A stretch of 64,000 nt of DNA. Source: an uncultured Bdellovibrionales bacterium. Lineage in GTDB: Bacteria > Patescibacteriota > Minisyncoccia > Moranbacterales > UBA1568. Below, piece by piece: positions 1-64,000 of the stretch. The notes beneath the pieces were generated by a model. That model was not told the origin of the DNA and searched no databases. It saw only the letters and a program-made list of their open reading frames with translations. How positions within the stretch are numbered: position 1 is the first letter of the stretch; the number at the start of each line of letters is the position of its first letter. Position numbers and translations under genes: made by a program. Location: contig CAZRXW010000001.1 in assembly GCA_964604195.1 (NCBI GenBank), positions 2,358-66,357 of the forward strand, written 5' to 3'.

Positions 1-1553
1 CTCATATTCCCAAAGGAGGTATTGTGGTCCGGGATGCCAAGAAAAATGAAGCGCTCACGCTTTTGGATGATACAGTGCTTTCTCTCTCCAAGGACGACAT
101 TGTCATCGCTGATAGTCGCCGCGCCTTGGCTCTTGCAGGAGTCATGGGGGGCAAACACTCGGGTATAAGCAGCGATTCAAAGTCTGTGGTGTTTGAGCTC
201 GCTCATTTTGATGCCAAGAGTATTCGGCGTACCGAAAAGCGCTATCGGATGCAGACGGATGCGGCCTATCGTTTTGAGCGCGGCATTGATCTTGGCCGAC
301 CGGGTGAGGTGATGGCTCTTTTAGCGGAGAAGGCTGCTCTCTGGGGTCTTGGTCATGATTTCTTTTACCGAGAGGTGGGGGTTAAGCTTCCTAAGCCAAA
401 ATCTATTACGCTCGAACTCGAAGCGGTGGCGAGTCTTTTGGGGGCTAAAGTACCACTTTTTGAAATCGTACAGTATTGTTCCTGGCTTGGTCTTTCGGTC
501 AAAAAACTTCCCAATCGCCAAGCGCTTCAGGTTACTCCACCACTGCGTCGACCAGATCTGAGCACCCCAGAAGATATTATTGAAGAAATTGGGCGAACAC
601 GCGGGTATAGCGCTATAGAGCCGCTCCCTCTTGCTCTTCCAGCGGTACCATTGGTCCGAGACGGGGATAAAGCATTTGAACGTACACTGAAACATACCCT
701 CGCTCATCTTGGTTTTGATGAAGTCATGACCTATTCCTTTTATAGCGAGAAGTCAGCTCTCGCGTCGGGATATGCTCCGACCGAACATTTGAAATTGGCC
801 AACCCCATGAATCCTGATCAGGCTCTCATGAGGAGAAGTCTTTTCCCGGGGCTTCTTCGAGCGGCACTCAACAATACTGCCCACTCAACCCGCTTCTCGC
901 TCTTTGAATTTGGCAGTGTTTATTTTCCCACTAAGGAAAAGCCCGATGAAGAGAAAAAAGTAGCACTCCTCTGTTTCGATCGTGAAAGCACTTCTGTTGA
1001 GGCAAGTTTTCTTGATTTCAAAGGACGGGTAGAAGCACTTTTTGGTCAGCTCAAGGTCCCGGTAAAGTTTTTGCCAGTATTGGTAGCGGTGCCGCGCTAT
1101 CTCGAGTCAGGGGGAGCCGCCAATCTTACTGTGCAGGGTGAAATTTTTGGAACGATTGGTATTGTAAAAGATGTTGCTATCCAGAAGTTTGGCAAGCGTG
1201 CTGTATTATTCTTTGTCGAATTTTCGGTCAAGACGGCCGCTGCTTTCCAAGAACAAGAGCGAGTCTTCCAAAGGATTGCTCGTTTTCCTATGGCAGAGAG
1301 GGATATTTCTCTCATTGGTCCAAAAGAGGTAACGTACGATAGGCTGCTTCAGGTTATTGAGTCAGCTGGCGCACCACTCCTGAGGAAGGTAGAACTGTTT
1401 GATGTCTATCCCACTGAAGAAGAAAAGAGCTTTTCTCTTCATCTTGGTTTTCAGTCTGATGAACGGACGCTCTCCGGCGAGGAGATGGATCGCTCTTTTG
1501 ACGCGATAGTAGCAGCAGCTGGGGAACATCTCAATATGAGATTAAAGCTTTAA
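1..1553 (+). CDS. pheT: phenylalanine--tRNA ligase beta subunit, C-terminal ~515 aa (5' end lies upstream of window)
   Basis: Reading frame is open from nt 3 to the stop at 1551-1553; the track ORF starts at an internal GTG (24). Translation shows PheT B3/B4 and C-terminal FDX-ACB-like regions (e.g. ...VFELAHFDAKSIRRT..., ...GVMGG...). Confidence 0.8.
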   Translation, partial: HIPKGGIVVRDAKKNEALTLLDDTVLSLSKDDIVIADSRRALALAGVMGGKHSGISSDSKSVVFELAHFDAKSIRRTEKRYRMQTDAAYRFERGIDLGRPGEVMALLAEKAALWGLGHDFFYREVGVKLPKPKSITLELEAVASLLGAKVPLFEIVQYCSWLGLSVKKLPNRQALQVTPPLRRPDLSTPEDIIEEIGRTRGYSAIEPLPLALPAVPLVRDGDKAFERTLKHTLAHLGFDEVMTYSFYSEKSALASGYAPTEHLKLANPMNPDQALMRRSLFPGLLRAALNNTAHSTRFSLFEFGSVYFPTKEKPDEEKKVALLCFDRESTSVEASFLDFKGRVEALFGQLKVPVKFLPVLVAVPRYLESGGAANLTVQGEIFGTIGIVKDVAIQKFGKRAVLFFVEFSVKTAAAFQEQERVFQRIARFPMAERDISLIGPKEVTYDRLLQVIESAGAPLLRKVELFDVYPTEEEKSFSLHLGFQSDERTLSGEEMDRSFDAIVAAAGEHLNMRLKL

Positions 1554-1640
1554 ATAAGCCATTTATTTTGCTTTCTTGGCGTTAGTTTTCTGTTGACTAA
1601 AATTGTTTTTTGTGATATGATGGTCCAGTTGGAAGATCTT

Positions 1641-2340
1641 TTACAAAACAGGTTGGACTACTGCGCTACGGTGTGGAAAGTCCGGACATCGACCCTCTCA
1701 TTTTTGGAGAGGGAAGGGTAGTGGGTAACGCCCACACGTCGTGAGACGCGAGGTGCGAGCAGAGACGCTCATGGAATGAGAATTTCAGAGCCCTTGTCTT
1801 TGACAAGGTGAGTCCTCGTAGTGATATGAGGGGTGAAACGGCTAAATCCTTACTTCGATGCAAGGTCGTGTCCCGCACCTTTTCAGGTTGATAAAGATAA
1901 TTTTGGTATATACCAGATGACCGTCTTTTTAGAGAGATGGTTGTTGGTTTACGAGTCTGAAAAGGTGCGGGAAGAACCGCAAAGATTTCTCTAGTAATAG
2001 AGAAGCAAGAGAAATAGTAGTCACCCCGCACCTTTTAGTCTTGAGAGAGTTTTATGTACTATATGTACTGAGGAGCAGGCAAAAAGATATTTTCTATATT
2101 GGCTGTACTGAAGATCTTAAGAAAAGAATTCTTCAGCACAACAATGGAGAGTCTCGAGCCACAAAGTCCGCTGCTCTTTGGGAGTTGATATATTACGAGG
2201 CTTATACTTCTTTAAGTTTAGCGAGACGTCGTGAGTTGAGGTTAAAACATCATGGAAAAGGTTTAGCTGAACTCAAAAAGAGAGTTATTGAAGACTAAAA
2301 GGTGCGGGGTACAGAATCCGGCTTATAGACCTGTTTTGTA
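1641..2340 (+). ncRNA. rnpB: RNase P RNA (bacterial type), ~700 nt with large ORF-containing insertion
   Basis: P4 5' strand GGAAAGTCCGGAC at 1675-1687. Universal GGGTAACGCC at 1723-1732. AGGGGTGAAACGG and CAAGG elements follow. P4 3' strand ACAGAATCCGGCTTA at 2311-2325. Terminal P1 pairing ACAAAACAGGT (1643-1653) with ACCTGTTTTGT (2329-2339). No protein-coding signal on + strand in 1560-2040. Confidence 0.75.
2041..2298 (+). CDS. GIY-YIG nuclease family protein (COG2827/YhbQ-like, 85 aa) encoded inside the RNase P RNA gene
   Basis: ATG 2041, TAA 2296-2298. N-terminal FYVLYVLRS...IFYIGCTEDLKKRILQHN matches the GIY-YIG motif pattern, followed by conserved R/E-rich helix (LARRRELRLK). Lies entirely in the loop of a 13-bp hairpin, CCCCGCACCTTTT 2024-2036 paired with AAAAGGTGCGGGG 2297-2309. 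Confidence 0.7.
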   Translation: MREFYVLYVLRSRQKDIFYIGCTEDLKKRILQHNNGESRATKSAALWELIYYEAYTSLSLARRRELRLKHHGKGLAELKKRVIED

Positions 2341-2372
2341 AAAGTGCTTTCAATTATTAGTTATTCAAGCTT

Positions 2373-3788
2373 GTGAAACGATCAGAAATCTATTTTGGTG
2401 CCCTGCAGCTCCCGGTGGATTTCGTGATGATACTGTTGGCGGCCGCCTCCGCTTATTTTTTGCGTGGCACAGAATTTTTTCAGCCGTACGTTTCGCGAGT
2501 GTTCAACCTGGCCTTTGATGATTATTTTCGGTTTGCACTCACGGTAGCACCACTCTTCATCGTTATTTTGGCGATCGAAGGATTGTACCGTATGCGGGTC
2601 ACTCGTCGTTTGTGGCAAGAACTCTATGGGGTGACCAAGGCTATTACGATTGGTCTCATCATTCTCATGATTGCGGTATTCCTCCAGCGAGAATGGTTTT
2701 CGTCACGCTTTGTTATCCTGGTCTCTTGGTTTTTGGCAGTGGTCTATGTTGTTTTTGCTCGTTTTCTCTTGCAGCGCGTACAGCGTTGGTTTCTTATTCA
2801 TCGGGGAGTAGGAGTACACAGACTTCTCCTTATTGGGACCAATCAACGCATGTATGCTCTCAAGAAGCTGCTCACCCGAGATAAGACACTTGGCTACCGA
2901 GTAGTTGATCATATTGATACGGCGAGCGTGACGAGAGTCAAAGAGATTCGTGCCAAAAAGGGGATTGATGAGATTGTTATTGGCGATCCGACTCTGACTG
3001 ATGATGAACAGGAGAAATTGTTTGACTATTGTCAGATCAACAATATTACCTACAAGTATTTCCCGACAACTCTCCAGACGCCACGTTTTGAAATGAAAAT
3101 TTTCAATGGCGAGCCAGTGATCGAATTTCAGCATACACCGCTTGATGGGTGGGGCAAGGTTTTGAAGCGAGCCTTTGATATCGTGGCGGGAGTTATCCTG
3201 ACGATTCTCTTTTCCCCAGTGATGCTCATTATTGCTCTCCTCATCAAACTTGAGGATGCTGGTGGTCCAGTTATTTATACCAACGAACGTATTGGTGAGA
3301 ATGGTGAGAAAATTCCTGTCTTCAAGTTTCGCTATATGCAGTGGAAGTGGTGTATTAATAAGGCGAATCCCAATTTTCAAGAGGCGCTGGCCTATGAAAA
3401 AGAGCTCATCGCCGAGCGCAGTCTCCGTGAAGGGCCACTCTACAAAATCAAGGATGATCCACGTAAGACGAGGGTGGGAGCGATTATTGAGCGCTATTCT
3501 ATCGATGAACTTCCACAGCTTTTCAATGTTCTCCGAGGAGAGATGAGTCTTGTGGGCCCACGGCCGCATCAGAAGCGAGAAGTGGAAAAGTATAGTGAAT
3601 ATCACCGTCGTCTCCTTACTATCAAACCCGGAGTCACTGGGATGGCCCAGGTATCCGGCCGCTCAGATCTCGATTTCGAAGACGAGTATCGACTGGATGT
3701 GTTTTATATCGAGAACTGGTCTCTTTGGCTCGACATCCTCATCTGCTTCAAAACAGCTGCCGCTCTTATCCGCCGCCGCAGGAATTAG
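2373..3788 (+). CDS. undecaprenyl-phosphate sugar phosphotransferase (WbaP/WcaJ-type bacterial sugar transferase, polyisoprenyl-phosphate hexose-1-P transferase)
   Basis: GTG start. N-terminal 5 TM helices. C-terminal bacterial sugar transferase domain (RAFDIVAGV..LSPVM..IIALLIKLEDAGGPVIY..ERIG.NG..F.KFR.M, ..DELPQLFNVLRGEMSLVGPRP). Confidence 0.85.
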   Translation: MKRSEIYFGALQLPVDFVMILLAAASAYFLRGTEFFQPYVSRVFNLAFDDYFRFALTVAPLFIVILAIEGLYRMRVTRRLWQELYGVTKAITIGLIILMIAVFLQREWFSSRFVILVSWFLAVVYVVFARFLLQRVQRWFLIHRGVGVHRLLLIGTNQRMYALKKLLTRDKTLGYRVVDHIDTASVTRVKEIRAKKGIDEIVIGDPTLTDDEQEKLFDYCQINNITYKYFPTTLQTPRFEMKIFNGEPVIEFQHTPLDGWGKVLKRAFDIVAGVILTILFSPVMLIIALLIKLEDAGGPVIYTNERIGENGEKIPVFKFRYMQWKWCINKANPNFQEALAYEKELIAERSLREGPLYKIKDDPRKTRVGAIIERYSIDELPQLFNVLRGEMSLVGPRPHQKREVEKYSEYHRRLLTIKPGVTGMAQVSGRSDLDFEDEYRLDVFYIENWSLWLDILICFKTAAALIRRRRN

Positions 3789-3813
3789 AGAGCGCCTATA
3801 CGTAAGTCCGAAA

Positions 3814-3837
3814 AGTCCCGAGAAAGGGACTTTTTTA
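3814..3837 (+). terminator. rho-independent terminator (AGTCCC-GAGAAA-GGGACT + T6)
   Basis: Perfect 6-bp GC-containing stem with 6-nt loop followed by TTTTTT, immediately after the sugar-transferase stop. Confidence 0.6.
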
Positions 3838-3938
3838 CTCCCATTTTTTGTATTTTTAAAATAACGCTATACTTTTCTAAGAGCGTCAATATTTACATTT
3901 TTACCCCACTTGCTACAGTGGAGTGTCACACAATCCTT

Positions 3939-4595
3939 ATGGACAAACGCCTTTTCATTATCCTCTTTGCTCTCGTCATCCTTCTTGTAGGTGGCTATTT
4001 CGCCTGGCAGAAGCAGCAATCAGTGACTACTCCGACACCGGTCGTCACTGAACCAGTGGTGAAGGAACCAGTGCCAGCCCCAACCGAAGAACCTATCGAT
4101 ACCTCTGACTGGAAGACCTATCGGAACGAGGAGTATGGGTTTGAGTTTAAGTATCCGAAGGAGTGGGCTATTAAGAAAACTACGACACCTGCCGTGTTTT
4201 ATCTAAGATCAGAAAAATTTCAACCAGTGTTTCTAGGGAATTTAGCGTCAGGGGAACCATTTTACTCAGATGGAGAGATAAAAGTAGAAATATTTACTAA
4301 TGTACATAACCTATCCATTCAGGAGAGATATTCACAGTTTGATGATATTTATCGTGCATATGCGAATGATCCAAAACTTTTGTCCACTTTAACGAACGTC
4401 AATCATAATGACTTGTTAACCTTTGAAACACATAGAGGCTTTGGCAGAAATTTAGATTCGGATGAATACCAAACAGTGAGAATTCTTAAAATCAAAGACA
4501 AAATCCTTCACTTCGACTACATCTCTCAGAATCAGCCCGATTCACGGGTCGAGCAGATTCTCGCAGGTGTAGTACATTCAGTGAGCGAGCTATAG
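3939..4595 (+). CDS. hypothetical secreted/membrane-anchored protein (N-terminal TM, Pro/Thr-rich linker)
   Basis: ATG 3939 (the track's 3918 is an upstream GTG). Sequence MDKRLFIILFALVILLVGGYF then TPTPVVTEPVVKEPVPAPTEEP linker; no recognisable catalytic motifs. Confidence 0.5.
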   Translation: MDKRLFIILFALVILLVGGYFAWQKQQSVTTPTPVVTEPVVKEPVPAPTEEPIDTSDWKTYRNEEYGFEFKYPKEWAIKKTTTPAVFYLRSEKFQPVFLGNLASGEPFYSDGEIKVEIFTNVHNLSIQERYSQFDDIYRAYANDPKLLSTLTNVNHNDLLTFETHRGFGRNLDSDEYQTVRILKIKDKILHFDYISQNQPDSRVEQILAGVVHSVSEL

Positions 4596-4646
4596 CCATA
4601 GCAAGCAAGCTGGTTCGTTAACAACTTTCTATGGAAGGAAAGCAAG

Positions 4647-6650
4647 ATGAGTACGCTCATCAAGTTGGTGCTGGTTGGGTGGCTTGTCTCGCTCTCCCAG
4701 TTCGCAGTGGCTGCTATGCCAAGTCTCAAGTTGCCATTCGATACGAGTGAACCCTGGCGGGTAAACAGAGGCTACGAGCAAGGCTGGTCTCACAAGGGGA
4801 AAGATCGCTACGCACTTGATTTTGCGTCTGGTGACTGCGATCGAACTTACGGCAAACCGATTCTGGCTGCCGCATCAGGAACAGTGAGGTCAATCGATAG
4901 AGTCGAGAAGCAAACCCCAACGGATTATCCTAGCTACGGGAACCAAATCATCATCGATCATGGTGACGGGTGGACGACACGCTATGCCCATCTGAGCGAA
5001 ATCGACTCCTCAGTCGCTGAGCATGGTGAGAGGCGTTTCGTCGTGCAGGGTCAGAAGATCGGTGAAGCGGGTGGGACGGGATCAGTTGAAGGATCGATGT
5101 GTACGCGTACCGATATCCCTGTTGGCGTCCTTGGAGTCCATCTTCACTTCGCCCTCTACTATAACGGTGATGGCGTGAAACCAGAGCCAATGAGTGGGTA
5201 CAGTGGATTTGCTGCTGAGACGTGGTATGCCTCCAACAACACCCAGCAATCCCCAGCCATGACCCAACCTGCTATCTCTTGTGTTTACGTGGCTGGAGAC
5301 AACCAGTTCTGCTGGAAGAGCGCCAATGCCACACCGGCCTCATGCGGGAAGGCAGTAGCGTGGATCCTCAACGACAACACTGCTCAGGTGTTGTACAACA
5401 AATCAGCGAGTGACTGCCCGACATACTGTACGGTCTCCAATAGTTACTGCAGAGATGTTTCCGGTAGCTTGAGTGTCGGTGGTTTCGGCTCCCTCTCCTC
5501 CTTCAACCTCAAGATCAACCGCTTCTGGGTGAGAGATGTAGCGACACAACTCGATTTGGTTTCAGGTGGTCACACCGTCCGTACTGGTCAAGCTCTTGAG
5601 GTGCGGCTTCAGCAAAAGGCGGTCAATGGCAATACCAACGACTACATGCGCCCCGGCAAGGATCGGGTCGAGACTGACCTTTACAACAGAGAAGACAGTG
5701 GTGACTGGCGTTTCCTTGGTCGGGAATACACCCAGGCTATCAACTTGCCGAAGGACGCTACCCACACCGAGCATGTGGTCTATACCGTCCCTCCTGGTGC
5801 TACGGAAGTGTGCTTCAAGGGGAAGATCGATGCCGAAGACGAAGCCTCCGAAAACAATGAAGGGGACAACTGGTCGCCGGTGGCCTGTTTCCGGGTCGAC
5901 AACAATCCGACGGTCAATTTCATTACCACCTTTATCGGCCTGACCAATACCCCGACCCCAGTGCCACCTGGGAGTGCTATGCGGGCCAGGATGGCCATCC
6001 GGAATGTTGGAACGACGGCACCTAGTGCTGCCATCAGGAGTAGCTACAGCTATCGACCACTCGGTTCGACAGGTCCCTGGATCCAAATCGCTGATGATGG
6101 CTCGGATCCATCAGATCTCGTGCCCAATCGAGATCACTGGGAGGAGACTCTTTCAGCGGTTACTGCTCCGCAAGTGCCGGGTTGGTACGAACTGCGTGGT
6201 TGCGCCGACTACCAGAACGCTGTCCTTGAATCGAACGAAACCGACAACTGTCTCACGACAACTTTTGAAGTCGCTGCCTACCCCGACCTCATCATCACCT
6301 ACATCGAGATTGATCCTTGGCCAGATCGGTCGATCCAGAAGGACAAGGAGCACCATCCTACCATGAAGATCAAGAACGTCGGTCCTGGACCGGTTACCTC
6401 GGGCATCCGGAGTGCCTACTACTGGTACGGACCCTCTACCGGAAATGTCTGGAGACTCATCGCTGACGATGGGACAGAAGCTCAGGAACTCTGCGCTGGT
6501 TGTGAGGTAACGGAAACCATGAGGAGTGGTTTCAAGGCTACCAAGACAGGAACTCACTACCTCAAGGCTTGCGTTGACTACCAAGGCAACCAACCTGAAG
6601 GAGATGAAGGAAACAACTGTCTTCAGAGTGCTCCCATCACGGTGAAGTGA
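4647..6650 (+). CDS. secreted M23 (LytM-type) metallopeptidase with C-terminal CARDB-like repeats; GC-rich gene
   Basis: Signal peptide (LVLVGWLVSLSQFAVAA). M23 motifs (YALDFA..G.PILAAASGTV, IIIDHGDGWTTRYAHLSEI, GQKIG.AGGTG, LHFALY). Three C-terminal repeats carrying NETDNCL / EGDNWSP / EGDEGNNCL motifs typical of CARDB/adhesin-like beta-sandwich domains. GC and GC3 are clearly higher than flanking genes. Confidence 0.8.
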   Translation: MSTLIKLVLVGWLVSLSQFAVAAMPSLKLPFDTSEPWRVNRGYEQGWSHKGKDRYALDFASGDCDRTYGKPILAAASGTVRSIDRVEKQTPTDYPSYGNQIIIDHGDGWTTRYAHLSEIDSSVAEHGERRFVVQGQKIGEAGGTGSVEGSMCTRTDIPVGVLGVHLHFALYYNGDGVKPEPMSGYSGFAAETWYASNNTQQSPAMTQPAISCVYVAGDNQFCWKSANATPASCGKAVAWILNDNTAQVLYNKSASDCPTYCTVSNSYCRDVSGSLSVGGFGSLSSFNLKINRFWVRDVATQLDLVSGGHTVRTGQALEVRLQQKAVNGNTNDYMRPGKDRVETDLYNREDSGDWRFLGREYTQAINLPKDATHTEHVVYTVPPGATEVCFKGKIDAEDEASENNEGDNWSPVACFRVDNNPTVNFITTFIGLTNTPTPVPPGSAMRARMAIRNVGTTAPSAAIRSSYSYRPLGSTGPWIQIADDGSDPSDLVPNRDHWEETLSAVTAPQVPGWYELRGCADYQNAVLESNETDNCLTTTFEVAAYPDLIITYIEIDPWPDRSIQKDKEHHPTMKIKNVGPGPVTSGIRSAYYWYGPSTGNVWRLIADDGTEAQELCAGCEVTETMRSGFKATKTGTHYLKACVDYQGNQPEGDEGNNCLQSAPITVK

Positions 6651-6690
6651 AGCATCGAGGATATATGGGGGGGATTCTCGATCGATCTAG

Positions 6691-6732
6691 GACCCGGAGG
6701 TACCGTGAGTACTTGCCGGGTCTGTTTATATT
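6691..6732 (+). terminator. terminator-like hairpin (GACCCGG ... CCGGGTC) followed by T-rich tract
   Basis: 7-bp GC stem with 18-nt loop (loop contains the recurring CCGTGAGTACTTG motif), then TGTTTATATTT; located 40 nt after the M23 stop. Confidence 0.4.
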
Positions 6733-6784
6733 TAGAAAGTCTACAAACTTATTAAGAAATCTGATAGACTTTAGAAAGTCTGTT

Positions 6785-7222
6785 ATGACTGATACAAAGC
6801 TGAAGAGAAATTTAAATATACAATTTGTTGTAAGGGTGATTTTTTGGTCACTCCTGTTTCTATCCCTGATTTTGACGGTTAAGCGGGTATATATAGATCG
6901 AGATTTTGTCCTCTCTCAAGAAATAGAATGTGATCCTTGGACTGAGAGTTGTTTTACTCGGCTTTGCGAGGAAGACTGTGACACAGAGAAGGAATATTAC
7001 AAATTACAGACTGTCTCTGCGCGGTACATGTCAACGTGTGATCCCCATATTGAAGAATGTCCAGAAATTGACTGTAATGAAACTCCAACCTGTGAGATTG
7101 TTTTCTGTGATGAGATCACCGTGACGGATGGTGAATGGTGTACAACTCCAGAAACATATCATGGGGATCAATCTGAAGAGGGGACGGATGATCTAGAAGA
7201 GGATAATGCAATAAACCAGTAA
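6785..7222 (+). CDS. hypothetical small Cys-rich acidic protein with N-terminal TM anchor
   Basis: In-frame ATG 6785 (the track ORF begins upstream at 6647, inside the terminator region). One TM (VVRVIFWSLLFLSLILTV), then 14 Cys in CxxxC / CxxC-like spacing and an Asp/Glu/Thr-rich C-terminus. Confidence 0.45.
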   Translation: MTDTKLKRNLNIQFVVRVIFWSLLFLSLILTVKRVYIDRDFVLSQEIECDPWTESCFTRLCEEDCDTEKEYYKLQTVSARYMSTCDPHIEECPEIDCNETPTCEIVFCDEITVTDGEWCTTPETYHGDQSEEGTDDLEEDNAINQ

Positions 7223-7229
7223 GATTGCT

Positions 7230-8522
7230 ATGCGCGTCCTCTTTATCTCCCGAGAACTTGGAGCTTCCGAGCTTGCTGTGGCCCTTCAACAGGAGGGCTG
7301 TGAAGTTAAAATGTTTGTCGATGACCCTGTAGTGAGTCACGGTCTTGATGGAATTGTGTCAAAAATTACCGACTGGGAATCTGAGTTGACATGGGTTGGG
7401 AAGCAAGGGCTTATCATCTTCGATGATACGGGATATGGTAAGCGTCAGATGGAATTACGAGCTTTGGGATATCGAGTGGTTGGTGGGAGCCAGGAAGCAG
7501 ATAGAATAGAGATTGATCGACTAGTAGGGAAACAAATATTTGAAGCGTCTGGTCTCCAGTCACTGACGACTTGTAGTTTTGATAACCTTGAGGAGGCTAT
7601 CCATTTTTTGTGTTCCCAGAACAATAAACGTTGGGTAGCAAAAGTAAACGGGGGCCACATTAGTTCATTGTGCTATGTCGGAGAAAATTATGACCAGAGT
7701 GATATTATTGGAGTATTGAGTCATTATCATCAGCAGGGAGTAACTCACGTAAATCTCCAAGAGCGAGTAGAAGGCGTGGAAATAGGAGTAGGACGCTACT
7801 TTAATGGATCAGATTGGGTTGGTCCAGTTGAGATTAACGTTGAGCATAAGTCACTTATGCCAAATAATGTTGGTCCCAAGACAGCGGAGATGGGTACACT
7901 CATGTGGTATGAAAGTGATGAAGAATGTCGCCTTTTTCAATCTACTTTGGCTCCGATGAAAGAATATCTGAGGAGTATAGATTTTCGTGGAGATGTAGAT
8001 ATTAATTGCATTATTCATGAAAATAATCTTTGGCCGCTGGAATTTACGGCTCGTTTTGGCAATCCTGCTACGGCATTGCAAATTGAAATACATGACTCTC
8101 CTTGGAGAGAGTTTCTTGGTGCGGTAGCGGATGGAGCTCCCTATGATCTTAAATTTAAGAAAGGTTACGGGGTCGTTGTAACGGTAGCAGTGCCACCCTT
8201 TCCTTACTATGTAGATGTCTCATCAGCTGAGACCTCTTTTGGTTTACCGGTAGTTTTTCGACAGTTATTGAATGAAAACGAATGGAAGCACTATGGCTTT
8301 GAAGAGATTGGTCGCGATAGTTCAGGAAACTTTTTTGTCGCAGGTAATCGTGGCTGTGTGGCGCATGTGACTGGTTTTGGTGAGACTATTGAGAAGGCTC
8401 GGGAAGAAGCCTATCAACGAGTAGGTAACATAGTGGTACCGAAGATGTTCTATCGGTCGGATATAGGGTTAAATTTTTTTGAACGAGAGCAGTCTCTCTT
8501 AAAGCAATGGGGATGGCTCTAA
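7230..8522 (+). CDS. divergent PurD-like ATP-grasp ligase (phosphoribosylamine--glycine ligase family)
   Basis: Collinear with PurD. N-domain MRVLFIS..GASE.A.A. ATP-grasp core with NVGPKTAEMG (cf. GPNTGGMG). C-domain WPLEFTARFGNPAT (cf. EFN.RFGDPET) and FYRSDIG (cf. FCRKDIG). Lacks the canonical GNGGREHA N-terminus, so substrate is uncertain. Confidence 0.6.
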   Translation: MRVLFISRELGASELAVALQQEGCEVKMFVDDPVVSHGLDGIVSKITDWESELTWVGKQGLIIFDDTGYGKRQMELRALGYRVVGGSQEADRIEIDRLVGKQIFEASGLQSLTTCSFDNLEEAIHFLCSQNNKRWVAKVNGGHISSLCYVGENYDQSDIIGVLSHYHQQGVTHVNLQERVEGVEIGVGRYFNGSDWVGPVEINVEHKSLMPNNVGPKTAEMGTLMWYESDEECRLFQSTLAPMKEYLRSIDFRGDVDINCIIHENNLWPLEFTARFGNPATALQIEIHDSPWREFLGAVADGAPYDLKFKKGYGVVVTVAVPPFPYYVDVSSAETSFGLPVVFRQLLNENEWKHYGFEEIGRDSSGNFFVAGNRGCVAHVTGFGETIEKAREEAYQRVGNIVVPKMFYRSDIGLNFFEREQSLLKQWGWL

Positions 8523-8547
8523 TTTAAAACCCCAGATCTTTTTCTAT

Positions 8548-9486
8548 ATGGATACGTGGCTCATTATTTCTTTAATTGCTCCAGCGTTATGGGCAATTAC
8601 CAATCTTATCGATGTCTATTTTGTTGCATCGTCTTATGATGATGAATATGATGGTGCTGTTATCTCCGGATTCTTCCAACTCTTCCCCTGGTTGTTAGTG
8701 TTGATTGGGTGGCAACAGTTTCATGGGTTTGGTGATGGGAGTGCTTATCTTTTTATCGGTGGCGTTTGTTATCTCCTCTTCCTTTTCTGGTATTTTAAAG
8801 CGTTGTTTTCAAAAAATGACGTTGCTCTTATTCAATTACTTCTTAATTTGGCAGTACCAGTAACGCTCATCCTTTCTTTTGCCTTCTATAGAGAGTTTAT
8901 TTCGGGACTACAATTTGTAGGTGGACTGCTAATTTTTGGCGGTGTTAGCGTGTTAGGTTTCCAGTCATCGTTTCAATGGTCTCAAATAAAGCACCTGGCT
9001 TTTCCTATGGGGTTGGCCGTTATTTTTCTTTCCCTAAGTATGATTTTTTCGAGCAAGGGATATGATTATGGGCATGGTTTTTTTAGTTCGTACCTTATTT
9101 ATTCTCTTGGCATGATGGCTACGGCAGCCGTCTTACTCCTCTTTAAACAGAAGAAAGACAGTGCATTTATAGGGCATCTTGTTACTTTGACAAGGAATTA
9201 TTTTGGTATTTTTCTTGTAGCTGAATTTATCGGGCTTCTGGGTTATATATTCTCTCAGCGTTCACTTGATCTGGCACCCTCGGCATCTTTAGTGGTACTA
9301 GTTGAATGCCTTCTTCCAATATTTATTCTTGTTTTTAGTTTTTTCATACTGGTATTTTTCAAAATTACCAATTCACATCAATCCCTTGTGGACGAAATTT
9401 ATCGAGATCAGCTTATTGGATATCCAGTTAAAATTATAGCTACGGTACTGGTCAGTCTAGGTGTTTATGTTTTATCATTGGGTTAA
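8548..9486 (+). CDS. hypothetical polytopic membrane protein (~9-10 TM)
   Basis: Continuous hydrophobic helices throughout, no soluble domain; follows ATP-grasp gene by 25 nt. Confidence 0.55.
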   Translation: MDTWLIISLIAPALWAITNLIDVYFVASSYDDEYDGAVISGFFQLFPWLLVLIGWQQFHGFGDGSAYLFIGGVCYLLFLFWYFKALFSKNDVALIQLLLNLAVPVTLILSFAFYREFISGLQFVGGLLIFGGVSVLGFQSSFQWSQIKHLAFPMGLAVIFLSLSMIFSSKGYDYGHGFFSSYLIYSLGMMATAAVLLLFKQKKDSAFIGHLVTLTRNYFGIFLVAEFIGLLGYIFSQRSLDLAPSASLVVLVECLLPIFILVFSFFILVFFKITNSHQSLVDEIYRDQLIGYPVKIIATVLVSLGVYVLSLG

Positions 9487-9494
9487 TTTAATCT

Positions 9495-11165
9495 ATGTTT
9501 TGTATTGACATACCATCTCCTGTAGCGCTTATTTTCTCGGAGTCTACACCGACGCTGCTTTATTATTCGCATCTCCCAGTGATATTTGTGTCTATTTTAA
9601 TTGGTCTGCTTGTTTTTTCTAAAAATAAAAGTCTTGAAAGCCGATTGCTCTTGGCAGTCGTGGTTTCTTTTGCGACATGGAATCTGATTGATCTCGTTAA
9701 TTGGACAAATGTTGATGCTCGCATCATCATGATTTCCTGGTCTTTCATGAACTTCTTCTTTTGTTTGGTTGTAGCGCTCACTCTTTATTTCTCTTATGTC
9801 TTTTTAAGAAAAGAAGAGCCGAGGCTATGGGCACTGCTAGTTGGAGCTCTGCCTCTTATTACTTATATCCTATTTATTCCTACATCATTCAATCTTATAG
9901 GGTTCGATCTAGCCATTTGTGAGGCAATGGAGGGTTCTTTAGTTACCTACTTTCATTTGCTCCAGGCATTTTACTTTGTTTGGCTGGTTCTCTTTTTGAT
10001 TCATGAATGCTATCAAGATTGGAAACTAAAAAAGAAACAAGCTCTTTACTTGGGATTAGGTATAGGCTTCTTCATTCTGAGCTTCTATACAGGTAATCTT
10101 GTGGCTGATATTCTCGATAATTGGGAATTGGAACAGTATGGTCTTTTCGGAATGCTTATTTTCATGATGTTTCTGGTCTATCTAATTGTCCGCTACCAGG
10201 CTTTCAACATGAAGCTCCTAGGGGCTCAGGCTTTAACAGCGGCCTTTGTTATTCTTATAGGAACTCAGTTCTTCTTTGCTACAACTACCATTACAATTGT
10301 TCTTACCACCATTACATTTGTCCTTTCTCTTATTTTTGCTTATTTCCTTATCAGGGAAGTGAAAAAAGAGGTTCAGCGGAAGGAGGAGTTGGAGGTGCTG
10401 ACCAATGAGTTGTCAGTCGCCAATACCGAGCTCAAACGGCTTGATAGTGCCAAGAGTGAATTCATCTCAATTGCATCTCACCAACTCCGTACGCCACTTA
10501 CTGCTATCAGGGGATTTCTTGATCTTTTGCTCGAGGGAGCGTATGGAAAAATTGAACCAAAGGTAAAGGATACTTTGGGCAAGTTGACCATTGCTAATAA
10601 TCGTCTCATGGGTTTGGTGGAAAATCTTTTGAATATCTCTCGTATTGAGGCGGGGAGGATCCAGTATCAGTTTAATCCAGCTCATATCGAAGATATAGTA
10701 AATGAACTGGAAGATATGTTTGTACTGGCCGCAAAAGAAAAGGGTATAGCTTTCTCAGTCAAAAGGCCCAAGCAGTCACTGCCTCTTCTCTCGCTTGATG
10801 CCACCAAGATTCGTGAGGTAATTTCCAACCTTATCGATAACGCTCTGAAGTACACTTCTCAGGGGTCGATAACGGTTTCGTATGAGCACCACCCTCACTC
10901 TGTCCGGGTCATTATAACCGACACAGGTATGGGCATCGAACCTAAAGATTTGCCGCATATATTCAAGAAGTTTGAGCGTGGAACAGGAGCGGAAAAAGTC
11001 AATGTATCAAGTACGGGGTTAGGGCTCTATGTAGGGAGTAAGTTTGCTGAGGCGCATGGAGGAACTATTCGTGCTGAATCAGCGGGCAAGGGTCAGGGCT
11101 CCCGGTTTATTCTGGAGCTCCCGGTGCACATTGTAGAACGGGCCAAGGAGTTGCCCCAAGCCTAA
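9495..11165 (+). CDS. sensor histidine kinase with N-terminal multi-TM sensor domain
   Basis: About 8 TM helices. Coiled coil. HisKA H-box SIASHQLRTPLTAIRGF. HATPase_c N/G1/G2 boxes (NLIDNALKYT, DTGMGI, GLGLYV). Confidence 0.8.
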   Translation: MFCIDIPSPVALIFSESTPTLLYYSHLPVIFVSILIGLLVFSKNKSLESRLLLAVVVSFATWNLIDLVNWTNVDARIIMISWSFMNFFFCLVVALTLYFSYVFLRKEEPRLWALLVGALPLITYILFIPTSFNLIGFDLAICEAMEGSLVTYFHLLQAFYFVWLVLFLIHECYQDWKLKKKQALYLGLGIGFFILSFYTGNLVADILDNWELEQYGLFGMLIFMMFLVYLIVRYQAFNMKLLGAQALTAAFVILIGTQFFFATTTITIVLTTITFVLSLIFAYFLIREVKKEVQRKEELEVLTNELSVANTELKRLDSAKSEFISIASHQLRTPLTAIRGFLDLLLEGAYGKIEPKVKDTLGKLTIANNRLMGLVENLLNISRIEAGRIQYQFNPAHIEDIVNELEDMFVLAAKEKGIAFSVKRPKQSLPLLSLDATKIREVISNLIDNALKYTSQGSITVSYEHHPHSVRVIITDTGMGIEPKDLPHIFKKFERGTGAEKVNVSSTGLGLYVGSKFAEAHGGTIRAESAGKGQGSRFILELPVHIVERAKELPQA

Positions 11166-11201
11166 TAGTCTGCTAATCTAGGGCGGTTAGAAGCAAAATA
11201 T

Positions 11202-11570
11202 ATGTCAAAAATATTGTTGGTTGAAGACGATCCATTTATAGCTGAGATTTACGAGAAAAAGCTCGCTGACGCTGGTTTTGAGGTGGTCAATGCCAAGACG
11301 GGCAAGGAGGTCCTCAAACGAGTTGCCGAATCGGCATATGATCTGGTGCTGCTTGATATGGTCCTTCCAGAGCTTTCAGGCATGGAGGTTCTCCAGGAGC
11401 TCCGCAGTAAGCCGGAATATGATCAGAATCTCAAAATAGTGGTGTTTAGCAATCTTTCGAGTCCAGAAGAGCAAGCGGCTGCCATCAAAGCTGGGGCAAC
11501 GGGTTTTATTTCCAAAACCTCATTTGCTCCCTCTCAAGTAGTGGATGAAATAAAGCGATATTTGATGTAA
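11202..11570 (+). CDS. single-domain response regulator (CheY-like receiver)
   Basis: ILLVEDD...DLVLLDMVLP...K at expected positions of the REC fold; no output domain. Confidence 0.8.
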   Translation: MSKILLVEDDPFIAEIYEKKLADAGFEVVNAKTGKEVLKRVAESAYDLVLLDMVLPELSGMEVLQELRSKPEYDQNLKIVVFSNLSSPEEQAAAIKAGATGFISKTSFAPSQVVDEIKRYLM

Positions 11571-11581
11571 TTGAATGGCGT

Positions 11582-12907
11582 ATGTCCTCGAGAGTTTTGG
11601 TTCTTGATGCGGTGCACAAAATTGGTGAGACGATCGAACTTCGTGGTTGGGTGAGTGTTCGTCGTGACCACGGTAAGTTAATTTTCCTCGAACTTCGTGA
11701 TCGTAGTGGGTCAGTGCAGCTGGTGGTTACTCCAGAAAAGGAAAATGTTTTGACGGTGGCAAAAGAAGTTCGTCCAGAATATACGGTCTCGGTAACTGGA
11801 TTAGTCAAAGAACGTCCCGGAAAAGCAGCTGAGAGTTCACCTACTGGCGGAATAGAAATTGAGGTTACATCACTCTCGATTCTCTCCCAGCCAGCAGAAG
11901 AACTTCCTATTGATGTTTCCAAGACTGATCTCGAACTCAATCTCGACACACTTCTTACTCATCGCACCCTGGCTCTTCGTAATGAAAAAGTGCGAGCCAT
12001 TTTCAAGATTTACTCCGAAATGCTTTTTGCTTATGGTGAAGCACTTCGGCAGGAGGGATTCCTCGAAATCAAGACCCCCAAGATTCTTTCGGCAGCTACG
12101 GAGGGCGGGGCAAACTTCTTCAAAATTAAATACTTCGATCGAGATGCTTTTTTGGCACAGAGCCCTCAGTTCTACAAGCAGGCTGCTATGAGTGCCTTTG
12201 AGCGAGTCTTTGAGGTGGGTGTTGTGTTTCGAGCGGAGCCAAGTTTTACTACTCGCCATGTGACAGAGTATACCGGTCTTGATGCTGAGATGGGTTTTAT
12301 TGAGAATGTCGAAGAGGTGATGGCTATGCTAGAAAAAACCATGATGCATGTCTTCGCTCATATTGGTAAAACCTGCCAGAAAGAACTCGCCCTGTACGGA
12401 GCCACCGTTCCAGAGGCGGTGCCTATCCCACGCTTGCGACTAGCGGAAGCTTTCGAGATTCTCAAGAATGAATTTGGAAAAGTAATCCCTGAAGGCGAGG
12501 ATATTGATAGTGAAGGAGAGCGTCTCATTGGTGAGTACGTTAAAAAGAAATACAATTCCGATTTTGTTTTCCTCACTCATTATCCAACGGCGGTACGGGC
12601 TTTTTATTCATTGCCGAGTCCTGAAAATCCCAAGCTGTGTGAAAGCTATGACCTCGTGTTTCGTGGTCTGGAAATTGCCTCAGGAGCTGAGCGTGTACAT
12701 GAGTATCAGATGTTGGTGGATATTCTCAAAGGTCGCGGGCTTGATCCGGCTCAGTTTAGTGACTATCTGGATATCTTCAAAAACGGAGCGCCTCGGCATG
12801 GTGGATGGGGATTGGGTTCTGAACGTATAGTGCAGAAGCTTCTCGGGCTGGAGACTATCAAAGAAGCGATTCTCTACCCTCGAGATGTGAAGCGTCTCAC
12901 CCCCTAG
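11582..12907 (+). CDS. aspS: aspartate--tRNA ligase, archaeal/eukaryotic type (class IIb; AsnRS not fully excluded)
   Basis: N-terminal OB anticodon-binding domain (IELRGWV...GK.IFLELRD). Class II motif 2 FRAEPSFTTRHVTEYTGLDAEMGF. Motif 3 GGWGLGSERIVQ. Length 441 aa fits archaeal-type AspRS. Confidence 0.7.
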   Translation: MSSRVLVLDAVHKIGETIELRGWVSVRRDHGKLIFLELRDRSGSVQLVVTPEKENVLTVAKEVRPEYTVSVTGLVKERPGKAAESSPTGGIEIEVTSLSILSQPAEELPIDVSKTDLELNLDTLLTHRTLALRNEKVRAIFKIYSEMLFAYGEALRQEGFLEIKTPKILSAATEGGANFFKIKYFDRDAFLAQSPQFYKQAAMSAFERVFEVGVVFRAEPSFTTRHVTEYTGLDAEMGFIENVEEVMAMLEKTMMHVFAHIGKTCQKELALYGATVPEAVPIPRLRLAEAFEILKNEFGKVIPEGEDIDSEGERLIGEYVKKKYNSDFVFLTHYPTAVRAFYSLPSPENPKLCESYDLVFRGLEIASGAERVHEYQMLVDILKGRGLDPAQFSDYLDIFKNGAPRHGGWGLGSERIVQKLLGLETIKEAILYPRDVKRLTP

Positions 12908-12923
12908 TTTTTCCAGTTTCCCT

Positions 12924-12960
12924 AACCCGTCCTTTAGCCCTGGGCGGGTTTCTTTTTGTT
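12924..12960 (+). terminator. rho-independent terminator (AACCCGTCC ... GGGCGGGTT + T-tract)
   Basis: 9-bp stem (one G-U) and 9-nt loop followed by TCTTTTTGTTTT, 17 nt after aspS stop. Confidence 0.55.
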
Positions 12961-12985
12961 TTATATAGGGTACAATGTGAGTGCT

Positions 12986-13543
12986 ATGCAAACAACTCAG
13001 ACAAACATCGAGGGACTCCTTATTCTTCAACCAGCTCTCTATGCTGATGAGCGGGGTTGGTTTATGGAGAGTTTTCAGGAGGAACGGTATCAGGGGCTTC
13101 TGGGTACAGATATTCATTTTGTTCAAGATAATCTTTCGTTTTCCAAGCGAGGGGTTCTGAGAGGACTACATTATCAAGCGCCGCCATTTGCTCAGGGGAA
13201 GCTCGTCTCGGTCTTGCATGGCCGAGTCATGGATGTGGCGGTTGATATTCGGTTTGGATCGCCGACCTTTGGGCAACATGTCGCAGTCGAGCTTTCAGCC
13301 GAGAATCATAAACAATTTTGGATTCCAGCAGGTTTTGCCCACGGTTTTATTGCACTCGAAGATGATACGGTGTTTGCCTATAAATGCACCAATGTTTATT
13401 CACGCGAACATGACCGAGGAGTGCGGTGGAATGACTCAGCTCTTGGTATACGCTGGGGAATAGATAATCCTATTGTGTCAGAAAAAGACAGAGTTCACCC
13501 ATTGTTGAAGGACATTCAAAAGGATTTCGTATTTGAAAGTTAA
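12986..13543 (+). CDS. rfbC: dTDP-4-dehydrorhamnose 3,5-epimerase
   Basis: ATG 12986. Cupin-type RmlC motifs (DERGWFMESF, RGLHYQ, QGKLV.V..G.V.DVAVD.R..SPTFG). Confidence 0.85.
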   Translation: MQTTQTNIEGLLILQPALYADERGWFMESFQEERYQGLLGTDIHFVQDNLSFSKRGVLRGLHYQAPPFAQGKLVSVLHGRVMDVAVDIRFGSPTFGQHVAVELSAENHKQFWIPAGFAHGFIALEDDTVFAYKCTNVYSREHDRGVRWNDSALGIRWGIDNPIVSEKDRVHPLLKDIQKDFVFES

Positions 13544-13565
13544 TCAGCGAGGTAACTGGAAAGCT

Positions 13566-14567
13566 ATGAGACTACTCGTGACGGGAGGTGCTGGATTTAT
13601 CGGAGGTAATTTCGTTCACCACGTATTACAAGCCTCTCCAGAATACACCGTAGTGGTGTTGGATGCGCTGACCTATGCGGGGAATTTAGAAAACTTAGCG
13701 AGCGTACAGGATGCTGCTCATTTTCGGTTTGTGAAAGGTGATATTACCGATGCAACGCTGGTGGATACTTTGGTCAAGGAGTGTGACGCGGTCGTACATT
13801 TTGCTGCTGAATCACACGTAGACCGCTCCATTTTGGGGCCGGAAGCATTTGTACGGACCAATGTGCTCGGAACCTTTACTTTGTTAGAAGCCGCCCGCAA
13901 GTATAGCAAGCGTTTCCATCATGTCTCCACCGATGAGGTGTTTGGCACTCTGGCCCAGACCGATCCAGCGTTTGACGAATCAACAGCCTATGATCCACGA
14001 AGCCCCTATAGCGCCAGTAAGGCAGGGAGTGATCACCTCGTGCGTGCCTACTTCCATACCTATGGGCTGCCGATCACGATTTCCAATTGCTCCAATAATT
14101 ATGGACCCTACCATTTCCCAGAGAAACTGATTCCGCTCGCTATTACCAATCTTCTTGAAGGAAAAAAGGTGCCGGTGTATGGTGACGGGCTTCAGGTACG
14201 GGACTGGCTCTATGTCGAGGACCATGCCAGGGCTATCGCGCTCATTCTCGAAAAGGGAAGGGTTGGTGAAACGTACTGTATCGGTGGCAATGCAGAGAAA
14301 GAAAATATCTGGATTGTGAAGAAACTGTTGGAAGTCCTTGGCTTTGGGGAAGAATACATCGAGTATGTGCAGGATCGACCAGGGCATGATCGCCGCTACG
14401 CGATCAATTTTGGCAAGATCAAAAATGAGCTCAGCTGGGAGCCAAGCGTAAGTCTTGAAGAAGGCCTCGTCAAAACGGTCGAGTGGTTCAAGGAAAATAG
14501 AGAGTGGTGGCAGCGAGTCAAAAGCGGTGAGTACCAGAAGTATTATGAAAAACAGTATGGAAAATAG
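13566..14567 (+). CDS. rfbB: dTDP-glucose 4,6-dehydratase
   Basis: MRLLVTGGAGFIGGNFV Rossmann motif. YSASKAGSDHLVRAY catalytic YxxxK. Extended SDR fold; track ORF extends 33 nt upstream (13533), overlapping rfbC end. Confidence 0.9.
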   Translation: MRLLVTGGAGFIGGNFVHHVLQASPEYTVVVLDALTYAGNLENLASVQDAAHFRFVKGDITDATLVDTLVKECDAVVHFAAESHVDRSILGPEAFVRTNVLGTFTLLEAARKYSKRFHHVSTDEVFGTLAQTDPAFDESTAYDPRSPYSASKAGSDHLVRAYFHTYGLPITISNCSNNYGPYHFPEKLIPLAITNLLEGKKVPVYGDGLQVRDWLYVEDHARAIALILEKGRVGETYCIGGNAEKENIWIVKKLLEVLGFGEEYIEYVQDRPGHDRRYAINFGKIKNELSWEPSVSLEEGLVKTVEWFKENREWWQRVKSGEYQKYYEKQYGK

Positions 14568-15126
14568 CACATCTGCTTACTTATGTAGTAAATGTGGGAT
14601 GAAAGCTAGTATAGTGGATGGAAGAATAAAAAGAACCTGCACGTGTAGTGCAGACAGGACAGTACTGACTAATATCAGTGCAAATTTACAATATGCTGGC
14701 AGCAGAGCGGAATACTACCAGCTTTTTGAAACGGGCAAGGTATTTTATGAAGCGGCATTATATCTGAAACGAGCAGGGCGGCCGTCAATCGTGTACTTAC
14801 ACTTAATATGCCAAGCATTTGAAAATATATCGAAATACATTATCTGTGAAGGAAAAGGGCACATATATTGTTACCCGAATCCGAAGGAGAAACCATCAGG
14901 TAAATTTGGTCATTGTTTATATGATCTTTTAACAGAGGTTAAGACGTGCAGTGGAAATCCTGTGACCTTTGCATTGGAAGAAGAAGTTAAAAAATTATCA
15001 GATCCTTATAAAAAAAGAGTGTTTGCGTACGGAGATTTTAAGACCTCATTCAATGGGGATTCTGAATATAAGGTGAGTCACCTTTTTGAGTATTTAAAGA
15101 AAGTATTGAGTTTAGTTGATAGTTAA
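14557..15126 (+). CDS. hypothetical protein with N-terminal Cys cluster
   Basis: ATG 14557 overlaps the last 11 nt of rfbB in another frame. CSKCG...CTCSADR motif at N-terminus. No recognisable domain. AT-richer than neighbours. Confidence 0.4.
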   Translation: MENSTSAYLCSKCGMKASIVDGRIKRTCTCSADRTVLTNISANLQYAGSRAEYYQLFETGKVFYEAALYLKRAGRPSIVYLHLICQAFENISKYIICEGKGHIYCYPNPKEKPSGKFGHCLYDLLTEVKTCSGNPVTFALEEEVKKLSDPYKKRVFAYGDFKTSFNGDSEYKVSHLFEYLKKVLSLVDS

Positions 15127-15138
15127 TTTTAATAAACT

Positions 15139-15801
15139 ATGAAATTTCTCCTCACGTCAGCAGGAATAAGCAATCCTTCAATTGAAAAAGCATTGTTTGA
15201 GTTGTTAGAGAAACCAGTAAGTGAGACGAGAGTGGTTTTTATCCCAACAGCAGCCAATCTTGTAGCGGATGACAAGAGTTGGTTGGTGCAGAATTACAAT
15301 GATTTCTTGAAGTTGGGTTTACAGTCTTTTGATATTGTCGATATATCAGCAGTGCCAAAAGAAAATTGGATGAAGCGCTTTGAGGCAGCTGATGTACTTT
15401 GTTTCGGTGGTGGTGATGAACAGTATCTTACCCACCTCATGCGAGAGAGCGGAGTAGTCGAGGTGTTGCCTGAGTTACTCAAAACACGAGTTTATATGGG
15501 CATCAGTGCCGGGAGTATGGTAGTGGGTAAGTTACTTTCTGGTGAATTGACCAAAGAGCTGTGGCCAGAGGAATCCTTTGAGGGGAGTGAGGAAGGTTTG
15601 GGGTTATATGATTTTTCAATCTTGCCGCATTTGAACTCCGATTACTTCGCTCATCTCCGTGTGCCACTTATCGAGTCAATGAAGGATCGATTTCCTCAGA
15701 CAATCTACGCTCTTGATGATGCTTCGGCCCTGAAGGTGATAGAAGGTCAGATTGAAGTGGTGAGCGAGGGTCAATTTTTAGAGTTAGAAAAACAAATATG
15801 A
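15139..15801 (+). CDS. S51 family peptidase (peptidase E / cyanophycinase-like)
   Basis: FIPTAA, CFGGGDEQYL and GISAGSMV (catalytic Ser nucleophile elbow) in PepE order. Confidence 0.75.
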   Translation: MKFLLTSAGISNPSIEKALFELLEKPVSETRVVFIPTAANLVADDKSWLVQNYNDFLKLGLQSFDIVDISAVPKENWMKRFEAADVLCFGGGDEQYLTHLMRESGVVEVLPELLKTRVYMGISAGSMVVGKLLSGELTKELWPEESFEGSEEGLGLYDFSILPHLNSDYFAHLRVPLIESMKDRFPQTIYALDDASALKVIEGQIEVVSEGQFLELEKQI

Positions 15802-16451
15802 ATATCACCAAATTTGGGCATTGTTGCATCTTGATTGAAATAGATGGGGTACGGATACTGACGGATCCAGGGAATTATAGTGAGACGCCGATGGTTTCGG
15901 ATATTGATGGAATACTCATTACTCATGAACATCAGGATCATTGCCATGTGGAAAGTCTTCACATTGTCCTTGTCAAGAACCCGGGCGCGCAGGTCATTAC
16001 CCATGCTGGGGTAGGCAAGATACTCGATGAAGCAGGGATCAAGTGGGAACCCATCAGTGATGGAGGGGAAAAAGAAATCAAGGGGGTGAAGATCCAGAGC
16101 TTTGGTAGCGAACACGCCTGTATCCATCACGACCTTCCACCGGTACAAAACACTGGATTTTTGATTGCCGAAAAACTATTCTATCCGGGCGATTCATTTC
16201 ACAATCCCCATCGGGAGATTGAGATTCTAGCTCTCCCAGTGGCAGGACCATGGATGAAACTTTCCGAAGCGATCGAGTATGCCAAGGCTATGAAGCCAAA
16301 AGTTGTTTTTCCGGTGCATGATGGGATGCTCCGGCAGGGGATAGAACTTGGGCCAACACGTCGCATCCCCACACTCCTTCTCGAGCCGCTGGGTATCAAA
16401 TATGTCGACATGACCGAAGGATCGGTACAAGATTTTAATGCCATCATATGA
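15798..16451 (+). CDS. MBL-fold metallo-hydrolase
   Basis: THEHQDH (HxHxDH) motif plus downstream His/Asp ligands. Start overlaps previous stop (ATGA). Confidence 0.75.
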   Translation: MNITKFGHCCILIEIDGVRILTDPGNYSETPMVSDIDGILITHEHQDHCHVESLHIVLVKNPGAQVITHAGVGKILDEAGIKWEPISDGGEKEIKGVKIQSFGSEHACIHHDLPPVQNTGFLIAEKLFYPGDSFHNPHREIEILALPVAGPWMKLSEAIEYAKAMKPKVVFPVHDGMLRQGIELGPTRRIPTLLLEPLGIKYVDMTEGSVQDFNAII

Positions 16452-16774
16452 CCTTTGAAGATTTCCAACAATTTATTGAGGCTCAGCATGCGTTCTTTCG
16501 GAAGGTGAAGAAGCAGACGAAGAAAGACCGGATCTTTGCTCGAACGATTAAGCTAGGGGAAGAATACGGCGAATTGTGCGACGAGGTATTGGCTTCAGTG
16601 GGGGATCAGCGGAAAGGAAAGCTGGCTAAAGAGAAGGTTGGGGACCTGGAAAGTGAATTTGCGGATGTGCTCATTACGCTCTTTATGCTGGCCAAAGCGA
16701 TGGACGTCGACATTATGCAGGCGCTCGATACCAAGGTGAAGAAAATAAAAGCCAAGTACAATAAACAAGTATGA
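16448..16774 (+). CDS. MazG-like nucleotide pyrophosphohydrolase (single all-alpha MazG domain)
   Basis: LGEEYGELCDEV ... ESEFADVLITLFMLA matches the EExxE/D metal-binding helices of the MazG/NTP-PPase family. ATGA overlap with upstream gene. Confidence 0.7.
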   Translation: MTFEDFQQFIEAQHAFFRKVKKQTKKDRIFARTIKLGEEYGELCDEVLASVGDQRKGKLAKEKVGDLESEFADVLITLFMLAKAMDVDIMQALDTKVKKIKAKYNKQV

Positions 16775-16881
16775 TCTTTTCTTCATATACGCAAGTACTC
16801 ACGGTCGTAGCAAGTTGCGTAGTTTTGGTTTTTGGGTTACACTCAGCCGAAGATATCTAAAGAGTACATATAGAGATATTT

Positions 16882-17460
16882 ATGCCAGAACAATCAGTTA
16901 AAACGGGTTCGATACAACATAGCCTCATTACCAGGACTATTCTTGGAGTGATTGCTACGGCTGGTATAGTAGGTGTGGCAGCGGTAGCCCCGGGTGCCTT
17001 TCAGCTGGTTCGACTTTTACGAAAAAGTACTGTTCGGCGTTACGAAGCCCCATCCTATATTCGTCGCACGATCAAAAGTCTGCAAAAAAGAGGATTGGTA
17101 CGAGTGACAGTGAAATCAGGCGAAATGAGAGTATACCTTACTGAAAAAGGGGAACGGGAAGTTTTGAAGTATCAGATCAAGGAAAAGTGTTTACTACAGG
17201 GTCATTGGGATAAAAAGTGGAGAATTATTATTTTTGACATAGAGGAGCGGCGTCGTTTTGCTCGAGATGGCATTCGCTCTGATATGGAAGAATTGGGCTT
17301 GGTGCGATTGCAAGACAGCGTCTGGGTATATCCTTTTGATTGTGAGGAAGTGGTGACTTTGCTCAAGGCACATTATAAACTTGGAAAACAACTCGTATAT
17401 ATTACCGCTGGGGATATTGAAAATGACACTTGGCTACGGAAGCAATTTAACCTAAAGTAA
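16882..17460 (+). CDS. membrane-anchored PaaX-like protein (N-terminal TM, wHTH-like segment, C-terminal PaaX-C/Cas2-like fold)
   Basis: TM ILGVIATAGIVGVAAVA. wHTH-like IRRTIKSLQKRGLVRV..YLTEKG. C-terminal WRIIIFDIEERRRFARDGIRSDMEELGLVRLQDSVWVYP resembles the PaaX C-terminal / Cas2 / VapD fold pattern. Confidence 0.5.
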   Translation: MPEQSVKTGSIQHSLITRTILGVIATAGIVGVAAVAPGAFQLVRLLRKSTVRRYEAPSYIRRTIKSLQKRGLVRVTVKSGEMRVYLTEKGEREVLKYQIKEKCLLQGHWDKKWRIIIFDIEERRRFARDGIRSDMEELGLVRLQDSVWVYPFDCEEVVTLLKAHYKLGKQLVYITAGDIENDTWLRKQFNLK

Positions 17461-17591
17461 CGCTCTATGCTGTGGCTCTCTGGTTCTACTCAAGTTGTCA
17501 CGGTCGTGAGTACTTGAGTAGGTGTATTTTCGAGGGTAAGTGGAAAGAAGGGGGATGATATACTGGTTTTGGGGATTGAAAAAAGAGTTAC

Positions 17592-18023
17592 ATGACGCAA
17601 CAGCCGAAATTTGTACCGAAACCTGGACAGGTAGACTTTACGGATATACGCTATTGTCCGGTGATGAACTGTGTTGTGCAGCACAGGCGAAAAATTCTGG
17701 TGGTACAGCGGAGTGCAGCGTTGCGACTCTATCCAGAGTATTGGAATGGGATTAGTGGTTTTCTTGATGATAAGCGAAGCTTTAAGGAAAAAGTGTGTGA
17801 TGAACTAAGGGAAGAATTAGGAATAAAAAAGAACAATATCCTTTCTATTGAAATGGGAAATATTTTTCATCAGGAATCGCCAAAATATAAAAAAACATGG
17901 ATTGTGCATCCGGTACTGGTCGAAGTGGATACCGACAAAGTAAAACTCAACTGGGAAGCTCAAGATTTCCAATGGCTCTCGGCCCAGAGAAGCAATGAGG
18001 CTCAAACTTCTGCCAGGTTTTGA
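17592..18023 (+). CDS. NUDIX hydrolase
   Basis: NUDIX box variant (E.VCDELREELGI) in a ~140-aa protein. Confidence 0.7.
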   Translation: MTQQPKFVPKPGQVDFTDIRYCPVMNCVVQHRRKILVVQRSAALRLYPEYWNGISGFLDDKRSFKEKVCDELREELGIKKNNILSIEMGNIFHQESPKYKKTWIVHPVLVEVDTDKVKLNWEAQDFQWLSAQRSNEAQTSARF

Positions 18024-18924
18024 TCAGGTGTTGGGCTCATTTTTCAAAAGGTAACTGTTATGAAAAAAAAGTATTGATTCTTGGAGCGAGAGGGATGCTG
18101 GGACAAGAACTGGTCCGGGTATTTGGTATGGATGAACAGTATGAAATCATAGCTTGGGATAGAGTAGAGATGGACGTGACGGATTTTCAGGCTTTGACAG
18201 CGGGGATTGAACGCTTGAATCCAGCTATTATTCTAAATGCAGTGGCTTACAATGCGGTAGACCTTTGTGAGACGAGCGATGAGGAATTCGCTAAGGCAAA
18301 GCTTCTCAATACCCGTGTACCAGAAAAATTGTCTCAAATAAGCCAAAAAATAGGGAGCATTTTGGTGCATTACTCCACAGGCTATGTCTTTGATGGGAAA
18401 TCCGAGTCGGGGTATGATGAGAAAGTGCCCACGGAGCCACTCTCCCACTACGGGGCAACCAAACTCGGGGGGAAGAAAAAGTACTCGAGAGTGGGGCGAA
18501 GACCTATGTTATTCGGCTCTCGAAGCTTTTTGGGAAACCAGGGAGTTCTGCAGTAGGCAAGCGGAGTTTCTTTGATGTCATGCTTGAGAAAGGCAGGACT
18601 TCTGTTTCAGTGAAGGTAGTGGATGATGAGAAAAGTTGTTTTACCTACGTACCCGACTTGGCCGAAGCAACAAAATCTTTGATTGAAGATAAGGCACTCT
18701 ATAGTATCTATCATCTGCTTAATGAAAATGCGGTGACGTGGTGTGAGGCAGTACAGGAGCTTTATCGGTTGGCAAATGTAACGACGAAAGTGATTCCGGT
18801 GACGAGTGCCGAATTTCCGCGACCGGCGAGGAGACCACATGCTTCGGTTTTACAAAATACCAAACGACCAAAAATGCGACACTATCAGGAAGCATTGGCG
18901 GAATATCTGCATCAAGAATTATGA
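18020..18924 (+). pseudogene. rfbD: dTDP-4-dehydrorhamnose reductase, interrupted by frameshift(s)
   Basis: Frame A (18020-18556) encodes the RmlD N-terminus through ...HYGATKLGG. The continuation (VLESGAKTYVIRLSKLFGKPGSS...MLEKG...VKVVDDE...) is in the +1 frame (up to 18924) after a G6/A5 homopolymer at 18466-18480. The likely native start ATG 18060 (MKKKVLILGARGMLG) is also out of frame because of an A8 run. Confidence 0.65.
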
Positions 18925-19002
18925 ATAAGGAATCAAGCGTATGAGAAAAAATTGTTGAGCATGATAGTATTTTATTTTTGATAGTTGATTTTTGACTTGA
19001 TT

Positions 19003-20244
19003 ATGAATCATCCACAACTCAAAAAATCTGATCTAGCTGTTTATCGAGCGCTCATGGGTGAAGAAAAGCGTCAGGCGGAAGGTCTCGAAATGATTGCTTC
19101 CGAAAACTATGTTTCCAAAGCAGTTTTGGAGACACTCGGTACAGTCTTTACCAATAAATATTCAGAAGGATATCCTGGGAGGCGTTATTATGGTGGGCAA
19201 GTCTTTACTGATGTTGTCGAAACTTTAGCTCTCGATCGGGTCAAGAAACTCTTTGGTGCTCAGCATGCCAATGTACAGCCACACTCTGGTGCCCAAGCCA
19301 ACCTGGCTGTCTATGCGGCTCTCCTCGAACCCGGTGATACCGTGCTGGGGATGGATCTCTCTCACGGTGGTCACCTGACTCATGGCCATCCGGTGACGCT
19401 TCCTGCCAAAGTGTATCGTTTTGTGCGGTATACCACAGAAGCTGATGGCAGTCTGGATTACCAAAAACTGGAAGCATTGGCCAAAAAAGAAAAGCCCAAA
19501 CTGATGCTCGCTGGATTTTCTTCGTACACGAGACAGATTGATTATGAAAAGTTCACAGGCATTGCCAAAAAAGTGGGCGCTCGCTCGATGATGGATATGG
19601 CTCATATCGCTGGTCTCGTGGCGGGTAAAGCGCTTCCCAACCCAGTACCTCATTTTGATGTAGTAACAGCGACGACTCACAAGAGTTTGCGCGGTCCACG
19701 TGGAGGGCTTATTCTCTGCAAGGCAGAGTTTGCCAAAGCTATTGATAAAGCAGTCTTTCCTGGGACACAAGGAGGTCCTCATATGCAGGTAGTGGCAGCC
19801 AAAGCGGTAGCCTTTGGTGAAGCACTCAAGCCTGCCTTTAAGAGTTATGCCAAACAGATTTTGAAGAATGCTCAGGCTCTTGAGGCAAGTTTCCGAAAGC
19901 TTGGGTTCGTGATTGTTTTTGGTAAGACAGAAAATCATATGGTGGTGGTGGACGTAGTCAAAAGCCATGGAGTGACCGGCAAAGTAGGCGAAGAGCTTCT
20001 CGATACCATCGGCATTACGGTGAATAAGAATGTAGTCCCAGATGATCCTCGTGGACCACTTGATCCATCGGGACTGCGGATTGGTGTGCCAGCACTTACT
20101 ACTCGCGGTATGAAGGAACGAGAAGTAAAACAGATTGCTCAGTATATTGATGCGGCCCTGCGCTCTCAGGGGGATACCAAAGAGCTGCTTCGTTTGCAAC
20201 GGGAAGTAAAAAAACTTTGTAAACAGTTTCCGGTGTATCGCTAA
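19003..20244 (+). CDS. glyA: serine hydroxymethyltransferase
   Basis: ATG 19003 (the track's 18985 is an upstream TTG). Shows the SHMT N-terminal GLEMIASENYVSKAVLE block, the PLP-lysine site THKSLRGPRGG and the FPGTQGGP block. Confidence 0.9.
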   Translation: MNHPQLKKSDLAVYRALMGEEKRQAEGLEMIASENYVSKAVLETLGTVFTNKYSEGYPGRRYYGGQVFTDVVETLALDRVKKLFGAQHANVQPHSGAQANLAVYAALLEPGDTVLGMDLSHGGHLTHGHPVTLPAKVYRFVRYTTEADGSLDYQKLEALAKKEKPKLMLAGFSSYTRQIDYEKFTGIAKKVGARSMMDMAHIAGLVAGKALPNPVPHFDVVTATTHKSLRGPRGGLILCKAEFAKAIDKAVFPGTQGGPHMQVVAAKAVAFGEALKPAFKSYAKQILKNAQALEASFRKLGFVIVFGKTENHMVVVDVVKSHGVTGKVGEELLDTIGITVNKNVVPDDPRGPLDPSGLRIGVPALTTRGMKEREVKQIAQYIDAALRSQGDTKELLRLQREVKKLCKQFPVYR

Positions 20245-20261
20245 ATAGTTTCTTGCCAAGT

Positions 20262-21059
20262 ATGAAGGGTATTATTCTTGCTGGAGGAACTGGGACCCGT
20301 CTCCTTCCTTCCACGGCCATTGCTTCCAAACAGCTGCTGCCAGTGTATGATCGGCCAATGATTTTTTATCCGCTCAATACGCTTCTCTCGGCTGGCATTA
20401 CGGATGTCCTCATTATTGTGGCCCCAGAACATTCTGGACACTATCTGAATCTTTTGGGATCACTCCTCAGAACCAGAGGAATCAATATCTCGTTTGTCGT
20501 GCAAAAAGAGCCTAGGGGTTTAGCTGAAGCCTTTATTCTCGGAGAGGATTTTATTGATGGTGGACACTGTACCATGATTCTGGGAGATAACCTTTTTGAA
20601 GAGGATTTTACAGGGGCTATCCAGAGTTTTGAGGGTGGCGGAAGAATTTTTGCCAAAGAAGTTCCTGATCCGGAGCGGTTCGGTGTTGTTTCCTTTGATG
20701 ATGCATCAAAGACAGTGCTTTCTATTGAAGAAAAACCAAAAAATCCCGAAAGTCATTTCGCCATCCCGGGCCTCTATATTTATGACGGTCAGGTAGTGGA
20801 CGTAGCCAAGTCTCTCCAGCCGTCTTCACGAGGAGAGTTAGAAATTGTCGATCTCCACAATCATTATCTTCGGCAGGAAAAACTCGATGTGAGGGTCCTC
20901 TCTGGAGCCTGGTTTGATGTCGGTACTCATGATTCCCTGTTGGATGCTGGTCTCTATGTACGGGCCAACCGCCTCCATGAGCGATTTTATCCACCATTGA
21001 CGGAAGCCCTGGAAGAGTTTAAGCTCGAGTTCAAAAGACTGGTATCATTAAGTACATAA
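20262..21059 (+). CDS. rfbA: glucose-1-phosphate thymidylyltransferase-like sugar nucleotidyltransferase
   Basis: GIILAGGTGTRLLP...KQLLPV N-terminal nucleotidyltransferase signature. ATG 20262 (TTG 20253 alternative). Confidence 0.75.
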   Translation: MKGIILAGGTGTRLLPSTAIASKQLLPVYDRPMIFYPLNTLLSAGITDVLIIVAPEHSGHYLNLLGSLLRTRGINISFVVQKEPRGLAEAFILGEDFIDGGHCTMILGDNLFEEDFTGAIQSFEGGGRIFAKEVPDPERFGVVSFDDASKTVLSIEEKPKNPESHFAIPGLYIYDGQVVDVAKSLQPSSRGELEIVDLHNHYLRQEKLDVRVLSGAWFDVGTHDSLLDAGLYVRANRLHERFYPPLTEALEEFKLEFKRLVSLST

Positions 21060-21075
21060 TCCCCATAGTATTCTT

Positions 21076-21954
21076 ATGCCACAAAAGATCAAAAAAGCGG
21101 TGATTGCTGTAGCGGGAAGCGGTACGAGACTTCTTCCAGCTACTAAGGCTATGCCCAAGGAAATGCTTCCTATTGTTGATAAGCCAGTGATTCAATTGGT
21201 GGTAGAAGAACTTGTAGCAGCTGGCATTGAGGATATCATTTTTGTAACTCGTTGGGACAAGAAGCCGCTCGAAGATCATTTCGATTTTTCTTCAGCGCTC
21301 GAAGATGACCTCAGGAAGAATGGGAAAGAGGATCGTTATGAACAGGTACACGCGATTGCTGAAATGGCTAATTTTGTCCATATTCGTCAGAAGGGACCAT
21401 ACGGTAACGGTACACCGGTTTTGTCAGCAGCAAGCTTGGTAGACGATGAACCTTTTGTGTATTGTTTTGGTGATGATTTAGTGAAATCGACAGTCTCCTT
21501 TACCAAGCAGATGGTTGATGAGTATAACCAACATGGACATCCCATGATTGGGGTGCAAGAGGTTCCGCTTACTGAGGTCTCTAAATATGGCATTGTTGAT
21601 GTGGATCAGGCGACTATGCAAGTGCGTAATATTGTCGAAAAACCGAAGCAAGAAGAGGCTCCCTCGCAGTTAGCAAATTTTGGGCGAATGATTTTAAATC
21701 AAGAGATTATTGATATTCTCAAGACTACTGCATTAGGAAAGGGGAATGAGTTATGGATTGTTGATGCTATTCACAATTACATTAAGAACGGAGGGAAGTT
21801 TTATGCCAAAACGGTGGAGGGTGGTCAATGGATGACAACGGGTGATCCGCTGAATTACATGACAACCATTCTTACGTATGCTGTTGAGCGTCCGGATATT
21901 GGCGAGCAGCTGAGAGCATATATGAAACAGCTTTTGGATAAGCAAAGCTCCTAG
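21076..21954 (+). CDS. galU: UTP--glucose-1-phosphate uridylyltransferase
   Basis: KAVIAVAGSGTRLLPATKAMPKEMLPIVDKP matches GalU/UDP-glucose pyrophosphorylase N-terminus, plus VEKP motif. Confidence 0.8.
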   Translation: MPQKIKKAVIAVAGSGTRLLPATKAMPKEMLPIVDKPVIQLVVEELVAAGIEDIIFVTRWDKKPLEDHFDFSSALEDDLRKNGKEDRYEQVHAIAEMANFVHIRQKGPYGNGTPVLSAASLVDDEPFVYCFGDDLVKSTVSFTKQMVDEYNQHGHPMIGVQEVPLTEVSKYGIVDVDQATMQVRNIVEKPKQEEAPSQLANFGRMILNQEIIDILKTTALGKGNELWIVDAIHNYIKNGGKFYAKTVEGGQWMTTGDPLNYMTTILTYAVERPDIGEQLRAYMKQLLDKQSS

Positions 21955-21962
21955 CTTTTGTC

Positions 21963-22661
21963 ATGTATTGGATCTATCTTTTCCTGTTTATCTGCATGAT
22001 TTTTACTCCAGAAGTTGTTTCTGATGGATTGTTTTTCTTTGGAGAGGAAGATTTAGAATCAGTAATTATATTTGTTTTCGGGCTCATCGGTCTTCTCCTG
22101 TATCTTGGGAAAGAATCAGCCCTTATTCGAACCGTCACCGAAAAACTTTCACTGCAACAGGAGTCAAACAAAATCCGCAAGGATCTCGCCCAGACCTATA
22201 CTTATATAGGGGAGATAAATCGACAGTTGGAGATTCTAAAAAATATGATTGTCGAAAGTCCTCACACGGCCAAAGAACTCTTGCAGGAAGATCGAGAACA
22301 GGTGTTCCAATCAGTTTTTGGGGCGGCACTCCTTTTAGCACAATCTGATGCGGCAGAGCTGGTATTTCTCGATGTGAATAAGCAGCATATCGTAGGGCGT
22401 TATCGATCGAAAGGACTGACTGAGCCGCTATTGTCTGCTGAAGCCAGTGATCTTATTGAACAGCGGCGATACTGGTGGCATGAGGATGGATTAGCTGTCG
22501 TGCGTTCCCAAGAGGAATCTTTGGGGATAGCAGCATTTCTGCTTGTTCGCTCAGCTAAAAATAAGATTGAAGAAATTGGTGTCTTTCAAATATTGGTGAC
22601 GCATGCTCTTTTGTTGTTTTCTCTAAGGCAGGTACGTGATCAGCAAACTTTTGAATGGTAG
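21963..22661 (+). CDS. hypothetical membrane protein (2 N-terminal TM, coiled-coil cytoplasmic part)
   Basis: Two hydrophobic helices then a charged helical region; no motif recognised. Confidence 0.45.
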   Translation: MYWIYLFLFICMIFTPEVVSDGLFFFGEEDLESVIIFVFGLIGLLLYLGKESALIRTVTEKLSLQQESNKIRKDLAQTYTYIGEINRQLEILKNMIVESPHTAKELLQEDREQVFQSVFGAALLLAQSDAAELVFLDVNKQHIVGRYRSKGLTEPLLSAEASDLIEQRRYWWHEDGLAVVRSQEESLGIAAFLLVRSAKNKIEEIGVFQILVTHALLLFSLRQVRDQQTFEW

Positions 22662-22664
22662 ATT

Positions 22665-23798
22665 TTGCGTATGCGTATTGGTATTGATGCGCGATTTTAT
22701 GGATCAATTGGTAAGGGTTTGGGGCGCTATACTCAGAAGCTTATTCAAGAGTTAGAAAAGCTGCCAGGCGACGATCAGTTTGTCATTTTTTTGCGCCGAG
22801 AAAATTATGCCGAATATCAGCCAATGAATTCGCGTTTTACCAAGGTGCTGGCTGACTTCTCTTGGTATGGGTGGCGTGAGCAATTTCTTTTCCCTGTTCT
22901 CCTATACCAACACAAGGTTGATTGTATGCATTTTCCTCACTTCAATGTCCCTTTGCTTTATTGGAAAAAGAGTATTGTAACCATTCATGACCTCATTCTT
23001 TTTCACTATCCAACAGTGAAAGCTTCAGAACTGTCACCGCTTCTGTATTGGATAAAATACTGGGTATACCGTTTCGTTATTTTGATGGCGGTACACAGAG
23101 CTCGGAGAGTTATCGTTGTATCTCGCTTTACTGCTGATGATGTATTAAAGGCATTCCCGTTAGTCGGGGATAAGGTTTTAGTTACGTATGAGGCTGCTGA
23201 AAACTATTGTTTTTGGAACGACAAGGATACTTCTCAGGATTTTTTACAGTCTCTGGGACTGCGTTCAAAAGAATACATTCTCTATGTAGGTAACGCCTAT
23301 CCGCATAAAAATCTGGAATGCCTACTCTCTATAGCCGAACAGCTCTCTGAGAAGATTTTTGTATGTGTTGGGAAGGAGGATTATTTTTATAGGAATCTCC
23401 ACCAAAAAGCCAAAGGTATGGGAATAGAAAACGTTTTTTTTGTTGGATTTATCTCCGATAGAGAGCTGGCTATCCTGTATAGGGAGGCGATGTGTTATTT
23501 CTTCCCCTCTCTTTATGAAGGATTTGGTCTTCCTGGATTGGAGGCGCTTGTGCATGGACTTCCAGTCGTAGCAGCACGGGCAGGTGCTTTGCCAGAGATT
23601 TTGGCCAGGGCTGCTTGTTATTTTGATCCAGAAGACCAGGCGTCAGCAATTGATCTTTTAAAGCGGGTTGAAAAAGACATGTCTTTTCGTTCACATTTGA
23701 TTCAAAATGGGTACCGGCGTGTAGCGGAATTTTCGTGGGATCATATGGCCTCGCTAACCCTTCGAGGGTATCATGAGGGAGAGAGTATTACTGTATGA
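22665..23798 (+). CDS. glycosyltransferase family 4 (GT-B, group 1)
   Basis: C-terminal EGFGLPGLEALVHGLPVV (E-x7-E motif region) typical of GT4. Confidence 0.8.
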   Translation: MRMRIGIDARFYGSIGKGLGRYTQKLIQELEKLPGDDQFVIFLRRENYAEYQPMNSRFTKVLADFSWYGWREQFLFPVLLYQHKVDCMHFPHFNVPLLYWKKSIVTIHDLILFHYPTVKASELSPLLYWIKYWVYRFVILMAVHRARRVIVVSRFTADDVLKAFPLVGDKVLVTYEAAENYCFWNDKDTSQDFLQSLGLRSKEYILYVGNAYPHKNLECLLSIAEQLSEKIFVCVGKEDYFYRNLHQKAKGMGIENVFFVGFISDRELAILYREAMCYFFPSLYEGFGLPGLEALVHGLPVVAARAGALPEILARAACYFDPEDQASAIDLLKRVEKDMSFRSHLIQNGYRRVAEFSWDHMASLTLRGYHEGESITV

Positions 23799-25888
23799 GA
23801 GATATTATTCCCGGATTACCATCAGAGGATATACGTAAAGATTTCCTGCCCGTCAAACCGCGTGCCTTTGATTATGAAGGCACGAGAGGGAATCTTCAGT
23901 ATGACCGGCAGACATTTCCTGCTCAAAATTATGGTACTCAATTCTTTCAAGAGAATAAGCGGGTTAAGTGGGGTCGCTGGTTTTTCTTGGCTGTTGTTAT
24001 CTTTGTGGCAGCTATTTTGGTCTGGCAGTGGAAGATAGCTTTGATAGAGCGAGGAGAGCAGGGGTATGCTGCCTTAGAAGAGGCTGCTCGTGCCTTGAAA
24101 TCACAGGATCGAGTACGTGCTGAGCAGAAACTGCATGAAGCGAGTGAGCGTTTCGAGAGTGGCTCGAGACTTCTCTGGGGAGCTCAGTATAGTTTACCGG
24201 TGATCGAGAAAATTCCAGGGGCAGGATTTTTAACGAGTGGTATTGCTTTGATGAAGGCGGGGGAGCATTTGGCGATTGGAGCCCAAGAACTTGCTGGATT
24301 TCTTGATCAATCACTGAGTCATATAGAGACAGAAAAACAACCATCTTTGTTGGAGATCCTGAAGAGTGGGGAGAAAAATTTAATTCAGGGTAATGACGAA
24401 ATACAAAAAGCACTGAAGTTTCTCCAGTATGTCCATCCAGAAAGTCTTCCTGAGGATAAACAGGGTCCGTTTAGGAAAGGAGAGGCACTTCTCCCAGTGT
24501 TAGCACATGCGCTCAATTTGTCCGTTACCCATCTTGATTTGCTGAATGAACTGCTTGGTGGTAATGGTCCACGTCTCTACTTATTTCTTTTTCAGAACAA
24601 TCATGAGCTTAGGCCAACGGGTGGATTTATTGGCAGTTATGGAATTTTAGAAATGCGATCAGGAATGGTAAGGAGATTTTTTGTTGACGGTATCTTCAAT
24701 CCTGATGGTCAATTAAAAGAAAATATTGTTCCTCCCGCCCCGATCCAAAAAATTAGTACCGGTTGGAGTTTGCATGACAGTAATTGGTTTCCAGATTTTC
24801 CTACCTCAGCGGAAAAAGCAAGATTCTTTTACGAGAAAACAGGTGGTCCCACAACTGACGGGGTAGTAGCGATGACTCCTGAAGTACTTGAACGGGTTCT
24901 ACGAGTTCTTGGGCCAGTTGATTTACCGGAGTACGGAGTGACAATTGATGCTGATAATTTTATACCGTTAATCCAAGAGGAAGTTGAGGTGAATTATGAC
25001 AAGGAGGAGAATAATCCAAAGAAAATTTTAGGCGATTTGACTGGTGTATTGATCAGACGACTGGTGGAAAAGCCAGATCCTGATATCTTACTTGGCCTAG
25101 GTGATGTTTTGGTGAATTTGTTGAATGAGCGGCACATACTTTTGTTTGCCCGTGATGATCGTGCCCAGAATCTTATTAGATCCTCTGGTTGGTCAGGGGA
25201 GATGCTAAATACCCCCTATGATTATCTTTCAGTGGTACACACAAACATTAACGGGTTTAAGACCGATGGGGTTGTAAAGGACAATATCCATCATCAGGTC
25301 AGTATTCAGGGGGATGGTTCAGTAATTGACACTGTGTCTGTTACCAGGGTGCACACTGGTGGCAATAGCCCATATGAGTGGTGGAATAAAGTAAATGCAA
25401 ATTATATGAGGGTATATGTACCGCTTGGATCAGAGCTTCTTTCGGCGAGCGGTATGACGCGGGAAGTGAATGTTTCACCGGTAGATTATGACGCCCTTCG
25501 TTTTCGACGTGATGAAGAGGTGATAAATGAAGAGGGGAAGATACGTATTGATTCAGAAAGCGGAACCCGTATTGGTGAAGAATTTGGCAAAACAGTTTTT
25601 GGCAATTGGGTTTATGTTAGTCCTGGGGAACAGGTAACAGTGGTCTATCGCTACAAACTTCCCTTTAGACTTGCTCTTGAAGGCGAGTTTTCGGACCCAT
25701 TACCCTTCTCTATCCTCTATCAAAAGCAAGCGGGTACAACTGGCTGGCGGTTATTAACAGAGATTGAACATCCTAATGAGAGGAGAATAATTTGGCAGAG
25801 CGCTGAAAATTTGGTACCGTACGGGCGTATCCTGAAACAAGAAACAAATTTAGATCGTAATGTTTTTCTCGGCCTCGTTTTGCAGTAA
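23795..25888 (+). CDS. DUF4012 domain protein (large extracytoplasmic protein with N-terminal TM anchor)
   Basis: ATGA overlap with GT4. TM anchor WFFLAVVIFVAAILVW. Core LFLFQNNHELRPTGGFIGSYG matches the DUF4012 signature found in wall-polysaccharide loci of Patescibacteria/Gram-positives. Confidence 0.6.
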   Translation: MRDIIPGLPSEDIRKDFLPVKPRAFDYEGTRGNLQYDRQTFPAQNYGTQFFQENKRVKWGRWFFLAVVIFVAAILVWQWKIALIERGEQGYAALEEAARALKSQDRVRAEQKLHEASERFESGSRLLWGAQYSLPVIEKIPGAGFLTSGIALMKAGEHLAIGAQELAGFLDQSLSHIETEKQPSLLEILKSGEKNLIQGNDEIQKALKFLQYVHPESLPEDKQGPFRKGEALLPVLAHALNLSVTHLDLLNELLGGNGPRLYLFLFQNNHELRPTGGFIGSYGILEMRSGMVRRFFVDGIFNPDGQLKENIVPPAPIQKISTGWSLHDSNWFPDFPTSAEKARFFYEKTGGPTTDGVVAMTPEVLERVLRVLGPVDLPEYGVTIDADNFIPLIQEEVEVNYDKEENNPKKILGDLTGVLIRRLVEKPDPDILLGLGDVLVNLLNERHILLFARDDRAQNLIRSSGWSGEMLNTPYDYLSVVHTNINGFKTDGVVKDNIHHQVSIQGDGSVIDTVSVTRVHTGGNSPYEWWNKVNANYMRVYVPLGSELLSASGMTREVNVSPVDYDALRFRRDEEVINEEGKIRIDSESGTRIGEEFGKTVFGNWVYVSPGEQVTVVYRYKLPFRLALEGEFSDPLPFSILYQKQAGTTGWRLLTEIEHPNERRIIWQSAENLVPYGRILKQETNLDRNVFLGLVLQ

Positions 25889-25897
25889 GAGTTTCTC

Positions 25898-27559
25898 ATG
25901 AAGTTTCTCAATAAAATTTTTCGGCGATGTTTTCTTGCTAGCAATGCCCCTATAGCTTCATTAGGTGGAGCAGCTTTTATAATTGCCATTGCAGGGATAT
26001 TGAGTCGACTACTTGGTTTTGTTCGTGATAGATTACTCGCCTCTACTTTTGGTGCGGGTGATACGCTTGATATATACTATGCCGCGTTTCGTTTGCCAGA
26101 TTTCATTTATGGACTGTTGGTTTTAGGAGCACTTTCTGCGGCTTTTGTTCCCGTGTTTACAGAGCTTATAAATAAAGATGACTCTAAACTTGCTTGGCGA
26201 CTGACAAACAATGTGCTCACCTTACTTCTCCTTACCCTGGGAGGTATATCACTTGTAGGTATTATTTTCGCCCCGATGGTTGCTGCTTTGGTAGCCCCTG
26301 GTTTTTCTCCTGAAAAGCAAGCGGCTGTGGCAAATTTGACGAGGGTGATGCTTCTTTCCCCGATACTACTATCCCTCTCTGCTGTTTTTGGTGGAGTACT
26401 TGTTTCTCTCAAACGATTTCTGGCTTATTCGCTTGCCCCAATTTTTTATAATGTAGGTATTATTGTTGGTATTGTTGGATTTGTTCCCCTGGTAGGTATT
26501 GTTGGACTAGCGTGGGGAGTGGTATTAGGAGCCTTTTTGCATGTATTTGTTCAGTACCCAGCTATTCGTGAATCAGGATATCGTTTCGAGTATATTCGTT
26601 GGAAGAGTCTTGTTGATGATTCAACTCGTCAGGTGATTCGACTCATGATACCGCGGTCACTTGCTATGGCTATCAATCAGATAAGTCTTCTTTTGGTCAC
26701 CATTTTTGCCTCAACCCTAGCATCGGGAAGTTTGGCGGTAGTAACGCTTGCTACTAATATCCAGAGTGTGCCTTTGGGTCTCTTTGGTATCTCATTTGCC
26801 GTAGCAGCGTTTCCTGTTCTTTCTCAATATGCCGCCAAAGAAGCTCATGAGACTTTTTTTAAAACTCTCTCACGGACAGCGAGGAGAATCTCATATTTTG
26901 TTATCCCGCTCTCTTGTTTTCTTATTATTTTTCGTGCTGAGATTGTTCGTGTAGTGTTGGGAGCTGGTGCGTTTAATTGGGAGGACACCATCCTTACTTT
27001 CCAGGTATTGGGACTCTTGGCGGTCTCTCTCCTTGCCCAGTGTCTTATCCCACTCTTTGTTCGTGCCTTCTTTGCTCTCCAGGATACAAGGTTACCACTA
27101 TTTGCTGCTCTTTTTGGTGAAGTCATTCATCTAGTAAGTATCCCTCTTTTACTTCCACGATTTGAAGTGCTTGGTCTAGGGATAGCCTTTTCATTAGGTG
27201 CTTTTTCTCAGCTTATTCTCCTCTACATATTTCTTCGTCGTCGTTTGCCATATTTTCGTGACGAGAACATCCTTTCTCCAATTTTAAAAGTTATCCTTAT
27301 CGCTTTTGCCTCATCAATGGTGGCCCAACTCTCCAAGGGGTTATTCGCCCTGACGATTGATCGGGTAGATACCTTCGCTGAAGTTTTTGTGAAGCTTTCT
27401 CTGGGGCTACTTATTGGAGTGGGTACTTATATAGCCCTTTCAGCTTGGTATCGCTTGCCAGAGTATCTCGATATAAGACGATTTATTTTACAACGCGTGT
27501 TTCGTCGTCCAGAAACAGTGGCACTTACTCAGGATCATCCCGAGCAGGGGGATTGGTAG
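25898..27559 (+). CDS. murJ: lipid II flippase MurJ (MviN)
   Basis: 14-TM MOP-family protein. N-terminal A.IIAIAGILSRLLGFVRDRLLASTFGAGDTLDIYY.AFRLPDFIY is the MurJ signature. Confidence 0.85.
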   Translation: MKFLNKIFRRCFLASNAPIASLGGAAFIIAIAGILSRLLGFVRDRLLASTFGAGDTLDIYYAAFRLPDFIYGLLVLGALSAAFVPVFTELINKDDSKLAWRLTNNVLTLLLLTLGGISLVGIIFAPMVAALVAPGFSPEKQAAVANLTRVMLLSPILLSLSAVFGGVLVSLKRFLAYSLAPIFYNVGIIVGIVGFVPLVGIVGLAWGVVLGAFLHVFVQYPAIRESGYRFEYIRWKSLVDDSTRQVIRLMIPRSLAMAINQISLLLVTIFASTLASGSLAVVTLATNIQSVPLGLFGISFAVAAFPVLSQYAAKEAHETFFKTLSRTARRISYFVIPLSCFLIIFRAEIVRVVLGAGAFNWEDTILTFQVLGLLAVSLLAQCLIPLFVRAFFALQDTRLPLFAALFGEVIHLVSIPLLLPRFEVLGLGIAFSLGAFSQLILLYIFLRRRLPYFRDENILSPILKVILIAFASSMVAQLSKGLFALTIDRVDTFAEVFVKLSLGLLIGVGTYIALSAWYRLPEYLDIRRFILQRVFRRPETVALTQDHPEQGDW

Positions 27560-27611
27560 AAGAAAGGGCTGTTCCATTGATTTTTCCCTTCTTTTCGGCT
27601 AGTCTTACGGA

Positions 27612-29435
27612 ATGGAAAAAGGATCTCCTAGCCAAAAATATATTCGTAACTTTTGCATTATCGCCCATATTGATCATGGGAAGAGTACTTTTGCTGATCG
27701 ACTTTTGGAACTTACCCAGACGATTGAGAAGCGTCAGATGAAGGAGCAGCTTCTCGATACGATGGACCTAGAGCGTGAACGAGGGATTACTATCAAACTT
27801 CAGCCGGTAAAAATGAAGTATACCCTAGACGGAAGTGAGTATACGCTCAACCTTATTGATACCCCGGGGCATGTTGATTTCCATTATGAGGTTTCACGAT
27901 CACTCGCAGCAGTGGAGGGAGCAATTCTTTTGGTTGATGCCACCAAAGGAGTTCAAGCTCAGACGCTTGCCAATCTCTACCTTGCCATTGAACAAGGACT
28001 TGAAGTAATTCCAGTAATTAACAAGATCGACCTTCCGAATGCTGAAATTGATAAGGCAAAAAAAGAAATTATTCATGTACTTGGTTGTGCTGAAGACGAC
28101 ATCCTTTTGGCATCAGGGAAAACGGGAGTGGGGGTTCAGCAGGTATTGGAAAGAGTTATCATGCGAGTGCCTTGCCCCAAGGGAGATTTATCAGCCCCGC
28201 TGAGGGCACTCATTTTTGATTCGGTCTATGACACTTATAAAGGTGTAGTAGCCTTTACTAAAGTTGTTGATGGTAGTGTTGAACGAGATACTCCTTTGCA
28301 TTTTTTAGCGACGAGTGCAGAAACTACTACTGTAGAGGTGGGACATTTTCGACCAAAACTTACCGCTGGAGAGAAACTCTCAGCTGGCGATATTGGCTAC
28401 ATTGCGACTGGCCTCAAAACCATAGCCGAGTGTCGAGTGGGCGATACTATTACGCTGAAACTTCGTGAGCGGGATCCAGTAAAAGTGGAGGCACTTCCTG
28501 GATATACTGAAATTAAACCGGCAGTTTATGCGAGTTTGTATCCAACAGATGGTGAAGATTATGGGTTTATGCGTGATGCACTTGAGAAACTTAAACTCAA
28601 TGACGCGGCCTTTGTTTTTGAACCTGAGAGCAATCAGGCGCTCGGACGAGGGTTTCGCTGTGGCTTTCTTGGTCTTCTTCATCTTGAAATTATTCAGGCA
28701 AGACTTGAACGAGAGTTTGGTCTTGTCCCAACTATCACCACACCCTCGGTGGTGTATCAGATGAAAATTGCTGGCCAAGAGGCGCTTGTTGATCTGTATT
28801 CTCCGACAGATATGCCGGATCCAAGCATGATAGAGGAGATCTTTGAACCCTATGTAGCACTTTCAATTATCACGCCAAGTGAGTATCTCGGGAACGTCAT
28901 GGAGCTCGGCCAATCCATACGGAGTATATACAAAAATACCGAATACATTGATGCTGAGCGGGTTTTGCTTACCTTTGATGCTCCACTTATGGATGTAATC
29001 GTTAATTTTCATGACGACCTCAAGAGTGCTTCTTCGGGATATGCGTCCATGAACTATGAACCGATTGGCTATCGTGAAAGCGATGTGGTGCGACTTGATA
29101 TTTTGGTAGCTAATGAAAAAATTGAAGCTTTTTCTCGAATGGTTCCACAGCGTCTTGCTCAACATGAGGGAAAGAAGACTGTTGAGAAGCTCAAGAAAGT
29201 TTTGCCCCGACAGAATTTTGCCGTAGCCCTTCAGGCAGCTATTGGTGCCAAGGTGATTGCTCGCGAAACCATATCGGCTTTTCGTAAAGATGTGACTGGT
29301 TACATGTACGGAGGGGACTTCTCTCGTAAAAAGAAACTTCTTGAAAAACAGAAGGCTGGGAAAAAACGTATGCAGGCAACGGGGAGAATGACTATCCCAC
29401 CCAAGGCATTTCTCGAGATTCTGAAGAATCAATAG
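27612..29435 (+). CDS. lepA: elongation factor 4 (LepA)
   Basis: IRNFCIIAHIDHGKST G1 motif. DTPGHVDF. LepA-specific C-terminal domain; 607 aa. Confidence 0.9.
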   Translation: MEKGSPSQKYIRNFCIIAHIDHGKSTFADRLLELTQTIEKRQMKEQLLDTMDLERERGITIKLQPVKMKYTLDGSEYTLNLIDTPGHVDFHYEVSRSLAAVEGAILLVDATKGVQAQTLANLYLAIEQGLEVIPVINKIDLPNAEIDKAKKEIIHVLGCAEDDILLASGKTGVGVQQVLERVIMRVPCPKGDLSAPLRALIFDSVYDTYKGVVAFTKVVDGSVERDTPLHFLATSAETTTVEVGHFRPKLTAGEKLSAGDIGYIATGLKTIAECRVGDTITLKLRERDPVKVEALPGYTEIKPAVYASLYPTDGEDYGFMRDALEKLKLNDAAFVFEPESNQALGRGFRCGFLGLLHLEIIQARLEREFGLVPTITTPSVVYQMKIAGQEALVDLYSPTDMPDPSMIEEIFEPYVALSIITPSEYLGNVMELGQSIRSIYKNTEYIDAERVLLTFDAPLMDVIVNFHDDLKSASSGYASMNYEPIGYRESDVVRLDILVANEKIEAFSRMVPQRLAQHEGKKTVEKLKKVLPRQNFAVALQAAIGAKVIARETISAFRKDVTGYMYGGDFSRKKKLLEKQKAGKKRMQATGRMTIPPKAFLEILKNQ

Positions 29436-29488
29436 GTTTTGACAGCTTTCTATTTGTCGGGTAGGGTAGGGGCATTGTCTGCATTCTG

Positions 29489-29779
29489 GTGGAGCGACAC
29501 ATGAATGATCGACATGATGAATTGAGGCGTTACTTGGAAAGGGAGGCAGAACTCAGACGGGCGTGGGATGATCTTTTGTCGGCTATTACGACTCGTTTCT
29601 TTGCTGATCGGCCCTCTGGAGGCCGTTGGACTGAAGAGGAGTTACTTCAGGTAATGCGGCAGCTTACCATTATGGTAAGGCAGTCAGATTGTTCTGGGGG
29701 ATCCCTGTCGGCTTTTGGGAAGGGCGATTTTCCTGAGCCGAGCATTCTGCCTCATCGTGGAAGTGACCCTGGCTCCTGA
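29489..29779 (+). CDS. hypothetical small protein (weak call)
   Basis: 96-aa ORF, moderately GC-richer than neighbours, no motif recognised. The region could alternatively be non-coding. Confidence 0.3.
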   Translation: MERHMNDRHDELRRYLEREAELRRAWDDLLSAITTRFFADRPSGGRWTEEELLQVMRQLTIMVRQSDCSGGSLSAFGKGDFPEPSILPHRGSDPGS

Positions 29780-29869
29780 GGGATGTGATGACTGTAGCAA
29801 CAGGCCACATCCTTTCTTTTTTTACAAAACCGTTCTAAAATGGAGGGGTAATTGTCAAGTTATTTTTGT

Positions 29870-30184
29870 ATGGCCATGGAATTTACGAAGGAGAATTTTG
29901 ATGCTGAAGTTTTGAAGAGTGACAAGCCAGTGCTTGTGGATTTTTGGGCGCCATGGTGTGGGCCTTGTCAGATTATGGGGCCAGTGATTGACGAATTGTC
30001 TCAGGAGCTTTCTAATGTAAAAATTGGGAAACTGAATGTTGATGAACATCCAAGCATAGCTCAGGAGCACGGTATTATGTCTATCCCTACGATGAAAGTT
30101 TTTAAAGGAGGGCAGGTAGTGAAGGAATATGTTGGCACTCAATCAAAGGACTCTCTCAAGAGTGAGTTGTCAGCGCTTGCCTAG
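29870..30184 (+). CDS. trxA: thioredoxin
   Basis: FWAPWCGPCQ active site; ~105 aa; ATG 29870. Confidence 0.85.
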   Translation: MAMEFTKENFDAEVLKSDKPVLVDFWAPWCGPCQIMGPVIDELSQELSNVKIGKLNVDEHPSIAQEHGIMSIPTMKVFKGGQVVKEYVGTQSKDSLKSELSALA

Positions 30185-30242
30185 TTAATCCTCAGTGGAG
30201 TCGGTTTGAAGTTAGTTCAAAAAATATCAAAAGACATTGTGT

Positions 30243-30683
30243 ATGAAGATTCATAAAGAGCGGATTGATGTTGAGAGTAAATCTCAGATAGAGTTTATTG
30301 ACATCACAGAATCTGTACAGGATGTTATAGATCGCTCAGGCATTCGTGAGGGACAAGTCTTGGTGTACGTCCCGCACACCACGATGGGAGTAGCTATCAA
30401 TCATCATGAAACTATGCTTCTTCAGGATTTTATGCGTATTTTGTATCGCATTGTTCCTGTCGACGATCAGTATAGTCATGATTTGTTTGAACTTCGCCGG
30501 GAAGGCGGTTCGGATGGTCGATCCAATGGTCACTCGCACTGTAAAGCTATTCTCCTGGGAAACAGTGAAGTGATTCCTGTTGAAAAGGGTAAACTCCTCC
30601 TTACAGAGCGTCAGAATGTTTTTGCGGTGGAGTTTGATGGTGCTCGCAAGCGAGACGTAGTGATTCAAGTTACTGGTTACTAG
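30243..30683 (+). CDS. YjbQ/UPF0047 family protein (secondary thiamine-phosphate synthase-like)
   Basis: LVYVPHTTMGVAINH...GNSEVIPVEKGKLLL..Q.VFAVEFDG.R.R pattern characteristic of YjbQ. Confidence 0.7.
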   Translation: MKIHKERIDVESKSQIEFIDITESVQDVIDRSGIREGQVLVYVPHTTMGVAINHHETMLLQDFMRILYRIVPVDDQYSHDLFELRREGGSDGRSNGHSHCKAILLGNSEVIPVEKGKLLLTERQNVFAVEFDGARKRDVVIQVTGY

Positions 30684-30690
30684 AATTTTC

Positions 30691-31734
30691 ATGGAAACCC
30701 CTTCCTTTTTGTCGTACATGACGAGGCTTTTTGTTTGGGTGTTTGGTGTGATTCTGCTTTTAGGTGGACTGGCTTTTTGGTATTGGAGTGGACAAGTTGA
30801 TACTTCACATGGGTCCCATAAGGAAACCATGGTATTTGCTATCAACAAGGGTGAAGGAGCAACAGAGGTTGCTGAAAATCTCGAGCAATCAGGGCTTATT
30901 GAAAGTAAGCTTATTTTTCTCTATTATGTCATGCGCTCTCGGCTTCAGGATAAACTTCAATCGGGAGAATATCAGTTGTCGGGTACTATGTCGATTCCCG
31001 AGATAGTCTCTCGCTTTACTGAGGGTAAGGTGATTCCTCCTGGGGTGAGGGTGACCTTTCCTGAGGGGTTTACCTTGATTATGATGGCCGAACGACTCAA
31101 TCAGAATAAATTACCTGGTGATGACTTTTTAAAGATCGCCACCAGTCCGTATCCAAAATGGCGTGAGAAATTTTCTTTTTTGCAATCAGTTCCTGCAGGG
31201 AAGAGCCTTGAGGGATTCTTGTTTCCGGATACATATATTTTTCCGCAAGAGGCTACTGCCGAGCTTATCGTTCATGAGTTACTTCAAACATTTGAACGAA
31301 AGGCCTTACCACTCTTTCAACAGTATCAGGGAGGGACCGCTCTTTCCTTTTACGAAAGCCTGATTTTAGCGAGTATTATTGAAGAAGAAGGAAAAAATGC
31401 TGAAGAAAGGAGAATTATTAGTGATATTTTTTTGAAGCGATTGAAAATTAATCAGCCACTTCAGAGTGATGCTACGGTAAACTATGCTTTGGGTACTAGC
31501 AAGATGCAGCCAACTTTCAAAGATATAGAGACGGATTCTCTTTATAATACCTACAAGCATTCTGGATTACCACCTACGCCTATTGCGAGTCCAGGCCTTG
31601 ATTCTGTTCGTGCTGCACTCGATCCAATACCAAATGATTATTATTATTTTCTGAATAATCTCAAGACCGGGGAAACGGTCTTTTCTCGGACTTTTGAGGA
31701 ACATGTTGCCAATAGGACGAAGCATGGTTTGTAG
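30691..31734 (+). CDS. mltG: endolytic murein transglycosylase MltG (YceG-like)
   Basis: N-terminal TM and YceG domain containing the LQSDATVNYALG signature. Confidence 0.8.
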   Translation: METPSFLSYMTRLFVWVFGVILLLGGLAFWYWSGQVDTSHGSHKETMVFAINKGEGATEVAENLEQSGLIESKLIFLYYVMRSRLQDKLQSGEYQLSGTMSIPEIVSRFTEGKVIPPGVRVTFPEGFTLIMMAERLNQNKLPGDDFLKIATSPYPKWREKFSFLQSVPAGKSLEGFLFPDTYIFPQEATAELIVHELLQTFERKALPLFQQYQGGTALSFYESLILASIIEEEGKNAEERRIISDIFLKRLKINQPLQSDATVNYALGTSKMQPTFKDIETDSLYNTYKHSGLPPTPIASPGLDSVRAALDPIPNDYYYFLNNLKTGETVFSRTFEEHVANRTKHGL

Positions 31735-31748
31735 TAATAACCAAAAAC

Positions 31749-32717
31749 ATGTCGTGGACCCCTCGTCAAAAATTAAGCATAGGCCTTCTCGTAGTTTTAG
31801 CACTTCTCAGCTCACTAGCTTGGCAGATAGTGGAGAGAGCTGTTCTTGTTGAGGAAGCGAGTAGTTTTCTTCTCCCAGCATTTGCTCTTGGGTTGACCAT
31901 GGCAACTCTTTTTTTGGGCTCTTTGATATGGAAGGAAAAAGGCTTGATGGCGTTGGCTGCCGCATTCATGGTGATCCCTAGTTTATTTGTGGCGATATCA
32001 CTCGTCCATGGCATTGTTCTCTTGGTTGCTGCTATGGTTATCTATTTCGGAATAAGGCGGATCCATTCTGATATGGTAGAGCGAATTCATATCGCTGTCA
32101 GAAGGAGTCTTTTGGTAGGTATGGGTATGGTGTTTCTCGGAGTTAGTCTCTTGCTTTCCAGTCAATACTATGTACATGTACAACAACTTTCTTGGGAGCA
32201 ATTGGTACCAAGTTTTAATTTAGCTGATGGGGTAGGGCCAATTGTCCTCAAGGTCATAACCCCGCTATATCCAGAGATTGGTCAACTTGCGAATGATCAA
32301 GTGACAGTAGATGGTTTTTTGCAAGATGTTCAAAAACGTGAGGGGGGTACGTTACTTGATTCGATGCCTCTTGCTACCCAGAGGATTTTTTTAGAACAGG
32401 AACTAAAACGGACAAAAAAACAGTTGGGCGATCTTTTAGGTCGAGAGATTGTTGGTAATGAAAGTATGCAGTCGCTTCTTTCTGAGGCAGTACATCGAAA
32501 AACAATAGCTTTTTTTTCTGGAGAGCAGGCACATTTGCCTGTACCAATTCTTCCTTTTTTCCTTTCGATACTACTATTCTTGACAGTGTATCCTATTATG
32601 AATTTTCTCGCCCCAATACTTGTCGTGGTGGTGGTAATTCTTTTTCGGTCTTTCCGATTGTTGCACTGGCTAGATATCCGCCAAGAGAAGGTTGAGCAGG
32701 AGGTTTTGGTGGATTAA
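31749..32717 (+). CDS. hypothetical polytopic membrane protein
   Basis: At least 6 TM helices; no conserved motif recognised. Confidence 0.45.
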   Translation: MSWTPRQKLSIGLLVVLALLSSLAWQIVERAVLVEEASSFLLPAFALGLTMATLFLGSLIWKEKGLMALAAAFMVIPSLFVAISLVHGIVLLVAAMVIYFGIRRIHSDMVERIHIAVRRSLLVGMGMVFLGVSLLLSSQYYVHVQQLSWEQLVPSFNLADGVGPIVLKVITPLYPEIGQLANDQVTVDGFLQDVQKREGGTLLDSMPLATQRIFLEQELKRTKKQLGDLLGREIVGNESMQSLLSEAVHRKTIAFFSGEQAHLPVPILPFFLSILLFLTVYPIMNFLAPILVVVVVILFRSFRLLHWLDIRQEKVEQEVLVD

Positions 32718-32786
32718 GGTGGCAAAAGAAGGAGGGTTGACATTCTATCGTTAGCACTCAATAATAGAGAGTGCTAATATGTTTTT

Positions 32787-33881
32787 ATGGCAGGAAAAGA
32801 TTATTATTCAATTCTCGGGGTTTCCAAGACAGCTTCTCAGGATGAGATAAAAAAGGCATACCGGAAACTCGCTCATACTCACCATCCTGATAAACAGGGT
32901 GGTGATGAAGCTCGTTTCAAAGAAATTAATGAGGCGTATAGCGTATTGGGGGATTCAGAAAAACGTCGTCAATATGACCAGTTCGGTTCCTCTTTTGGCC
33001 AAGGGGGGTTTTCTGGACAGGGAGGAGCGGGTAATTTTGGAGGGTTTGATTTTTCGGGGTTCGGTGAGCAGGGATTTAATTTTGGAGGAGCAAATTTTGA
33101 AGACCTTTTTACCGACATTTTTACTGGTGGCCGTAGCGCTGGTCATCGTGAAGCTCGTGGTCAAGATATTCAGGTGGATGTCGAAATTTCTTTTGAAGAA
33201 ATGGTTCGGGGAGTTAAGAAATCAATTTCCTTGCGGACGTATATTGCCTGTGACACTTGTCAGGGAAATGGTGGGAAACCAGGCAGTAAGGAGGTAAAAT
33301 GTACCACCTGTGACGGTAATGGTCAGGTGAAAAAACAGGTCAGGACTATTTTGGGTGTTTTTACACAGGTAGCACCGTGTGATGCTTGTCATGGGCGGGG
33401 GAAAAAATTTGCTGAATCTTGCCACGAATGTCGTGGGAGTGGGCGAGTTCAGAAGGAGCGATCACTTGAGGTAGCTATTCCTGCTGGTATTGAGAATGGG
33501 CAGGCACTTTCCCTGAGGGGTGAGGGTGAGGCTGGTGGTGTAGGTATAAAGCCAGGTGACCTTTTTGTGGTAGTGCATGTAAAACCCCATGCTGATTTTC
33601 AGCGGAGAGGGGATGATATCGTTTCTGATTTACGAGTAAAATACAGCCAATTAGTGCTTGGTGATAAAGTTGATGTTCCCACTTTGGAAAGGTCTGTTTC
33701 TATGAAAATCCCTGCTGGGACTGAGCCGGGAGAGGTTTTCCGGATCAAGGGTGGTGGTATTTCTCGGGTCTCACGCTTTGGAAAAGGGGATCATTTGGTG
33801 CGAATTTTATTGGAAATTCCCAAGAATCCAGCGAGTAGTGTAAAACGAATTATTGAGTCGCTTCGTGAAGCCGGGCAGTAG
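32787..33881 (+). CDS. dnaJ: molecular chaperone DnaJ
   Basis: J-domain with HPD (HHPDK). G/F-rich linker. Four CxxCxGxG zinc-finger repeats. C-terminal domains. Confidence 0.9.
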   Translation: MAGKDYYSILGVSKTASQDEIKKAYRKLAHTHHPDKQGGDEARFKEINEAYSVLGDSEKRRQYDQFGSSFGQGGFSGQGGAGNFGGFDFSGFGEQGFNFGGANFEDLFTDIFTGGRSAGHREARGQDIQVDVEISFEEMVRGVKKSISLRTYIACDTCQGNGGKPGSKEVKCTTCDGNGQVKKQVRTILGVFTQVAPCDACHGRGKKFAESCHECRGSGRVQKERSLEVAIPAGIENGQALSLRGEGEAGGVGIKPGDLFVVVHVKPHADFQRRGDDIVSDLRVKYSQLVLGDKVDVPTLERSVSMKIPAGTEPGEVFRIKGGGISRVSRFGKGDHLVRILLEIPKNPASSVKRIIESLREAGQ

Positions 33882-33920
33882 GGGTTTCTCTCGAGTTGCG
33901 GTATACTGAGGGAGAAATTA

Positions 33921-34481
33921 TTGAATGTTTACCCTATGTCAGACGAACGTCGTATTTTGGTCGTTGATGATGATGATGAAACTCGTGGCGCTTATGTTGA
34001 CTATCTGAAGGAAGCTGGCTTTAGTGTGATTGAGGCAGTCAACGGATTGGATGGGTTGAATAAGATAAATGAGAGCCGTCCAGATCTAGTTTTGACAGGT
34101 ATTATCATGCCGCAGCTTGATGGTTTTGGTTTGGTTGAGGCACTCAAAAAAAATATCTCAACAGCAACAATCCCAGTGGTATTTCTTTCTCATCTTGGTC
34201 GTCAAGAAGATGAATCCCGAGCGAAAGAACTCGGAGTAAACGATTTTATTGTTCGCGATGTAACGCCCCTTCCAGAGGTGGTTTCACGGATTAGGGCATT
34301 TTTCGGTTCAACGGAATACCTAGTGGCTATCGATCCTACTCTGTACGACGGGTTAAAGTTCGCTCGGGATATGGCCCTCCCGGATAACTATCTCTGTGAG
34401 ACCGGTGAGCGTTACGTGCTTCGTATTCGATTGACTGATACTACGCGTAAACATCTCTCAGCAGAGATTATTTGTGCCTAG
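33921..34481 (+). CDS. response-regulator receiver domain protein with uncharacterised ~60-aa C-terminal domain
   Basis: TTG start with good SD (GGGAG 6 nt upstream). RILVVDDDDE...DLVLTGIIMPQLDGF...K REC fold. The C-terminal part (DPTLYDGLKFARDMALPDNYLCETGERYVLRIRL) has no recognised family. Confidence 0.6.
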   Translation: MNVYPMSDERRILVVDDDDETRGAYVDYLKEAGFSVIEAVNGLDGLNKINESRPDLVLTGIIMPQLDGFGLVEALKKNISTATIPVVFLSHLGRQEDESRAKELGVNDFIVRDVTPLPEVVSRIRAFFGSTEYLVAIDPTLYDGLKFARDMALPDNYLCETGERYVLRIRLTDTTRKHLSAEIICA

Positions 34482-34498
34482 CTCTAGAGGAGAGGTAT

Positions 34499-36199
34499 AT
34501 GGCCGAGCTTCGTTGGAAGTTCCTTTCTGATTTTGTTCCAGAACATCCAGAGGGAGTAGAAAATGTCTGGCAATCGTTACTTGCTCAGCGTGCGTCAAGA
34601 GATGACGAGCGCCGCTTTTTGATGCCTGACTATGATCGTGATATGTATGACCCATTCCTCTTTCGGGATATGGAAAAAGTAGTAGCGCGTTTAGGAGAAG
34701 CGAGAAAAAAAGGTGAGCGAGTTGGAGTCTTTGGTGATTTTGATGCTGATGGCGTAACCTCATCGGTTTTATTTCGTGAAGCACTAGAGGCTCTTGGGGT
34801 GGCGGCGGAAGTATATATTCCTCACAAGATACATGAGGGCCATGGATTGAGTACCCAAGCCATCCGGCATTTTCAACAAGCGGGGGTTACTCTGGTAGTA
34901 ACACTTGATTGTGGCATGATGAATCATGAGGAAATCGAGCAGGCTCTTGAGGCGGGAATGGATACTATCATCATTGATCATCATCACGTGCCGGAGGTTT
35001 TGCCAAAAGCCTTGGCTATTATTAATCCCAAGCTTCCCAATGAACAGTACCCCTTTCACGATCTTTGTGGCGCCGGTACAACATTTAAGGTGGTGACAGC
35101 TCTCTATCATCGCTATCTCCCTGATCGAATAGGAGAGCTAAAATGGCTTTTGGATGTTGCAGCCATAGGTACGGTGGCCGATGTTATGCCACTGGTTGGT
35201 GAAAATCGAGTACTTGTAAAGTACGGGCTTTTGGTGTTGGCAAAAACAAGACGGGTTGGTCTCCAAGAGCTTATTGCTGTTGGGAGGATTCCTATGGATA
35301 ATGTAACCCCTCCCACAGCGAGGTTGATTGCTTTTCATATCGCCCCTCGAATCAATGCTGCTTCTCGTATGGCCCATGGAAAGCTAGCGCACGATCTTCT
35401 TATGGAACGAGATAGAGTGAGGGCGAGGGGGTTGGCTTTGGAACTTGAGGCGTATAATGTAGCTCGTCAAAAGCAAAGTCAAGAAATTACCGAGCTTGTC
35501 CTGACATTAGCAAAAGAAAAATATCATGATCAGAAATTTATCTTTGCTGCTGGAGAAGAGTACCCTCTCGGTATTGTTGGTCTGGTAGCAGGAAGAGTAG
35601 CTCATGAAATTGGAAAACCAACTTGTATTCTTCAAACCGCGGGAGAGGTAAGTACAGGTTCTTTTCGGAGTATTCCAGGGCTGAGTATTATTAAAGTTCT
35701 GGAGCAGTGTGGGGATATACTTGAGAAGTTTGGTGGTCATGATCAGGCAGCGGGGATGACTATTCGAAATGACAATCTTGTATCATTTTACAATCGCTTC
35801 AATGCTTTAGTGGAGGAGGCTTTACAAGGAGTCGAGACAAAGCCAGAGCTCCTTATAGATCGGGTACTTCATCCTGATGATATATCGCTGGATTTAATTC
35901 AGCGATTAACATCATTGGAACCATTTGGGGAAGGGAATCCTGAACCAGTGTTTGCCCTGAGAGGAGTTCGTTTAGGAGCAGTGCGAAAAGTAGGCAAGGA
36001 TGAGAAACATTGGAAGCTCTCCGTTGATCGAGCGAGACTACATCCGCCTTTGGATGTGGTAGGCTGGTCACTTGCTCTAACGTATCCAGATTTGCGCCCA
36101 GGAATGGAGGTTGATCTTGCTGGTACAATAGCGATAAATAGTTGGAATGGGAGAGAGAGCGTGCAGATGGTTCTCAGAGATATACAGGTGCTTAATTAG
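34499..36199 (+). CDS. recJ: single-stranded-DNA-specific exonuclease RecJ
   Basis: DHH motifs (GDFDADGVTS, DCGMM, IIIDHHH), DHHA1 domain and C-terminal OB region. Confidence 0.85.
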   Translation: MAELRWKFLSDFVPEHPEGVENVWQSLLAQRASRDDERRFLMPDYDRDMYDPFLFRDMEKVVARLGEARKKGERVGVFGDFDADGVTSSVLFREALEALGVAAEVYIPHKIHEGHGLSTQAIRHFQQAGVTLVVTLDCGMMNHEEIEQALEAGMDTIIIDHHHVPEVLPKALAIINPKLPNEQYPFHDLCGAGTTFKVVTALYHRYLPDRIGELKWLLDVAAIGTVADVMPLVGENRVLVKYGLLVLAKTRRVGLQELIAVGRIPMDNVTPPTARLIAFHIAPRINAASRMAHGKLAHDLLMERDRVRARGLALELEAYNVARQKQSQEITELVLTLAKEKYHDQKFIFAAGEEYPLGIVGLVAGRVAHEIGKPTCILQTAGEVSTGSFRSIPGLSIIKVLEQCGDILEKFGGHDQAAGMTIRNDNLVSFYNRFNALVEEALQGVETKPELLIDRVLHPDDISLDLIQRLTSLEPFGEGNPEPVFALRGVRLGAVRKVGKDEKHWKLSVDRARLHPPLDVVGWSLALTYPDLRPGMEVDLAGTIAINSWNGRESVQMVLRDIQVLN

Positions 36200-36232
36200 C
36201 TTGGTGAGTGCATTTTCTGGTACAATATTCCT

Positions 36233-36673
36233 ATGGAGAAGATTATTGTCTATACCGATGGTGGGTCGCGGGGTAATCCGGGGCCAGCGGCTCTCGGTGT
36301 CTATATTGAGACGCTTGGTAAGCGTTTCGGGGAGTTTTTGGGTGAAAAGACAAACAATGAGGCTGAGTATGCAGCCATTGTGGCCGCTTTGAAAAAAATA
36401 AAGTCACTGGTAGGGAAGGAAAGGGCTAAGCAAGTTATTGTAGAGTGTCGAATGGATTCGGAGCTTGCCTGTAGACAACTGAATCATCAGTACAAGATAG
36501 AGAATGAGAGATTGCAGCCATTGTTTTTGATGGTGTGGAATTTAATGCTTGATTTCAGTGGAGTGGAGTTTATCCATGTGCCGAGAGAACAAAATACTAT
36601 GGCTGATGCTGAGGCTAATAAGGCTATGGATAATGCGACTCGACCAAGTTTGGTACAACAGCAATTACTGTAA
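36233..36673 (+). CDS. rnhA: ribonuclease HI
   Basis: IVYTDGGSRGNPGPAALG ... TNNEAEYAAIVAAL ... catalytic DEDD arrangement of type 1 RNase H. Confidence 0.85.
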   Translation: MEKIIVYTDGGSRGNPGPAALGVYIETLGKRFGEFLGEKTNNEAEYAAIVAALKKIKSLVGKERAKQVIVECRMDSELACRQLNHQYKIENERLQPLFLMVWNLMLDFSGVEFIHVPREQNTMADAEANKAMDNATRPSLVQQQLL

Positions 36674-36679
36674 GAACTT

Positions 36680-37693
36680 ATGACTCTAAAAGGAAAAATT
36701 TTCAGTATAATTCTCTTCGCACTTATTGTAGGTGGGGGGTATTGGTGGTGGAGTGGTCGGCAGCAGGGTGAAGCTATTCCGACAGAGACAGTAACTCGAG
36801 GAACAGTGAGTGAGACGATCTCTATAACAGGTGAAGCGGTGCCACAACAGTACGCGGATCTCTCGTTTAAGAGCGTCGGTCTTATTGAAACAGTTTGGGT
36901 GGCTGAGGGAGAGCGAGTAAAAAAAGGAGATCCTCTCATGCAGCTCGATCGAGAGATGCTTCTTCAACAGCTTCGATCTTCTCAAGCGACGCTTGCTATT
37001 GCGGAAGAAAATGAACGTCTTGCTCGCCGAGATTGGTCAAGTCTTGCCCCTGAGGAACGAGAGGCCAAGGTTCTTTCGAGTGAGAAGGCTCGAGCAGACG
37101 TTGCTGTTATTCGCAGTCAGCTCATGGAAAGAGTGCTCAGGGCGCCTTTTGATGGGATGGTTACCAAGGTTTCTCAGAGAGTGGGTGAGGTGGTTATGGC
37201 TGGCACTCGAGTAGTACGTATTGTTGGATATGATGCAACGGGAAATATTCCTTTAAAAATTGAGGCTCAGATACCAGAGTCTGATGTAGCTAAAGTGAAG
37301 ACTGGTATGCGTGGAGAGGTCACTTTTGATGCCCTAACAAATGATGAGATTTTTTCTGTAGAAGTAAAGGATATCGAACCAAGCGCAACAGTAGTGCAAG
37401 ACGTAGTTTCTTATATGGGTACTTTTTCTTTTCTCCAAGCATCAGATGCACGGTTGCGTGATGGTATGACGGCAAATCTTGATATCGAGACTGGTTATCG
37501 AGAAGGGGTTTTGGTACTGCCGTTTCGTACTATTGTTCGAGAAGAGGGCCGTTATTTTGTGGAGGTTGAAGAGAATGGGGCTTTTGTAAAACGGGTGGTG
37601 AAGATTGGACTTGAAGGCGATGAGGGAGAAGTGGAAATAATTGAAGGGGTACGTGAGAATGATCGAGTCAAAATGAGTGTTAAGAGTGAATAG
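36680..37693 (+). CDS. efflux transporter periplasmic adaptor subunit (HlyD/MacA family)
   Basis: N-terminal TM, biotinyl/lipoyl-like and coiled-coil hairpin, beta-barrel domains; upstream of MacB-like ABC genes. Confidence 0.75.
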   Translation: MTLKGKIFSIILFALIVGGGYWWWSGRQQGEAIPTETVTRGTVSETISITGEAVPQQYADLSFKSVGLIETVWVAEGERVKKGDPLMQLDREMLLQQLRSSQATLAIAEENERLARRDWSSLAPEEREAKVLSSEKARADVAVIRSQLMERVLRAPFDGMVTKVSQRVGEVVMAGTRVVRIVGYDATGNIPLKIEAQIPESDVAKVKTGMRGEVTFDALTNDEIFSVEVKDIEPSATVVQDVVSYMGTFSFLQASDARLRDGMTANLDIETGYREGVLVLPFRTIVREEGRYFVEVEENGAFVKRVVKIGLEGDEGEVEIIEGVRENDRVKMSVKSE

Positions 37694-37697
37694 GGTT

Positions 37698-38423
37698 ATG
37701 TCATCGCTTATTGTTGTCAAATCTCTTGGGAAAACTTACGCAAATGAAGGAGTGGAAACAGTGGCCTTGCGTGAGGCCACTTTTGTCATAGAAAAAGGAG
37801 AGTTTGTTTCGATTATGGGACCATCGGGATCGGGGAAATCGACCCTGATGCATCTCCTTGGTCTTCTTGATAGACCAACCGCAGGAGAGTACTTTTTGGA
37901 TGGTCAAGACGTGTCTACTCTTTCAGATGACGACCTTTCTCAACTACGGAATGCGAAGATCGGTTTTATTTTTCAGTCTTTTAATCTTCTTCCGAAAACG
38001 ACTGTTGCAGAAAATGTTGAATTACCACTCCTGTATGACAGTCAATTAGCTTCAGATAATCGAGCGAAAGTTGAGGCTGCTCTTAAGGCTGTTAACATGC
38101 TTCATCGAAAGGATTATTTTTCTAATCAGCTTTCTGGTGGAGAAAAACAGCGAGTTGCCATCGCGAGGGCTCTGGTGAATGATCCAGATATCATTTTTGC
38201 TGATGAACCTACGGGTAATCTAGATTCAAAATCAGGTTTGCAAGTGATGGATATATTGCAGAGTCTTAATGAAATGGGACGAACGGTTATTTTGGTGACT
38301 CATGAAACAGCAACGGCAGAACATGGTAAACGCATGCTTCGGATGGTAGATGGGGGAATTATCGAGGATACACCTATTACAAAGCGTCGCTTTGCCCGGG
38401 AAGAGGAGGAGCTTCATAAGTAG
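37698..38423 (+). CDS. ABC transporter ATP-binding protein (MacB/LolD-type)
   Basis: Walker [10 protein letters not shown], signature [15 protein letters not shown], Walker [14 protein letters not shown]-loop. Confidence 0.85.
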
Positions 38424-38428
38424 GTTCT

Positions 38429-39670
38429 ATGAAAATTTCTGACCCACTTCGTATCGCTTATCGTTCTCTTCTGGCCGCTAAGACCAGATTCTTTTTGACG
38501 GTCCTTGGAGTAGTTATTGGAGTAGCTGCCGTCATTATGGTGATGGCTATCGGTGCCAGTGCTCAGGCACTAGTCCTCTCTCAGGTACAGAAAGTAGGGT
38601 CTAATCTGGTGGTGGTACTTCCCGGAGCTTCAGAAGAGAGTGGTCCACCAGCTCAAGCGCTCGGTATTGTAACCACGAGTTTTGTGTACGATGATGTCCG
38701 GGCTATTCGCGAAAAGCGCCATGTACCTCACCTGGTAGCTTTTTCTGGTTACGTAACAGGATCCGGAACTATTGAGTCGCGTTATGAATCATTTGAAACA
38801 AGCTTTCAAGGTGTATCGCCAAACATGATTGAGGTGGAGTCAATGAGGGTGACGGAAGGGAGATTCTTTTTCCCGGAGGAGGAGTCTGATCTTTCTCGTG
38901 TAGTAGTTCTTGGGGCGGTGCGAGCTAAAGAACTCTTCCCGCACGGAAGCCCTATTGGCGAAGTGGTAAAAATAAAAGACAATCCTTTCCGCGTGATTGG
39001 GGTTCTTGAAGAGCGTGGCAATGCTGCTTTTTCTAACCCTGATACATTGGTGTATGTACCACTCTTCACAGCTCAAAAAATTCTTCTTGGTATTAATTAT
39101 TTAAATTTTGGACGCGGTAAAGTGGATACTGCTGAAAATATAGAACGAACGAGAATGGATATCACAGCCCTTCTTCGGGACCGACATGATCTAGAGGAGG
39201 GTGAAGAGTCAGATTTTTCAGTTCGAAGTACGGCTATGGCTCTTTCTCTTCTGACCAATATTACTAATGTACTCAAATATTTTTTGATTGCTATTGCATC
39301 ACTTTCATTGGTAGTTGGTGGTATTGGAATTATGAATTCAATGCTTATTGCTGTGTCGCAGCGAGTGCGTGAGGTTGGTCTTCGTAAGGCAGTTGGAGCA
39401 CGTCCAGTACATATCCTTTTTCAATTTCTTATTGAGTCAGCCTTTATTACCGTTCTCGGTGGACTCCTAGGAATTATCTTGGGTGTAGCCATCGCTTTTA
39501 TTGCCGCTGTCATTATTCCAAGACTGGGGTATGCTTGGGAATTTCTCATTCCTCCGATATCAATTGTGATTGGCTTTAGCGTATCTTTTGTGATAGGAAT
39601 TAGCTTTGGGCTGTACCCTGCTCTTAAGGCATCAAAAGTTTCTCCTATGGAAGCGCTACGATATGAATAA
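38429..39670 (+). CDS. ABC transporter permease (MacB/FtsX-like)
   Basis: N-terminal TM, large periplasmic MacB_PCD-like domain, C-terminal FtsX 3-TM bundle. Confidence 0.8.
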   Translation: MKISDPLRIAYRSLLAAKTRFFLTVLGVVIGVAAVIMVMAIGASAQALVLSQVQKVGSNLVVVLPGASEESGPPAQALGIVTTSFVYDDVRAIREKRHVPHLVAFSGYVTGSGTIESRYESFETSFQGVSPNMIEVESMRVTEGRFFFPEEESDLSRVVVLGAVRAKELFPHGSPIGEVVKIKDNPFRVIGVLEERGNAAFSNPDTLVYVPLFTAQKILLGINYLNFGRGKVDTAENIERTRMDITALLRDRHDLEEGEESDFSVRSTAMALSLLTNITNVLKYFLIAIASLSLVVGGIGIMNSMLIAVSQRVREVGLRKAVGARPVHILFQFLIESAFITVLGGLLGIILGVAIAFIAAVIIPRLGYAWEFLIPPISIVIGFSVSFVIGISFGLYPALKASKVSPMEALRYE

Positions 39671-40940
39671 ACTCTTACTGTTCTACAAAAGACTTACTTT
39701 AGGTTTTCGTCTTGCCTGGCGAACTATTGTTTTGCATCCAACAAGAACGATTCTCTCCCTTCTCGGTGTCATGATTGGAGTGCTTTCTGTTGTAGTGGTT
39801 ATGTTACTTGGGGAAGGAGTTAAGGACTTTATTCTCAAACAGGGAGAGAGCTTTGGTTCTAATATCATTCAAATTGAAGTTAAGGTGCCAACTACTGGAA
39901 AAATGTCGAGTGAAAATGCTACCTCTAGAGCCCAGGGGACGCAGATTACTACTTTAGTTACTGAGGATGGCGAAGCTATTCGAGAATTGCCAAATGTCGA
40001 AGTTTTATATCCGGGGACAATTGGCCAAGAGCGGGCTACGGTTGGTTCCGTCGGAAAGAGGATTCTTCTCTTCGGTACCGGGGCTGATGCACCGTTCGTG
40101 GATGAAAATATCCGATTATCAGAAGGGCGTTTTTTTACCGAGGAAGAGGATCGGAGTTTGGCCCGAGTAGTGGTTCTTGGCCAGGATATCAAGGAAACTT
40201 TCTTTGGCTCTGGTGAAGCGGTTGGGGAGTCTATTACTCTCAAGGGTGAAAAATACCGCGTGATTGGTGTTTTGGAATCTCGAGGAGCAGCAGGATTTAT
40301 TAACCTTGATACTTTTACGTATGTACCAGTAGAAACCCTTAAGAAAAAAATCCTTGGGGTTGATTATGTTCAAATGATCTCGGTAAAAATGACCGACCCA
40401 TCACTCGAAACATCGACAGTGGCTGATATTACTGCACTTTTGCGTAAACGGCATGATATTGATGACCCGAAAAAGGATGATTTTTCAGTAACATCTACTA
40501 AAGAAGCTCTGGAGGCTATTGAAGATGTCCTTGGTTCGGTATCTATTCTCTTACTGGCTCTTACCTCGATTTCTCTCTTGGTTGGCGGGGTGGGGATTAT
40601 GAATGTTATGTACGTTTCGGTGGCAGAGCGTGTCTCGGAGATCGGTCTCCGTAAAGCTTTAGGGGCAACAGAAATCGTTATTTTAACGCAGTTTCTTTTT
40701 GAGGCGCTCCTTATCACCTCTCTTGGTGGGATAGCGGGGATTACCTTGGGAATGCTTCTTTCTTGGGGGCTTTCAGCACTTTTTTCAGTTCTTGGCGTAG
40801 GTGTTACTCTGACCTTCACTCCTATGGCACTATTACTGGGAGCAGCATTTTCAATTTTGACGGGAGTTATCTTTGGTATCGCACCAGCCTATCGTGCTGC
40901 TCGCCTCTCTCCTATGGAGGCCCTGCGGAAGGGAGAGTAG
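39663..40940 (+). CDS. ABC transporter permease (MacB/FtsX-like), second paralogue
   Basis: Same architecture as previous gene. ATG 39663 overlaps the upstream gene's end by 8 nt. Confidence 0.8.
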   Translation: MNKLLLFYKRLTLGFRLAWRTIVLHPTRTILSLLGVMIGVLSVVVVMLLGEGVKDFILKQGESFGSNIIQIEVKVPTTGKMSSENATSRAQGTQITTLVTEDGEAIRELPNVEVLYPGTIGQERATVGSVGKRILLFGTGADAPFVDENIRLSEGRFFTEEEDRSLARVVVLGQDIKETFFGSGEAVGESITLKGEKYRVIGVLESRGAAGFINLDTFTYVPVETLKKKILGVDYVQMISVKMTDPSLETSTVADITALLRKRHDIDDPKKDDFSVTSTKEALEAIEDVLGSVSILLLALTSISLLVGGVGIMNVMYVSVAERVSEIGLRKALGATEIVILTQFLFEALLITSLGGIAGITLGMLLSWGLSALFSVLGVGVTLTFTPMALLLGAAFSILTGVIFGIAPAYRAARLSPMEALRKGE

Positions 40941-40947
40941 ATGGTTT

Positions 40948-43056
40948 TTATTGGGCTGGATAATAAATACGTCTCAAGTCTTCGATAGTGGCTGGAGCGA
41001 AGTTGAGGTTGCCATCTTCCTTGGTATAAGAGAAAGTGGTGCCTCCAGCTACAATTCGTGTTTCAATATCGCTGGAGCGTTTCTTTTTTGCTTTTGTTTC
41101 AGAAATTTCCTTTCCTGTTTTCTTGTTGATATAGATTGTTTTAAATTCACCCACACTTGAAGTTTGTAAAGCATCAGGGGATTTATGAACATAGTCGGTA
41201 AAACCAGTTTCCGGATATTTCGACAGTAAGAAATCCATATATTCACGCCAGATAGGGGCCGCAACGTAGATGCCGTCCGATCCTGGTTTCATGGGAGTAT
41301 TGTTGTTGTTGCCTGTCCAAACACCAAGGGCAACTTTTGGAGTGTAGCCAATGGTCCAAGCGTCACGGAAATTCTGGGTAGTGCCAGTTTTGGCAGCCAC
41401 GACTGTTTCTTTTGGGAAAGCAAGTGGACTTCGTGGTCCAAAGGTTGGGGTGCGAGCAGTATTATCTGAAAGAATAGAGTTGATTTTTCGTGCTACCTCA
41501 ATATTGATAACCTCTTCTGGTGATGCCTTAAAATAGAGATCCTTTCCGTCGGTATCTCGTACAGACTGGATACCATCGATAGGTGTGCGGCGACCCTCTT
41601 GGCCGAAGACGCCAAAAGCTCCAGTTATGTCCACAAGGCGAACTTCAGCTCCACCCAGAACAAGAGCGAGACCATATCGAGCAGGATCAGTGAGAGTGGT
41701 AATGCCCATTTTAGTGGCGGTGTTAATAGTATCTTGGATACCCGCGAGGTAAAGTACCGATACTGCTGGGATGTTGAGCGATTGGGAAAGAGCTTCTCGC
41801 ATAGTCATGCGACCGCGGAATTTTCCATCATAATTTTCTGGTTTGTAATCATTTCCAGAGCCATCAGGTCCAAAGTTAATAGGAACATCGTAGATGGGAG
41901 TTTCTGGTTCAAAGCCTTCGGCGAAGGCTGTAGCATAGGCAAAAGGCTTGAAGGTTGATCCTGGCTGCCTTTTCTCAATGGCCACATTAACTTGTCCATC
42001 GATAGCGGTATCGAAGTAGTCTCGGCTTCCAACCATGGCTAGAACTTCACCCTTGGTGGGGTCGAGAGCGACAAGGGCAGCATTGCTAGCGTTTGCAGAC
42101 TTATTACGCTCAACTCCTTTTTTTACCACCTCCTCTGCCTTTGTTTGCAGTTCGAGATCGATGGTAGTGGTAATTTGGAGGCCATCAGCTTCTAGTCGTT
42201 CTCGACCATAGAGTGTCTCGAGTCTTTCTATAACGTAGAAGGTGAAGTGTGGTGCGACGATGCGTCGTTCGAGAGGGAGAATTTTTTCGAGCGTTTTTGT
42301 ATTGATAGCTTGCTCATATTCACTCTGTGAAATAAAATCGAGTTCGAGCATGCGAGCAAGGATATGATTCTTCTTTCGAATGAGTTCATCGGTATTTTTT
42401 CCGTAGGGAGAAAGTAAGGTGGGGGCATTGGGGAGAGCAGCTAGTATCGAACTTTCGTCAAGAGAGAGTTCTTGAGCTGGCTTTCCAAAGAAAGTCTGAG
42501 CAGCTGCTTCGATACCATAGGCATTGGAGCCATATGGCACAGCATTGAGATAAAGATCAAGAATTTCATCTTTGGAAAATTGGCGTTCTATTTTGATGGC
42601 GAGAATAGCCTCTCTTACTTTTCGTACCCAGGTTTTTTCTCGAGTTAAGAAGAGAGCTCGCGCGAGCTGTTGAGTAATAGTAGAGGCTCCCTGATCTATT
42701 TCTCCCTGGCGAAGATTGGCAATGCCAGCTCGTAAAATGGCAATTATATCAATGCCAGGATGAGAAAAGAAATGGGCGTCTTCGGCAGCTACAGTAGCAT
42801 AGCGAGCAGACTCTGGCATGGCTTCATGAGAAATGACACGGCGGTTTTCTTCTCCATGAATTTGATAGAGAATTGTCTTTCCAGTCCGATCGTAGATAAT
42901 CGAAGTTTCTTTGAGGGGATGTGCTGAGAGATTGAGTGAGTCAGCGGCGTCAAAGTAATAGATAGACAGTCCACCCATGGTAAGTCCAAGGGATAGTATA
43001 AGTACTAGCCAAGCACTTTGCCGGACGAGGAATTTAAGAGGAGAGAGAATGCTCAT
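40948..43056 (-). CDS. class A penicillin-binding protein (bifunctional transglycosylase/transpeptidase, PBP1A-type)
   Basis: Only convincing minus-strand gene. N-terminal TM. GT51 motifs (EDAHFFSHPGID, ...GASTITQQL..). Transpeptidase SxxK (STFKPF), SxN and KTGT motifs. Confidence 0.85.
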   Translation of the reverse strand: MSILSPLKFLVRQSAWLVLILSLGLTMGGLSIYYFDAADSLNLSAHPLKETSIIYDRTGKTILYQIHGEENRRVISHEAMPESARYATVAAEDAHFFSHPGIDIIAILRAGIANLRQGEIDQGASTITQQLARALFLTREKTWVRKVREAILAIKIERQFSKDEILDLYLNAVPYGSNAYGIEAAAQTFFGKPAQELSLDESSILAALPNAPTLLSPYGKNTDELIRKKNHILARMLELDFISQSEYEQAINTKTLEKILPLERRIVAPHFTFYVIERLETLYGRERLEADGLQITTTIDLELQTKAEEVVKKGVERNKSANASNAALVALDPTKGEVLAMVGSRDYFDTAIDGQVNVAIEKRQPGSTFKPFAYATAFAEGFEPETPIYDVPINFGPDGSGNDYKPENYDGKFRGRMTMREALSQSLNIPAVSVLYLAGIQDTINTATKMGITTLTDPARYGLALVLGGAEVRLVDITGAFGVFGQEGRRTPIDGIQSVRDTDGKDLYFKASPEEVINIEVARKINSILSDNTARTPTFGPRSPLAFPKETVVAAKTGTTQNFRDAWTIGYTPKVALGVWTGNNNNTPMKPGSDGIYVAAPIWREYMDFLLSKYPETGFTDYVHKSPDALQTSSVGEFKTIYINKKTGKEISETKAKKKRSSDIETRIVAGGTTFSYTKEDGNLNFAPATIEDLRRIYYPAQ

Positions 43057-43206
43057 ATTCTATAGTGTAGCGTATCTTCGAAGATCACGCGTTTTTCATC
43101 TTTTGTCAATGGTTGATTTCCCATGTAATCTAAAGAGGAAGGGTGGAGGAATTATGATCTAGAGTTTGAGGGGCCACCGAGTGCTCCCGCTCTGTACTTT
43201 TACTTT

Positions 43207-43728
43207 ATGCAATTACCAGTTAATAAATTATTGTACCGTATTCTTACCTGGGTAGGCGTTTCTACTGCCTGGGAAGTATCGGTGGGGGCAGTGCTCTATC
43301 GGGATGCTCGATCAGGTAACCGAGAGTATCTTTTGCTCCAGTATCCGAGTGGTCATTTTGACTTTGCCAAAGGTCATGTCGAGGAAGGGGAAAGTGAAAT
43401 CGAGACTCTTCGTCGCGAAACCGAGGAAGAAACAGGACTTTCTCAGGTGGACGTCCGAGAGACTTCAAGGATGAGTATCCGTTATTTCTATGTTGCCAAA
43501 GGGAGTGAGCGAGAGAAACGATTGAAGACAGGGCGTGGTCTCTGGATTTTCAAAGAAGTCCATTTTTATCCGGCTAAGGTTGTAGGAGAAGCTGTGGTTA
43601 CTCTCTCTCATGAGCATATTGGCTATGTGTGGCTTCTCTATGCTGAAGCAGTAGAAAAAGCCACCTTTGAAAATGCCAAGCATCTCATTGTTGAAACAGA
43701 AAAAATTATCAGCTTGGCCGAGTGGTAG
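43207..43728 (+). CDS. NUDIX hydrolase
   Basis: NUDIX box GHFDFAKGHVEEGESEIETLRRETEEETGL. Confidence 0.7.
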   Translation: MQLPVNKLLYRILTWVGVSTAWEVSVGAVLYRDARSGNREYLLLQYPSGHFDFAKGHVEEGESEIETLRRETEEETGLSQVDVRETSRMSIRYFYVAKGSEREKRLKTGRGLWIFKEVHFYPAKVVGEAVVTLSHEHIGYVWLLYAEAVEKATFENAKHLIVETEKIISLAEW

Positions 43729-43764
43729 GAGAGTAAGTCCTTCTCAGATTATCTTCCACTGGTA

Positions 43765-43793
43765 TTGATTTTTTTTAATAAATCTTGTAGAAT
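43765..43793 (+). promoter_or_regulatory. sigma70-like promoter TTGATT-N17-TAGAAT upstream of ABC-F gene
   Basis: -35 TTGATT 43765-43770, 17-nt spacer, -10 TAGAAT 43788-43793, ~20 nt before ATG 43815. Confidence 0.4.
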
Positions 43794-43814
43794 TTTTGTT
43801 CGATTATCTTAAGT

Positions 43815-45500
43815 ATGCTTACTGTCACTAAACTCCGAAAAAGTTTTGGTTCCAAGCGTCTTTTCTGGAACGCTGGTTTTTCGGTGAGCCGAGGGCAAAG
43901 GGTGGCTCTCATCGGCCCTAATGGAAGCGGGAAATCTACCCTTCTCAAAATGCTATCTGGCCTTGAACCACTCGATCGCGGGGAAATTCAGCTGGCCAAA
44001 GGCGCTCTTGTGGGGTATTTGGCTCAAGAAACGATTGCTGAGGGAAAAGAAACAACGCTCGAATTTCTTCGCAAAGCAGCTGGTCTTGGTGAGCTCGAGC
44101 AGGAAATGAAAATGCTGGAATCTCAATTGGAAGAAGAGAAAAGCCTTATGCGCTACGAGGTACTCCAAGAGACCTATCGGAAGCTTGGGGGATATAACTT
44201 TTTGGAGAGAGCAGCCTCTCTTCTAAGTGGGCTAGCGCTTCCAACTGAATTGCTTGAGCGACCTTTGATGACGCTCTCTGGCGGCGAGAAGAGAAAGGTC
44301 GCCCTTTCGGGTGTATTGCTCAGGGGGGTAGATCTCTTGCTTCTTGATGAACCTACCAATAACCTTGATCTTGCAGCGCTTCTTTGGCTTGAGGCCTATC
44401 TGAAAAAGTTTTCTGGAGCACTTATCGTTGCTTCGCACGACCGAGCCTTTCTTGATCGGACTGTGGAAAAGGTATTGGATATTGATACCGAGAAACATGT
44501 GCTTATCATGCAGAAAGGAAATTGGTCAACGGCAGCGGAAGTACGAGCTCACACACACAGGCGAGCCAAAGAAAAATATCGAGAGCAAGAGACAGAGAAA
44601 GAGCGCTTAGATGCTTCGTCTCAGGAAAAATTGATTTGGGTTGAGCGAACAAAGAAAAAGCGTGGACCGGATCGTGACAAACGTACTTCTAACTACAAAA
44701 AGGAGCGGGCGATTAAAAAATTTACCGGCTCATCTAAAGCCCTCTCAGCAAGACGAGATCGTCTTACACAGTATGAGAAGCCCTTTGAACGAACCCCGCT
44801 CGCTTTTTCTCTTTCTCGAGATGCGAAACTGAGACCGCCCACGATCACTCTTGCCAGAGTTTCCTTGGGTTACGAGAAAAAGAAACCTATAGCAACCGGA
44901 GTAAGTCTTCGCATCCCTTACGGTCGGCGCGTACAGTTCTTGGGTATGAATGGGTCAGGAAAAACTACCCTTATAAAAACCATCCTCGGTGAATGTAAAC
45001 CGCTCATTGGCCGAGTAACGGTAGGGAAAAGTGCTCTTTTTGGAGATCTTATGCAAGAACATCATCTCCTACCTCTCAATCTTACCCCGCTTCAGTATTT
45101 CTCTAAAAAACTCCATATTTTTGATGAACAGGCAATTCTCCTCCTCCTGGCCCGTTTTCAGTTTTCTCCTCAGGTAGCCAAAGAAAAAATTGCTTGGCTC
45201 AGTCCAGGAGAGAGAGTTCGTTTTATCTTAGCCACACTAGCTGCTCGTGGAGCGAATATTTTGATTCTTGATGAGCCAACTAACCATCTTGATGTAGAGG
45301 CTATTGAGGCTCTTGAAGAAGCACTTACTGAGTATCGGGGCACTCTTATTTTGGTGACGCATGACGAGGCTTTTCTCTCAAGGATGGAAATAGACGAGTA
45401 CTACCTCTTAGAGTCAGGGAAGGTATTGTCTGTAGATAGCTTTGAAGCCTATCGAGATCAGGCTCTGAAAGAGGCAAAGCGCAAGGTGAAGCGGCTCTAG
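43815..45500 (+). CDS. ABC-F family ATPase (two tandem ABC domains, no TMD)
   Basis: Two Walker A sites (GPNGSGKST; GMNGSGKTT), two LSGGE/LSPGE signatures, charged inter-domain linker. Confidence 0.8.
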   Translation: MLTVTKLRKSFGSKRLFWNAGFSVSRGQRVALIGPNGSGKSTLLKMLSGLEPLDRGEIQLAKGALVGYLAQETIAEGKETTLEFLRKAAGLGELEQEMKMLESQLEEEKSLMRYEVLQETYRKLGGYNFLERAASLLSGLALPTELLERPLMTLSGGEKRKVALSGVLLRGVDLLLLDEPTNNLDLAALLWLEAYLKKFSGALIVASHDRAFLDRTVEKVLDIDTEKHVLIMQKGNWSTAAEVRAHTHRRAKEKYREQETEKERLDASSQEKLIWVERTKKKRGPDRDKRTSNYKKERAIKKFTGSSKALSARRDRLTQYEKPFERTPLAFSLSRDAKLRPPTITLARVSLGYEKKKPIATGVSLRIPYGRRVQFLGMNGSGKTTLIKTILGECKPLIGRVTVGKSALFGDLMQEHHLLPLNLTPLQYFSKKLHIFDEQAILLLLARFQFSPQVAKEKIAWLSPGERVRFILATLAARGANILILDEPTNHLDVEAIEALEEALTEYRGTLILVTHDEAFLSRMEIDEYYLLESGKVLSVDSFEAYRDQALKEAKRKVKRL

Positions 45501-45587
45501 TTTTCTCTTTGGGGCGGATTTTTGGTTACCTTGAGTCTCAGGCGAAATTCCGGTACTATGACAGATGCCCTCTTGAGAGGGGGTTTT

Positions 45588-46673
45588 ATGACGGTATCCT
45601 GGCACACTTTTTTGAAACAACTGGAAGGTCGTTTTTTTGGTCACCTGACGCAAGACATTGGGGTGGATTTAGGTACGGCTAATACTCTCGTGTACGTTAA
45701 GGGGAGGGGTATTGTGATCAATGAACCATCAGTGGTGGCTGTAAATACCAGAACGGGGCAAATCTTGGCTATTGGTCGAGAGGCAAAAAAAATGGTTGGT
45801 AAGACTCCCGGGCATATTGTCGCCACGAGACCACTCGTCGATGGTGTGGTTTCTGATTTTGAAATTACGCAACAGATGCTTCGTTATTTTATTGCCAAAG
45901 TAACTGAAGGGAGTTTTAAATTTCTGCGCCGACCGAGAGTGCTTATCGGAATCCCATCTGGAGTAACTGAGGTAGAAAAACGAGCTGTGATTGAAGCGGC
46001 GATGAATGCTGGAGCCCGTCAGGCTTTCCTTATTGATGAACCGATGGCAGCCGCTATCGGTGGAAGACTCCCAGTAATAGATGCGGCAGGAAATATGGTG
46101 GTGGATATTGGGGGCGGGACAACGGAGATTGCTGTTATATCATTGGGAGGGGTGGTAATTGCCCGAAGTCTTCGCATTGCTGGTGATGAAATGAATGAAG
46201 ACATTGTTCGTTATTGTCGAGACGAATTCAATCTTTTGGTAGGTGAGCGAACTGCGGAAGATGTCAAAATATCTATTGGGAGTGCCTATCCCCTCAAAGA
46301 AGAACTTCGTTATGCTGTGCGTGGCCGCGATCTTGTCTCTGGCCTTCCAAAGGAAGTCTTGCTTACTGACACTCATGTTCGAGAAGCGCTTTCTCGCTCT
46401 ATTCGTATTGTTGTCAATAATGTAAAGACTGTAATAGAAGAGACCCCGCCAGAACTTCTCTCGGATGTGATGCAGCGAGGGATTGTTCTTTCTGGTGGAG
46501 GGAGCTTGATTCGTGGTTTGGATAAACTCTTGGCTAACCAAACCGGTATCCCAGTGAGAACTATCGATGACCCCCTGACGGCAGTGGTGCGGGGAACTGG
46601 CATAGTACTTGACGATATGGAAACTCTGAAAGAAGTTCTTATTGAGGATGAACAAGGGAAACCTCTCATGTAG
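45588..46673 (+). CDS. mreB: rod shape-determining protein MreB
   Basis: DIGVDLGTANTLVYVKGRGIVINEPSVVAV actin-fold phosphate-1 motif and remaining MreB blocks. ATG 45588 has SD GAGGGGG; upstream in-frame ATGs 45522/45558 lack an SD. Confidence 0.9.
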   Translation: MTVSWHTFLKQLEGRFFGHLTQDIGVDLGTANTLVYVKGRGIVINEPSVVAVNTRTGQILAIGREAKKMVGKTPGHIVATRPLVDGVVSDFEITQQMLRYFIAKVTEGSFKFLRRPRVLIGIPSGVTEVEKRAVIEAAMNAGARQAFLIDEPMAAAIGGRLPVIDAAGNMVVDIGGGTTEIAVISLGGVVIARSLRIAGDEMNEDIVRYCRDEFNLLVGERTAEDVKISIGSAYPLKEELRYAVRGRDLVSGLPKEVLLTDTHVREALSRSIRIVVNNVKTVIEETPPELLSDVMQRGIVLSGGGSLIRGLDKLLANQTGIPVRTIDDPLTAVVRGTGIVLDDMETLKEVLIEDEQGKPLM

Positions 46674-46712
46674 AGGGGATAATTTTGGTAATCGAGTGAT
46701 ACAGAAATTTTT

Positions 46713-47522
46713 ATGCGTGATTCTCATTCACCATATAAACAGAAACTTACTGCTTTTGTGGTGATTGGAATTTTGCTGAGCTCGGTGTTTTTTCTTCCAT
46801 CAAGATTCTTGGTACCGGTGCAGCAGGTAGTGGTTACTCTTACGCTTCCTTTTCAGAATTTATTTTCTTGGACTGCCTTTGAGCTTCGCGAGTGGGGGAC
46901 TTTCTGGGGGTCAATTCAAAAACTGAAAGAGGAAAATGAAAAACTTCATAAGGACGTGCTTAGTCTCAAGATAGGAGCAGCAGATCGCATCCGTCTCGAA
47001 GAGGAAAATACTGCTTTGCGTCAAGAACTCAATCTTCCTCAGCAGTCACAGCAGAAGTTGGTGGCAGCCGAGGTCATCGGACGTGATCAGAATGGTTCCT
47101 CGGTGTTTCTTCGGATTAATCGTGGTCAGCAACAGGGTGTCAAAATGGGAATGCCAGTAGTGGTGCAAGGCAATATTCTTGTGGGACGAATTGAGACAGC
47201 TGGACCTTTTTCTTCCGAGGTTCGTCTCCTTTCACATCCAGAGAGTTTGATAGCAGCTCGTGTCGAGGGTGCCAAGACAGAGGCAGTAGTCAAAGGTGAT
47301 CATGGCACTGGACTTTTACTTGATCTCGCTCGTCCAAATGAAAAAATCGAGACAGGAGCGACAGTGATGACGGCTGGTATGAGTGATGGATTGCCGGGTG
47401 GCCTTTTGATCGGAACGGTTGAAACAGTGCAGCTTTCAGGTGATCAGTTATTTCAGCAGGCTGTCATTATTCCGCCGGTGCGAGCAGATCTTTTACGTTT
47501 CCTGAGTATTATTATTGAGTAG
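46713..47522 (+). CDS. mreC: rod shape-determining protein MreC
   Basis: N-terminal TM, coiled coil (KLKEENEKLHKDVLSLK), two beta-barrel domains (GMPVVVQGNILVGRIET...). Confidence 0.8.
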   Translation: MRDSHSPYKQKLTAFVVIGILLSSVFFLPSRFLVPVQQVVVTLTLPFQNLFSWTAFELREWGTFWGSIQKLKEENEKLHKDVLSLKIGAADRIRLEEENTALRQELNLPQQSQQKLVAAEVIGRDQNGSSVFLRINRGQQQGVKMGMPVVVQGNILVGRIETAGPFSSEVRLLSHPESLIAARVEGAKTEAVVKGDHGTGLLLDLARPNEKIETGATVMTAGMSDGLPGGLLIGTVETVQLSGDQLFQQAVIIPPVRADLLRFLSIIIE

Positions 47523-47539
47523 TAGCCTGATAATTATTT

Positions 47540-48034
47540 ATGCGTTTTTTCGGCTGGTTTGGTTCACTGACACTTTTTTGGATTTTGATGGAGCTCTCTT
47601 TCTTTGAGATGCTTTTTCCAACAGTCAAAGCGCCACTTATCCTGATAGCCTTGGTGTTGGCACTTTCGGTTATGTTAGAGCAGAGAATTGCTTTTTGGTG
47701 GGCTATTGGGGCGGTCTCACTTTTTGATATCCTTCGTTCTGGTGGATTGACTTTGCTTGCACCCTTTTTTACTTGTGTGGCCTATGGTGCATATTTTCTT
47801 TCTCAAAGACTTCTCTTTGCTCGTGAACATACGAATCGTTTTCTTCTCTCACTACTTGTAGTTGGAATAACCGTTGTCTACGAGACAGTGTTTCCATTGT
47901 TTTCATGGCCGAGTTTCATTGATCTCATTCTTGTGGTCCCGATCTGGTTTGTGGTTTCATGGTCTGTCGAGAGGCTCCAAACCTGGGTTATAGCAACATC
48001 GTTTTCTGAATTTAGAGGCATGCGTCATTCGTAA
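47540..48034 (+). CDS. mreD: probable rod shape-determining protein MreD
   Basis: Small 5-TM protein immediately after mreC and before PBP2. The assignment is positional. Confidence 0.5.
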   Translation: MRFFGWFGSLTLFWILMELSFFEMLFPTVKAPLILIALVLALSVMLEQRIAFWWAIGAVSLFDILRSGGLTLLAPFFTCVAYGAYFLSQRLLFAREHTNRFLLSLLVVGITVVYETVFPLFSWPSFIDLILVVPIWFVVSWSVERLQTWVIATSFSEFRGMRHS

Positions 48035-48048
48035 ATTACCACTCTTGT

Positions 48049-49950
48049 ATGATGCTGTTTTCAAAAAAATCAACGATAGCTACTTCCCACGAAATTGACG
48101 ATGCTGTACTTACTCTTACTGAGAAAGACACAGCTCGGCTTGAGTGGCCTCTTGATCGGCGACGGAGCACGTATTTTTTTGTTTTGGGAGTTTTGCTTCT
48201 CGGCGTGTTTGCTGGCCGTTTAGCGTATCTCAATTTGATTCGGGGAGGAGAGTATCAAACGATGGCACAGAGGAATAGCTTGCGCTCCTTGGTGTTGGTC
48301 GCACCACGAGGTATTATTTATGATCGATTTGGTGAACCACTCGTTCAGAATGAACCAAGCTTAGATGCAGTTATTGTTCCCAATGATCTTCCTCAGGATG
48401 CTACTCAGCGCAGCCAAGTGCTTGAGAGAGCAAAGGCCTTTTTTGAGCCAGAAACAGAATTGTGGGAATCTTTGGTGAAAAGATTGGAGGCCAAGAGCTT
48501 GCAACCAGTCCTTGTCCGCTCACATGTTGAACAGGGCTTGATTGTTAAATTTCTTACTGAACGAAAACAATTTCCTGGAGTTGTACTTATGAAAAGTGCA
48601 GAGCGGGAATATATTGATGGGAAAATTTTTTCTCATCTGCTCGGGTATGAGGGGAAAATACGTCCAGAAGAATATGCAGCGCTTAAGGATGAAGGATACC
48701 TGATGACTGATGCTATTGGTAAGCAGGGGGTGGAACGTAGTTATGAGTCAGATCTTCGTGGAGTTCATGGCAAACAACTTATTGAGGTTGATGCTCTTGG
48801 TGAAGTGAAAAAAGAGCTTGGTATGGTATCACCCCAAAAAGGAAATGATTTATTTCTGACGATTGATGCTGATTTACAGCGGGAGGCTTATCGGATAATG
48901 GAAGATTCACTCGGAAAAGCAAATCTCAGAAAAGGAGCCTTAATTGCACTTGATCCGCGCTCAGGAGCTGTTAGGACATTAGTGAGTTTCCCGAGCTATG
49001 ATAATAATTTATTTTCTGGTGGTATTTCTAGTGCTGCTTACGGTGAGCTTGCCAATAACCCTGATAAACCACTGTTTAATCGCTCTATCGCTGGTGAGTA
49101 TCCGCCAGGATCAATGATTAAACCAATCCTCGCTGGTGCGGCCTTAGCGGAAGGGATTGTTTCTCCTGAAACGAGTATTGAGAGCCGTGGTGGTATCCGG
49201 GTAGGCAGGTTTTTCTTTGGTGACTGGAAAGCCCATGGATTCACTGATCTGAGGCGGGCTATTGCCGTATCAAGTGACGTATATTTTTATTCAATTGGTG
49301 GCGGTTATGGCAATATTTCAGGGCTTGGCATTGATCGTATGAGACAGTATGAAGAGCGTTTTGGGTGGGGGGGGAAAACAGGTATTGATCTCCCCGGCGA
49401 GCAAGACGGTTTTCTCCCTACTCCGAAATGGAAGGAAGATCGTTTTGGAGAACGTTGGTATATTGGTGATGATTATAACTCGTCGATCGGTCAGGGGTAT
49501 GTAACAGCTACACCGCTGCAGGTGGTCAACGCTACAGCAGCTATTGCTAATGGCGGAGTATTGTATCAACCCCGGGTGGTTGAAGCTGTTCAGTCTGGTG
49601 GTGAGCAGTTAAAAAAGACTTCTATTATCACGAATGAAAAAATTCTCTCTTCGGATATTTTGCGGATTGTTCGAGAAGGGATGCGAGAAACAGTTACAGA
49701 AGGAACAGCTCAGTCGCTGAATGATTTACCGGTAGCGGTGGCTGGGAAGACGGGGACAGCTCAGTTTGGCGGAGAGAAGCAGACGCATGGTTGGTTTACT
49801 TCTTTTGCTCCCTACGAAGATCCAGAGCTAGCGGTGGTGGTCTTGGTGGAAGACCAGCCAGAGGAGTCGACATACCATGCTGTCCCAATTACCAGAGCTC
49901 TCTATCAGTGGTACTTTGAAAACCGAAAAAATGGCCAAAATAAGCCATAA
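48049..49950 (+). CDS. mrdA: penicillin-binding protein 2 (class B transpeptidase)
   Basis: N-terminal TM and PBP dimerisation domain. Transpeptidase motifs (SMIKP = SxxK, SSD region, KTGTAQ). Confidence 0.85.
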   Translation: MMLFSKKSTIATSHEIDDAVLTLTEKDTARLEWPLDRRRSTYFFVLGVLLLGVFAGRLAYLNLIRGGEYQTMAQRNSLRSLVLVAPRGIIYDRFGEPLVQNEPSLDAVIVPNDLPQDATQRSQVLERAKAFFEPETELWESLVKRLEAKSLQPVLVRSHVEQGLIVKFLTERKQFPGVVLMKSAEREYIDGKIFSHLLGYEGKIRPEEYAALKDEGYLMTDAIGKQGVERSYESDLRGVHGKQLIEVDALGEVKKELGMVSPQKGNDLFLTIDADLQREAYRIMEDSLGKANLRKGALIALDPRSGAVRTLVSFPSYDNNLFSGGISSAAYGELANNPDKPLFNRSIAGEYPPGSMIKPILAGAALAEGIVSPETSIESRGGIRVGRFFFGDWKAHGFTDLRRAIAVSSDVYFYSIGGGYGNISGLGIDRMRQYEERFGWGGKTGIDLPGEQDGFLPTPKWKEDRFGERWYIGDDYNSSIGQGYVTATPLQVVNATAAIANGGVLYQPRVVEAVQSGGEQLKKTSIITNEKILSSDILRIVREGMRETVTEGTAQSLNDLPVAVAGKTGTAQFGGEKQTHGWFTSFAPYEDPELAVVVLVEDQPEESTYHAVPITRALYQWYFENRKNGQNKP

Positions 49951-50071
49951 ATGTGAGCCTTGACACTCGCTCGGGGGTCTTGTATGATGGGTGGCATCGT
50001 GTATCAAAGTTTTGCTAAGGGCAGCAAAATATCTAAAACACAATCGTACTAAGTTGATAATTCTATCTGTC

Positions 50072-50527
50072 ATGTCAAAAGTATTTACCGAAGAGGGTTT
50101 GAAGAAACTCGTGACTGAACTCGAGGAGCGAAAATCAGTGGTTCGTCAGGAAATTGCTGAGGCTATCAAGGAGGCCAAGGAACAGGGTGATCTTTCAGAA
50201 AATGCTGAATATAGTGAAGCTAAGCGTCGACAGAATGAAAACGAGATGCGTATTGCCGAGCTTGAGGCTGAACTCAAAGAGTCAGTGGTGGCTGCTCCTG
50301 TAAAAAAATCTTCAACAGTACAAGTAGGTTCTAAATTAACTGTGAAGGTGCAGGGAAAGGAAGTGAACTTTGAAATTGTTGGTTCCAATGAGGTTGATCC
50401 AAGCAAGGGACTTATCTCGAGCGAGTCGCCTCTCGGTAAAGAGTTCATGGGTAAAGGGAAAGGTGATACGGTGACCCTCAATGCTCCTGCTGGTACCGTA
50501 AAGTATGAGATTCTTGCAGTAAAATAA
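50072..50527 (+). CDS. greA: transcription elongation factor GreA
   Basis: Coiled-coil N-domain with acidic tip (DLSENAEY) and FKBP-like C-domain. ATG 50072. Confidence 0.9.
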   Translation: MSKVFTEEGLKKLVTELEERKSVVRQEIAEAIKEAKEQGDLSENAEYSEAKRRQNENEMRIAELEAELKESVVAAPVKKSSTVQVGSKLTVKVQGKEVNFEIVGSNEVDPSKGLISSESPLGKEFMGKGKGDTVTLNAPAGTVKYEILAVK

Positions 50528-50534
50528 GAAAGCA

Positions 50535-50560
50535 GCCGGGGCAACCCGGTTTTCTTTTTT
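50535..50560 (+). terminator. rho-independent terminator (CCGGG-GCAA-CCCGG + T-tract)
   Basis: 5-bp GC stem closed by GNRA-type tetraloop followed by TTTTCTTTTTT, 8 nt after greA stop. Confidence 0.65.
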
Positions 50561-50613
50561 GATGCACTAGAGAGAGTTTTTGCTTGCAGGAGCGCTCAAA
50601 AACCGATAGAGTG

Positions 50614-52128
50614 ATGACATATATATTTGGATCTATGCGTGAAGATATTCTTGAAACGAAACGTGAAAAGCTGACCAAACTGATAGAGGCTCGTGGCACG
50701 GCGTATCCTGAAAAGGCTGAACGTACTCATGAAGTGAGTCAGCTGCTGGATCAGTTTGATGCCCTCAATGGCACTGAAGAAAAAGTATCCATAGTTGGGC
50801 GAGTACGATCACTTCGAGTAATGGGCAAGATCGCTTTTGCTCATATTGAAGATGGGACGGGCAAGATGCAGGGATTTTTTTCTGAAGAAATGCTCGCACC
50901 TGTTGAGATGCCGAGTGATAAAAGTTCTTTTGCGCTTTTTAAAGAAACAGTTGAAATTGGAGATTTTCTTTCTATTACCGGAACAGTTTTTGAAACGAAT
51001 CAAAAGGAAAAAAGTATTCGGGTAGAGACATGGCAGATGCTTTCCAAATCTCTCTTGCCACTTCCGGCTGAATTTTATGGACTCAAGGACGAAGAGCAGC
51101 TTCTTCGGAGGCGCTATCTTGATCTCGTCATGAATTCCGAAACTCGTGAACTGTTCCGAAAGAAAAATAAATTTTGGCAGACGGTGCGGCAGTATCTCTC
51201 AAAGGAAGACTTTCTTGAAGTGCAAACCCCGGTTCTCGAACATATCCCCGGTGGAGCTGAGGCTGAACCATTTGTGACGCATCACAATGCTCTCAATCAG
51301 GATTTCTATCTACGTATTTCGCTGGAGCTTCCGCTGAAGAGGTTACTGGTTGGCGGATATGAACGGGTGTTTGAAATTGGTCGGGTATTCCGCAATGAGG
51401 GTATCGATCGAGAGCATCTTCAGGAGTTTGATCACATGGAGTTTTATTGCGCCTATACTGATTTTGAAACTGGCTGTGCCATGGTTGAAGATCTCTATCG
51501 AGAGGTCGTACGTTCAGTGGCAGGCGAGGCGCTGGTAACTACTTTTGAGGGAGAAACAATCAATTGGAGCAAGCCCTTTCCTCGAGTTGATTATTTTACC
51601 GAGTTCAAGCTCGAAACGGGTATTGATCTTTCCGGTGAAGTAACCGTCGAAATGCTCCGAGCTAAAGCTGATAAGCTTCATATCAAGTACGAACTGAATG
51701 CTGGGAAGGGACGACTTATTGATACGATTTATAAGAAAACAGTACGACAGAAACTTATCCAACCCTGCATTCTTGTGGGTCATCCGGTGGAGGTGTCGCC
51801 CCTGGCCAAGCTTGATCCTAAGAATTCTCGTCGGACGCTTCGGATGCAGCCGATTGCCGGGAAGAGCGAACTGGGGAACGGATTTGCCGAACTTAATGAT
51901 CCGATTGACCAGCGAGCTCGGTTTGAGGCACAGATGAAACTTCGTGAAGCAGGCGATCATGAGGCACAGATGATTGATGAAGATTTTCTGGAGGCACTTG
52001 AATATGGTATGCCACCTGCTTTTGGTTTTGGCATGAGTGAGCGACTCTTTGCGATTCTTATGGATCGTTCTATCCGTGAGACAGTCATTTTCCCGCCGAT
52101 GAAGAGCTTGTCAGGGGAGGGAAAGTAG
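50614..52128 (+). CDS. lysS: lysine--tRNA ligase (class II)
   Basis: OB anticodon-binding domain. Motif 2 FRNEGIDREHLQEFDHMEFY. Motif 3 region GFGMSERL. ATG 50614. Confidence 0.9.
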   Translation: MTYIFGSMREDILETKREKLTKLIEARGTAYPEKAERTHEVSQLLDQFDALNGTEEKVSIVGRVRSLRVMGKIAFAHIEDGTGKMQGFFSEEMLAPVEMPSDKSSFALFKETVEIGDFLSITGTVFETNQKEKSIRVETWQMLSKSLLPLPAEFYGLKDEEQLLRRRYLDLVMNSETRELFRKKNKFWQTVRQYLSKEDFLEVQTPVLEHIPGGAEAEPFVTHHNALNQDFYLRISLELPLKRLLVGGYERVFEIGRVFRNEGIDREHLQEFDHMEFYCAYTDFETGCAMVEDLYREVVRSVAGEALVTTFEGETINWSKPFPRVDYFTEFKLETGIDLSGEVTVEMLRAKADKLHIKYELNAGKGRLIDTIYKKTVRQKLIQPCILVGHPVEVSPLAKLDPKNSRRTLRMQPIAGKSELGNGFAELNDPIDQRARFEAQMKLREAGDHEAQMIDEDFLEALEYGMPPAFGFGMSERLFAILMDRSIRETVIFPPMKSLSGEGK

Positions 52129-52145
52129 GATACAACGGGAAAGTA

Positions 52146-52219
52146 GGTCGCATAGTTCAGTTGGTTAGAACGTTCGATTCACATTCGAAAGGTCCCTGGT
52201 TCGAGTCCAGGTGCGACCA
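52146..52219 (+). tRNA. tRNA-Val (anticodon CAC), CCA not encoded
   Basis: Cloverleaf: acceptor GGTCGCA/TGCGACC; D arm GTTC-AGTTGGTTA-GAAC; anticodon arm TTCGA-TTCACAT-TCGAA; T arm CCTGG-TTCGAGT-CCAGG; discriminator A. Confidence 0.8.
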
Positions 52220-52279
52220 CAACAGTCTAACGGGGCAGGCATTGCAGGGGTCGGTGGTTCCCTGCCCGCCTCTGGAGGG

Positions 52280-52297
52280 GAGTCCAGGTGCGACCAC
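52280..52297 (+). repeat. 18-nt direct repeat of the tRNA-Val 3' end (GAGTCCAGGTGCGACCAC), att-like remnant
   Basis: Exact copy of 52203-52220 located 60 nt downstream of the tRNA, preceded by a degenerate T-arm-like hairpin. Confidence 0.6.
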
Positions 52298-52395
52298 TAG
52301 ATTTTTAGAGTAAGTACTGAGAAGTGGTACCCCTTGCTGTTTGGGCGTGTGGCCCACTTATTGTTTTTACAACCAATTTTTCAGTATTATTTTTT

Positions 52396-54714
52396 ATGAA
52401 GGAGCAGATACTTCCTCCATCTTCCTCTCCAGAGAGTGTTTCCAAAAAACAAGAGCTCACCACGAGTCGAGAAGAGCTCATGGCTGATAAGTTAGGACAT
52501 TATCAGGCGCTGAAGACATCAGTACAGGAGATATTTGGGACTGTAGAGATTCCTGAAAGTATTCGGGATAAAGTGCTTGGGCTTCGCCAGGAGATCAAAC
52601 AGGCGATTTCGGAATCAGAGTATCTGGATACGTTTGACGCTCGTATTGAAAAAGAAATTGCTGGACTTACGGAGGTGATATTGGCCTATCAAGTCCCTCA
52701 AGGGAATATTATGGGTTTGGATGAGCGTGCAGTGCAGAAAGAAGCTTTGATTGATTCTCTGCGACTGTATCTTGATTCCTATCGTCTTGCACATAATGCT
52801 GCTCACTTTCGAAAGAATGTGGCAGATCTTCAAGATGATATCCTCAAGGAGCATCAGGCGAGAAGTTTAAACTTTTATGCAGAGGATGAGAAACAATCCG
52901 TGTTAGCTGACCGTGTATTCAAAAAGTACGAAACTGCTGGATTTACCAAGGAGGAAATTGCTGAACTCGTGGCGACGTGCCATCTTGAGCGATTGGATGC
53001 ATTAGAAATTCAAGATCTAAAAATTATTGAGAAAATTGGCAGCATTTTTTCTCGTTTCATGGGTGGTGACAAGACCCGCTATGTTGGTCTCTCGGCGGCT
53101 CTGATGGTGCCGGCTGTGATTGAGGGTTATGCTCCCTCTGTTCTCGCAGATGCTTTTCGAGAGAATAGTATTGATTTGACGCAGGTAGGCTTGTTTGCCC
53201 TCCTGACTTCGGTGGCGGCTGGTGGATCAGCCTTTCTTCAAAAGCGATTCAAAGAATTTCTTGATAAAAATTTTGCTAAAGAAGATGGTTTTGGCCAGTA
53301 CATCGCCGAAGGGGTAGCTGAATTTCCTGGGACGGAAATTGGTACTTTTGGTGCCGAGAAAATAAAGCGTCGGTTGGCAGAGTCCAAATCAAGTTATGAA
53401 CGTATATTACGAAAAATAAGTTTTGATATTGTTCCAGCCGCTGTGACCTTGGCCACGAGTGCTGCGGTTTTGTATCAGCGTAGCCCTGCACTCGCTGCTG
53501 GTACAGTGGTGGGGACAGGCATGATGATGGCCGTCGATCATTATGTTCATAAAAAAGGGAAATTTTGGGATAAGCGTCGGCGAGCCAAGGAAGAAGCGGA
53601 GCAGGTAAGTGAAAAAATGAGCGAGTTGCTCAATGCTCATATGGAGGTGATCCTCTCTGGAGAAAAAGATCGTTTTGCTGCGGATATGGAGGATCTTCTC
53701 GCAAAAGAACGCGTGGCGCTCTCTGATAAGACTTTTATGGACGTGGTTCGTGACAGGGTCGGGGAAATAACGCAAATGGTTAATTTTGTTATCGCTGCCA
53801 TGGCGGCCTATATTGCTGGTGGCACTTCCGATAAGTTTATCGCAGCACTGATGTATTCGGGCCGGTTTCATGAAGGGATAGCCATGATGCTGAGCGCCAA
53901 ACAGGATCTATTAGATTCACTTCGTGACATCGTCCAAATGGAGGTCATGTTTAATGGGTATGCTGCCGAGGAGAAAGAGAAAGATCGAGTGGGCATGAGT
54001 TCACTCGAGCATCAAGATATCCTCCTTTCAGGTGTTGGGGTAACCTTTGGCGAGAAACAGATTCTTGATTCTATCGATGTGACTATCCCCAGCGGCTCGT
54101 TTGTTTCTCTTGAGGGTATATCGGGATCGGGAAAAACAACACTACTGAAAGTATTGGCGGGGTATTATCGACCAACCGCGGGCGAAGTGACTCTTGGTGG
54201 ACAAAACATGGAAAATCTGAAAAAGAGTGGTCCAGACTCTGTTTATAGTAAAATAGCGTATCTTTCGCAATTTCCTTACATAGTGGAGGGTGATGTTCGA
54301 TCAAATCTCACTTTTGGAATTCAGGGTGACGTGAGTGATGATGAGATTCAGGAGGTGTTACAACAGGTGGGGTTAAGCGCTCGATTTTCCAATCTGAGAG
54401 AAAAACTTGTTGGAGGACGAGGTGATATGGGAACTGCTTCTGGCGGTGAAACTTCTCGTATTGGACTAGCAAGGACCCTACTCAAGATGCGAAAAAATGG
54501 AGCCAAGATTGTATTTTTGGATGAACCAACCGCTTCAGTTGATGAAAAAACAGCTACGGAAATAGCCAAGATTCTTAATGAGGAGAAAAAAAGAGACCAC
54601 GGAGTAACCTTTATTGTTATTAGTCACGATAAACATTTTCGTGAACAACTTGAGACGACGCAGATAGTCCAGCTTGGACATGGAAAACTTATGGAGGATA
54701 GTCCTGCGGCCTAA
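52396..54714 (+). CDS. fused ABC exporter (6-TM permease + C-terminal ATPase) with ~230-aa N-terminal cytoplasmic extension
   Basis: C-terminal Walker A GISGSGKTT, signature ASGGETSRIGLARTLL, Walker B IVFLDEPTASVD. Six predicted TM helices between residues ~240-560. Likely start ATG 52396 (track 52324). Confidence 0.65.
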   Translation: MKEQILPPSSSPESVSKKQELTTSREELMADKLGHYQALKTSVQEIFGTVEIPESIRDKVLGLRQEIKQAISESEYLDTFDARIEKEIAGLTEVILAYQVPQGNIMGLDERAVQKEALIDSLRLYLDSYRLAHNAAHFRKNVADLQDDILKEHQARSLNFYAEDEKQSVLADRVFKKYETAGFTKEEIAELVATCHLERLDALEIQDLKIIEKIGSIFSRFMGGDKTRYVGLSAALMVPAVIEGYAPSVLADAFRENSIDLTQVGLFALLTSVAAGGSAFLQKRFKEFLDKNFAKEDGFGQYIAEGVAEFPGTEIGTFGAEKIKRRLAESKSSYERILRKISFDIVPAAVTLATSAAVLYQRSPALAAGTVVGTGMMMAVDHYVHKKGKFWDKRRRAKEEAEQVSEKMSELLNAHMEVILSGEKDRFAADMEDLLAKERVALSDKTFMDVVRDRVGEITQMVNFVIAAMAAYIAGGTSDKFIAALMYSGRFHEGIAMMLSAKQDLLDSLRDIVQMEVMFNGYAAEEKEKDRVGMSSLEHQDILLSGVGVTFGEKQILDSIDVTIPSGSFVSLEGISGSGKTTLLKVLAGYYRPTAGEVTLGGQNMENLKKSGPDSVYSKIAYLSQFPYIVEGDVRSNLTFGIQGDVSDDEIQEVLQQVGLSARFSNLREKLVGGRGDMGTASGGETSRIGLARTLLKMRKNGAKIVFLDEPTASVDEKTATEIAKILNEEKKRDHGVTFIVISHDKHFREQLETTQIVQLGHGKLMEDSPAA

Positions 54715-54745
54715 ATTTTGTGTATAGGCAGAAATACATGGGAGT

Positions 54746-55090
54746 ATGAAAATCGTCTTTTTGGCTGGGCCGTACCGCGGCCGTGGCGAACCCGGGGAAA
54801 TCGAGCGCAATATCGCGCAGTCGGCCAAATTTCAGGCGGCACTGGCGCATGCGGAAATGGTCGCGTATAGTCCCAATATTCATGATGCTCATTGGGAGAC
54901 CCTCAATGGCGGGAGTGAAGCGGCTGCCAAAACATTGCGTGCTTTTACCGAATGGGTGTTTGCAGAATGTGTGACAGCATTGGCGGTTATGCCTGGTTGG
55001 GAGACCTCGACTGGCACCCAAAAAGAAATTGCGTCTGCTCGAGAGCGAGGTATCCCGATTTTTTTTTCCTCCAGAATCCAGATGATCTGA
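54746..55090 (+). CDS. DUF4406 family protein (nucleoside 2-deoxyribosyltransferase-like fold); GC-rich
   Basis: MKIVFLAGPYRG ... MPGWETSTGTQKEIASARERGIPIFF matches DUF4406 pattern (MKIYLSGPM...LPGWE.S.GA..E...A...G.PV) common in (actino)phages. High GC/GC3. Confidence 0.6.
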   Translation: MKIVFLAGPYRGRGEPGEIERNIAQSAKFQAALAHAEMVAYSPNIHDAHWETLNGGSEAAAKTLRAFTEWVFAECVTALAVMPGWETSTGTQKEIASARERGIPIFFSSRIQMI

Positions 55091-55240
55091 CTGAACTTTT
55101 GGCTTGGTATCAATCGTAGGTATCAAATAGTTGCCCCGCACTCCTTTTCATGGTATGAAAGAGGGGCTCTTTGACAATTCCGATGACAATAAAGTCAAGG
55201 AAAAAATCTTCCACAACCCATTACATGATGGAGGTCAGCG

Positions 55241-56428
55241 ATGGCGCAACCTATCCGTAGTTCTGCATTTGATCATGGGCAAGGTCCTTTTGAGCCCCTC
55301 TTGCGGCGCTATGGCGCGAACTTTCATCGGCTCTACGGTGAGCAGGGGATGGCGGTACTCCGTCAAAACGGTTACATCTTCATGGGTGACAGTCGTACAC
55401 CTGGTACTCGTTGGGCGCCGCCCTGGAACCCTACCAGAGTGTTGACGGTACCGTACAACGGGAAGCCGGTTATCTGGCGCAATGAGTGCCCGCACAACAA
55501 GAAGCGACTGGTTCAACCGACGGCCATGCCTGTCTCGGTGAACTTTGGTCAGCCGATCGTCTGCGGATTCCACCACCTGAGTTTCAACCAAGCTGGAGTC
55601 ATTCGTGGCTGTGGCCGGATGGAACTAGCGGTGGGGGCTTTGCCCGTGGATCGCTGTGAAGAGTCACCGCATTACGAGTGGCAGGGGCTGGTGTTTGAGT
55701 TGGGCCAGAATGCCGATCGAGCAGAAGAGCGGCTACGCCAGAGCCTGGCTTTCGCTACGGAGGCAGGTGAAGGGCTGTTCGATTTCACCGACTACGTTCC
55801 TCACTGCTCGGTTGAGGCTCTCCAACGAGCTGATGCCCTTATGTCGATCGTCAATTACCTCGACATCCGGCATATCCCGAGTCACAAGGGCACCCTGGCG
55901 CCATTCGTCAATACGAACGACTACACGCATCGCGGGAGCGATGCCGGTGTGATCCAGTTCATGGGTCTCAATCCCAGCTTCCTCAGCGAACACCCCCTGG
56001 GAAAGCTCTATGTCCAGTCTGGACTCGGAGCTCTCAGGTACGGGGCAGCGTGGCTCACGACCCCAGAAGGACTCATGATCGAGTGGTATCCAGGGGTGCT
56101 GGTCGTCAGTCAGTGCTTCCCACATCCACTCGACCCGATGGCCTGTATCTTCCACCACCTGTTCTACTACCACCGGGCAGTACTGAGGCTCATGGATGAT
56201 GATCCAGCGAATCCGTACTCCTATGTTCGTGCCCACCAACCTGTCTTCAAGGGGACCGGTGACGAGGATGAGCTGTGGTGTAGCGAAGCCACAGCTAATC
56301 TCGTAGCGATGGCAGCTGAAGGTCGAGGAGGAGAAGAGTGGGGCTTCTTTGACCCGGCTCAGGAGAACTATGGCCGTTGGTACTACCAGATGGCTGAGAA
56401 GCGTCTTCGCGAACTGGTTGGATGCTGA
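55241..56428 (+). CDS. putative Rieske [2Fe-2S]-type oxygenase-like protein (tentative); GC-rich
   Basis: CPH-x22-CGFHH resembles the Rieske CxH...CxxH ligand pattern, though the spacer is longer than the canonical 15-17. Downstream DIRHIPSH His-rich segment could be a mononuclear-iron site. No close family recognised. Confidence 0.35.
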   Translation: MAQPIRSSAFDHGQGPFEPLLRRYGANFHRLYGEQGMAVLRQNGYIFMGDSRTPGTRWAPPWNPTRVLTVPYNGKPVIWRNECPHNKKRLVQPTAMPVSVNFGQPIVCGFHHLSFNQAGVIRGCGRMELAVGALPVDRCEESPHYEWQGLVFELGQNADRAEERLRQSLAFATEAGEGLFDFTDYVPHCSVEALQRADALMSIVNYLDIRHIPSHKGTLAPFVNTNDYTHRGSDAGVIQFMGLNPSFLSEHPLGKLYVQSGLGALRYGAAWLTTPEGLMIEWYPGVLVVSQCFPHPLDPMACIFHHLFYYHRAVLRLMDDDPANPYSYVRAHQPVFKGTGDEDELWCSEATANLVAMAAEGRGGEEWGFFDPAQENYGRWYYQMAEKRLRELVGC

Positions 56429-56579
56429 CCCTGCTTTCCTTGATGAAGGTCTCGCCCGGTGCAGCTGCACTGGGCGGGACATGCCACCATACCGATGCAT
56501 ATTGGTGTGGTGGCTTTGCTTTTTATAGGGGAATTCCCTATGCTATACATATTGCTTTTGAACCAAAGTCATTTTTCTT

Positions 56580-57902
56580 ATGCTTGATATCCAATATATC
56601 CGTGACCACGTTGATGAGGTGAAACAGGCCGTTAAAAATAAGCGGCTGACTCTGGATGTAGATACACTCTTGGCAGCTGATCAAGATCGACGCAAGCTTC
56701 TTCAAGAAATTGAGGAACTCCAATCACTCAAAAATGATATCAATGACCTTATTCATGGCGCCAAGACGCCTGAAGAGCGAACTGAAGTAATTGCCAAGGG
56801 CAAAGAAATCAAAGCCAAGCTTGATGAACGCGAGCCGCTTCTTTTGGCCGCTAAAGCCAAATTTGAGGGACTCATGGTCCAGGTGCCGACAGTGCCATCA
56901 TCTGATACACCAGTGGGGGCGAGTGATGCTGATAATGTTGAGATAGGGAAATATGGCGAGCTGCCGCAGTTTGCTTTCTCTCCCAAGACTCATATCGAAC
57001 TCGGAAAAGATTTGGATATTCTTGATTTGGAGCGAGGAGCTAAGGTATCGGGGTATCGGGGTTATTACGTGAAGAATGAAGGAGTACTCCTCATCATGGG
57101 GGTCATGCTTTATGCGGTGCAGAAATTGGTATCCAAAGGATATCTCCCGATGATTCCACCGACTCTCGTGAAAGGTTTTCCACTTTTTGGTTCAGGGTAT
57201 TTCAAGGGACTTTCTTATGATAGTTCTATTGATGAAATTTATGAGGTAGCTACTCATGACAAAGAAAGTGATGGCAGTGTGAGTAAGGAAGAAAAATTTC
57301 TCGTAGGGACAGCTGAACCATCACTCCTCGCATACTACAGCGGTGAAGTATTGGATGGTGCGAAACTTCCTCTGCGATTGGCTGGCTACAGTCAATGCTA
57401 TCGGAGTGAAATCGGTAGTTATGGCAAAGATACCAAGGGCATGTATCGGGTGCATGAATTTATGAAGGTAGAGCAGGTAATTTTGGCCCCTGCTGATCGA
57501 GAGCTTGCCACACGGCTTCAGGATGAGATGATAGCTATTTCCGAGGAAATGCATCGAGAACTCGGCCTTCCGTATCGCAAAATCCAAATTTGTACCGGCG
57601 ATATGAGTGCTGGGAAATACCGAGCCTTTGATCTCGAAGCCTGGATGCCAGGTATGAACCGCTATGGTGAGACGGGGTCGGCCAGTAACTTTCTTGATTG
57701 GCAATCACGCCGCCTCAATGTGAAATATACTGATCCCGAGACGGGCGAGAAGAAATACGTTTATATGCTCAATAATACTGCTCTCCCGAGCCCACGCATT
57801 TTCATTGCGTTGCTCGAAAACTATCAGCAGGCTGATGGGAGTATTCTGGTACCCGAGGTACTGCGGCCTTTTGTTGGAAAGGAGAGAATTGAGAAAAAAT
57901 AA
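56580..57902 (+). CDS. serS: serine--tRNA ligase
   Basis: N-terminal coiled-coil tRNA-binding arm. Class II motifs (…FRSE-like YRSEIGSYGKDTKGMYRVHEF; motif 3 GSASNF…). Confidence 0.9.
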   Translation: MLDIQYIRDHVDEVKQAVKNKRLTLDVDTLLAADQDRRKLLQEIEELQSLKNDINDLIHGAKTPEERTEVIAKGKEIKAKLDEREPLLLAAKAKFEGLMVQVPTVPSSDTPVGASDADNVEIGKYGELPQFAFSPKTHIELGKDLDILDLERGAKVSGYRGYYVKNEGVLLIMGVMLYAVQKLVSKGYLPMIPPTLVKGFPLFGSGYFKGLSYDSSIDEIYEVATHDKESDGSVSKEEKFLVGTAEPSLLAYYSGEVLDGAKLPLRLAGYSQCYRSEIGSYGKDTKGMYRVHEFMKVEQVILAPADRELATRLQDEMIAISEEMHRELGLPYRKIQICTGDMSAGKYRAFDLEAWMPGMNRYGETGSASNFLDWQSRRLNVKYTDPETGEKKYVYMLNNTALPSPRIFIALLENYQQADGSILVPEVLRPFVGKERIEKK

Positions 57903-57973
57903 AAGATGAACGGTCTTGTCTTCGGGGCTTGCCGTCTCTCCTTTTTTATTGTAGGTTAAGGATTGTATTAGAT

Positions 57974-58049
57974 GGGTGCGTAGCTCAGTCGGTAGAGCAG
58001 TGGCCTTTTAAGCCAACGGTCGAGGGTTCGATTCCCCCCGCACCCACCA
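57974..58049 (+). tRNA. tRNA-Lys (anticodon TTT), CCA encoded
   Basis: Acceptor GGGTGCG/CGCACCC; D arm GCTC-AGTCGGTA-GAGC; anticodon loop CTTTTAA; T loop TTCGATT; 3' ACCA. Confidence 0.8.
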
Positions 58050-58069
58050 TACTTATTTTTTGAAATGAG

Positions 58070-58130
58070 CTTTTAAGCCAACGGTCGAGGGTTTCCGTCC
58101 GAAGGAGGACGCTTCCCCCCCGCACCCACC
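58070..58130 (+). other. partial duplicate of tRNA-Lys 3' half with 22-nt hairpin insertion (tRNA fragment / att-like remnant)
   Basis: CTTTTAAGCCAACGGTCGAGGGTT (identical to 58005-58028) + TCCGTCCGAAGGAGGACGCTTC + CCCCCCCGCACCCACC (identical to the tRNA 3' end); no 5' half present. Confidence 0.5.
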
Positions 58131-58170
58131 CTTATCTCCTCATGGTATACTAGAGGAAAGTCAAAAATGT

Positions 58171-59304
58171 ATGCGTATACTTTCTTTAGGTGGCCTCTTG
58201 TTTTCGTTTGTAGTTTTATCTGGTTGTTCACTTACTCCACCTCAAATTGGTGGTGGGGGAAATAATAACGATGGTACCCGTAACCCTTTTCAGGCCAAGG
58301 CTATCCCGGGATCAATTTGGCGTTCTACCGATGGTGGAAAAACGTTCGAACCAAAAGTGACTGTTGATGAGAAACGTAAAATTACTTCAGCCCAGGTACT
58401 GGATATCTCATTTCTGCTCCGAGATACTTCGGGGAATCTTGATGTGAAGCGTGCGCCAAGTGTATTTGTGGGAACAGTAGATAATGGGATCTTTAAATCC
58501 AACGATAGTGGAGAAGGATGGGAACCTCGCGAATTTCCTCCCAAAAAAGTCTATCGTTTCACAGCTGACTCCACCAATCCTGATCGTATGTTTGCAACAG
58601 GTGTGGTTGCTAATTTTGGCAAGGTTTTTCGGACAAAAGATGGTGGTGAGACATGGCAAGATGTTTACACTGAGCCAGGCGCAGGGACAGTTATTGTTTC
58701 ACTAGCGCAGTCCCGCTGGGATTCAGAAACTATTTTTATTGGAACGAGTACGGGGACTATTGTGCGCAGTAGTGATGGTGGTGATACCTGGAAAAATGTT
58801 GGGAGTGGTATTGATGGTCCCATTACGGAGATAGTATTTGATGCCTCTGTGAGAACTCGCTTATATGCACTGGTCTTTGATAAGAAGATCTATCGCTCAG
58901 ATGATGGGGGATTGACATGGACTGATCCGCTTCTTGAAGTGAAGGATCCTATTCCGACAGCTACCAATGTGATTGGTCAGGTATCGCTCGTAGCGGACCC
59001 ATATCACTCGGGTCGTCTCTATGTAGGGACCAAAAAAGGTCTCTACCGGAGTACGGATACCGGTATACATTGGGAGAAGATGAATATTATTGAAAGTGCT
59101 GAGAAGTTTCCTATTAGGGCGATTGCCATTAATCCCAAGAATTCCAACGAAATCAGTTTTGTGTCTGGACATACTTTCTATAAGTCAACCAATAGTGGTG
59201 ATACATGGTCAGTAGTGCCACTGGATGTTGACAGGGAGGTGTCGGTACTCGCTTATGACCCTTTTGATCCGACGGTGCTTTATCTGGGACTCCGTAAATT
59301 CTAA
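58171..59304 (+). CDS. lipoprotein with BNR/Asp-box repeat beta-propeller (Ycf48/sialidase-like)
   Basis: Lipobox LSGC at signal peptide end. At least 6 S/T-x-D-G-G-x-T-W repeats (STDGGKTF, TKDGGETWQ, SSDGGDTWK, SDDGGLTWT, STDTGIHWE, STNSGDTWS). Confidence 0.65.
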   Translation: MRILSLGGLLFSFVVLSGCSLTPPQIGGGGNNNDGTRNPFQAKAIPGSIWRSTDGGKTFEPKVTVDEKRKITSAQVLDISFLLRDTSGNLDVKRAPSVFVGTVDNGIFKSNDSGEGWEPREFPPKKVYRFTADSTNPDRMFATGVVANFGKVFRTKDGGETWQDVYTEPGAGTVIVSLAQSRWDSETIFIGTSTGTIVRSSDGGDTWKNVGSGIDGPITEIVFDASVRTRLYALVFDKKIYRSDDGGLTWTDPLLEVKDPIPTATNVIGQVSLVADPYHSGRLYVGTKKGLYRSTDTGIHWEKMNIIESAEKFPIRAIAINPKNSNEISFVSGHTFYKSTNSGDTWSVVPLDVDREVSVLAYDPFDPTVLYLGLRKF

Positions 59305-59329
59305 ATTCTGTATTTAATGAAAAACCTAT

Positions 59330-59887
59330 ATGGCTCAAGCAATGATTGAAGCAAAGCGTGGAGATTTTGATAAGGCAGTGGGCTTCCTTGAGGGAGAGCT
59401 TCTTAAACTCCGTACCGGCAGAGCCCATCCAGGACTCGTTGAGGATCTCCTGGTTGATTACTATGGCACCATGACGCCTATCAAACAGATGGCGAGTGTC
59501 TCGGTGCCTGAGCCACGTCAAATCCTCATCTCACCGTGGGACAAAGGGGCATTAGCTAAAATTGAGGCGACAATTAGGGAGTCTGATCTGGGTCTCAATC
59601 CGCTCAATGATGGGGTAGGGGTCCGGGTAGTTCTTCCAGCTCTCACAGAAGAACGGCGCAAGGATCTTGTGAAGGTGCTCAATACTAAGGCTGAAGAGGC
59701 TCGTATTGCTATTCGTTCAGTGCGTGAAGATATCTGGAAAGATATTCAGGAGGCTGAACAAAATGGCGAAATGGGTGAGGATGAGAAATTTCGCGGAAAA
59801 GAAGATTTGCAGAAGGTTGTTGATGAATACAATGCTCGGATTGAGGGGTTGCGCGACAAGAAGGAACAAGAAATCATGACTGTCTAA
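59330..59887 (+). CDS. frr: ribosome recycling factor
   Basis: 185 aa; L.TGRAHP.L...LLVDYYG..TP..Q.A.VSVPEPR.I.I.PWDK typical Frr. Confidence 0.9.
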   Translation: MAQAMIEAKRGDFDKAVGFLEGELLKLRTGRAHPGLVEDLLVDYYGTMTPIKQMASVSVPEPRQILISPWDKGALAKIEATIRESDLGLNPLNDGVGVRVVLPALTEERRKDLVKVLNTKAEEARIAIRSVREDIWKDIQEAEQNGEMGEDEKFRGKEDLQKVVDEYNARIEGLRDKKEQEIMTV

Positions 59888-59892
59888 CGCGT

Positions 59893-61041
59893 ATGTTGAC
59901 CGCTATTGTCTTTATTCTCATTCTTGGGGTACTTATTTTTGTCCATGAGCTCGGGCATTTTCTCACGGCCAGGCGAAATGGTATCAAGGCCGAAGAGTTT
60001 GGTTTCGGCTTCCCCCCAAGAGTATTTGGATTCGTGTTCGATGACTTTACCAAGAAGTATCGCTGGGTGAAGGGGAATGAAAATGTCGAAAGTCCCCATA
60101 CGGTTTTTTCGCTGAACTGGATTCCGCTTGGTGGCTTTGTTCGTATCAAGGGTGAAGATCGTGAGAGTGAAACAGCCAATGATCCAGATAGCTTTGTGAA
60201 TAAAAGTGCCTGGGTTCGCTTCAAGGTGCTCGTGGCTGGTGTTGTCATGAATTTTTTCTTGGCGTGGATTCTCTTTTCGGCGGTGCTCATGCTCGGGTTT
60301 CCAGAACAGATTAATCCTGCTGATCGGGGAGAGTACGCCGTGACTCAGGTGCAGATTTTGCAGATACAGCCAGGTACTCCAGCCGAGACTATGGGGCTTT
60401 TAGCTGGTGATGTGTTGCTCCAGCTTGATACTACAGCGGTCAAGAATCTTGGTATTGTGACTGAATATATTGCTGCCCATAAAGGAAAAGAAATTGCTGT
60501 TACTGTAAAACGAGGAGACAAGACGCTTGTCTTTACAGGGGTGCCGCGAATGGAAGCTCCTCAGGGTGAGGGAGCACTGGGGATTAGTTTTTCAGAAACA
60601 GCTATCGTCAGGTATTCATTCTTTGAAGCCATCTGGAAAGGGCTAGAACAAACCTATCTCAAGACAACTGAGATACTTATGGTGTTGGCTCAGACAGTCG
60701 GCAGTCTCTTTACTGGATCAAAGGCGAGTGTAGATATTGCTGGACCGGTAGGTATCGTCTATCTCACCAAGCAGATGACCGAGCTTGGTCTCGTGTATCT
60801 CCTCTATTTTGCAGCGATTCTTTCTATCAATCTGGGGATCATCAATGCACTTCCTATCCCAGCCCTTGATGGTGGTCGTATCTTGTTTGTGCTCATCGAA
60901 AAGCTCAAGGGTTCACCAGTATCTCAAAAAGTGGAGGGGTATGTTCATCAAATTGGCTTCATGCTCCTTCTGTTCTTGATGCTTTGGGTAACATTTTACG
61001 ATATTCTTCGTTTTGATATCTTTGGCAAATTCTTTGGTTAG
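59893..61041 (+). CDS. rseP: RIP metalloprotease RseP (site-2 protease) with PDZ domain
   Basis: HELGHF zinc motif in TM1, internal PDZ (GLLAGDVLLQLD), C-terminal LDGG motif. Confidence 0.85.
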   Translation: MLTAIVFILILGVLIFVHELGHFLTARRNGIKAEEFGFGFPPRVFGFVFDDFTKKYRWVKGNENVESPHTVFSLNWIPLGGFVRIKGEDRESETANDPDSFVNKSAWVRFKVLVAGVVMNFFLAWILFSAVLMLGFPEQINPADRGEYAVTQVQILQIQPGTPAETMGLLAGDVLLQLDTTAVKNLGIVTEYIAAHKGKEIAVTVKRGDKTLVFTGVPRMEAPQGEGALGISFSETAIVRYSFFEAIWKGLEQTYLKTTEILMVLAQTVGSLFTGSKASVDIAGPVGIVYLTKQMTELGLVYLLYFAAILSINLGIINALPIPALDGGRILFVLIEKLKGSPVSQKVEGYVHQIGFMLLLFLMLWVTFYDILRFDIFGKFFG

Positions 61042-61118
61042 AATATGGCTTATTTTAGCCAAAAATAGAGATATAAAGTCTTTCTACCTTCCCCCTATCG
61101 ATAGCTTCGGTGGGGGGA

Positions 61119-61147
61119 TTGACTTTTTATCAAAATTTTGCTATTAT
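61119..61147 (+). promoter_or_regulatory. sigma70-like promoter TTGACT-N17-TATTAT
   Basis: -35 TTGACT 61119-61124, 17-nt spacer, -10 TATTAT 61142-61147, preceded by a TCCCCC...GGGGGA hairpin; SD GGAG then ATG 61176. Confidence 0.45.
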
Positions 61148-61175
61148 CATAAGTCAGTTTTAATTGGAGCCAATT

Positions 61176-61799
61176 ATGCCATCAATTGATTTTTTGCGTA
61201 TTTTGAGCGAGAAAAAAGGGAGCTTGCTCTTGGCGGGTATTTTTTTCGCCGCATCAGCCTTCTTTGCCGTAACGATTCTTTCTCCTCGAGTCAAAACAAC
61301 GACTGATTTTATGGTAGTGCAGACTACGGCTCAGTCACAGGATTTTTATTCCCTGTTTAAATCCTCTGAGTATCTTGGCCGAGTATTGGCCCAAGCTATT
61401 GGGAGTGAGCGTTTTATTGATGCCGTTATTGAAACCGGTAAAGTCGAGAAAGGATTTCTTCCAGTAGAAAAAAGTGAGCGACTCAAGACTTGGCGTGAAA
61501 TGGTTACGGTAAAAAGCGATGCTGAGCTCGGGATGATGTCGGTGGTGATCAAGGCTGATACCGATCGTGAAGCTGGAAAGATTATGCAGGCAGTATCAGA
61601 GGTGCTGACGACCAAGAATGCTGCATTCCGAGGTGGTGATGAAAAGGCGGTAGAAATTAGAGTGCTGTCTGGTCCTATTACTGAACGGAACCCGGAACCC
61701 AAAGAACTTATTCTCGTTATTATGGTTGCTTTTATGAGTGGTGTAGCCCTCATGACAACACTACGAGTAGTGCAGAAAGCTATTAAGAGGGGATACTAA
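61176..61799 (+). CDS. hypothetical 2-TM protein (possible Wzz/polysaccharide co-polymerase-like topology)
   Basis: TM near each terminus flanking a ~150-aa soluble region. ATG 61176 with SD (the track's 61164 is an upstream TTG). Confidence 0.4.
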   Translation: MPSIDFLRILSEKKGSLLLAGIFFAASAFFAVTILSPRVKTTTDFMVVQTTAQSQDFYSLFKSSEYLGRVLAQAIGSERFIDAVIETGKVEKGFLPVEKSERLKTWREMVTVKSDAELGMMSVVIKADTDREAGKIMQAVSEVLTTKNAAFRGGDEKAVEIRVLSGPITERNPEPKELILVIMVAFMSGVALMTTLRVVQKAIKRGY

Positions 61800-61917
61800 G
61801 AGAGCGCTGCTCTCTCCTCTCGAGAGACTCTGAAGGTTCAGGTTTTCTCGAGAGGAAAGATTCGACCAAGTACCTAAAAATCCTACTTATCTTCAATCTT
61901 ATCAATGGAGGTCTCTC

Positions 61918-62763
61918 ATGAGGCTTGCTCCCTGGATACTGAGCTTGGCTATCGCTCTGCTTACGGGTTGTTCTTCTTTGCCACGTGATAGTGGCTTCGA
62001 AGTGCGGACCGTCGAGCCGATGGGTCGCCAAGATCCCTGGCAGAACCGTGCGATCAACCTCGCGCCGTTCACGCCGAAGGGTGTGGCAGTTCTCTATGTC
62101 CGGCTCCCGCAGCCGATACCGAGTTTCTGGCGACAGGAATTCGTCGACCCGGCACGGGTGTACGAAACGACCGAGGCAGGCCGCAAGGTTCGCCAACCGC
62201 TCGTACGAGAAGTCTTCCGGGCCATCGTCATGAGGAATGGGGTGACTCAAACTCATGACGCCGTGGTGGACCGCGAAGGTCGAGGGTTCCTCGTCTTCGC
62301 GCTGCTTACCGTAGCCGACACACTTCCGGGCCAGTCGCTCCTCATCCTGTCTTCGGACGGGAAATGGGGTATGACGAGCCTGGGAGAGCGTGTCGAGTTT
62401 CCTTCGGGTTTCGACCCGCGGGCAGTTCCCAGTGACTTCTTCGTCCAGCACCGCTCACCGATTACGCAAGTAATTCGGCTCGAGCCGGCAAAGGACGAGT
62501 ACGCCCGGCGTGTCCTTGATGGTCTTGCGCAAAGTTTCCCCAAGCTGTTCTGGCTGAGGGGGAAAGACGAATCCTATGCCGGGAAACCGGATGTGGCCGA
62601 TGTCCTTGCGCAATTCACCTCCCTCGAGGGAGTAGCTGACAAACTGCTCACCTGTACCAGTCTCAAGGCTGGTCCGGCGACGGCAGCAGCGCTCCCACTC
62701 GTCGCGACGCTCTACGGCATCCAAGCCGTGCGAGCGCTCAGCGTTGATGACTGCCTGAAATAA
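61918..62763 (+). CDS. hypothetical lipoprotein, GC-rich (~62% GC)
   Basis: Signal peptide with lipobox LTGC. Strongly elevated GC/GC3 versus the rest of the window. No motif recognised. Confidence 0.55.
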   Translation: MRLAPWILSLAIALLTGCSSLPRDSGFEVRTVEPMGRQDPWQNRAINLAPFTPKGVAVLYVRLPQPIPSFWRQEFVDPARVYETTEAGRKVRQPLVREVFRAIVMRNGVTQTHDAVVDREGRGFLVFALLTVADTLPGQSLLILSSDGKWGMTSLGERVEFPSGFDPRAVPSDFFVQHRSPITQVIRLEPAKDEYARRVLDGLAQSFPKLFWLRGKDESYAGKPDVADVLAQFTSLEGVADKLLTCTSLKAGPATAAALPLVATLYGIQAVRALSVDDCLK

Positions 62764-62899
62764 GGCAGAGAAAGGAGTCCGCTCATATGAGCAGCTCAAC
62801 TGTTTCAACCCGTTACCGGGACGAAGCGTGGGCTGCTCCTTGTGGCCCACCTTTGCTCCTGGATTCTTCAACTGAACCCATGCCCGAAGGAGGCACCAA

Positions 62900-64000
62900 A
62901 TGAAGTCAACTTCAAGAGTGGCAGCAGCAGCGGCCACACTCATCAACCCGCGAACGGTGATGCCTCTGGCAGCTATCGTTGCAGCGAGTCTCTTGGCAAC
63001 CTTCACCCAGGTGGTGAAGAGTGCTGGGCAGACAGCTTCAGCAGCCGCCAGTACTCCAGCCGTTCAGGCGTCGGCACCAGCTCGGGCAGCGAGTGCTCCG
63101 GCAGTTGCCGCGAGCACACCGCAGCCCCGGGCTCCGAAGCCTGCAGCGGTGACTACCACCGCTACCTCGACCGATGTCTACTATCTGACCCCCGGCAGTT
63201 CGCTGTCGGCAGCCTTCGGCAAGGGGTGGAAGAAGGTGTGTGACGCCAGTCACCTCCGCCAATGCGGAATCGTCCGACCGACGGATCCGCTGAGTGTTCC
63301 TGCCGACGTGAAAATCGTCGACGGGACCAAGCTGCGGGCGAAGCCAGCGGCTCAAGTAGCGGTCAAGCGTGCAGTGTCCAGGGACGCAAGTCCTCAAGCA
63401 ACGCGCGTTGTCCGCCGGGCAGTGATGCGGGAGCAATCCTGCATTACGCTCGGAGTGGCGCCGTGGAATCCTGATGGAGACCTCGCGCGTACTTTGGCGG
63501 GCATCGACCAGATGCAATCGCTGACGCCTGAGCAAAAGGCGCTGGTGAAGACCAAGGTCAAGGCTGGTGAATGGACGACGGAAAACGAGCTCGTTGGGAC
63601 GCAAGTCTTCGGCGAAATGCTCTACGCGGGTGCTCATTCAGGCAAAGCCCAATCTGTCCGTGGCAAGCCGCTCTGCACACCTGAACAAGGTGGGCAACCG
63701 GAAGTCATGAACACGATCGATCTGGGAGATGGGGTTCATTTCTCCCTCCCACGTCGGTGCAAGAACCCGAGCGTGTTCACACGCCCGATCGTTCCGCAAC
63801 CGCGACAGCCTGAACCCGAGTCGCCACCGCCAGACCAGCCACCGCCACCGCCAGACCAGCCACCGCCACCGCCAGACCAGCCCACAACTCCTCCAGTCGT
63901 GGCAGCCCCTCGGGGTATGTGCGACTTCGTCGATGTGGCCGGGGCACTGGGTCAACACCATGTGCCACGCCAGAACGGTGACAAGGCTAGCTCAGACTTT
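62900..64000 (+). CDS. secreted Ala/Pro-rich protein with C-terminal PPPPPDQ tandem repeats; GC-rich, 3' end beyond window
   Basis: ATG 62900 with strong SD GAAGGAGG 7 nt upstream. Frame (phase 2) is open to the window end; it is absent from the ORF track because no stop lies in the window. Signal peptide, then Ala/Ser/Pro-rich low-complexity region, several Cys, PPPDQ repeats. Confidence 0.5.
   Translation, partial: MKSTSRVAAAAATLINPRTVMPLAAIVAASLLATFTQVVKSAGQTASAAASTPAVQASAPARAASAPAVAASTPQPRAPKPAAVTTTATSTDVYYLTPGSSLSAAFGKGWKKVCDASHLRQCGIVRPTDPLSVPADVKIVDGTKLRAKPAAQVAVKRAVSRDASPQATRVVRRAVMREQSCITLGVAPWNPDGDLARTLAGIDQMQSLTPEQKALVKTKVKAGEWTTENELVGTQVFGEMLYAGAHSGKAQSVRGKPLCTPEQGGQPEVMNTIDLGDGVHFSLPRRCKNPSVFTRPIVPQPRQPEPESPPPDQPPPPPDQPPPPPDQPTTPPVVAAPRGMCDFVDVAGALGQHHVPRQNGDKASSDF
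63824..63880 (+). repeat. tandem 21-nt repeat (CCACCGCCACCGCCAGACCAG, 2 full + 1 partial unit) encoding (PPPPPDQ)n
   Basis: Direct reading of 63824-63880; also produces the WRWRW periodicity seen in the spurious minus-strand ORFs here. Confidence 0.7.

Follow-up and report, generated by a model that had tools for sequence, protein, structure and literature searches.

The 3′ end of the window (the whole 64,000-nt stretch of DNA under study) carries several consecutive genes, all read from the + strand. The first (61164..61799) encodes a Wzz/CspC-like membrane protein of ~206-211 aa and belongs, as upstream member, to the same conserved cluster as the genes that follow; it is present in every related locus. 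Its GC content (0.447) equals the background, and its match to TIGR01006 (E 2.6e-07, far below the family cut-off) indicates a weak similarity to Wzz/CspC chain-length determinants. A promoter-like site (61119-61147) and a terminator-like hairpin (61090-61118) lie just upstream. Downstream of an intergenic region with hairpins (61800-61917) follow a lipoprotein gene (61918..62763), a structured RNA leader (62764..62899) and the first 366 codons of a large modular envelope protein (62900..64000; read from the translation), whose gene continues past the window end. Pfam, NCBIfam, PHROGs and PADLOC returned nothing for the lipoprotein, for the window copy of the large protein or for a 38-aa peptide encoded in the leader, and PHROGs and PADLOC gave no match to phage or defence families.

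The lipoprotein gene encodes 281 aa, starting with MRLAPWILSLAIALLTGC. The protein carries the lipobox expected of a lipoprotein signal peptide, L15-T16-G17-C18, of which L15, G17 and C18 are invariant in 51 homologous sequences; the lipobox lipoprotein that an earlier note on this DNA had called at 61918-62763 was thereby confirmed. Identity between lineages falls as low as 41-58%. The family is clade-specific and without a relative of known fold, and its lipid anchor is a prediction; neither an Lgt nor an LspA gene lies in the 64-kb window.

The large gene starts with ATG at 62900 and reads without a stop to 64000. A Shine-Dalgarno sequence, GAAGGAGG, lies 6 nt upstream (62887-62894), in agreement with the open frame and strong ribosome binding site proposed before. 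In a near-identical strain (L006; five SNPs before the repeat described below), the full-length protein has 621 aa, and the family member P0001 is 98% identical over 100% of the window query. Family alignments (A3, A4 and A6) and AF2 models were used to divide the protein into modules. At its N-terminus, a hydrophobic export signal or anchor (residues ~20-38) is followed by an Ala/Pro-rich low-complexity spacer (~41-91; together 62957..63172), which supports the signal peptide and Ala/Pro region of the earlier note. AF2 placed a helix at residues 17-48 and then a disordered stretch with pLDDT <50; the orthologues P0004 and P0064 have a short classical signal peptide in place of the anchor. The next module (residues ~92-150; 63173..63349) is LysM-like by family profile. 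Pfam LysM (PF01476) matched 23 of 55 family members (best E 7.7e-14), and the family profile matched solved LysM domains down to E 7e-21. The window copy itself had no Pfam match at E ≤0.1 and thus represents a degenerate member of a LysM-bearing family: in place of the conserved GDTL, N and GQ of alignment A3, it has GSSL, S and TD. Its model comprises a strand (92-96), a helix (102-116) and a further strand (145-149) at pLDDT 71-85, the second helix not being clearly called.

The LysM-like module is followed by a Cys-containing middle module of type A (63422..63790), compared across lineages in a domain identity matrix and without a match to any Pfam family. Other lineages carry a second, unrelated type B here: the middle module of P0001 is 58-67% identical to those of P0002 and P0004, and 14-20% identical to the type-B set plus the outlier L016 (P0003, P0006, P0007, L011, L013, L015-L023). 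A Pro-rich spacer (63791..63919) comes next and includes a tandem repeat, for which TRF reports a period of 21, 2.9 copies, 100% matches and a score of 122, encoding (P)PPPPDQ. The repeat that had been claimed is present, and its copies are perfect; its coordinates are corrected from 63824-63880 to 63822-63882. Copy number differs between strains, with three units in the window and two in L006; three Logan assemblies all stop inside the repeat, at window position 63851.

From 63920 to the window end (63920..64000), the frame encodes the first strands of a predicted C-terminal β-barrel of outer membrane type, the remainder of which lies beyond the window. In the full-length protein, residues 336-577 were modelled from 10 sequences as a closed antiparallel barrel of about 12 strands (overall pLDDT 62, pTM 0.40). 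The best Foldseek matches were the autotransporter translocator domains of BrkA, Hbp, AIDA-I, EspP and NalP; VpOmpM1 ranked 47th (E 1.8e-03). At the sequence level, the Autotransporter and OMP families of Pfam matched neither P0001 nor the window fragment, a single one of 55 members matched OMP_b-brl (E 1.1e-04), and BrkA scored E 0.28 against the family profile. The barrel region contains 12.6% Gly and 12.6% aromatic residues. Hydrophobic residues alternate clearly in strands 503-514, 522-533 and 536-546 but weakly in the long strands before them, i.e. a lipid-facing pattern is clear only in the last strands. No helical linker was predicted before the barrel, where residues 298-331 are Pro-rich with pLDDT <50. 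The C-terminal aromatic residue of a BAM signal is absent, the last strand (569-577) being followed by a 44-residue polar tail (...GLQSK).

In all 13 lineages analysed, drawn from 11 species-level GTDB genomes (L013-L023) and further metagenomic relatives, the locus has the same syntenic position. The gene order RRF, RseP, ~206-aa membrane protein, lipoprotein, ~620-aa protein, small secreted proteins, Wzy_C recurs in L007, L009, L011 and L013-L023 and in the most distant homologues, L024 and L025, and the flanking proteins of other lineages are only 54-80% identical to those of the window. The cluster lies between rseP with the Wzz-like membrane protein and a Wzy_C/methyltransferase/glycosyltransferase module; eight of the small secreted proteins encoded downstream in relatives had no Pfam match. 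Searches yielded 53 homologues of the lipoprotein and, among 1.84 billion proteins, 62 representatives of the large protein. All 62 form one family, both distant members examined share the synteny, every homologue with examined context sits in this locus, and none was found outside it. Named homologue records are Candidatus Moraniibacteriota except for one MAG labelled 'Undibacterium'; none is actinobacterial. Four MAG records carry the names Moraniibacteriota or Moranbacteria, and a member of the LepA cluster (at least 90% identity) is named Candidatus Moraniibacteriota. Seven of the 11 genome records are labelled 'uncultured Bdellovibrionales'; on that label, the organism would be a diderm, for which such a barrel is nothing unusual. 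We consider it reasonably likely that the segment forms the 5′ portion of a cell-envelope gene cluster that is specific to this clade of Moranbacteria (Patescibacteria/CPR) and is inherited vertically.

Base composition changes abruptly within this cluster. Measured per 1 kb, GC increases from 0.432 (61001-62000) to 0.599 (62001-63000) and 0.629 (63001-64000); the window lies mostly at 0.41-0.50 elsewhere and at about 0.45 before the step. A 100-nt profile places the rise at ~61900-62000, and the step at 61918 is the lipoprotein start; the GC of ~62% noted before from this position on compares well with the measured 0.60-0.63. GC3 is 0.66 in the lipoprotein gene and 0.62 in the large gene, compared with 0.37-0.46 in five upstream genes. 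As in a genomic island, the composition is unlike that of the host genome (GC 0.60-0.63 versus ~0.45). GC likewise steps up where the lipoprotein gene begins in low- and mid-GC lineages. In high-GC relatives, the contrast between locus and background is absent, and the two highest-GC genomes show a reversed sign of the GC3 difference. Over the 13 lineages, locus GC3 spans 0.63-0.76 and background GC3 0.43-0.82, and regression of the former on the latter gives a slope of 0.30; in the small secreted proteins of the cluster, GC3 reaches 0.88-0.91. Judged from sequence comparison, the high GC is a property of the locus rather than a mark of recent import. Such buffering would most simply result from an exchange of locus alleles among lineages, to which GC-biased gene conversion may contribute; selection acting on codons or on the mRNA may be responsible instead. 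The locus thus offers a clean natural case of base composition decoupled from the genome across many lineages (slope 0.30), and a sharp GC step alone is insufficient to call horizontal transfer or a chimera.

The large protein also bears marks of exchange between lineages. Identity matrices of the LysM, middle and barrel modules are mutually incongruent: between P0001 and P0002, identity falls from 89% (LysM module) through 58% (middle module) to 43% (barrel), and P0001 and P0006 are 91% identical in the barrel and 30% in the LysM module. Between the window and L007, nucleotide identity forms a gradient from 63% to 97.5% across neighbouring genes. The boundary between middle module and barrel, where modules are exchanged, falls in the Pro-rich spacer (63791-63919). 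The three modules are shuffled among lineages, with the low-complexity linkers as sites of recombination, and repeat number varies between strains. The protein appears to be under diversifying pressure, like exposed surface proteins.

Three other origins of the GC-rich segment were weighed against vertical inheritance. An assembly chimera of a low-GC and a high-GC organism, an option that the earlier note had raised for 61800-61920, would account for the abrupt change in composition and for nothing else. Yet over 54760-63851 no mismatch separates the window from five independent assemblies, each from a different sample (L001-L004 cross 61800-61920 completely, and L005 starts within that interval, at 61887), and the junction is therefore not chimeric. 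It is also kept in 11 species genomes assembled by several groups, and contigs of 111 kb, 175 kb and 400 kb traverse the locus and return to background genes, which leaves a chimera with a negligible chance. An island recently acquired from a high-GC, actinobacterial-like donor, as had been proposed, fits the sharp GC and GC3 step at 61918, the Pro- and Ala-rich proteins and their lack of known-family matches. We regard it as extremely unlikely, however: the position of the locus is constant in 13 of 13 lineages despite the divergence of their flanking proteins, neither patchy presence nor a variable insertion site was seen among them, and the one family to which all large-protein representatives belong is syntenic even in its two distant members. 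As no homologue was found outside this synteny, a recent actinobacterial import is not supported, and no closest homologue from a donor taxon was found among the 53 lipoprotein and 62 large-protein relatives. ORF and Pfam tables for the window and the complete loci contain no integrase or other mobility gene, no flanking tRNA (the nearest lies at 57974-58046) and no border direct repeats. The left border of the GC-rich segment falls inside a conserved RNA element of ~137 nt, and the high-GC relatives lack the contrast in composition.

The third alternative is an ancient acquisition. Here an ancestor of the clade would have obtained a diderm-type envelope cassette (lipoprotein, barrel protein and small secreted proteins) from a GC-rich diderm, and the cassette would then have been inherited vertically, its GC kept by exchange within the clade. 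This would suit the predicted outer-membrane-type barrel, the lipobox lipoprotein, the Gram-negative-like signal peptides of the small proteins with their GC3 of up to 0.88-0.91, and the nearly constant composition of the locus between lineages. On the other hand, no donor-side homologue was detected in 1.84 billion representatives, GC amelioration would be expected at the divergence seen (lipoprotein identity down to 41-58%), and for L015 and L025 a clade-wide ancestral GC of ~0.6 is an equally good fit. We therefore think an ancient acquisition unlikely.

The region between the membrane protein gene and the lipoprotein gene carries stem-loops. A short stem-loop, GAGAGC-GCT-GCTCTC, directly follows the upstream stop codon (61800..61814), just where it had been reported; by eye, other lineages have hairpins of different sequence at the same place, e.g. 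GGAAGGAA-TT-TCCTTCC in L011 and GGAGGC-N7-GCCTCC in L018. Next to it lies a long conserved stem-loop (61815..61856), identified by folding, covariation and a covariance model. Its arms carry the two palindromes that had been placed at 61816-61826 and 61846-61855; both exist, at corrected coordinates, and the second is imperfect. The exact palindrome CTCTCGAGAG lies at 61817-61826, its second copy, TTCTCGAGAG (61845-61854), has one mismatch, and the 9-mer TCTCGAGAG is common to both (61818-61826 and 61846-61854). With at most one mismatch allowed, the motif occurs seven times window-wide versus 2.55 expected, a number reached in 1 of 100 shuffles; thus, the palindrome is not a dispersed repeat. 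Both copies form the arms of a 24-nt inverted repeat with 83% complementarity. RNA spanning 61795-61925 folds at -46.5 kcal/mol (z = -3.84), and 0 of 200 shuffles were as stable. RNAalifold predicted 18 pairs for the long stem-loop, eight of them with compensatory changes; 93.9% of cells were paired, compared with 40-56% when the partner was slid, and 0 of 500 shuffles reached the observed value. The covariance model (R1) detected exactly one junction element per locus, including L015 and L023, which had been left out of model building; elsewhere in the 64-kb window, and at other GC-rich genes, it detected none.

The earlier note had read the palindromes as an operator or a recombination site. 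Indeed, each arm is self-palindromic in the window (CTCGAG), and an intergenic position would suit an operator, so that the TCTCGAGA palindromes might be DNA sites, for a dimeric regulator or for recombination, rather than RNA. In 6 of 11 lineages, however, the arms read CTGGA...TCCAG and are not self-palindromic, and complementarity between them is kept by double changes, as expected of one covarying stem-loop. The stem moreover contains many G.U pairs on the + strand, several positions being mostly G.U, which would be A.C mismatches on the opposite strand; the stem is therefore a sense-strand RNA structure. With a single copy per locus and none at the far end of the GC-rich segment, DNA sites seem to us very improbable, although the 5′ arm of the stem, like the sequences that follow it, might have a role as DNA as well. 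The hairpins at 61800-61856 are intercistronic RNA structures of the sense strand that probably set the ratio of upstream to downstream expression, be it by termination, attenuation, processing or stability. A conserved leader, AGAGGAAAGAT-TCGAC-AAGTAC...CTACTT, recognized from invariant columns of alignment A5 (11 lineages), connects the stem-loop to the GGAGG Shine-Dalgarno sequence at 61907-61911 (61857..61917). It may hold a promoter or other signal; scanning and alignment gave no convincing conserved -35/-10 pair of a sigma-70-type promoter in 61857-61917. We also considered sequestration of the lipoprotein start codon by the 5′ arm of the long hairpin (61816-61828 with 61911-61923) and rejected it, because by eye this complementarity is lost elsewhere.

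A second structured RNA, which the earlier note had overlooked together with a 38-codon ORF (62764-62903), precedes the large gene. RNAalifold predicted three to five helices in 62764..62899, ahead of the Shine-Dalgarno sequence at 62887-62894, with 31 pairs of which 11 show compensatory changes; 94.5% of cells were paired versus 36-48% when slid, and none of 500 shuffles reached the observed count of pairs changed on both sides. The 38-codon ORF within this leader, MSSSTVSTRYRDEAWAAPCGPPLLLDSSTEPMPEGGTK (62787..62903), was also predicted as a gene in independent assemblies. AAAGGAG precedes it, and its stop overlaps the start of the large gene (ATGA), an arrangement found in five of six group-A loci. 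In each of the 10 lineages examined, an ORF can be read from the same start, but its last third is not in the same frame in all of them, leaving its coding status uncertain. At gathering score, Rfam 15 found two tRNAs only in the whole window, and at E≤1 a single noise match in 61700-63000 (19.8 bits versus a gathering score of 186). Both RNA elements resemble the intercistronic stem-loops of bacterial operons and the leader-peptide or Shine-Dalgarno-sequestering leaders in having strand-specific structures that are conserved and covary, in lying between cistrons just 5′ of a Shine-Dalgarno sequence, and in the short ORF that ends on the next start codon. They differ from these in having no Rfam match and no U-tract after the stems, which are therefore not canonical intrinsic terminators. 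These two covariation-supported elements absent from Rfam are candidate cis-regulators, in a phylum in which, to our knowledge, almost none are known.

Taken together, the modelled architecture of the large protein runs from a Sec signal through an Ala/Pro spacer and a LysM(-like) module to a Cys-containing middle module, followed by a Pro-rich spacer and a predicted 12-stranded barrel. In our favoured reading of the cluster, the LysM module would anchor the protein to the peptidoglycan of the cell that makes it, the extended spacers of low complexity would span the wall, and the barrel would serve as a pore or anchor in a surface layer or a lipid-containing outer layer. A barrel of outer membrane type, as predicted here for the end of the main protein, is unexpected in bacteria thought to have one membrane. 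Passages of PMC12102498 and bioRxiv 10.1101/2021.05.31.446380 describe Patescibacteria as lacking an outer membrane, so that such a barrel would have no known membrane, and we found no reports of outer-membrane-type barrels in CPR bacteria in the literature searched. One explanation is that the barrel acts outside the cell's own envelope, either as an autotransporter-like adhesin displaying the LysM and middle modules or as a pore delivered to a host or prey membrane. The Foldseek matches to autotransporter translocator domains point in this direction, as do the order of modules (N-terminal modules, linker, 12-strand barrel, as in classical autotransporters), the shuffling that suggests a variable partner, and the description of CPR bacteria as obligate epibionts in the abstract of PMC12102498. 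An outward or delivered barrel seems rather improbable all the same, given the missing Pfam autotransporter match, a linker that is Pro-rich and disordered rather than helical, and the lack of a secretion system encoded nearby; an autotransporter would still require an outer membrane and BAM in the producer, and LysM domains usually bind the producer's own wall.

We tentatively propose, while regarding it as a doubtful possibility, that this core locus of the clade encodes a peptidoglycan-tethered barrel of outer membrane type with a partner lipoprotein. The barrel would reside either in an outer lipid layer of the cell itself (a remnant or reinvented outer membrane with an OmpM-like tether) or in the outer membrane of a bacterial host, as a wall-anchored conduit between cells. 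Either placement, if true, would make this a structure of a new kind in the CPR envelope or at the interface with the host. Much of bacterial diversity belongs to CPR/Patescibacteria, and little is known of how they are built, attach to hosts and feed on them; a conserved, rapidly diversifying, predicted wall-tethered barrel with a dedicated lipoprotein is a candidate surface pore, tether or host-contact device. CPR bacteria are placed within Terrabacteria in passages of bioRxiv 10.1101/2021.05.31.446380, and a membrane-embedded barrel would bear on the debate over how and when outer membranes were lost there.

Among known systems, the proposed wall-tethered barrel would be analogous, and only analogous, to the OmpM/SlpA-type tethers of diderm Terrabacteria, in which a wall-binding domain at the N-terminus is likewise connected by an extended linker to a barrel at the C-terminus (PMC10628300). 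Unlike in OmpM, the wall-binding module is LysM-like and not SLH (no SLH match in 55 members), the linkers are of Pro/Ala-rich low complexity and not coiled coils, there is an additional middle module, the predicted barrel is similar to 12-stranded autotransporter domains, and an outer membrane is believed to be missing from the host phylum. Inverse autotransporters (intimin/invasin, type Ve) differ in that the full-length members found here have no passenger after the barrel but a tail of ~44 residues, carry a ~120-residue module and a Pro-rich spacer between LysM and barrel, and show no sequence-level match. Relative to classical autotransporters (BrkA, NalP, Hbp, AIDA-I, EspP; type Va), a Pfam Autotransporter match and a helical linker before the barrel are missing, the N-terminal part is small and predicted to bind the wall rather than being a β-helix passenger, and the C-terminus continues beyond the last strand. 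The Pro-rich repeat is reminiscent of the TonB spacer: in both, a short-period Pro-rich repeat, which should be extended and rigid, separates a distal domain from a part close to the membrane or wall. Unlike TonB, the protein lacks a TonB C-terminal domain and has no ExbBD genes nearby, and its spacer, variable in copy number, doubles as a recombination joint.

The window has a mean GC content of ~45%, which increases at about 61900-62000 to 0.599 and 0.629 in the last two 1-kb bins. GC at third codon positions (GC3) is 0.66 in 61918-62763 and 0.62 in 62900-63999 versus 0.37-0.46 in five upstream genes; since GC3 is raised too, the increase is more than an amino-acid effect. The first of these ORFs (61918-62763) encodes a lipoprotein of 281 aa with the N-terminus MRLAPWILSLAIALLTGC. 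The second, just preceded by GAAGGAGG, starts with the ATG at 62900 and continues for 366 codons to the window end without a stop; near its end (63822-63882), Tandem Repeats Finder reported 2.9 copies of a 21-nt unit with 100% matches, coding for (P)PPPPDQ. Our analysis confirmed that the GC rise, the two gene calls, the repeat and the junction hairpins described in an earlier note are real, with slightly corrected coordinates. Three ORFs on the minus strand (61783-62451, 62455-63006 and 63038-63637; 183-222 aa) overlap these genes. Comparable shadow ORFs are present in all GC-rich relatives, with one annotated as a gene in the related loci L007, L009 and L011 (221-280 aa, minus strand); these long antisense ORFs most likely reflect high GC instead of genuine genes.

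GC is also raised at two other places in the window. A bin of 0.551 (5001-6000) lies in 4647-6650, another cell-surface gene exceeding its surroundings in GC, which encodes a 667-aa exported protein with M23 peptidase and CARDB domains. The second island (55241-56428; GC 0.574, GC3 0.634) is a 395-aa ORF with weak Rieske/ring-hydroxylase matches. L007 and L011 have a GC-rich counterpart at this position, L009 has none; this gene really is patchy in distribution, unlike the envelope locus at the window end.

The exact lipoprotein sequence was found on nine contigs. Five loci, each from a different sample and retrieved from four Logan assemblies and one ENA assembly, agree base for base with the window over up to 54760-63851, which excludes an assembly artefact and contradicts the chimeric junction that the earlier note had considered. 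Three Logan contigs (L001, L002 and L004) terminate at the same base, window 63851, inside the 21-nt repeat, as expected of k-mer assemblers, which stop at perfect repeats. The repeat thus breaks contigs systematically, which probably explains the scarcity of full-length copies of the large protein in databases. The gene end is reached by an ENA contig of a near-identical strain (L006), which carries five single-base changes before the repeat, two repeat units instead of three, and a large protein of 621 aa (P0001). The repeat is thus polymorphic in copy number, and the window allele should encode 628 aa.

Gene order was read in contigs of 111, 175 and 400 kb. SerRS, a BNR lipoprotein, RRF, RseP and a ~206-aa membrane protein are followed by the ~281-aa lipoprotein, a 610-680-aa protein and two to four small secreted proteins, and then by Wzy_C, a methyltransferase and a glycosyltransferase. 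The same order recurs in 11 GTDB species genomes, as far as the contigs reach. Complete or near-complete MAGs with the locus include JBPOIB010000001.1 (400 kb) and CAVZUR010000004.1 (403 kb). An exhaustive HMMER search with P0001 against 1.84 billion representatives returned only 62 proteins with E ≤ 0.001, with no actinobacterial or other outside homologue among them; two distant matches that were looked up, P0064 and P0118 (E 5e-05), both lie within the same synteny. The family thus appears to represent a single orthologous locus of a single clade. From the high GC and the proline-rich linkers, an actinobacterial-like donor had been proposed; the shared synteny in relatives and the outcome of the HMMER search do not support such a transfer. 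Across lineages, identity to the window is 54-80% for flanking proteins and 58% for the lipoprotein, indicating that the locus is old. Judged from these comparisons, it is a conserved clade-wide locus and not a recent island. The small secreted proteins encoded after the large gene, beyond the window end (150-270 aa; e.g. L006 4518-5159, L007 13319-14077, L020 10279-10995 in a species genome, and L024 11822-12481 in a most distant homologue's locus), have classical signal peptides, and in the relatives they match no Pfam family. Their GC3 (0.68-0.91) is above that of the window's lipoprotein and large genes.

If not imported, why is the locus GC-rich? The GC step-up at the lipoprotein start codon is also found in relatives with low or medium background GC. 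Over 13 lineages, GC3 ranges from 0.43 to 0.82 in the background (RRF, RseP and the 206-aa gene) and from 0.63 to 0.76 in the locus (lipoprotein and large gene), and regression of locus on background gives a slope of 0.30 (r = 0.82). In L015 and L025, from the two genomes highest in GC, the locus even lies slightly below its surroundings. The contrast in the window is therefore seen because its lineage is GC-poor and the locus is kept near 0.6. The most economical reading of this constancy is that the locus has been homogenised across lineages, perhaps with GC-biased gene conversion, because module shuffling in the large protein strongly indicates that alleles were exchanged; selection acting on codon or mRNA properties would be a less economical but admissible cause. 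The conserved intergenic element before the lipoprotein gene (window 61787-61923; L015 3732-3869) stays at 0.43-0.53 GC in all lineages, even in L015 with its flanking genes at 0.60-0.65, and is thus decoupled in composition the opposite way from the genes after it.

The evidence for exchange comes from the parts of the large protein. According to family alignments, these are an N-terminal export signal (a long hydrophobic helix, in place of which some members have a short classical signal peptide), an Ala/Pro-rich spacer, a LysM module, a Cys-containing middle module (~120 residues), a Pro-rich spacer, and a C-terminal domain of about 250 residues with a ~44-residue polar tail. Separate identity matrices for the LysM, middle and barrel (C-terminal) modules are mutually incongruent. 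Specifically, P0001 (the window's type) and its homologues P0002 and P0003 have a common LysM type (89-96% identity); in the barrel, P0002 and P0003 share only 43-46% identity with P0001. The P0003 middle module is of another type, 20% identical to P0001 and 85% to P0006. Conversely, P0001 and P0006/P0007 share 91% identity in the barrel versus 30% in LysM. Exchange points fall in the low-complexity spacers, one of them the Pro-rich tandem repeat.

Comparison with L007 illustrates the same process. Nucleotide identity to the window is 63% for SerRS, 84% for BNR, 88% for RRF, 90% for RseP, 96% for the 206-aa gene and 97.5% for the lipoprotein gene. The large protein is then down to 65-69% identity overall: its N-terminal signal and spacer are nearly identical, and divergence increases through the middle module and barrel. 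Exposed proteins under diversifying selection typically show shuffling of this kind, and the large protein may well be one of them. SerRS (56580-57902) has 54% protein identity between the window and L007, while neighbouring genes are 91-99% identical, and the window copy is 75% identical to SerRS of the much more distant L009, which suggests that SerRS alleles were replaced between lineages.

Two covarying RNA elements outside Rfam are present at the locus. At the junction, a GAGAGC-GCT-GCTCTC hairpin (61800-61814) is followed by two copies of TCTCGAGAG (61818-61826 and 61846-61854) within a 24-nt inverted repeat, and 61795-61925 folds with -46.5 kcal/mol (z = -3.84). We aligned sequences of 11 lineages over the ~140 nt that precede the lipoprotein start. 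The long stem reads CCTCTCGAG...CTCGAGAGG in one group of lineages and CCTCTGGA...TCCAGAGG in the other. RNAalifold predicted 18 pairs, eight with double changes; 93.9% of cells pair, versus 40-56% with the partner slid by 1-3 columns, and the covariation score was reached by 0 of 500 shuffles. Several pairs are mostly G.U on the plus strand, so the structure belongs to the sense RNA. With a covariance model, we found one copy per locus, including two loci outside the training set (93 and 85 bits), and no further copy in the window. Since compensatory changes keep the stem, the palindromes are parts of one structure and a by-product of one stem variant, which does not support the earlier note's suggestion that they could be an operator or a recombination site. 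The stem has no U-run after it and no Rfam match; the next 60 nt contain invariant blocks and a Shine-Dalgarno sequence. Upstream, 61090-61147 comprises a GC-rich 12-bp terminator-like hairpin with a T-run, directly followed by a good promoter-like site (TTGACT-17-TATTAT with an upstream TG) just before the 206-aa (211-aa) gene. This suggests that a transcription unit starts here and runs into the GC-rich genes, in which case the junction stem-loops are probably intercistronic within one transcript; tentatively, they could act in attenuation, processing or stability.

The second element, which the earlier note had overlooked, occupies the intergenic region 62764-62899, with 31 pairs, 11 of them with compensatory changes (94.5% paired versus 36-48% when slid). 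It contains a 38-codon ORF (62787-62903) with its own AAAGGAG; in five of the six lineages of a close group, the ORF's stop overlaps the large-gene start (ATGA). The ORF is annotated as a gene in independent assemblies, and it is readable from the same start in all 10 lineages inspected; the frame differs in its last third, where conservation at the nucleotide level falls on the large gene's Shine-Dalgarno sequence. The ORF start codon lies within a small helix; in one species genome (L017) this helix changes from GCUCA/UGAGC to ACCCA/UGGGU, and the second codon is altered along with it. We interpret the region as a structured leader that may include an upstream ORF whose translation is coupled to the large gene.

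The lipoprotein has 53 homologues; the lipobox residues L15, G17 and C18 and two C-terminal cysteines are invariant (51 sequences). No family match was found in Pfam, NCBIfam, PHROG or PADLOC. Its AlphaFold model is good (pLDDT 80.5, pTM 0.73), with a beta-rich core (residues 45-222) and a helical C-terminus modelled at lower confidence; the fold would be a novel one.

How the large protein is interpreted depends on the organism. Housekeeping genes are packed compactly in the window, almost all in one orientation, and encode PheT, rhamnose-pathway enzymes, SHMT, MurJ, LepA, MltG/YceG, DnaJ, RecJ, a MacAB-like pump, PBP1a, MreBC, PBP2, LysRS, SerRS, RRF and RseP. At 90% identity, the window's LepA clusters with TXH06509.1, which bears the name 'Candidatus Moraniibacteriota bacterium', as do the named homologues of the lipoprotein and the large protein; this group is placed in the Parcubacteria/Patescibacteria. 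Among the 11 species-representative genomes with the locus, four are labelled Moraniibacteriota or Moranbacteria, and seven (L013-L018 and L022), all from one TPA series, 'uncultured Bdellovibrionales'. Genomes under both labels clearly form one clade with a common locus. The labels conflict, so one must be wrong, and the barrel interpretation hinges on which; we provisionally take the Moranbacteria label as correct.

PF01476 (LysM) matches 23 of 55 family members, and the family profile reaches solved LysM domains down to E 7e-21; at the family level, this sequence-based assignment is solid, and the window's own copy is degenerate, with no Pfam match. The AlphaFold model of P0001, from a shallow alignment of 10 sequences, has an overall pLDDT of 62, with disordered spacers < 50 and 12 long antiparallel strands (residues 336-577) mostly at 70-89. 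With this barrel, Foldseek retrieved BrkA (E 1.6e-07), then Hbp, AIDA-I, EspP and NalP. BrkA was also the sole non-LysM solved chain touched by the family profile, at a non-significant E of 0.28, and one member matches Pfam OMP_b-brl (E 1.1e-04). Hydrophobic alternation is clear in the last strands only, and a C-terminal aromatic residue is absent. On balance, we consider it likely that the C-terminal domain is a barrel of outer-membrane type. Patescibacteria are described as lacking an outer membrane (PMC12102498; bioRxiv 10.1101/2021.05.31.446380), and a limited literature search found no report of outer-membrane-type barrels in CPR, so the predicted barrel would be unexpected for a CPR bacterium. 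The weight of the finding rests mainly on the barrel, hence on the shallow-alignment model and the taxonomic assignment. Collectively, we describe a clade-wide, compositionally buffered envelope locus with a lipoprotein of predicted novel fold, two RNA elements and a shuffling protein with LysM and putative barrel modules.

Classical autotransporters provide the best fold match to the predicted barrel, but have a helical linker and a Pfam family match, neither of which is present in the large protein. Intimin-type inverse autotransporters combine LysM with a 12-strand barrel; their passenger follows the barrel, whereas the large protein has no such passenger. OmpM, the outer-membrane tether of diderm Terrabacteria, consists of a wall-binding domain, a linker and a C-terminal barrel (PMC10628300), and the large protein keeps this order. 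However, the SLH domain and coiled coil of OmpM are replaced here by LysM and Pro-rich spacers, and the predicted barrel is autotransporter-like with 12 strands. The large protein is a novel arrangement of known parts.
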